Source: a virus (Duplodnaviria; Caudoviricetes). From it: a stretch of DNA of 25,938 nt. The position numbers and the translations under genes were made by a program. The notes below the pieces were generated by a model that worked only from the letters and a program-made list of their open reading frames with translations, had not been told where the DNA came from and ran no database searches. Below are positions 1 through 25,938 of the stretch, piece after piece. Within the stretch, counting starts at the first letter, position 1; each line of letters opens with the position of its first letter. Where the stretch lies: the IMG/VR virus record IMGVR_UViG_3300012664_000136, positions 1 through 25,938 of that record, one strand, 5' to 3'.

Positions 1-116
1 GTTTTTCCCTTGTAAGGAGTTGGACATGGATAGCTAGATGCAGAATCTGCTTTGTCTTTAGATAGTCCACCTTCCCACTTCTTAGTAAAGGCAACATACT
101 TTTCTATTAGTGTCAT
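1..116 (-). CDS. Endolysin, glycoside hydrolase family 108-like (N-terminal part only, truncated by window edge)
   Basis: Not in the ORF track. ATG at 116 overlaps the holin stop (ATGA). It reads MTLIEKYVAFTKKWEGGLSKDKADSASS...; an N-terminal EGG motif is typical of GH108 lysozymes, and it follows a holin. Confidence 0.7.
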   Translation of the reverse strand, partial: MTLIEKYVAFTKKWEGGLSKDKADSASSYPCPTPYKGK

Positions 117-547
117 TTTAAATCTTCTAAGGTTTCTTTACTTCTTTTTGCAAATGACTTGAACTTGTCCCATACGTTAACTCCAGTAACTGAATGATAA
201 CTTTCGTTAATACTCTTTACTTCCGTGTAAACGCAGAAGAACGTAAATGCTTTTGTGAGCAACAAATCAATAGCAATGAAATGTGCAAGAATATCAGCTA
301 CAACGTATTTTTCTAGTAGGAACACAAAAACGATAGCTCCACTATACAAAAGTGTCTTAGAAATCGTGTGAGATAGTCTACGGGAGCGAATTGATTTCCA
401 TCCTCCTTTTTTAACTGAACGCCAAATTCCGAAACACGTATCTAAAATGATTGCTAGAACTGCGATTATTACAAGCGGCTTTACAGGAGTTAAGATTGTA
501 AACAACGAAAAGACGAGAATTGATAATTTAGATTTCATATCCCGCAA
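113..547 (-). CDS. Holin (phage holin 4-like); real start probably 538 (MKSKLS)
   Basis: Several hydrophobic segments, a D-xx-FG-IW motif and the EVKSINE motif; lies directly upstream of the endolysin. Confidence 0.8.
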   Translation of the reverse strand: MRDMKSKLSILVFSLFTILTPVKPLVIIAVLAIILDTCFGIWRSVKKGGWKSIRSRRLSHTISKTLLYSGAIVFVFLLEKYVVADILAHFIAIDLLLTKAFTFFCVYTEVKSINESYHSVTGVNVWDKFKSFAKRSKETLEDLK

Positions 548-800
548 ATGTATGTTTAGGATTCAAAGGAGTAACCAAGTTTAAACCGAAGTCATATTCC
601 AAGTCGCTCATTACATCGTAGTGGTATCCTTCAGCGTTCGTGTTTTCATCCAATGCAATAACACCGATTTCAACTACTGCGTGAACTCCTTCTCCGTATG
701 CCTCGTCAACTAGAATACCTTTCGTGTTTAGGTCTTCCAATGCGGTCTTTTTGTCTGTAAATGTCAGCTTATATATCATAGCGTTGTAAGTTGTGTACAT
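528..800 (-). CDS. Hypothetical protein downstream of tail-fibre-like gene (possible fibre chaperone); start probably at MIYKL
   Basis: 90-aa ORF ending in a P-x-NPKH-x-FAG motif; call rests on position. Confidence 0.55.
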   Translation of the reverse strand: MYTTYNAMIYKLTFTDKKTALEDLNTKGILVDEAYGEGVHAVVEIGVIALDENTNAEGYHYDVMSDLEYDFGLNLVTPLNPKHTFAGYEI

Positions 801-1906
801 TGAGTGTCCGTTAATGGTGTTGGGAATAGTGCCATTTGGTTGATGGTCTTTGGAATATCATTTCCATTTGCGTATATAAATTGCATTGTAGTTGGTGTGT
901 AAGCTGTACTTGAAACAACCTTTGTACCATTTACAAAAACATCTGCAGTAGTCCCATTCCATTTAATTGCTATTTTCACCGTATCAGTTAAAGTCGTGTA
1001 AAGATTGGTTTCTACTGTTGCTACAATTTTAGCAATGATAAGCCTTGAAGAAACACCTGCTGTAGCACTTCTAATAGTAAAAGCATTAGGTAAAGCTACT
1101 GTACTATCACCTAACAATAAAGAGTAAGAACCTGCATCTCTAACTCTAGCAAGATTATTTCTAATTTCTAAAAACCAAGTACCTCCACTTGCGGAAATAA
1201 GTCCGTTCGTATATACATTTCCAAGCGATATTTGGTCAGCATTCCTTGTCACACTAGCTGAAGTAGTAGGGATGTAAGACGTTGCGTATGCTCCCGCTTC
1301 GAGTTGTGCGCCCCAAAGGTAAATATTCCTAGCAGTAGCTCCTCCAAATGTATTGATATTTAAAGATGAATTAACCGAAGTTTTTGTAGACTCTATTCTT
1401 TGCCAATTTCCATTTAATGTAAATAAGGTATCAATACCTCCAACTCCTAATGTTATTGTTTCACCTACAACGCCTTTTACATATATTGAACCCGTTGAAA
1501 CTATTCCAATTCCTAAAGATGTAGTTTGAGAAATAAGTCTATTTGATGCTCCGAATTGTATGTAGTCAGCGTTTAAAACTCCACTAGGAGAAATAAGAGC
1601 GTTTGGCGTAACAACAATACCCGTTGTTTTAAACCAAGTAGCATTGTCAAACTCCTCACTTCGCAACGCTAGATTCGTCCTCTGTGGCTCTAGCAATAAG
1701 TTAGGACAGCTACCTAGTGAGTAGTCACGTCTTACCATTCCAGAAGCTGTTGTTTCAATCAGTCCGCTTGAATTTGTTCGTGTTGCTGTAGTTGCTCTAG
1801 TTACCGTGAAATCTCCGTTTCCATTCGACGGAATCACGGAATATAATTTACCCGACTTATTTGCGTTTGGTGTAACTACTAAACTCGCTTGTGTTAGTAA
1901 ACTCAT
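776..1906 (-). CDS. Tail fibre/receptor-binding-like virion protein with a C-terminal LamG/ConA-like region
   Basis: Thr/Ser/Gly-rich and beta-rich, with LLLEPQRTNL and GAQLEAGAYATSYIPT motifs seen in phage fibre/carbohydrate-binding proteins; C-terminal KIAIKW...VFVNG is LamG-like. Confidence 0.6.
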   Translation of the reverse strand: MSLLTQASLVVTPNANKSGKLYSVIPSNGNGDFTVTRATTATRTNSSGLIETTASGMVRRDYSLGSCPNLLLEPQRTNLALRSEEFDNATWFKTTGIVVTPNALISPSGVLNADYIQFGASNRLISQTTSLGIGIVSTGSIYVKGVVGETITLGVGGIDTLFTLNGNWQRIESTKTSVNSSLNINTFGGATARNIYLWGAQLEAGAYATSYIPTTSASVTRNADQISLGNVYTNGLISASGGTWFLEIRNNLARVRDAGSYSLLLGDSTVALPNAFTIRSATAGVSSRLIIAKIVATVETNLYTTLTDTVKIAIKWNGTTADVFVNGTKVVSSTAYTPTTMQFIYANGNDIPKTINQMALFPTPLTDTQCTQLTTL

Positions 1907-2154
1907 GCTATATTATTTAATGCTGTTAGTTGTGAAGATAAACAAGATTCTGCTTCGATAGTTCCTCCGTCTGTTGTTACACGAGATGAGAAGTTAGACA
2001 CAATAGGAACAATGATGCTTCCGATAATATCAGTTAATCCTGCCCATGATTTGAAATGAGAGTCACCCCATCCGATGTTGTTATTGACAGCTCCTTGACC
2101 CCAACCTATAGAGTTGTTTGATGCTCCGTCACCCCATCCGTTACTATTTGCCAT
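1903..2154 (-). CDS. Hypothetical virion protein with three GWG repeats
   Basis: SNGWG, NSIGWG and NNIGWG in the first 31 aa; ATGA-coupled to the downstream gene. Confidence 0.6.
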   Translation of the reverse strand: MANSNGWGDGASNNSIGWGQGAVNNNIGWGDSHFKSWAGLTDIIGSIIVPIVSNFSSRVTTDGGTIEAESCLSSQLTALNNIA

Positions 2155-2248
2155 TTTGTTGTGTGTTTAGTTTAGCTAGAAAAACACGAAGTTTCTCTAC
2201 ATTAGTTTCTTTTGGTTTGTAATTACCTAGTTTAATCCGTTTTCTCAT
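2144..2248 (-). CDS. Small basic hypothetical protein (34 aa)
   Basis: Not in the ORF track. MRKRIKLGNYKPKETNVEKLRVFLAKLNTQQNGK; ATGA overlap with the 2245 stop; fills the intergenic gap. Confidence 0.5.
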   Translation of the reverse strand: MRKRIKLGNYKPKETNVEKLRVFLAKLNTQQNGK

Positions 2249-2745
2249 ATATACCAAGATACGTAGTTATTCATTGAATCAGGGAACACGTCGCTGTTTT
2301 TATTAGAACGATACTCAGGGAACAATTGTTGGTTAAAACTCATGTAATCAATAAACCTTTGTGTGTAGTTCTGAGCAATGTTACGTTCCTTTTCAAGTAA
2401 ATAGTCTACTTCGTTTTTGTCTACGTTTTCTGAGTTCTCAGATGAATGTTTGTAAACTCCTTTGTTTGCAATTGTATAAGCTGCGAAAGGTAAGTATTCC
2501 ACCATTCCCCAGTGAATCAACATCGGCTTCACGTATGTAACAACCAACGTTTGATAGTCACCTGTAAGCGTTCCTGCGATGATGTCAGCTTGTAACTTTT
2601 GGAATAACTTTGTTCCTAAGTAATTCTGAATATGAATGTCCTGTGCGATTTTAACGAACTGAATAAACTTATCTGTGTCTACGTTTCCGTTTAGTGCAGT
2701 AAATTTAACGATGTCTTCGCGTGTTATGAATAGAGCTTCTGCCAT
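2245..2745 (-). CDS. Putative head-tail adaptor/connector
   Basis: 166-aa helical protein right after the portal, with an N-terminal LFITREDIVKF and an AQDIHIQNYLG motif. Confidence 0.5.
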   Translation of the reverse strand: MAEALFITREDIVKFTALNGNVDTDKFIQFVKIAQDIHIQNYLGTKLFQKLQADIIAGTLTGDYQTLVVTYVKPMLIHWGMVEYLPFAAYTIANKGVYKHSSENSENVDKNEVDYLLEKERNIAQNYTQRFIDYMSFNQQLFPEYRSNKNSDVFPDSMNNYVSWYI

Positions 2746-4529
2746 TAGTTGAATCTTTTGTTAGTTGGTAAAAAGCCTTGATTCGGCATATCTACAGGAC
2801 GCATGGCAACTTGTTGTGGATTTCTCACTCGGTAACCTGCTTTCTCTGCTTTGTTTGTACTGATTGTTTTTGCATTCGGACTTAATGGGTCTATTCCACG
2901 TCCTTGTTCAAATGCTACAAATGTTTGACGCATCCATTTATGATGACATGAACCTCCACCTTTGTAAAGGAAGATGTCATAAGTGTCAGCACCTCTAGCA
3001 CCCCAACCTGCATTAACTACCTGAGAACCCATTCTAACGATGTCTTCCTTGCGGTATACTTTATCAGCAGCTACCATCTTTTTGCAGAACTCACGTGAAT
3101 TTTCTTTTATACCTCCGTTGTATCGGTAACGAGTCATAAATTTAAATCCATCAACTGTTGCGTCTTGTTCTGATTTCGCTCTAGGATTAGCAGTACCAGT
3201 AGAAACAAAATTGTAAACTTTGGATAGTAATGATTGTTTTTTGTTGTTTGCGTTTTCAATCTCTAAGTCAATTGCATCTTCTTGGTCATAATCAACTTCA
3301 AATTCGTCAATCAAAATCCAATTTTCATCAACTACTTCTCCACATTCAATCAATGCGTCAGCAATTTGATTGTCTAATGCGTCTTGTTTTGATAGTTCAG
3401 TACCTGTTTCTTCTGCAACTTGTTCTTCAGTTTGCGTGTTTTCAAGGTCTGTGAACTCTAAAGGTTGTAATGTTTTGAAGAATAGTTTAAGAGCAATTCC
3501 GTTAAACGCTAGAATCGTGTCAAATGCGTCTAATAACTCTTCTTGCATTGGACGAATAACCATGTTATCAAACAAGACAGCAGAGTTTTTAAGCTCGTCT
3601 GCGTTACTTGAGAATCCATTTGAACTAGCAACACCAAATAAAAGAGGAGAAGTTACGTTATGACCTAGCATAATCTTACGTAAACACTCTTCAGATAAGT
3701 ACGTGTAATGCTCAGGTGCGTCGTTTAATGGAATATCGTCAACCGTTGTTTTTGATTCAATATTGTCGTTGAATGCTACGATTACTTTTTGTCCTCTTGA
3801 ACCTGTCAACTTATTCATGACTTTAGAAGTAATCATTGACTGCTGCTCTTCGGTAGGAACTCCGTTGTTGAAGTTTACTACCTTAGTACCTGAGAATCCG
3901 TTTTGTACTTCGTTGATTAAATAATCTGCTATTTCTTCCTCTAATAGTGCGTATGGAACTGAACCTTGATAGTCAGGGTAAGAATAGTATTTCATTCCAA
4001 CTGCGTAAGGCTTCGAAAACAAGATTTCTACTTTGTCTTTAGATGTTCCGAAAGCTGAGTAACGTACTGGAGCAAACTTCTTAATGTCTGTCCAATCATC
4101 AGAGTAGTAATATCCCGTAATTTCTCCGTCTTTATTACATTTCTCTGCACGTAATAAGTTAATAGGCATATGATAAGCCTTTAGGATTCTATCGTGTTTC
4201 TCGTTGTAGTGTACTTGGATAGCAAATTGACCTAGCATCTTTCTATCAAGAACCATTTTACGAACGCAATCTTTGTTGAACAAAGCCATCATTTGAGCAT
4301 ACTCATTAGGCTTTTTAGACGCATCTAATGCACTTAATCCTTTTCCGTATACTAAGCGACTAATATTGTTTATAATAGCGTTATTCGTTGTAGAATTCGT
4401 GTATCTATCAATCAGAAAAGAATAGTAATTATTGTCCTCGCCAAATTCAACCCAATTATCTTTTTTAGATTCTTGAATTGTAGGCGTTGTGTAAGCACTT
4501 AGGCTTAATATGTGTACGTTATCACTCAT
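2745..4529 (-). CDS. Portal protein with C-terminal Cys/His-containing extension
   Basis: Portal-like features: FGEDN, YYSYPDY, NGFS, LTGS, I-x-x-GHNVTSPLLFG and VIRPMQ. These are followed by an acidic linker and ~200 extra aa containing SREFCKKM and KGGGSCHHKW. Confidence 0.75.
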   Translation of the reverse strand: MSDNVHILSLSAYTTPTIQESKKDNWVEFGEDNNYYSFLIDRYTNSTTNNAIINNISRLVYGKGLSALDASKKPNEYAQMMALFNKDCVRKMVLDRKMLGQFAIQVHYNEKHDRILKAYHMPINLLRAEKCNKDGEITGYYYSDDWTDIKKFAPVRYSAFGTSKDKVEILFSKPYAVGMKYYSYPDYQGSVPYALLEEEIADYLINEVQNGFSGTKVVNFNNGVPTEEQQSMITSKVMNKLTGSRGQKVIVAFNDNIESKTTVDDIPLNDAPEHYTYLSEECLRKIMLGHNVTSPLLFGVASSNGFSSNADELKNSAVLFDNMVIRPMQEELLDAFDTILAFNGIALKLFFKTLQPLEFTDLENTQTEEQVAEETGTELSKQDALDNQIADALIECGEVVDENWILIDEFEVDYDQEDAIDLEIENANNKKQSLLSKVYNFVSTGTANPRAKSEQDATVDGFKFMTRYRYNGGIKENSREFCKKMVAADKVYRKEDIVRMGSQVVNAGWGARGADTYDIFLYKGGGSCHHKWMRQTFVAFEQGRGIDPLSPNAKTISTNKAEKAGYRVRNPQQVAMRPVDMPNQGFLPTNKRFN

Positions 4530-4854
4530 AAACTATGAAAGTGTTTGTTGTGGCATTAGAAGTATATTGTCCGTCGTTTACGGAGAATGTTGCAATGGAT
4601 TGATTTGTGCAGAAAACTTTGTCCTTGTGACAGATAGTAGTTCCGTTAGATAGTAAAAGTGTGTAGGTGTGATTATCTACTAAAGCAAAAGTAGCAGTTA
4701 TCGTGTTTACATAGCCACCTTGAGTCGAACTTGTGATTGCAACTGTTGTAGTCACGTTTGTTTGTTCATCAGTAATTGCCATTGTCGTGTAATTCTCAAA
4801 GCGAGGAATAAACGAAAAAGTCTGAGCTGATGTAGAAGGCGTTAATACTATCAT
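4522..4854 (-). CDS. Hypothetical structural protein
   Basis: 110-aa Thr-rich ORF preceded by the late-promoter-like motif. Confidence 0.6.
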   Translation of the reverse strand: MIVLTPSTSAQTFSFIPRFENYTTMAITDEQTNVTTTVAITSSTQGGYVNTITATFALVDNHTYTLLLSNGTTICHKDKVFCTNQSIATFSVNDGQYTSNATTNTFIVYE

Positions 4855-4861
4855 AATTTTA

Positions 4862-4887
4862 AAACGATGATATTACAATATTGTTGT
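4862..4887 (-). promoter_or_regulatory. Putative ECF-sigma promoter (ACAACA-N13-ATCGTT)
   Basis: AAC and CGT are 16 nt apart; CGT ends 9 nt before the ATG at 4854; the motif recurs five times in the window. Confidence 0.65.
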
Positions 4888-4892
4888 AAATG

Positions 4893-4920
4893 AAAAAGGG
4901 GTAACCTAAGCCACCCCTTC
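4893..4920 (-). terminator. Intrinsic terminator after the putative tail tube gene
   Basis: AAGGGGTGGC-TTAG-GTTACCCCTT hairpin (with G-U pairs) running into a U-rich tract. Confidence 0.75.
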
Positions 4921-4940
4921 TAATCACTATGAAAAAAGAA

Positions 4941-5504
4941 CTATGAAGTAACAATAGTTGTAGTTGCTCCAAATACGTCACCGATTGAACCTACTAAGTC
5001 TGCTTCAGATGATGCGTCTAATAGATTGGCTAACAATTTTTCTGTGCCTACCATGGTCAAGGTGTAACCATTTAGGTCACCCATGGCAACACCATTTGAT
5101 ACGTTCGCAGTTGTTAACTCCATTCCATGCTCTAAACCTGCAAGGAAGAATTGGTTGTTACGTGTTTTCACTACTACAGGAGGACGTCCGTAAGAAAGCA
5201 ATTTAACTGTTTTGTGTGTAGCAGCATCTTGTTTTTTCAAGACTACTGATAACGTTTGCTCTACGAATGAAGTTCCGTTCTCACGAGAAGAAGTGATTAC
5301 TTGGTCGAAAGAGTTAGTTCCTTTCAATTCGTATTTGTACAATGAAGTTACGTTAGCAATTGCTTCGATTGTATCTGTACCTGTTGCATAGGTAATGTCA
5401 GCAGGGTAAGAGTAATCTCCGAAGTTGATGAAATAGATAGCGTCAATTCCACCTACTGCGTCTTTACATACTTCTAATCTGCCATTTGAGATATCACAAG
5501 CCAT
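4941..5504 (-). CDS. Putative major tail (tube) protein
   Basis: 187 aa, beta-rich, N-terminal MACDI...CKDAVGGI; follows the capsid gene and is flanked by terminators. Confidence 0.55.
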   Translation of the reverse strand: MACDISNGRLEVCKDAVGGIDAIYFINFGDYSYPADITYATGTDTIEAIANVTSLYKYELKGTNSFDQVITSSRENGTSFVEQTLSVVLKKQDAATHKTVKLLSYGRPPVVVKTRNNQFFLAGLEHGMELTTANVSNGVAMGDLNGYTLTMVGTEKLLANLLDASSEADLVGSIGDVFGATTTIVTS

Positions 5505-5528
5505 TTTTATATATTTTTTAAGTTAAAC

Positions 5529-5558
5529 AAAAAAGGGAAGGCATTTGACCTCCCCTTT
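5529..5558 (-). terminator. Intrinsic terminator after major capsid gene
   Basis: AAAGGGGAGGT-CAAAT-GCCTTCCCTTT hairpin followed by TTTG. Confidence 0.75.
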
Positions 5559-5577
5559 CAATTATTGTCTGTTAATA

Positions 5578-6549
5578 TTAGTTAGCAGAGTTTGTGATTC
5601 CGTAAGTAACTACGTCTGATGCAAATCCGTATTTAGCATCTGCCGTGAAACGCATTACCACTCGGACATTCTGCGATGCGTCAGTCTCGGACATATCCAA
5701 AACACGTACTTCATTCATATCATTTAAAAGTCCTGTCGCAAAATACAAATTAGATTTTTGAGCAAGTAGAGCCGTGTTAGCAGCCAATCCGTTTGCCATG
5801 AATACACGAACACCATCAAAGTAAACATCACCTAAAGTTTGGTTTGTTCCTTTGTTGTCGTAACCATTAGCACCTAAACCTGAAGCACCGAATCCACCCA
5901 AAGCACGTACATAAGCACGGTAGATGTTGTTAGATACATACAATGTTAAGTCTTCTTTTCCGTAGATAGCAGCAGGACAAGCGTCAACAACTTTACCTAA
6001 CTCCGTGATAACGTTAGCAGCAGTAACTGTAGTACCTGCAACTTCTTGAGCAGATGGCAAAGCAGCGTCTGTAGTCAATTGAGTCATGATACCTGCGAAC
6101 TGACCTGCAGTTGCGTTAGCTCCTGTCCAAATAGATGTTTCCATTGCAGCAGCAACTTTCTCAGCAGCGTGTGCCAATAAGAAATCTGTGAAGTTTTTCG
6201 GCATTACTTCGAATGCTGAGTAACCCATAGAAATTGCTTCCCAGTCAGAAACGAAATCTTTTTTACACAATTCTAAGTTAACTTGGAATTCCTCAGGTTG
6301 AAGGATTTTTTCAGTCAACGTGATTGTTGATGTAGCATCAAAGTCACAAGTAGCGTCTTTAACGATTCCGTCAGTAGCTACACGTTTGATAACTTGTTTG
6401 TATTTTACATTAGGAACGATAGTGATTCCACCTTTGTCCAATGTTGGTGCAGATAACAAAGCAGCAGCGATGTAACGACCCGCAAATTCTCCCGCATATG
6501 TAGTGCTGATGCTGGTTGTCGTCGCAAGATTTGTTTTTTGTAAACTCAT
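5578..6549 (-). CDS. Major capsid protein
   Basis: 323 aa, Ala/Thr/Gly-rich, directly after the scaffold, followed by a strong terminator; HK97-fold-like pattern (E-x-x-IW-x-G...GQF-x-G). Confidence 0.8.
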   Translation of the reverse strand: MSLQKTNLATTTSISTTYAGEFAGRYIAAALLSAPTLDKGGITIVPNVKYKQVIKRVATDGIVKDATCDFDATSTITLTEKILQPEEFQVNLELCKKDFVSDWEAISMGYSAFEVMPKNFTDFLLAHAAEKVAAAMETSIWTGANATAGQFAGIMTQLTTDAALPSAQEVAGTTVTAANVITELGKVVDACPAAIYGKEDLTLYVSNNIYRAYVRALGGFGASGLGANGYDNKGTNQTLGDVYFDGVRVFMANGLAANTALLAQKSNLYFATGLLNDMNEVRVLDMSETDASQNVRVVMRFTADAKYGFASDVVTYGITNSAN

Positions 6550-6573
6550 TTTGTTAGATTTAATTAGTTAATA

Positions 6574-7158
6574 TTATTTGTTAAATTTTTCTAAGATTGA
6601 ATCCAATGTATTACGCTCTCTGTTTTTAGCAAACTTGAAAGTTTCAACTTGATTCGTGTTTTCAGGATTAAAACTGATTGGTTTTGGCTCTTCTGAAAGT
6701 TCGGTTACCTCTTCTGTAACTTCTTCAACTTTAGAAAGACTTTCCAATTTCGCTTTCAATTCAGTATTTTCGTTTTTAAGTGCTTCGATTTCTGAGAAGA
6801 ATGTTTCTTTTACGATAGATTCAACTGTTTTCTTAGCTTGTGGAGCAACAGGTGCAGCTTCTGCTTCAACCTCAACTTCAACTTCTGCTTCAGGAGCAAC
6901 TTCTTCTTCAACTACTGCTTCTTTGATTTCAGCAATAATTCCTTCTACTGCTACTACTAGAATCATTCCGTTCTCTAGTTCGTACTCTCCAATCGGTAAT
7001 GGAATCTTTTGCTCGTCTTCAGTGATGATGAATACTTCATTATCCATTTCAAATGCGTCTGCTTCAAGAACTGTAATTCCATCTGCTAACTTCATCATTT
7101 CTAAATTTACTTCCATTCCAAGAAGTGCTTTGATTTTGTTAATTGTGGTGTTTTTCAT
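6574..7158 (-). CDS. Capsid scaffolding protein
   Basis: Very acidic (Glu/Val/Ala-rich), has an LP-x-GEYELENG motif and a coiled coil, and lies just upstream of the capsid gene. Confidence 0.7.
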   Translation of the reverse strand: MKNTTINKIKALLGMEVNLEMMKLADGITVLEADAFEMDNEVFIITEDEQKIPLPIGEYELENGMILVVAVEGIIAEIKEAVVEEEVAPEAEVEVEVEAEAAPVAPQAKKTVESIVKETFFSEIEALKNENTELKAKLESLSKVEEVTEEVTELSEEPKPISFNPENTNQVETFKFAKNRERNTLDSILEKFNK

Positions 7159-7176
7159 TTTATGTTTTTTCTTTTA

Positions 7177-7203
7177 AAACGATTATTATTATATTTCTGT
7201 TGT
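7177..7203 (-). promoter_or_regulatory. Putative ECF-sigma promoter (ACAACA-N14-ATCGTT) for scaffold/capsid
   Basis: AAC-N17-CGT in the intergenic gap upstream of the ATG at 7158. Confidence 0.65.
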
Positions 7204-7207
7204 ATTT

Positions 7208-7411
7208 TTATCCGTTTTGACGTACTGTTGTTCTTACTCCTGAATCAACTGTTATCGTAACGCTTTCAGTTCCTGTAGTCATGCCTATGCCTTGTGCTTG
7301 TAAACTACCGTCACAACATTTTCTTGAGTATTTTCCATCTTCGCAAAGACATCCTCTTTTGCTTCCTGCTCTTGGTGAAGAGTTGCTTGGTGTTTTAAAT
7401 TTATCTTTCAT
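7208..7411 (-). CDS. Small Cys-rich hypothetical protein
   Basis: GCLC...KCCDG motif; lies in the head module. Confidence 0.65.
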   Translation of the reverse strand: MKDKFKTPSNSSPRAGSKRGCLCEDGKYSRKCCDGSLQAQGIGMTTGTESVTITVDSGVRTTVRQNG

Positions 7412-7432
7412 TTGTTTTTTATGTATTTATTT

Positions 7433-7816
7433 TTAACCAAGTATTTTTTGAACTTGATTTAATTCTTTTACAATTTGCTCTCCTTCTAATTGTGAATACT
7501 TATAAAGATTGTCCATTGATTTTTTAAAATCAGCAGGTACAGGAACTCCTAAATCTTTTAATTGTTGTTCAATTTTAACTCCTTGTTGATAGAATTTTTG
7601 TGCTTCGAAAAATGCTTTATTTCCTATTTTTACTCCTTCATTAACATTACTTAACGCAGCCATCGCTTTTTGAAAAACAGAATCATATTGTTTTTTTACT
7701 GATTCACTTGCGGTTGTTATTTCATCTAATGTAGCTAACTCTACTTTATGAGTTGCTAATTTAGCTTCTACCTTTGCAGTAATATCTGCAATAATTAATT
7801 CTTTAGTTGTTTTCAT
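7433..7816 (-). CDS. Hypothetical helical protein (possible internal head protein)
   Basis: 127 aa, Lys/Glu/Gln-rich, located between protease and scaffold. Confidence 0.6.
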   Translation of the reverse strand: MKTTKELIIADITAKVEAKLATHKVELATLDEITTASESVKKQYDSVFQKAMAALSNVNEGVKIGNKAFFEAQKFYQQGVKIEQQLKDLGVPVPADFKKSMDNLYKYSQLEGEQIVKELNQVQKILG

Positions 7817-8393
7817 CTTGTATAATTATTTGTTTGATTTTTTCCAATAAGATATCATCCTCTGACATCTGCGACATTTCTAACTTATCAGCAAAGTAAC
7901 CCTCAATAGAAAATCCTTTTACTTTCCCTGCTTTTACGTCTTTCCATACATTGTCGTTGTTTACCTTCATTGAAATCATCCAAGTTCCTTTTGGTAAACT
8001 GAATCCGTATTTAGCTGACTTGTCTTGTTTCTCGTCCTCTATAATCCAACTTTCTACGACTGACATTCCTTTCAGTTTCTTATCATGTTCGTAGGTAGCG
8101 TTGTTTTGGTTTGAGTTCATTAAGAATAACTCCGATGCTTGACGTACTGTATCAGCAGAAAAATAAATGTAGTATTCCTCTTTCGTCTTTTCGTTAACTC
8201 GGTAGATTTGCTTATCAGGAACTAATGCAGCACCCATTAAGATACGTTTTTCCGTGTCTACTTCTTTTAACTCTACTTCGTGTTTTGATAAGTGAATGAA
8301 GTTTTCCTCTATTGCAGGAGAATGAACGACAGAAACTGCGTCAATTCCACTCAATGAGTCCTTTTCGTCAATAACTAATTCAACTATTTTCAT
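7803..8393 (-). CDS. Prohead protease, XkdF-like serine protease
   Basis: AVSVV-x-x-PA, EH, VVESW, LPKGTW and G-x-VKGFSIEG motifs. Confidence 0.8.
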   Translation of the reverse strand: MKIVELVIDEKDSLSGIDAVSVVHSPAIEENFIHLSKHEVELKEVDTEKRILMGAALVPDKQIYRVNEKTKEEYYIYFSADTVRQASELFLMNSNQNNATYEHDKKLKGMSVVESWIIEDEKQDKSAKYGFSLPKGTWMISMKVNNDNVWKDVKAGKVKGFSIEGYFADKLEMSQMSEDDILLEKIKQIIIQDENN

Positions 8394-8401
8394 AACTTTT
8401 T

Positions 8402-8426
8402 AACGATTTTATTGTACTAATGTTGC
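8402..8426 (-). promoter_or_regulatory. Putative ECF-sigma promoter (GCAACA-N13-ATCGTT) for protease
   Basis: AAC-N16-CGT; CGT ends 9 nt before the ATG at 8393; the -35 box lies in the last codons of the tape measure gene. Confidence 0.65.
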
Positions 8427-10319
8427 ATTTTCGATTCTGTTGCGGTCTAACGCTTGTGCAGTTGTCATATCACCAGAAACAACGTAAGCCTTTGTAGGTT
8501 GTTGCTGCAATTGTGCTAACTGATTCATTCCTGAGTTTCCTACTACGTTAAAGTTTGGCGACATTACAGAATTTCCTTGACTTGCAGTAGTTGTCGGAGG
8601 AGTACCCCCACCTGTGTCATTTGGAACTTTTACACTAGTAATTGCTTTAATGTTTTTAACACCTGCTGCAATTGCTAAACCTGCGTTAATTGGTGCTAAT
8701 ACAGGACCTACTACAGGAATACCAACTGTACTTGTGTACGCTTTCTGAGCAGATAGAAACATCTGAATAGTAGCTTCTGCAATTGCTGCCGCTTTACCTG
8801 CTGCAGTTTGTTCTCCAAATAATTGTGAGATTTGACCTAAAGTGTCAGCAGTAGCAGTTAACGCATCTGCTTGATTCTTTTTCTTCTTTTCGTCTAATGC
8901 TTTTTCGTATTCATATAATCTTTGACGATTCTCTGCAATACCAACTAAACCTTTCTTTTCTTGCTCTTGGAATTCTTTAGTTTTTGCAAGGCTACCTGCT
9001 TTTAATGCTATAAGTTTTTCCTCGCCTGTAAATAAGTCTTTTGCTTGTGTGTTTTCTAAATCAGTTAATTCTTTTGTTTTTGCTTTTTCTAAATCAACTG
9101 TGTCTTGCTTGTATTTTTTAGCTAACGCAATTTGAGCGTCGTACTTTTCTTTAATATCACGAACTTGTTTATCGTATTCGGATTTAAATAAGTCTGTTGC
9201 TTCACGATTATTTTGTCTAATTTGCTCTAATGCTTCTTTACGTTTATCAGAATTTTCTTTAGCTTGTTCTTTACGTGTTTCTTCAGCTTCTTTCTTAGCA
9301 TCTTCTTTCGCTTTCTTTGCTTCAGCGTCAAACTCGTATTTATCATTTTTAAGTTTAGTAAGTTGGTCAGCTATTTCTTTTGCTTTGGTTCTGTTTGCTT
9401 TTACATCTTCTTCGTCACCATATAACCAACGTCCTGTAGCATTTAAACCAAATGCATCAAACGCTTGTGCAGTTTCTAAACCTTTTTTAGATTCACTTAA
9501 TAATTTCTTTTGTGCTTTTAATTGATTTTCAGTTTCTCTAATAGCTTTTGCGAAAGCTGCTTTACGCTTGTTGTTAATCTCGTCTTCTTCAAAGCCTACT
9601 CGTCTTAAAGTTCTAGCGTATTCATCAAAGTTGTCTACTGCACGTCTTGCTGCTTCTGCTTGTTTTTCTGTACTATCCGCGTATTTCTGTGCAGATGCTA
9701 GTCCTGAATTAAATGATTTTTTAATCTCATCCATATTCGTAACCAACAATGCAACTGCAGTTATTAGTAATCCAATACCTGTTGCAGCAAACACTTTACT
9801 AGCAGTAGTCATTCCTTGAAATGCTCCGACTGCGGTATTTTTTAATTGTACAAAGCTAGGAATGGCTTCTTTAATTCCTTGGAATCCTTGTTGAATTGCT
9901 AATGCTGATTGTACTTTAAGTAATGTTTTTTCTAGCTCTACAGATTCGCTCCCTAGAGCTCCCATTGCACCTTGAGCAACACTAAATCCTGAAGTAACTC
10001 CACCTAATGCACCTCCGAGTTTTTGACCCATTGTTGTGGCAGCAGCGTCAACTGCTAAGTCAGTTTGAATCTGAACCTTGCGGTAATCTCCTACGGTCTT
10101 TAATAAGTCCTTGTACTCTTGAGTTGTGGTCTTTCCTGCATTAGCTAATTCATATAACCTATCCTCAGCTTCACCCATACGAGTTGTGAGTGGTTGCAGG
10201 TCACCATATACTTCTTCAAAACTTGCTGAAACATCATGCGTAGCTTTGGAGAGATTCTCCATAGACTTAACCGCTTCTTTCGTGTTTACGTCAATCTCAA
10301 TTACTTTCTTTTCAGCCAT
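8409..10319 (-). CDS. Tape measure protein
   Basis: 636 aa with Ala/Lys/Glu coiled coils, Gly/Ala-rich hydrophobic segments (TGIGLLITAVALLV, GIPVVGPVLAP) and a C-terminal KAYVV motif. Confidence 0.75.
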   Translation of the reverse strand: MAEKKVIEIDVNTKEAVKSMENLSKATHDVSASFEEVYGDLQPLTTRMGEAEDRLYELANAGKTTTQEYKDLLKTVGDYRKVQIQTDLAVDAAATTMGQKLGGALGGVTSGFSVAQGAMGALGSESVELEKTLLKVQSALAIQQGFQGIKEAIPSFVQLKNTAVGAFQGMTTASKVFAATGIGLLITAVALLVTNMDEIKKSFNSGLASAQKYADSTEKQAEAARRAVDNFDEYARTLRRVGFEEDEINNKRKAAFAKAIRETENQLKAQKKLLSESKKGLETAQAFDAFGLNATGRWLYGDEEDVKANRTKAKEIADQLTKLKNDKYEFDAEAKKAKEDAKKEAEETRKEQAKENSDKRKEALEQIRQNNREATDLFKSEYDKQVRDIKEKYDAQIALAKKYKQDTVDLEKAKTKELTDLENTQAKDLFTGEEKLIALKAGSLAKTKEFQEQEKKGLVGIAENRQRLYEYEKALDEKKKKNQADALTATADTLGQISQLFGEQTAAGKAAAIAEATIQMFLSAQKAYTSTVGIPVVGPVLAPINAGLAIAAGVKNIKAITSVKVPNDTGGGTPPTTTASQGNSVMSPNFNVVGNSGMNQLAQLQQQPTKAYVVSGDMTTAQALDRNRIENATLVQ

Positions 10320-10473
10320 TAGTTTTATTTTTTAGTGCGTGTTTTCTTCTCTCTTGACGTGTCATTTTACGAAAGGATGTTGTATAAGCGTATTTTCCTT
10401 TTGCGATGTCTATGTTCTCTGATACTCCGTAGAAATTGTCTATGGCTAGCATTGCGATTATGTTCTTTATCAT
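10312..10473 (-). CDS. Small hypothetical protein (53 aa)
   Basis: Not in the ORF track. MIKNIIAMLAIDNFYGVSENIDIAKGKY...; ATGA overlap with the 10470 stop; fills the gap exactly. Confidence 0.6.
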   Translation of the reverse strand: MIKNIIAMLAIDNFYGVSENIDIAKGKYAYTTSFRKMTRQERRKHALKNKTNG

Positions 10474-12737
10474 TGTTGTATGATGTTTATGGTTCGTGTT
10501 TCTATGATTCCTGAATTCAATGTATATTCAACGTCTATTGGGTAAACAGTTCCTGCAGTTCCACTCGGTAAAGTTATTGTCACTAACTGAGCAGCTTCAA
10601 TGTAATCAGGTGCGATTATCACGTCCGCTGATGTTGTTGTAATAGATGCAGAATAAGTGTCGTTAACAAAGTCAATTGATAACTGAATATCTCCTCCGTC
10701 TACTCCTACGTTTGGAGTTTGCGTTAAATTCACCATTGGTCTGAAGTCTAAAATCAATTGAAAGTTTACCTCTCCAGTAGTTAGATTAGATTGCATTGAG
10801 TTAATTATATAACGCTTATCCCTGATTACCAATCTGTCATTTAAACGTAGTCCTGTCAATAATCCAATAGGTAGAATCGTTTTTACGCTGATTAATCTCT
10901 GCTTTAAGTTGTAAAGATTATACAGGTAACTAAAGTAGTACGTTCCAAATAATGTTTGTTGCACTGGCTCGTTAAGAATCGTTGAGATGTCAGGAGCGAA
11001 GTTTAACGTGTAGTTGGTTAAGTTCGTGTAAAGGTCTTGTCCAAATGGCGTGTAATCCAAAATAGTATTTGTAGAAGTTCCATCATTGAAATGGAAATCA
11101 GCGCTTTGGTTATCGTACTGATAAAGTAGAATTGGTTTAGGAATATACGGAGCAAATTCGTTGTTTAAAGAATAACCTACTTGTAAGTTTGTACCTGTGA
11201 ATTTCGTCTGTAACAAGTTCTCAAATGGAACGTCTAAAGTAAACTCATCTCCGTCATAAGAATATTGATAAGTCGTATCTCCATACTCACGCATGAACAA
11301 TTGACTAAATTGCTTGTTTAAGAATGATTCCGAGTTTTGATATTTCATCGTTACCTTCTTGTAGAGCTTCATTCTGTCTACGTCAATAGTATCTACGTCA
11401 ACAAATCTTGAGATGTCTACAATAGCTCCTGCTGAGTACCAATCGTCCAAAGGTTCTAACTGATAGGCATTCTCTGAAGTAGCGTAACACGTTAAGTTAA
11501 ATGCTTTACATATCCCTGAAAAGAATTCGCTTATCTTCATGACAGGTGACATAGAAGCCAAATCCGTGTTTACCACCATTACGTTGTTAGCACAAGTAGC
11601 TGAACAAATTGCAAAAGGTATGTAAACTCCTGCAATTATTGCTGAGATATTGTATATAACTGAAACATTTACAGTAACCGCAGTATGCGTTCTAACTTTA
11701 AACGTGTAAACTGAATCTAATCCAATTGTATCTTGAATTGTAATTGTAGGTAATGCACCCGATGTACTGAATGGCATACTTTGAATAAAGTTCCCATTTT
11801 GGTAAACATCTAAAATTGCACCAGTGGTTGCCGATATTGAATTGACGTTAACAATTATATTGTGGCTGCCTTGACTTAATCCTAAATACTGAACGTGAAT
11901 AGAATTATCGGTTAAATCAAATGCGTTACTTGCATCGTTTCCTGATGTAGATAAACTTGTGAAGTCAATCGGTTGTGCTTCTGAAAAGAAGTTAAACTCC
12001 TTTCTGTTTTTATACCACAAGAATAATTTAGTAAACCTGTCGTCACTTAGAAAGTTTCCGTTAAAAGTAACCCCGTATTTATCTGCAATTTGTTCAAAGA
12101 TTTTCTCTACTCTTAATGCAGGGAATAACTCTGTGTAGTGAATGTGTCCTGCGTTCTGATGTATATCATGTGCACTATTTGTTGGAATAGAATAGTAGGC
12201 AGGTGAAATAGTTGTCGGAGGATTTCCGTCATAAGTCCAAACTCTCTTTGAGCTGATTAAAGGATATTTAACATCGTACGTGTTTGCGTTGTCTTCAATT
12301 CTTGCTTTTACTTCTGCTCCGTTGTAAAGGTGATTTACAGGTGTGTAATCTAAGTCAGATAATAAGTCCTCTCCAAAGTAATCTAACAACGTCTTACCTT
12401 CTCCAAAGAACTGTAAAGTATAGCTTTCTGCTTGTCCGTTTTTTAGTTGTGCTTTGTCAATCTGAATTTTACCTCTACGAAAGAAAGTCAAGTCAATCTC
12501 TATGAAAGCATTCCTGCGTATGTTATGGTCAATCGTGGAGTTTACATCACTCTGATAAAAGTGCTGCAGTATTGCGTTGTTATAAGTAGAAGCAGGAATT
12601 GTGAAACTCTGAGAAAAGTCCGTGTAAGTCTTGGAAATGTCCGCTATATTCTGTTGCGTAGATGTAACCTGAATCTGCTCATCGTTGAATAGCTCAAGTC
12701 TTTGTCCTTCGATATATACTTGTATCTTTCTATTCAT
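10470..12737 (-). CDS. Large tail/tail-tip structural protein
   Basis: 755 aa, beta- and aromatic-rich, with N-terminal FSQSFTIPA and YPLI motifs; adjacent to the tape measure gene. Confidence 0.6.
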   Translation of the reverse strand: MNRKIQVYIEGQRLELFNDEQIQVTSTQQNIADISKTYTDFSQSFTIPASTYNNAILQHFYQSDVNSTIDHNIRRNAFIEIDLTFFRRGKIQIDKAQLKNGQAESYTLQFFGEGKTLLDYFGEDLLSDLDYTPVNHLYNGAEVKARIEDNANTYDVKYPLISSKRVWTYDGNPPTTISPAYYSIPTNSAHDIHQNAGHIHYTELFPALRVEKIFEQIADKYGVTFNGNFLSDDRFTKLFLWYKNRKEFNFFSEAQPIDFTSLSTSGNDASNAFDLTDNSIHVQYLGLSQGSHNIIVNVNSISATTGAILDVYQNGNFIQSMPFSTSGALPTITIQDTIGLDSVYTFKVRTHTAVTVNVSVIYNISAIIAGVYIPFAICSATCANNVMVVNTDLASMSPVMKISEFFSGICKAFNLTCYATSENAYQLEPLDDWYSAGAIVDISRFVDVDTIDVDRMKLYKKVTMKYQNSESFLNKQFSQLFMREYGDTTYQYSYDGDEFTLDVPFENLLQTKFTGTNLQVGYSLNNEFAPYIPKPILLYQYDNQSADFHFNDGTSTNTILDYTPFGQDLYTNLTNYTLNFAPDISTILNEPVQQTLFGTYYFSYLYNLYNLKQRLISVKTILPIGLLTGLRLNDRLVIRDKRYIINSMQSNLTTGEVNFQLILDFRPMVNLTQTPNVGVDGGDIQLSIDFVNDTYSASITTTSADVIIAPDYIEAAQLVTITLPSGTAGTVYPIDVEYTLNSGIIETRTINIIQQ

Positions 12738-13783
12738 TACACTACAGAGTTAATTGTGTCGTAAGCGTATTCAAAATCTAGTTGGTAATTAATCATGTGT
12801 GTGTTTATGCTTTTGAAAAGCTCTGTTGATTTCGTGTTTATCTTCACTGGGGATTTATCAAGTAGGATTCTTTCGCTCAACATGAGTTGTTTAATCGTTT
12901 CTGAGAAACTTTCATCTACCCAATCAGTATTTGCCTTAATCTGTTCCTTTGCGTTTGTGTTAAAGACTTTTCTTTGTCCTTCTAAAACGTCATAACTTGG
13001 ATATGTTGAAGGCATTAAATTATATTCCGTGTTCTCAACGCTGATTGAATTGTTACTCGCTTTGAAAAACCACTCTGTTTGCCATGCTCCAAACTTGTTA
13101 ACGAAGTCGCAACGAATCGGTGTATATTTACATTCTGATTTAGGTCTGAATGTCGCACTCCATACGGTGCTTCCTCCCGTTGTAATCTCAACTAAATTAC
13201 CATCGTTTAAATATGTCGGCCATACTTTTGCCCAATCATTTACGTTAGACGTAGCTAAAGAACCTGTCTGAACTCCTCCTGTTACTAGATTCGTGTATTT
13301 GATTGAATATCCACTCGCTCCTTCAATTGTAATGTGTCCTGTGTTCCCTGTACCATCGTTGTAATAGTAAGAGTCTATAGGTGAAAGATGTGCTATAAAT
13401 AAATTAGGATTTGCTCCGTCTGTGTAATTTCCGTACCCTTCATAACACCTTCTTGTAATTGTAGTTCCAAACTGAACGAATCCACCTGTAGTTTTCTTGA
13501 AAGTCTTGATTCCAATCCAGCACCATTGAGCAGCAGGAGTAACAGGATTCCCACTTGTGACGTTCTGCAATGCGTTGTGACTGATATACTCACGAATGTA
13601 AGGAGATAAGTCATAGTAAGTAGCAGGTGAGCTAGATGAAGGAATGTTTTTACTTAACGTGTACGCAGGTGAACTTGGCATTGGAGTAGTATTACCATTC
13701 CAAAGGAAGATTTGAATCATAGAAGCAGTCTGTCCTGTTTCGTTGATTGTTAGAATATAAGGTGAACGTGCGAAAATTGACAT
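12737..13783 (-). CDS. Tail structural protein
   Basis: 348 aa, beta-rich, with FARSPY, FVNKFG and QLMLSE motifs; in the tail module. Confidence 0.55.
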   Translation of the reverse strand: MSIFARSPYILTINETGQTASMIQIFLWNGNTTPMPSSPAYTLSKNIPSSSSPATYYDLSPYIREYISHNALQNVTSGNPVTPAAQWCWIGIKTFKKTTGGFVQFGTTITRRCYEGYGNYTDGANPNLFIAHLSPIDSYYYNDGTGNTGHITIEGASGYSIKYTNLVTGGVQTGSLATSNVNDWAKVWPTYLNDGNLVEITTGGSTVWSATFRPKSECKYTPIRCDFVNKFGAWQTEWFFKASNNSISVENTEYNLMPSTYPSYDVLEGQRKVFNTNAKEQIKANTDWVDESFSETIKQLMLSERILLDKSPVKINTKSTELFKSINTHMINYQLDFEYAYDTINSVV

Positions 13784-14293
13784 CTATTTTTGTGTTGGGA
13801 ATACTGTGTTATTAAATAATTTTATTGCGTCTAATCCGAATGCTTCAACTAGGTCTTCAGGTAAGCGCTTGATTGCTTTTTCAAATGGTTTGGTAAAGAA
13901 TAAACTAGGTTTAATTCCGTTGTAATATACTGAACGAGCAATTGCAAATGATAAAGACTTTCGGTTTTTAAACTTTCCTTTTTCTCTAGGTGCTAATCCT
14001 TTACGAACTACCCATTTATCGAATGCTTTTGCAGGTGGCATTTTGTTCGTGTATTTGAAGTCCGTGTTGTACTTCTTTTTAATACCTGAAACCCCTTTGT
14101 CTTGATAGAAACCGTACTCCTCCATTGAGAAGTCCATCTCGAATGAATTAGGATTTGCTTTTACGTTACCCTTAATTGAATTATATAAACTCTTTGACGA
14201 GTTCTTTCCTTGACGTGTTAAGTTAGATTTCGCCTGACTCACTACGTAATCACGGAACTTGTTTAATTCGTTTTGTAACTCGCTTTGTTGCAT
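13784..14293 (-). CDS. Putative tail-completion/neck protein (HK97 gp10-like)
   Basis: Basic protein with S-x-x-LYNSI, YG-x-YQD-x-G and GIKP-x-x-FF-x-x-PF motifs. Confidence 0.55.
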   Translation of the reverse strand: MQQSELQNELNKFRDYVVSQAKSNLTRQGKNSSKSLYNSIKGNVKANPNSFEMDFSMEEYGFYQDKGVSGIKKKYNTDFKYTNKMPPAKAFDKWVVRKGLAPREKGKFKNRKSLSFAIARSVYYNGIKPSLFFTKPFEKAIKRLPEDLVEAFGLDAIKLFNNTVFPTQK

Positions 14294-14748
14294 CAGCAGA
14301 TAGTCATTTCATTTGGCACTACAACGTCAAAAGTCATTGTCCATCCTGCAAGTAAGTTCTCGAATCTCTCTGTGAATGGCTCCAGTGTAGGGTCTGTTTC
14401 AATCACATATTTATCATCCCATAAATTACCATGTAACATCTGTTGGTAAGCACGATTTAAAACTGCGTGCTGCGTGTTTAATACATCAAGCTCGTTGTTA
14501 TTCTCTTGGAATACATCTACAACTTCAGACTTGGAAATATCAACGATGTCCATAGCTAAAATTGATACGTTAAAGCTCATTGTGTTATCTCCTAACGTAG
14601 AACTATTCACCATGATATGAGTAAGTGGAAATATAGTCTGTTTGTTTAGGTCTACTTGAAAGATGTCTCCTTGTGTAACTGAATTCACAATTGGGTCACT
14701 ATCAAAGTGAACTTTTAATTTATTTAGTAAGTCGTAGAATCCTGTCAT
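14293..14748 (-). CDS. Putative tail terminator/completion protein
   Basis: 151-aa acidic protein with FPL-x-H and AGW motifs; call supported by position. Confidence 0.45.
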   Translation of the reverse strand: MTGFYDLLNKLKVHFDSDPIVNSVTQGDIFQVDLNKQTIFPLTHIMVNSSTLGDNTMSFNVSILAMDIVDISKSEVVDVFQENNNELDVLNTQHAVLNRAYQQMLHGNLWDDKYVIETDPTLEPFTERFENLLAGWTMTFDVVVPNEMTIC

Positions 14749-15020
14749 CTTTTTAAATTACGTTGGAATTGTCTGTGTTCGATTTCGTTTTTTTGCTTTT
14801 CGAAGACAAGATAGGTGAGACATTTAGTAAGTCTGAGTTCGGTAACTTCATCAAATCGTGTAACATCTCCTTTTGCGAGAGCATAAATTGATTGATACCA
14901 TCCCCATCGTTTTGCAAACTGAGTTGTTTCTGAAAAGTCGTTGATAGGTTCTTGTCCTTCTTCATCTCCTTCTCCAAATAGTTCAGGGTAGCCTGCAGTA
15001 ACTCGTTTCCTAAACTCCAA
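14745..15020 (-). CDS. -1 frameshift extension (gpT-like) of the tail assembly chaperone
   Basis: The frame opens at the T9 run and has only a TTG start; its stop is ATGA-coupled to the next gene at 14748. Confidence 0.65.
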   Translation of the reverse strand: MEFRKRVTAGYPELFGEGDEEGQEPINDFSETTQFAKRWGWYQSIYALAKGDVTRFDEVTELRLTKCLTYLVFEKQKNEIEHRQFQRNLKR

Positions 15021-15520
15021 AAAAAAACAGATGATGCTATTACCACATCCAATGGAGCGAACTTCATCAATTCCTGAAAGTCAACATTCGGTTCATAAGG
15101 TAAAATATCATATTTATCTTTTCGTGTTTTCACGATTGGTCTGTACATTACTGCCATCGCTTTATGATAACTATCCCAATTCGTAAGGTGTGATTCTAAA
15201 TCCACATACTCACCGAATGTAATTGCTTCTAGTTCAGGAATGAATCCGAATTCAATCTCTCCTTCTTCAGCTTTTATTTTAAACCTGTTTTGAAACTGAG
15301 GTTTCTCTGAAAATAACTTTGTGAAGTGTGCTATAAGCTCATTTAAGCTAGTGAGCTTCATTTTAACTACGTCCTTTAACTCTATGCCACAAAAGATTTC
15401 TACCATCTTCTGAGCGACAAATTCTTCATCGTTGGAATCTGCCTGAACTTTAAGAAAGTCTTGGTAGTGTTTAAGTGGAATTTCACTTAGGCTTGAAGGT
15501 ACGTTGATTTCTAACTTCAT
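14753..15520 (-). CDS. Putative tail assembly chaperone (gpG-like)
   Basis: Contains a T9 slippery run (15019-15027; VFFW) and has an overlapping -1 frame ORF. Confidence 0.6.
   Translation of the reverse strand: MKLEINVPSSLSEIPLKHYQDFLKVQADSNDEEFVAQKMVEIFCGIELKDVVKMKLTSLNELIAHFTKLFSEKPQFQNRFKIKAEEGEIEFGFIPELEAITFGEYVDLESHLTNWDSYHKAMAVMYRPIVKTRKDKYDILPYEPNVDFQELMKFAPLDVVIASSVFFWSLGNELLQATLNYLEKEMKKDKNLSTTFQKQLSLQNDGDGINQFMLSQKEMLHDLMKLPNSDLLNVSPILSSKSKKTKSNTDNSNVI
15019..15027 (-). other. Programmed -1 ribosomal frameshift slippery site
   Basis: GTT TTT TTT TGG contains an X XXY YYZ heptamer; the frame offset between the two ORFs is -1. Confidence 0.65.
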
Positions 15521-15527
15521 AATTTTA

Positions 15528-15553
15528 AAACGATTTAATTTTTGTTTTGTTGC
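15528..15553 (-). promoter_or_regulatory. Putative ECF-sigma promoter (GCAACA-N13-ATCGTT) for tail operon
   Basis: AAC-N16-CGT; CGT ends 9 nt before the ATG at 15520. Confidence 0.65.
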
Positions 15554-15714
15554 GCTAGGATAATGTCGTAGGCTGCGGTCAACATCTGAAAGTGTCTGCG
15601 TATCATCATAACATCATCGAATACTATTACAATCCGTTTTCCTGTACGCTGATAGATATAATCCTCTACGACTCTTTTCATCATTGGCAAATCATCTGAT
15701 GTTGTATTGTCCAT
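15535..15714 (-). CDS. Small hypothetical protein (59 aa)
   Basis: Not in the ORF track. MDNTTSDDLPMMKRVVEDYIYQRTGKRIVI...; fills the gap after terL. Confidence 0.55.
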   Translation of the reverse strand: MDNTTSDDLPMMKRVVEDYIYQRTGKRIVIVFDDVMMIRRHFQMLTAAYDIILAQQNKN

Positions 15715-16960
15715 AGTTTTTATTTACTAAATAGTACATCCTCATCATTAAAGCATCGCTATAATCAGGTGAACGCCCAATGTTTTTCTTTATTTCGTCT
15801 TTTGATAGTAACGATATTTTATTAGCATCTAATGTTCGTGCCAACCTGACATATTCAAGTTCCTGAGTTAGGAATCTTTCTACAGTTGAATTACATTTAA
15901 CATATATTTCATTGCGATTAATATACTCCGCCAATTTATAGTAACATTGTGTTTTTAAGTTAGCAAAGTTTTCATCTTTGCCTGCAACTTTTATAGGTCT
16001 TGAATTATTTACAAATCCTTGACACTTTAATATATCAACAACACCTCCTCCAACTCCATCTTCGTCACAAAGAATATTGTTAGTATTAACATTGTACTTA
16101 TTTTTTAATTCGTTAATTATATTTGCTGACTCGGTAACTAAAGATGTTTGTTTTTCTATAATTTCAACAACCCTTAATCCATCCCATACACAAATAACGG
16201 TTTTATCGTTTCCTAATCGTGCAATATCGGCAGTAATATATTTAATGCCATCTAAAATGTGTGTGTTTGAAAATATCTTTGATATAGATTCATTAGCGAT
16301 TAACTGCCCTTCATCTTCACTTGCTTCAGCTTCATACAATTCCTTAAATATCTTTTCAGGTAAATCTTTCCTAGCTTGTTCTACTTCTTCTTGACTTAAG
16401 ATACCTTCTCGAATGGCATCCCAACAAGTAACCCTAAAATATTCATACATTGGGTCACTTTTAGATTTCTCCTTTAACTTATGCACCCAATTAGAAATCC
16501 CACCAAAGTTTCCGATTAATTTACATGGAGCTTCTGTTGCGGTTAAAGTAGAGCGTAAGGCAAACCATGCCTCTTCCCTTGCTCGTGGTGCTTCATCAAA
16601 TACACAAGCGTAAACATCTTCACCGAACAAATTATCAGGCTTTTCAGCACTTTTAAAATGAATCTCTGCACCATTTGGACAAGTAATTATTAATGTGGTT
16701 TCATTAAATTTAAATCCATCTACATTATACAGATTTCTTCTTAGTCGTTTAAATGCAATTTTTGTTTGATTATAAACAGGGGCTACCCACCAATAGTTTT
16801 TACCTGTTGCTGATTGAGATTCCATTGCCTTGCCAAATAACCATAATATATGGCTATGCGTTTTACCTACTTTGGTACTTGCTTCAGTAATTGTAAATCT
16901 AGCTTTACTGAATAAAATGTTTTTTTGGTAGTCAGTTAAATGTGGTTTAGCTATAACCAT
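15692..16960 (-). CDS. terL: Terminase large subunit
   Basis: Walker A (ASTKVGKT), Walker B (CVFDEA) and RNase H-like nuclease motifs (ADIARLGND, DEDGVGGG, SPDYSDA). Confidence 0.93.
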   Translation of the reverse strand: MVIAKPHLTDYQKNILFSKARFTITEASTKVGKTHSHILWLFGKAMESQSATGKNYWWVAPVYNQTKIAFKRLRRNLYNVDGFKFNETTLIITCPNGAEIHFKSAEKPDNLFGEDVYACVFDEAPRAREEAWFALRSTLTATEAPCKLIGNFGGISNWVHKLKEKSKSDPMYEYFRVTCWDAIREGILSQEEVEQARKDLPEKIFKELYEAEASEDEGQLIANESISKIFSNTHILDGIKYITADIARLGNDKTVICVWDGLRVVEIIEKQTSLVTESANIINELKNKYNVNTNNILCDEDGVGGGVVDILKCQGFVNNSRPIKVAGKDENFANLKTQCYYKLAEYINRNEIYVKCNSTVERFLTQELEYVRLARTLDANKISLLSKDEIKKNIGRSPDYSDALMMRMYYLVNKNYGQYNIR

Positions 16961-17226
16961 TTATTCATATCAATTGTTTGAATCGTATGCTCTATTTGCT
17001 CACTTATTGTTTGATGTGGCTTTCCAAGTGTGTACTCTAGCAATATTTTTAAAGCTGACATACGGTCTTTATCTTCACTTAAAGCAATGTCTTTACATCT
17101 CCTTAAAATAAGTTGTACATCATCCTCTGTTAAGGCAGCATCAATAGCAGTTTTATAATTGTTTTTTCTCTTATCTATTCCTATTGCTTTTGTGCTATGT
17201 CCGCCATTATTTTTACGTTTATCCAT
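16951..17226 (-). CDS. Probable terminase small subunit
   Basis: 91 aa overlapping the terL start; basic N-terminus (DKRKNNGG), helical core, LEYTLGKP motif. Confidence 0.6.
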   Translation of the reverse strand: MDKRKNNGGHSTKAIGIDKRKNNYKTAIDAALTEDDVQLILRRCKDIALSEDKDRMSALKILLEYTLGKPHQTISEQIEHTIQTIDMNKWL

Positions 17227-17238
17227 AATTAAAAGAAA

Positions 17239-17274
17239 TTAATATTTAATTCTTGGTCTTCCTACTTTTGCCAT
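17239..17274 (-). pseudogene. 11-codon mini-ORF MAKVGRPRIKY, possible relic of another small terminase gene
   Basis: ATG with an A-rich context 3 nt after the upstream stop; GRP[RK] starts are common in small terminases. Confidence 0.35.
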
Positions 17275-17277
17275 TTT

Positions 17278-17469
17278 TTATTTCGTGTTTTGGTATCTGT
17301 TTAAATGTTCTTTATATTCTTCTTCCGTTATTTCTGATTGACAGAAAAACTTTTCAAACGGAACGTATATATATACTGCGTGATTTCCTTCAGTTTTTAA
17401 TTGTTCAATGACACCATCTATATAAGGCATCACATCTTTTCCGAATTCAATTCTATAATACTTTTTCAT
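17278..17469 (-). CDS. Hypothetical protein, paralog of 17466-17654
   Basis: KYY-x-I-x-x-GK ... L-x-x-x-G-x-H ... EI-x-E-x-E ... H ... NTK pattern shared with its neighbour. Confidence 0.7.
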   Translation of the reverse strand: MKKYYRIEFGKDVMPYIDGVIEQLKTEGNHAVYIYVPFEKFFCQSEITEEEYKEHLNRYQNTK

Positions 17470-17654
17470 TTCGTGTTTTTGTGTTTCTTAAAGTGGTCTA
17501 AAAATTCATTCTCGTCTATCTCTTCAACACACATTAATCCATCTGCATCTGTAAGGTAAACAACATAGTGATATCCTTGCTTTGTTAGATGGTCAGTTAG
17601 AACGTTTGCTTCTGCAATCATTTCTTTTCCGTGGTCAATGAGATAATATTTCAT
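17466..17654 (-). CDS. Hypothetical protein (start reassigned to MKYYLIDH at 17654)
   Basis: ATG 1 nt after the upstream stop; aligns with the downstream paralog. Confidence 0.7.
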   Translation of the reverse strand: MKYYLIDHGKEMIAEANVLTDHLTKQGYHYVVYLTDADGLMCVEEIDENEFLDHFKKHKNTK

Positions 17655-17655
17655 T

Positions 17656-18033
17656 TTACTCTGTTTCGTATTCATTAAATACCTGCTGCATCTTAACAAT
17701 AATTTCTCTTAAGCAACTTGCACATGACGTTGGTTCTCTTCTTACATGGAAAACTCTGTTGTAAATGTTCAAGATAGCTTCTTGCTCTGTTGGTTTGATG
17801 CTTTGTTTGAATAGTACCTTAGATTCGTTTAGGTAGTTGTATTCGTCTTCTGTTAGGCATTCAGGCTTGTTGTAAGGAAACAATGCGTTCAGTTTCTCTT
17901 TACGTGCTTGACATCCGCAGTCATCTCCTGCTATGAACTTAACGAGTTTCTTGATACCAGTGACTTCTGTTATTTGCTCTATTGTATCTCCTAGTCCTTC
18001 TGCTTTCTTTCTTGGTGTTCGTGTTTTTGCCAT
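17656..18033 (-). CDS. Hypothetical protein with CGC and CxxC motifs (possible Zn binding)
   Basis: GLGDT, DCGC and SCASC motifs. Confidence 0.7.
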   Translation of the reverse strand: MAKTRTPRKKAEGLGDTIEQITEVTGIKKLVKFIAGDDCGCQARKEKLNALFPYNKPECLTEDEYNYLNESKVLFKQSIKPTEQEAILNIYNRVFHVRREPTSCASCLREIIVKMQQVFNEYETE

Positions 18034-18036
18034 TTG

Positions 18037-18561
18037 TTATTTTATTAGTTCAAAATCTTTGTTTAAATAATCGCTGTAGTCTTCTCCTACCGATTCCTGT
18101 AATCTTTTCTTACATCTCTTTAACGTATGGAATATTGATGTGTAATGTATTCCAGTAGCTTCTGCTATTTCTCGCATTGATAGTTCCGTTTTTCTGTACA
18201 AATCAAATAACATCTTGTCATAGTGATGCCATTTCTTCGTTTCTTGTTCAATCAAGTCATCAATTTTATTTATTGCTGTCTGACTCTCTAACGAATCTTC
18301 ATAGCTTAAACTATATATTGCATCTAAACTTACTTTTTCGTGTTTCTGTAGCCTTAAATGGTCTATGTATACGCTTCGTATAACTAACCACATCATGCTC
18401 CTGTTGATAGTCGTAGTAACAATCTTATCTATATGATTTAAACGAAGAATTTTCAGATATGTTTCTTGTACGATATCATCAGCGTAGAAGTATTCACCAA
18501 AAGTATTTACTACCTTGACCCAATCTTTATGATGATTTGTTAATAATGTGAGTTTATCCAT
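18037..18561 (-). CDS. ECF-type RNA polymerase sigma factor (probable late sigma)
   Basis: Region 2 ADDIVQETYLKI...YIDHLR; region 4 HTH LSMREIAEATGI...; 174 aa. Confidence 0.85.
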   Translation of the reverse strand: MDKLTLLTNHHKDWVKVVNTFGEYFYADDIVQETYLKILRLNHIDKIVTTTINRSMMWLVIRSVYIDHLRLQKHEKVSLDAIYSLSYEDSLESQTAINKIDDLIEQETKKWHHYDKMLFDLYRKTELSMREIAEATGIHYTSIFHTLKRCKKRLQESVGEDYSDYLNKDFELIK

Positions 18562-18576
18562 TGATTAAATTCTAAT

Positions 18577-18607
18577 CAAACTTACGATGAAAATCTAATC
18601 GAGTTGC
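18577..18607 (-). promoter_or_regulatory. Overlapping host-sigma -7 box (TAAGTTTG, 18577-18584) and ECF-type motif (GCAAC-N16-CGT) upstream of the sigma gene
   Basis: Matches the Bacteroidota TAnnTTTG consensus and the five-copy phage motif. Confidence 0.55.
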
Positions 18608-18625
18608 TAAAAAGTTTTCAACAAT

Positions 18626-18650
18626 AAAAAAGCCACCTGTTAAAGTGGCT
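18626..18650 (-). terminator. Intrinsic terminator ending the early/array operon
   Basis: AGCCACT-TTAACA-GGTGGCT hairpin followed by TTTTT. Confidence 0.7.
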
Positions 18651-18861
18651 CTAAATTGTTTAAGTAAATCTCTCTGCTGATGTAGTTATCTAACTTGACT
18701 ACTGTGCAAAGTGTTACATCTTTACCTTGTAAGAACTTGTCAATTTGGTACTGATGGAATCTGCCAGTGTTTGATTTTATCTCTTGAACGATTTGATTCC
18801 GTGTTTTGGTACGAAGCAACATCTCCAATTGCTTTCGCAATCCTACCTCATCAATGTACAT
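18640..18861 (-). CDS. Small HTH-like (Cro/XRE-like) protein
   Basis: 73 aa; QYQIDKFLQGKDVTL-x-TVVKL resembles an XRE-type recognition helix and the helix after it. Confidence 0.5.
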   Translation of the reverse strand: MYIDEVGLRKQLEMLLRTKTRNQIVQEIKSNTGRFHQYQIDKFLQGKDVTLCTVVKLDNYISREIYLNNLEPL

Positions 18862-19292
18862 TAGAAGGGAAGCCCATCATCGTCCATTGAATCAGATACT
18901 GGAACTCTTTCCATTTTTTCAGGTGCAACATAAGGTTCTGAAAAAGCTGCAGAGAAGAAGCTGCCTGCTTTACCTTGCTTTACCCATAAGGCTACTTCCA
19001 TTTCTTTGCCGTTTACGTTTACCTTTCCTTTGTAATCGGGATGTGTGTCTTTAATCTTGTTCGTGTTTTTGAAGATTGCCCCCGTGTTTAACTTGTTTTC
19101 CATTGTATATTTATTTAATTGTTTACGTTTAAAATCCCTTATTTCTTGCTTTCCATTGTATCTTGCATTAATAATCTGCTTCTTATGCATTTCTTTGGCT
19201 TGTTCCCAACATTTTCTATTGTGTTCAAGGTCTTCTTCGTCATATGGAGTTGGTATTAACTCCTTCTGCAACCATTCTACTGTTGTTTTCAT
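18861..19292 (-). CDS. Array-family unit fused in frame to an SSB/DUF736-like protein (internal start at 19103)
   Basis: N-terminal MKTTVEW...QAKEM; C-terminal 80 aa GAIFKN...HPDYKG...ALW with an acidic DDDGLPF tail typical of SSBs. Confidence 0.7.
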   Translation of the reverse strand: MKTTVEWLQKELIPTPYDEEDLEHNRKCWEQAKEMHKKQIINARYNGKQEIRDFKRKQLNKYTMENKLNTGAIFKNTNKIKDTHPDYKGKVNVNGKEMEVALWVKQGKAGSFFSAAFSEPYVAPEKMERVPVSDSMDDDGLPF

Positions 19293-19738
19293 TGTTCTTG
19301 TTGTTTAAATTTCTCATTATAATACTCAATACCACTCTCAAAATCTTCTCCCGTCTTTTTGGAGTAGAAGTAGTTGTGTTCTCCATCTTCAAATGCTTGA
19401 GCAAAATAACTCATTTCAAGGTCTTTTGCTTCTTGTATTTCCTTGCTAAATAATTCAACAATTTTTGAATCATAGTTTCTTAATAAATCAACCATTAGAT
19501 GTATTGGAGTTTTTACTTTACCTGATTTTCCATTATTCATTGCTATTTCTTTAAACATTTCACATTCTCCTCTAAAAGATATTTCTTGAGTACCAAAATT
19601 GTATTTATCATAAACTTGACAAGCAAACTCAATCTTTTCTTGTTGCTCTTTCACTCTAGCTGTTTCATATACATCTAAAAAATCATTTGGTATAATGTGT
19701 TTGATTTCATCATAAAACCATTCTACTGTTGTTTTCAT
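19289..19738 (-). CDS. Array-family protein (two tandem units)
   Basis: MKTTVEWF start, an internal second QEAKDLE...AFEDG unit, and an EYYNEKFKQQEQ end. Confidence 0.8.
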   Translation of the reverse strand: MKTTVEWFYDEIKHIIPNDFLDVYETARVKEQQEKIEFACQVYDKYNFGTQEISFRGECEMFKEIAMNNGKSGKVKTPIHLMVDLLRNYDSKIVELFSKEIQEAKDLEMSYFAQAFEDGEHNYFYSKKTGEDFESGIEYYNEKFKQQEQ

Positions 19739-19756
19739 TGTTCTTGTTGTTTAGTT

Positions 19757-20140
19757 TTAAATTGCATATTTCCATCCAAATCTACCCGCTGTGTTTGCTT
19801 CATGATTGCAGCATCTATTGATATTAGCTACTTCAACTTTATTCTTTACTGAAGCTATAGTAGCTGAATCATAGCTGCATATGTAAACTCCTTCATAGTA
19901 TTTATGAATAGGCTTTACATGGTGTTGAGTGCAATTACTTACATCTCCTATTTTATTGATGATTCTTTTTTTGCCTTTTACTTCTCTAAATTGCATATTG
20001 ATAGTAGTTAAAACACTTCCATTAAGGCAATTATTTAAAGAGCCTTGTGGTATATCAAGCTGTTTTTCAAGTTCTACTATTGTTTTTACAATATGTACTT
20101 CTAATAAATGTCCTTCAAGGTCATACATTGCTATTTTCAT
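19757..20140 (-). CDS. Protein with two NUMOD1-like DNA-binding repeats and no nuclease domain
   Basis: IAMYDLEG-x-LL...SLNNCLNG and YDSATIAS...NINRCC...TAGRFGWKY. Confidence 0.7.
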   Translation of the reverse strand: MKIAMYDLEGHLLEVHIVKTIVELEKQLDIPQGSLNNCLNGSVLTTINMQFREVKGKKRIINKIGDVSNCTQHHVKPIHKYYEGVYICSYDSATIASVKNKVEVANINRCCNHEANTAGRFGWKYAI

Positions 20141-20343
20141 TGTTCTTGTTGTTTAAAGGTTTCGTTATAATATTCTTCGTTTCTCCAAGCATTTTGGTCA
20201 AAGCAACCCTCATGAAAAGCATTCATAATCTGCTCCTTCTCCATTTCTTTGGCTTGATTAATTTCATTGACATGAGTAATAATAAAATCATCACTATCAT
20301 ATTTAGAGTTTAATTGTTCGATAAACCATTCTACTGCTGTCAT
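20137..20343 (-). CDS. Array-family protein
   Basis: MTAVEWF...QAKEMEKEQI...EEYYNETFKQQEQ. Confidence 0.8.
   Translation of the reverse strand: MTAVEWFIEQLNSKYDSDDFIITHVNEINQAKEMEKEQIMNAFHEGCFDQNAWRNEEYYNETFKQQEQ
20226..20340. repeat. 115-bp near-identical duplicate of 21466-21580
   Basis: Direct comparison gives 2 mismatches (20271/21511 and 20297/21537), offset 1240 bp. Confidence 0.95.
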
Positions 20344-20344
20344 A

Positions 20345-20737
20345 TTATTCTGATTTAAGTTTTAAAATTATGCATCCATTTTCATCTAAGCAAGGCTTAT
20401 AGATTTCTGAATCTTCTTCTTCGTCAAGCTTTGAAGCCCACCAATCTTTGTGATTATCATCATTAGTTTTTGATACACATTTAGTTTTGTTAATATCACA
20501 TTTACCATCCGTATCAAAACAACAATTGTTGCAACTTCTGTTAGAGTAGTCTTGTTCCAACTCAACTTTAACATTCAATACAGGGAAGACTTCATCATTA
20601 GATTCTTTTTGTTGTTCAATTTCTTGACAGTTTTTTGCAGATAATCTTGCATAAGGTGCATTCTCAGTTGTTGCATATATAATGTCGTTTACCGTTAGTA
20701 CCCAACCATTTTTTACTTTAATTAATATTCCTTCCAT
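20345..20737 (-). CDS. Hypothetical array cargo protein with Cys cluster
   Basis: 130 aa, C-x-x-CC...C...C, ends in KSE. Confidence 0.75.
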   Translation of the reverse strand: MEGILIKVKNGWVLTVNDIIYATTENAPYARLSAKNCQEIEQQKESNDEVFPVLNVKVELEQDYSNRSCNNCCFDTDGKCDINKTKCVSKTNDDNHKDWWASKLDEEEDSEIYKPCLDENGCIILKLKSE

Positions 20738-20738
20738 T

Positions 20739-21326
20739 TTATTTTGATTTAAAGGTTATTTTTGTTTTTACATAACTGCTATTACTATGTATTTCATAAC
20801 TATTTAATTTTTCTTGTTGTTTAAAAGTTTGGTTGTAGTATTCTTCCCCATTTTCAAAATTACCAATACATCTATGGTGGTCATAGGCATCTATAATTTT
20901 TTGCTTCTCCATTTCTTTGGCTTGTTCAAAAACTTTAGTATTTTTTATATCTTGATTTACAAATACTTTTTCAATCTCATCAACCAACCATTCTACTGCT
21001 GTCTTCATTGTTTTTTGTTTAGCTTCTTCTTGTGGAATAATGATTTTGTAAATCCTTTGACCAAATTTTTGAACTTCAATTTTCTCACAACTTAGATTCT
21101 TAACAAACCATTCAAGGAACTCATCGTCAATAGCTTGTACACCATTTTTGATTAAATCTTGGTTTGTTGTTAGGATGATTTTATTATATCTACCTCCAAA
21201 ATCCCAAAAGAAATCAGGAGTAACTAAAGTTGGTTGCTCATTATTTCTAATCATCCAATCACCCTCTTTAATTTCTTCATCAGCAGTGATGTAGATATGA
21301 TTTGGTAATACATGTATGTTTTTCAT
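20739..21326 (-). CDS. Fusion of a cargo protein (MKNIH...EEIKEGDW...KIILTT) and an array-family unit (internal MKTAVEW at 21008)
   Basis: Internal degenerate junction repeat at 21005-21020; the second half carries all family motifs. Confidence 0.8.
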   Translation of the reverse strand: MKNIHVLPNHIYITADEEIKEGDWMIRNNEQPTLVTPDFFWDFGGRYNKIILTTNQDLIKNGVQAIDDEFLEWFVKNLSCEKIEVQKFGQRIYKIIIPQEEAKQKTMKTAVEWLVDEIEKVFVNQDIKNTKVFEQAKEMEKQKIIDAYDHHRCIGNFENGEEYYNQTFKQQEKLNSYEIHSNSSYVKTKITFKSK

Positions 21327-21586
21327 TGTTCTTGTTGTTTAAAGGTTTCGTTTTTTATTCCTTCTAAAGCGGATAATACGCCACCTAAATATATTACATC
21401 TTTAAGTGATGATGCTTTACTTTGTAATTCTTCAAATTTTTCAATTGCCTTTTGTATTTTAGCATTAATCTGCTCCTTCTCCATTTCTTTGGCTTGATTA
21501 ATTTCATTGATATGAGTAATAATAAAATCATCACTACCATATTTAGAGTTTAATTGTTCGATAAACCATTCTACTGCTGTTTTCAT
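21323..21586 (-). CDS. Array-family protein
   Basis: MKTAVEWF...QAKEMEKEQI...NETFKQQEQ. Confidence 0.8.
   Translation of the reverse strand: MKTAVEWFIEQLNSKYGSDDFIITHINEINQAKEMEKEQINAKIQKAIEKFEELQSKASSLKDVIYLGGVLSALEGIKNETFKQQEQ
21466..21580. repeat. 115-bp near-identical duplicate of 20226-20340
   Basis: Two mismatches relative to the other copy. Confidence 0.95.
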
Positions 21587-21602
21587 TGTTCTTGTTGTTT
21601 AG

Positions 21603-21857
21603 TTATGAAATCCAATCTGTATGTATTGTAATAATACCATTATCAATACTTTCAGCACTTGCGCCTAAAAAAGTTAATGGTTGACCTTCAACATAAGAAA
21701 AATTGTAGTATTCATAAGTATTTGAACACTCTTCATATCGCTCTACAATAACTTCACCCGTTTCTTTATTTTGGTAGTAGTTGTTATTGTATGAAGAAAG
21801 TATTTCTAAGCAAACATAATCCGCTCTGTCTAGTATGATTTCTTCTGTCTCTTTCAT
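21603..21857 (-). CDS. Hypothetical array cargo protein (acidic, Tyr-rich)
   Basis: Its ATG lies in the repeat; it stops 2 nt before the next repeat. Confidence 0.75.
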   Translation of the reverse strand: MKETEEIILDRADYVCLEILSSYNNNYYQNKETGEVIVERYEECSNTYEYYNFSYVEGQPLTFLGASAESIDNGIITIHTDWIS

Positions 21858-22054
21858 TGTTCTTGTTGTTTAAAGGTTTGGTTGTAATATTCTTCTGCAT
21901 CTTCATCAGAACACGGATGCAAATCTGCTTTGTATGCCATTTCTATCTGCTCTTTCTCTATTTCTTTGGCTTCTTTAAATAACTTTAAGTCTTCATTAGT
22001 TAACATGTTATTCTCCCAAAGTTTTGCTTGTAATCTTTCTACTGCTGTTCTCAT
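21854..22054 (-). CDS. Array-family protein
   Basis: MRTAVERL...EAKEIEKEQI...EEYYNQTFKQQEQ. Confidence 0.8.
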   Translation of the reverse strand: MRTAVERLQAKLWENNMLTNEDLKLFKEAKEIEKEQIEMAYKADLHPCSDEDAEEYYNQTFKQQEQ

Positions 22055-22299
22055 TGTTCTTGTTGTTTAGTTAATAAAGATTTTTCTAATTTATCCGCTA
22101 ACTGCTGTGCGTTTTTTACGACTTCTCCTGCAATTAACTTTAAGTATGGCTTAGACATTTCATCAGTTACTTTGACTGAAAACGATTCAAATTCATCATT
22201 TTGAAATTCAATCTTACCTTCATATCTATCCTCTGTTTTGTTGAAAGAGTAACCTTGTTTAAACTCAAGAGTTATCTTTTTTAATTTCCATTCACTCAT
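22051..22299 (-). CDS. Hypothetical array cargo protein
   Basis: Body unrelated to the family; ends TKQQEQ. Confidence 0.75.
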   Translation of the reverse strand: MSEWKLKKITLEFKQGYSFNKTEDRYEGKIEFQNDEFESFSVKVTDEMSKPYLKLIAGEVVKNAQQLADKLEKSLLTKQQEQ

Positions 22300-22577
22300 T
22301 GTTCTTGTTGTTTAGTTTCAATTCGTTTTTTATACCCATTACAAATATCAAGAATGAAATCCATTCTATCTTCTTCAGAATCGAATCCAGTCATCATTTC
22401 ATCTAATGTATCTTTTAAAATAGCAACTTGACTTTCAATTGATTCGTGTTTTTGTCTTTTATCAATTTTTTCTGCTTGTTCAAATATTTGGTCAAAGGTC
22501 ATATTTTCATACCAATACTCATCGCACATTAATTTCTCTTTAATATACTCTACTGCTGATAATTTTTCTTTTTTCAT
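22296..22577 (-). CDS. Divergent array-family protein
   Basis: SAVEYI...IFEQAEKIDK; ends TKQQEQ. Confidence 0.75.
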   Translation of the reverse strand: MKKEKLSAVEYIKEKLMCDEYWYENMTFDQIFEQAEKIDKRQKHESIESQVAILKDTLDEMMTGFDSEEDRMDFILDICNGYKKRIETKQQEQ

Positions 22578-22596
22578 TGTTCTTGTTATTTAAATG

Positions 22597-22830
22597 TTAA
22601 TTAATTTTTTCGCTTTTGTATTCTCTAACAACGTCCATATATTCGTCTTTCAGTCGTTCCAAGTAAAGTACAAAGTCCATAGCTTCTTCTTGTGCGTGTG
22701 TAAGCCATTCTAACGTGCTTAAATCGGTTCTTTCTAACGTTGTGTTGTACTTGGTTATTCCGACTTGCGAACGTTCGCTGAATCGACTAAGAACACGCAG
22801 AACAATCTTATCTTCTATTTGCTGATTCAT
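22597..22830 (-). CDS. Hypothetical phage protein (helical, EE-x-x-D motif reminiscent of all-alpha NTP pyrophosphatases)
   Basis: G-x-x-KY-x-TTL and WL-x-HAQEEAMDF-x-LY; function uncertain. Confidence 0.65.
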   Translation of the reverse strand: MNQQIEDKIVLRVLSRFSERSQVGITKYNTTLERTDLSTLEWLTHAQEEAMDFVLYLERLKDEYMDVVREYKSEKIN

Positions 22831-23036
22831 ATTTCGTTTTTTAGTTGTTTAACATATTTACTTGCATTATTTCCAAATCCATTAGTTTCAAAATTAGTAC
22901 CATCGAAATATGCTTGTTCTAATTGTTGCGTTTCATATTTTTGTGCTTTATCCCATAACATTGAATTATGTTCAAAATCAGCTTCTGAAATCGGCTCTGA
23001 AATTAAGTTGTTTAATAACCATTCTAATACACTCAT
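22827..23036 (-). CDS. Divergent array-family protein (start reassigned to MSVLEWLL at 23036)
   Basis: ATGA overlap with the exonuclease stop; similar to the N-terminus of 18861-19292. Confidence 0.7.
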   Translation of the reverse strand: MSVLEWLLNNLISEPISEADFEHNSMLWDKAQKYETQQLEQAYFDGTNFETNGFGNNASKYVKQLKNEI

Positions 23037-23704
23037 AAGAAATTTATTAAGGTGTTGTAATACTCTCTGCAAAGCTCTACCTGTTCTTTGATTCTTTCAA
23101 TCACTGCTTCGTCTTTCTGTACATAAAAGACTTTCACACGTCGATTCTTTGGAATGTGTGAGAAGATATGCTTCTTCTGTATTTCGTCTCGTAAGTCTAA
23201 ACTTTCTTCCATTAGGTTTAACTTCCAATGGGTACGTCTAATCTCATCCTCAACCATTAACTCAGGTGTGTCAACTAAGCAATAACATAGCATTGATTGT
23301 TGTTTACCTGTTAGCCACATATATCCTTGCAGTTGGTAGAAGTAATCCTTTGTAGGTATTTCAGTTTCAAAGAATGGAAAGGTAGAACCATCCCAAGAGC
23401 TTTTAACGTCTAACAATACTTCTTCCGTGTTTACATCAGGTGTTCCTGTAATCCAATCATTTTGATAGTGTTCTTCGTTCTTGTAAATGAATCCAACGTC
23501 AAGCACTTCGTTTACTAGGTTGATAGATTCGTTTTCAACTTCGTTTCCTTTGTCTGTGTAACGTGAACTGAACTCTTTTCTGATTCCGTATTTATCTTGT
23601 AAGACTAATTCGTGGATATAAGTCTTTGCAGTTTGACTAAGCAACTCCGATTTGTTTCTCGGACTACTCATAATCTTTCCTATAGCAGAGCATCTAACTT
23701 TCAT
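23033..23704 (-). CDS. YqaJ/lambda-type recombination exonuclease
   Basis: RCSA, G-x-x-x-E, GTPD...DVKS (PD-D/ExK) and YFYQLQGYM motifs. Confidence 0.85.
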   Translation of the reverse strand: MKVRCSAIGKIMSSPRNKSELLSQTAKTYIHELVLQDKYGIRKEFSSRYTDKGNEVENESINLVNEVLDVGFIYKNEEHYQNDWITGTPDVNTEEVLLDVKSSWDGSTFPFFETEIPTKDYFYQLQGYMWLTGKQQSMLCYCLVDTPELMVEDEIRRTHWKLNLMEESLDLRDEIQKKHIFSHIPKNRRVKVFYVQKDEAVIERIKEQVELCREYYNTLINFL

Positions 23705-24219
23705 AGTGCGTTCAATATATCGATTTGACCATCTGTTAACTGAAATTTGCTTTCTAAAGACTCACGTGTTATCTTTCCTTCCGTTACTGCTTTGACTGCG
23801 TCTTGGAATCTCTTAGCGTCTAAGGTTTGTTTCTTTGGTTCGTTTTTTACTTGCTCTCCTCCTGCATCAGTATCTTTGTCTGTAACTAATCCGAGCATTG
23901 CACTAATAGCATATCTGCGAATGTAAGTGATTGCAGAACCTAAAACTTGGAAGTCATTCATTCCTTTTAGTTGTACGTTTTGAGGAATAGTAGTTGAACT
24001 TTGGATTTGCTCTCCTGATTCTACGTGGAAGAGAATTGTTAATACATCTCCTTCGTTAATTAACTGAGTGAATCCTAATCCGTGTTTTTTTAGTAATGGA
24101 TTGATTACACTAAAGATTTTCGGTAAGTCAGAGTAGGAATATCCATAGCCTTGTGTTGCTTTGTGGATGACAGGAACTTCTTGTTGGAACGCAGCCAACG
24201 ACTTAAATAAATGTTTCAT
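23701..24219 (-). CDS. erf: ERF-family single-strand annealing protein
   Basis: YGYSYSDL, PLL-x-KHGL, GSAITYIRRYAISAMLGL and D-x-D motifs. Confidence 0.9.
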   Translation of the reverse strand: MKHLFKSLAAFQQEVPVIHKATQGYGYSYSDLPKIFSVINPLLKKHGLGFTQLINEGDVLTILFHVESGEQIQSSTTIPQNVQLKGMNDFQVLGSAITYIRRYAISAMLGLVTDKDTDAGGEQVKNEPKKQTLDAKRFQDAVKAVTEGKITRESLESKFQLTDGQIDILNAL

Positions 24220-24241
24220 AATAAATTGGTTTTTGTTTATA

Positions 24242-24249
24242 CAAAGATA
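24242..24249 (-). promoter_or_regulatory. Bacteroidota housekeeping-sigma -7 box (TATCTTTG) upstream of erf
   Basis: Matches TAnnTTTG, is intergenic, and lies 22 nt before the ATG. Confidence 0.6.
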
Positions 24250-24254
24250 TAACT

Positions 24255-24779
24255 TTATTTCATATCTAGCACTAAATCTTTATATTTTTTTATAATTTCT
24301 TTTAACTCGTCTTTCGTAAACTTTCTTTCTATATGTGCTATTGAATCTAAATCAGATAATTTATCTGCTCCATATCTTTTTATAAATCCTAACCTGTAAT
24401 TATTTATATCACCTGACTTATCTTTATTGCAAGGTCTTGAGCATTGAGCATTAACATTAAATTCATTAAAACGCAGGTTGCTATGACCTCCTGCACTCCA
24501 CATATGTCCTGCATCCACATTTCCTTTTCGTATTGGTTTATTGCAAGAAATACAATTTAACCCCTCATCCCTTAATCTGATGTACTTGTTGAATATTGTC
24601 TGTGCTTCCTTTAACCAATCCTGTGTAGTTTTTAACTCTGTTTTCATTCGTTTTTTTGTTTCTTTCCATTGTTTTTGTTGGAAATCTACAACAGCAGCTT
24701 TTAAACATTCATGTTGTAAACAATATTTTTGATTGAATCTGATAGGTTCAAACTTTTGTTTGCAGTTTTTACATCTCAT
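24255..24779 (-). CDS. ninG: NinG/Rap-family junction endonuclease
   Basis: N-terminal CxxC...C-x-x-x-x-C, FNKYIRLRD, CISC, DAGH, LRFNE-x-N-x-x-x-QC and CN motifs. Confidence 0.9.
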   Translation of the reverse strand: MRCKNCKQKFEPIRFNQKYCLQHECLKAAVVDFQQKQWKETKKRMKTELKTTQDWLKEAQTIFNKYIRLRDEGLNCISCNKPIRKGNVDAGHMWSAGGHSNLRFNEFNVNAQCSRPCNKDKSGDINNYRLGFIKRYGADKLSDLDSIAHIERKFTKDELKEIIKKYKDLVLDMK

Positions 24780-24976
24780 AACGGTAATTTAGTGATTGAA
24801 TATTTATTAAAGTTATCCTTGTTTAACTGATATCCTAATTTTTCATACATTTTTAAATAACGATAAACTGATCGTTCTGAAATTTGTAAATATCTAACCA
24901 TTGCATAAATTGGTCTTGGTTTAATTTGTAAATATTCCATTAATTTAATTACTCTAAAAATTCTATTTTGATTCAT
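24776..24976 (-). CDS. Stand-alone winged-HTH (HTH_11-like) protein
   Basis: L-x-ISERSVYRYL-x-x-x-x-x-LG-x-x-L pattern. Confidence 0.7.
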   Translation of the reverse strand: MNQNRIFRVIKLMEYLQIKPRPIYAMVRYLQISERSVYRYLKMYEKLGYQLNKDNFNKYSITKLPL

Positions 24977-25233
24977 CAGTCTAAATTTATCGTTTCGTCA
25001 ATCCATTGTCTAAATAATAGCTGTAACTGCACCTGTTGCTCGTATATTTCATCTCGTTTTTCTCCATATACCTGTAAAACTTTGTAATCTACTTTCCTAA
25101 TTTCGTCGGCTAGTATGTTAGCTTTACGTTTTAAGTCTTGTTTGAAAACATATTGGTCATTTAAGTCCTCAATGAAGTCTGCTAATACTGGCAATACTGC
25201 ACATAGTGCAACTAATTTTTTCTCTTTAATCAT
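24976..25233 (-). CDS. Hypothetical protein
   Basis: 85-aa ORF coupled to both neighbours. Confidence 0.7.
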   Translation of the reverse strand: MIKEKKLVALCAVLPVLADFIEDLNDQYVFKQDLKRKANILADEIRKVDYKVLQVYGEKRDEIYEQQVQLQLLFRQWIDETINLD

Positions 25234-25651
25234 TTTTTGTTTTTTTAAATTGTTCTAGGTTTCCGTCTTTATCTACGTAAATAATTATGCTTTCTCCAGA
25301 GTTAACAAGTTTGTCGTATGTTTTACGCAATTCTTCTAAAGATAGATTACTTTCTTTCATAGTAAATGTTGTTTGATAGAATTGTTCTTTTTCCGTGTTT
25401 TCGTACAATTGATTATAATATTCTTCCTTGTTTATTGCTCTACTGAAATAAGCGTTGTTGTATCCTTGTTGGTACGCTTCTTTTATTTGTTCCTTAAATA
25501 ATTCATTTGCTTGCTTCACAAACTCGGATAAATCTATACACGACTTATAAGCGTTCCATAATTCAATTCCTACTACATCTCCATCATCATTGTACTTGTC
25601 TGCTTCGGTAAGTATGTTACCTACTAATTTGTCTATTGCCGTTTCTTTCAT
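25226..25651 (-). CDS. Distant array-family member outside the array
   Basis: MKETAIDKL...QANELFKEQIKEAYQQG...EEYYNQLY. Confidence 0.7.
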   Translation of the reverse strand: MKETAIDKLVGNILTEADKYNDDGDVVGIELWNAYKSCIDLSEFVKQANELFKEQIKEAYQQGYNNAYFSRAINKEEYYNQLYENTEKEQFYQTTFTMKESNLSLEELRKTYDKLVNSGESIIIYVDKDGNLEQFKKTKND

Positions 25652-25938
25652 AATTCTACGTTTTTGTATTTAAGTTCGTGTTCTAGTTCTTCAATTCTTT
25701 TTTTTAATTCTCCGTTTATGTGCAGACATCTGTTAATTTCTCGTCCGTGTAAACGTAGTTCTGTTTCAAGCTCTATGATTGCTAACTGCACCTGCTTTAA
25801 GTCGTTCTCCGTGTCTTTAGCTCCGTTTATGTACGCTTCTGCTGATGGTCGCTTTTCCTGTAGCTCTTCTCTTGTTAGCTTTACTTTCCAAATGTTCTTT
25901 TCTATCAGTCCTTTGATGTAAAGTAGTTTTAATCCTAT
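25648..25938 (-). CDS. Coiled-coil hypothetical protein (5' end outside window)
   Basis: Open frame of 97 codons from the window edge to TGA at 25648, with an ATGA overlap with the next gene. Confidence 0.65.
   Translation of the reverse strand: MGLKLLYIKGLIEKNIWKVKLTREELQEKRPSAEAYINGAKDTENDLKQVQLAIIELETELRLHGREINRCLHINGELKKRIEELEHELKYKNVEL

What the first reader, a model, noticed from the sequence alone, without database searches (positions are those of the whole stretch)
19289..22591. Gene-cassette array joined by an invariant 18-nt stop/start repeat (candidate undescribed plug-in system)
Seen: AAACAACAAGAACAATGA occurs at nine gene junctions (8 perfect, 1 with one mismatch) plus two degenerate copies, and I did not notice it elsewhere in the window. 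Every intact copy provides the next gene's ATG, and in six it also encodes KQQEQ-stop of the previous gene (ATGA overlap). Units are typically ~200-450 bp and include paralogs as well as unrelated cargo (NUMOD1 protein, 21603, 22051). Inference: recombination between repeats would add, delete or reorder whole genes while keeping start, stop and translational coupling. This resembles an integron functionally, but no integrase or palindromic attC is visible.
Basis: partly seen in the sequence, partly recalled or inferred. Interest (0 to 1): 0.92.

Follow-up and report, generated by a model that had tools for sequence, protein, structure and literature searches.

The report
Shared stop-start connector swaps phage genes
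An uncultured aquatic phage strings about a dozen tiny genes together with one repeated 19-letter stop/start sequence, and the same genes, cut exactly at that sequence, turn up almost unchanged with other neighbours, in other orders and even in an unrelated phage about six times larger, so the sequence likely works as a common plug for trading single genes.

Summary
In detail: 8 exact and 1 one-mismatch copies of the 18-mer sit at gene junctions (chance mean 0.26), plus two decayed copies inside a fused gene. The window is 85% of a ~30-kb tailed phage, probably infecting Bacteroidota. In 28 close relatives the same interval spans 475-4175 bp in 24 gene orders. Across 791 junctions, identity between shared genes starts at connector base -15 and ends just after its ATGA. 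Window units recur with new neighbours, in swapped order, and at 97.7% identity in an unrelated 174-kb phage with 21 copies. No integrase, resolvase, hairpin or promoter was found. A second connector type and a mid-gene swap point exist. Best reading: an unstructured translation-start/stop joint that doubles as a short homology patch for general phage recombination. It works like T4 PeSL cassettes but is not one. Against: connector-free junctions also swap (35-40%), and no recombination or circle was shown. Earlier notes of this scan reported the same kind of connector on other DNA.

The parts
19289..19307 (-). Connector R, exact; ends gene 19289-19738 (KQQEQ-stop), starts the SSB-like gene
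19735..19753 (-). Connector R, exact; upstream stop 4 nt before
20137..20155 (-). Connector R, exact; KQQEQ-stop
20344..20357 (-). Connector S (second type, reads KSE-stop), 1 mismatch to the common form
20738..20751 (-). Connector S-like, 2 mismatches
20805..20822 (-). Decayed connector R (2 mismatches, stop and start lost), read through inside gene 20739-21326
21005..21020 (-). Decayed connector R, 2 nt short; fuses two units in frame inside gene 20739-21326
21323..21341 (-). Connector R, exact; KQQEQ-stop
21583..21601 (-). Connector R, exact; upstream stop 2 nt before
21854..21872 (-). Connector R, exact; KQQEQ-stop
22051..22069 (-). Connector R, exact; KQQEQ-stop
22296..22314 (-). Connector R, exact; KQQEQ-stop; bridged by an independent contig
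   Evidence: X1 record 8
22574..22592 (-). First connector R of the array, 1 mismatch
19289..19738 (-). Cargo, 149 aa, unknown function; found 5 differences away, in swapped order with the next unit, in run X11
19757..20140 (-). Cargo, 127 aa, weak NUMOD-like hit (below cut-off); unit found with 0-18 differences beside other neighbours in several phages
20137..20343 (-). Cargo, 68 aa, member of the large MKTAVEW/QAKEMEKEQ family; predicted four helices
20345..20737 (-). Cargo, 130 aa, unknown; bounded by two S-type connectors
20739..21326 (-). 195-aa ORF, apparently three units fused through two decayed connectors
21323..21586 (-). Cargo, 87 aa, family member; N-half shares 115 nt at 98% with 20137-20343, C-half matches another phage's gene at 95%
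   Evidence: (D7)
21603..21857 (-). Cargo, 84 aa, unknown; homolog in L171 sits before an S connector instead
21854..22054 (-). Cargo, 66 aa, family member
22051..22299 (-). Cargo, 82 aa, unknown; same unit (257 of 263 nt) in unrelated 173,789-bp phage G006
22296..22577 (-). Cargo, 93 aa; unit found with 0 differences in runs X5 and X6, in X6 directly followed by unit 19735-20154
20237..20267 (-). Mid-gene DNA motif (QAKEMEKEQ codons), a second swap point; other copies at 19183, 20905, 21477, 21954, 22459
   Evidence: (D4, D6)
18861..19292 (-). Downstream flank: SSB-like gene with a swapped N-terminal extension taken from the family
   Evidence: (phrog_18154, E 4.6e-13)
22597..22830 (-). Upstream flank: conserved 77-aa gene of unknown function
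23033..23704 (-). Exonuclease (RecE/YqaJ-type); candidate resection partner, role inferred
   Evidence: phrog_5715, E 3.2e-62
23701..24219 (-). Erf single-strand annealing protein; candidate recombinase, role inferred
   Evidence: PF04404, E 3.8e-28
24255..24779 (-). NinG/Rap junction endonuclease
   Evidence: PF05766, E 1.9e-37

Best explanation
The repeat is a standard 19-nt gene joint that holds a start codon and two stop codons, marks the exact edges of single genes shared between phages, and likely serves as the short homology patch at which the phages' general recombination proteins swap those genes. Shown: unit edges fall inside the connector; units change neighbours and order; units cross between unrelated phages; there is no integrase, resolvase or hairpin. 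Inferred: the A-rich, unstructured sequence is a strong Bacteroidota-type translation start with an overlapping stop, so any gene that arrives is expressed and its neighbour stays intact. Inferred: crossover is homology-driven (here exonuclease plus Erf, other recombinases in other phages) during co-infection or between genome copies, giving deletion, duplication, reordering and import. Inferred: letter-for-letter conservation is kept because only genes with the common connector stay in the exchange pool. The same process likely acts at a second connector type and at a conserved mid-gene motif, making chimeric members of one small-protein family.
For: Interval 475-4175 bp, 24 gene orders in 28 complete close relatives chosen by exonuclease, not by the repeat. 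Copies are confined to this interval (1 outside copy in 81 loci). Identity steps from background to 0.9 or more at -15 for a shared downstream gene and falls after ATGA for a shared upstream gene; bases between stop and connector travel with the upstream gene. 108 of 115 genes seen twice or more have at least two upstream partners. Swapped neighbours: 239 of 250 pairs at connectors against 395 of 1056 at connector-free small genes; in close relatives 40 of 44 against 165 of 472. One 433-nt unit has 0 differences in a contig whose core genes differ by 7-10%. Two adjacent window units appear in swapped order, joined across 24 shared letters; another contig skips the intervening units at the connector. 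A window unit is 257 of 263 identical in 173,789-bp G006, which has no match to this portal or Erf and has 21 copies in four clusters. An identical 210-nt unit occurs in a 30-kb-type locus and in 66-kb contigs. Silent A>G changes at 2 of 1112 third positions against 18-28% in cargo codons, so conservation is in the nucleotides, not the peptide. Connector type clusters within arrays, 95 of 104 adjacent pairs against 62.5 by permutation. Half-gene swaps at the mid-gene motif, 37 pairs against 10 unswapped. A at -3, -6, -12, -13 in both connector types, as in PMC6847099.
Against: Connector-free junctions also change neighbours often (35-42% of pairs), with breakpoints at the start codon (median -2), so these phages are mosaic anyway and sharp edges alone do not prove that the repeat drives exchange. 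If every cargo gene simply needs this leader, edges would also fall here. 19 nt is short for homologous recombination (own knowledge; PMC2839356 cites patches under 50 bp for T4). The same gene occurs behind either connector type (25 R/S pairs among 423), so exchange also happens without a matching connector. Pair counts are not independent events, and most loci were fetched by exact match to a connector. No raw reads, circles or experiments; the role of Erf is inferred from proximity, and G006 lacks this Erf.
Confidence: 0.68

Rival explanations
1. The repeat is only an optimal translation start/coupling signal. Genes move by sequence-independent recombination, and selection keeps the products that retain a whole gene with this leader.
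For: A at -3, -6, -12, -13 matches F. johnsoniae determinants (PMC6847099, passages). No structure. Variation falls on the C/G positions and spares the As. Connector-free junctions swap at 35-42%.
Against: None of 33 non-array genes of the window, the capsid gene included, comes closer than 5 mismatches to either 14-nt leader, so strong expression does not need it. A loose A-rich rule does not demand 18 fixed letters in unrelated phages. It does not explain the clustering of connector types or half-gene swaps at a motif that is not a start site.
Confidence: 0.17
2. A dedicated site-specific recombinase, phage- or host-encoded and of unknown family, cuts at the connector, as in integrons.
For: Near-invariant site, one orientation, precise unit edges. 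Variants at -14 and -13 travel only with the upstream gene (10 of 10 against 0 of 9). The swapped order in X11 is what excision of a two-gene circle and re-entry at the middle copy would give.
Against: No PF00589 in 5 of 5 complete relatives, the window or G006; no PF00239 in 5 of 5 records. No dyad symmetry or hairpin. At least two connector sequences plus a mid-gene motif behave alike. Variants at -11 are shared both ways (2 of 17 upstream, 2 of 10 downstream), which fits a dispersed crossover, on small numbers. Carrier phages hold different recombinases.
Confidence: 0.08
3. The repeat is a binding site for a regulator (RNA- or DNA-binding) that co-controls these early genes, like the proposed role of mycobacteriophage SAS; shuffling is a by-product.
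For: Fixed, asymmetric, one orientation, at start codons of non-structural genes, as SAS (PMC3203893, passages). Nucleotide-level conservation.
Against: Shared by phages with no detected common core genes at the loci tested. Close relatives carry 0-10 copies or the other type. No shared regulator was identified; a host protein was not excluded.
Confidence: 0.05
4. The array is an assembly chimera stitched at the repeat.
For: It is the longest of 28 complete intervals (4175 against 3434 bp for the next). No run holds the whole stretch. One internal 115-nt block is 98% duplicated.
Against: The repeat is shorter than the 31-letter words of the independent contigs, one of which bridges the 22296 copy with 35 and 274 letters on its two sides (X1 record 8). 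Hundreds of other contigs show the same architecture. This could affect the order in this one contig, not the phenomenon.
Confidence: 0.02

Closest known systems
PeSL (promoter-early stem-loop) cassettes of T4-type phages (Arbiol et al. 2010, PMC2839356: abstract, sections 13 and 21 read; Comeau et al. 2014, PMC4122927: abstract only)
   Same: Repeated motif before small unknown genes in hypervariable regions; indels and replacements at the motif; no dedicated recombinase identified; compared with integrons by the authors.
   Different: A PeSL is an intergenic sigma70 promoter plus terminator hairpin plus Shine-Dalgarno, falls into five subclasses, and isolates genes transcriptionally. This element is 19 nt, nearly invariant, unstructured, overlaps both genes and couples them. 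It is shared by unrelated phage groups and comes with mid-gene swapping. PeSL mini-circles were shown by experiment; none is shown here.
Start-Associated Sequences (SAS) of Cluster K mycobacteriophages (Pope et al. 2011, PMC3203893: passages read)
   Same: Short asymmetric repeat, one orientation, at start codons of non-structural genes, sometimes holding the upstream stop.
   Different: SAS has a Shine-Dalgarno core, lies 3-7 bp before the start, and was rare outside Cluster K. The passages seen propose translation initiation, not gene exchange. This repeat includes the ATG, has no Shine-Dalgarno and crosses phage groups.
Botstein-Campbell 'linker' model of modular phage evolution (as described in PMC2839356, discussion); lambdoid boundary sequences (recalled, not read)
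   Same: Conserved short sequences at module edges allow in-register exchange by general recombination.
   Different: Here one linker is repeated at every junction, so any gene can go to any slot, and the module is a single 100-450 bp gene or half a gene.
Integron gene-cassette arrays (features recalled)
   Same: Arrays of single promoterless genes that are gained, lost and reordered.
   Different: No tyrosine integrase, no palindromic attC, and the site is coding and overlaps both genes.
Kozak-like translation initiation region of Flavobacterium johnsoniae (Baez et al. 2019, PMC6847099: passages read)
   Same: A at -3, -6, -12, -13, no Shine-Dalgarno, low structure.
   Different: That is a loose statistical preference; this is a fixed sequence restricted to swappable genes.

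Membership tests
Integron | Tyrosine integrase IntI next to the array | tested here: not met
   PF00589: 0 of 5 relatives (99-100% complete); none in G000, G006, G007, one sub-cut-off fragment in G008; controls rang in 14 of 14
Integron | Palindromic attC site that folds as a hairpin | tested here: not met
   Four R junctions and one S junction fold no better than shuffles (z -0.94 to 1.35); no short-range inverted repeat at a junction among the 25 listed
Integron | Single-gene cassettes with variable content and order | tested here: met
Integron | Circular cassette intermediates | not testable with these tools
   Only assembled contigs were available
PeSL | Sigma70-like promoter within the repeat | tested here: not met
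   17 promoter-like sites against 21.8 expected; the repeat holds no hexamer pair; Bacteroidota -7 motif (recalled) not enriched and not in the repeat
PeSL | Terminator stem-loop within the repeat | tested here: not met
PeSL | Located before small unknown genes in a hypervariable region | tested here: met
PeSL | Gene gain, loss and replacement with breakpoints at the motif | tested here: met
PeSL | Mini-circles formed between neighbouring motifs | tested here: inconclusive
   Swapped order in X11 fits a circle but also duplication followed by deletion
SAS (Cluster K mycobacteriophages) | Short asymmetric repeat at start codons of non-structural genes, one orientation | tested here: met
   245 of 273 copies open an ORF of 30 aa or more; one strand in each of 4 genomes with matches
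SAS (Cluster K mycobacteriophages) | Shine-Dalgarno core in the repeat, 3-7 bp before the start codon | tested here: not met
   Sequence: one G upstream of the ATG, and the repeat includes the ATG
Bacteroidota Kozak-like start region | A at -3, -6, -12, -13 | tested here: met
   Read from both connector sequences; positions from PMC6847099
Bacteroidota Kozak-like start region | Measured high initiation rate | not testable with these tools
   Needs a reporter or ribosome profiling
Serine site-specific recombination system | Resolvase-family catalytic domain in the phage | tested here: not met
   PF00239: 0 of 5 records, 4 of them complete; PF07508 was not searched

The most novel reading that the evidence does not exclude
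Unrelated Bacteroidota phages share an integrase-free gene-cassette standard: a 19-nt stop/start plug, kept invariant because it is the exchange site, through which hundreds of small genes circulate among 30-kb, 66-kb and 174-kb phages, probably as short circles. A second, mid-gene plug recombines halves of one small helical protein family into a combinatorial repertoire, likely aimed at host or rival-phage targets.
Probability: 0.35. Interest if true: 0.9.

Novelty: new variant of a known kind. Interest (0 to 1): 0.72.

Why it matters
How phages swap single small genes precisely at gene edges is a long-standing question: targeted exchange at linkers, or random breaks filtered by selection. 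This locus gives a near-invariant linker, hundreds of natural recombinants and a measurable breakpoint, so the two models can be tested directly. It also shows a gene pool shared across phage groups that differ about sixfold in genome size. The connector is a search handle for accessory genes: 749 connector-led genes in 311 families came from partial scans; the 11 window genes scanned have no Pfam hit above cut-off. They are candidates for host take-over or counter-defence functions (inference).

Tried and rejected
Cultured phages: no DNA match to the array and no tblastn match for one family member. A 23-nt hit in 68 Elemovirus records turned out to be the start of a family gene, not the connector; neither connector is within 3 mismatches in the two records examined. 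Cellular genomes: 25 single hits in 596 Gb, no arrays, about what chance gives (4-29 expected), so no host or prophage was found this way. Conserved C-terminal peptide tag (KQQEQ) as the cause: rejected, since silent sites are fixed and amino-acid-changing sites vary, and about half of the copies are not translated in that frame (267 of 545). tRNA cargo: suspected from one junction, but 0 of 17 ARAGORN tRNAs have a connector within 60 nt downstream. Promoter or terminator role: no enrichment. Cargo function: Pfam and PHROGs gave nothing above cut-off for array genes; the Atlas returned only unnamed viral clusters; an AlphaFold model of the family member (pLDDT 82, four helices) had no match at E 0.001 or better in BFVD or PDB; pdb_via_wide was not run. 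The YuzD/HEPN names on some homologs were not supported by these searches. Literature: nine answered searches and a tenth found no paper on this repeat; the library lacks most subscription papers, and no supplements were read.


Full report
Observation. The 18-mer has 11 matches at up to 3 mismatches in the window against a shuffle mean of 0.26. Ten lie in 19289-22591 on the minus strand: 8 exact, one with 1 and one with 2 mismatches. All nine intact copies give the ATG of the next ORF, and six end the previous gene as KQQEQ-stop. A T at -15 belongs to the element (93% of 215 exact copies), which puts a second stop codon in frame with the ATG. A further decayed copy at 21005-21020 is 2 nt short; with the copy at 20805 it explains the 195-aa ORF 20739-21326 as three fused units. 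Two junctions (20344, 20738) carry another motif, here called S.

Context. The window is a virus record, 85% complete, with terminase, portal and tape-measure genes. Its complete relatives are 30-31.5 kb. The array lies between an exonuclease-Erf-NinG block and an SSB-like gene. The host is probably Bacteroidota: the only cultured portal matches are Nonlabens phages P12024S/L at 34.7% (4 records), and two cultured Flavobacterium Elemovirus records examined encode members of the same small-gene families (translations shown for one). The runs I laid are labelled freshwater or aquatic (7 of 22).

Variation in relatives. I fetched 80 loci by exonuclease similarity, independent of the repeat. Among the 42 at 94% or more (window included), 28 hold the whole interval: 475-4175 bp, 24 gene orders; five of the seven loci that share an order have no or one connector. 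Copies at up to 2 mismatches are confined to the interval; one lay outside in 81 loci. Gene calls came from my own simple tiling script and may hold errors.

Breakpoints. From all viral and metagenome loci I took 791 distinct connector junctions (545 R, 228 S, 18 of a short form; the 25 cellular loci were left out). For pairs sharing the downstream gene, identity is background up to -16 and 0.9 or more from -15. For pairs sharing the upstream gene it stays above 0.9 over the last 20 bases up to the connector and falls to background after ATGA. Of 115 downstream genes seen at least twice, 108 have two or more upstream partners; 770 of 791 adjacencies are distinct. Control: at connector junctions between small genes 239 of 250 pairs had unrelated neighbours (80 of 84 genes), at connector-free small-gene junctions 395 of 1056 (62 of 153 genes), and at other connector-free junctions 717 of 1711. 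Within close relatives the figures are 40 of 44 against 165 of 472 and 272 of 678. The control is high and its breakpoints centre on the start codon (median -2). This weighs against a unique role for the repeat, though some control swaps may be array edges or mis-calls. Pairs are not independent events.

Units of this window elsewhere. In run X2 one contig matches 19730-20162 with 0 differences while its flanking conserved genes differ at 14 of 191 and 81 of 808 letters. The same unit has different neighbours in L140/L482 and L483. In X11 one 1906-nt contig holds 19732-20133 and then 19286-19750 (3 and 5 differences), the reverse of the window's order, joined across 24 shared letters. In X6, 22296-22592 (0 differences) is followed directly by 19730-20136. 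In X1 a contig bridges the 22296 copy. These were laid at 90 and 93% likeness and come from other phages, not this one.

Crossing phage groups. About 620 stored viral stretches hold the exact R motif and about 480 the S motif (estimates from partial scans). G006 (173,789 bp, 100% complete) has 21 copies at up to 1 mismatch, on one strand, in four clusters. It has no match to this phage's portal or Erf and, by my reading of its ORFs, thymidylate synthase and queuosine-pathway genes (labels recalled). It carries window unit 22051-22313 at 257 of 263 letters with other neighbours on both sides. An identical 210-nt unit occurs in L191 (30-kb type) and in 66-kb contigs. Carriers differ in recombinase: Erf here, an AAA_24 (Sak4-like, label recalled) protein in G007, RecA-family hits in G006. 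Cellular genomes have 25 single hits, within chance.

What is conserved. In 278 copies read as KQQEQ, silent A>G changes number 2 of 1112 sites, against 18-28% G-ending codons in cargo; 49 changes fall on first codon positions. Most loci were fetched by exact match, so variants are under-sampled, but the positional pattern stands. Both connectors have A at -3, -6, -12 and -13, the positive determinants of initiation in F. johnsoniae (PMC6847099, passages), and do not fold. Yet none of 33 non-array genes in the window comes within 4 mismatches. Connector type clusters within arrays (95 of 104 adjacent pairs; permutation mean 62.5, max 81). The same gene does occur with either type, often with its first codons replaced too. 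Variants at -14/-13 follow the upstream gene (10 of 10 against 0 of 9); the others are mostly unshared.

A second level. Of 749 connector-led genes (311 families, 203 singletons), 155 start like MKTAVE and 85 of these have a QAKEMEKEQ-type middle; 80 were usable. Among these, 37 pairs share one half and have an unrelated other half, against 10 that share both. The middle motif keeps G-ending codons that are otherwise rare, which suggests a DNA-level swap point (inference). The family folds as four predicted helices with no structural match; its function is open.

Mechanism. Shown: unit edges, reshuffling, cross-group sharing, nucleotide-level conservation, absence of PF00589 and PF00239 in the records searched. 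Inferred: the connector is both a good start/stop joint and a homology patch for general recombination, and the two roles reinforce each other. I put 0.68 on this, 0.17 on translation signal plus selection alone, 0.08 on a dedicated recombinase, 0.05 on a regulator site and 0.02 on a chimera.

Comparison. It works like T4 PeSL cassettes (PMC2839356, abstract and sections 13, 21; PMC4122927, abstract) but fails their promoter and stem-loop features. It resembles SAS in position (PMC3203893, passages) but lacks the Shine-Dalgarno core. It fails the integron tests. Ten library searches found no description of this element; subscription papers and supplements were not seen. Earlier notes of this scan describe the same or similar connectors in other genomes; they are unchecked AI notes and I do not count them as support. 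The word 'connector' is taken from them; PeSL and SAS were already in my notes. Verdict: real, a new variant of a known kind, interest 0.72.

Noticed in passing
L510:2143-3290 (G006 172642-173789): Three units (239, 200, 212 nt) are repeated in tandem from connector to connector; the 497 letters up to the contig end are identical. Either unequal crossing-over or an end-of-contig artefact.
   Followed up: partly
L014:5437-6018: A GIY-YIG endonuclease gene with NUMOD motifs ends in KQQEQ at a connector inside the queuosine-like operon of the 174-kb phage; a selfish nuclease may ride or seed connector sites.
   Followed up: partly
window 18861-19292; relatives' cluster 3: The SSB-like gene is often fused to a variable N-terminal extension; here the extension is half of a family gene.
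   Followed up: partly
L505:5993-6219, L506:5793-6019 (Flavobacterium Elemovirus records): Cultured phages carry the same small-gene families joined by a different short A-rich motif (3 copies per 12 kb), and elemoA and elemoF differ by two whole genes with the break at the start codon. A possible cultured test system.
   Followed up: partly
L168, L169, L140, L158: A recurring longer junction in which the connector's ATG is lost and a further A-rich leader follows; possibly a third joint type.
   Followed up: no
L156, L507, L209: R and S connectors occur back to back, 14-24 nt apart, as if an adaptor between the two types.
   Followed up: no
L154, L168, L153, L143, L158, L139: Larger ORFs that look like HNH or other homing endonucleases (my reading) are inserted next to the exonuclease and SSB genes without connectors.
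   Followed up: no
window 20226-20340 and 21466-21580: 115-nt duplication at 98% covering the N-terminal half of two family genes.
   Followed up: yes
window 18629-18652, minus strand: Terminator-like hairpin just after the gene that follows the SSB-like gene, a likely end of the operon that holds the array.
   Followed up: no
window 17274-17335 and 17462-17523: Two adjacent small genes (17278-17469, 17466-17699) share a 62-nt end at 71% identity; a possible old duplication.
   Followed up: no
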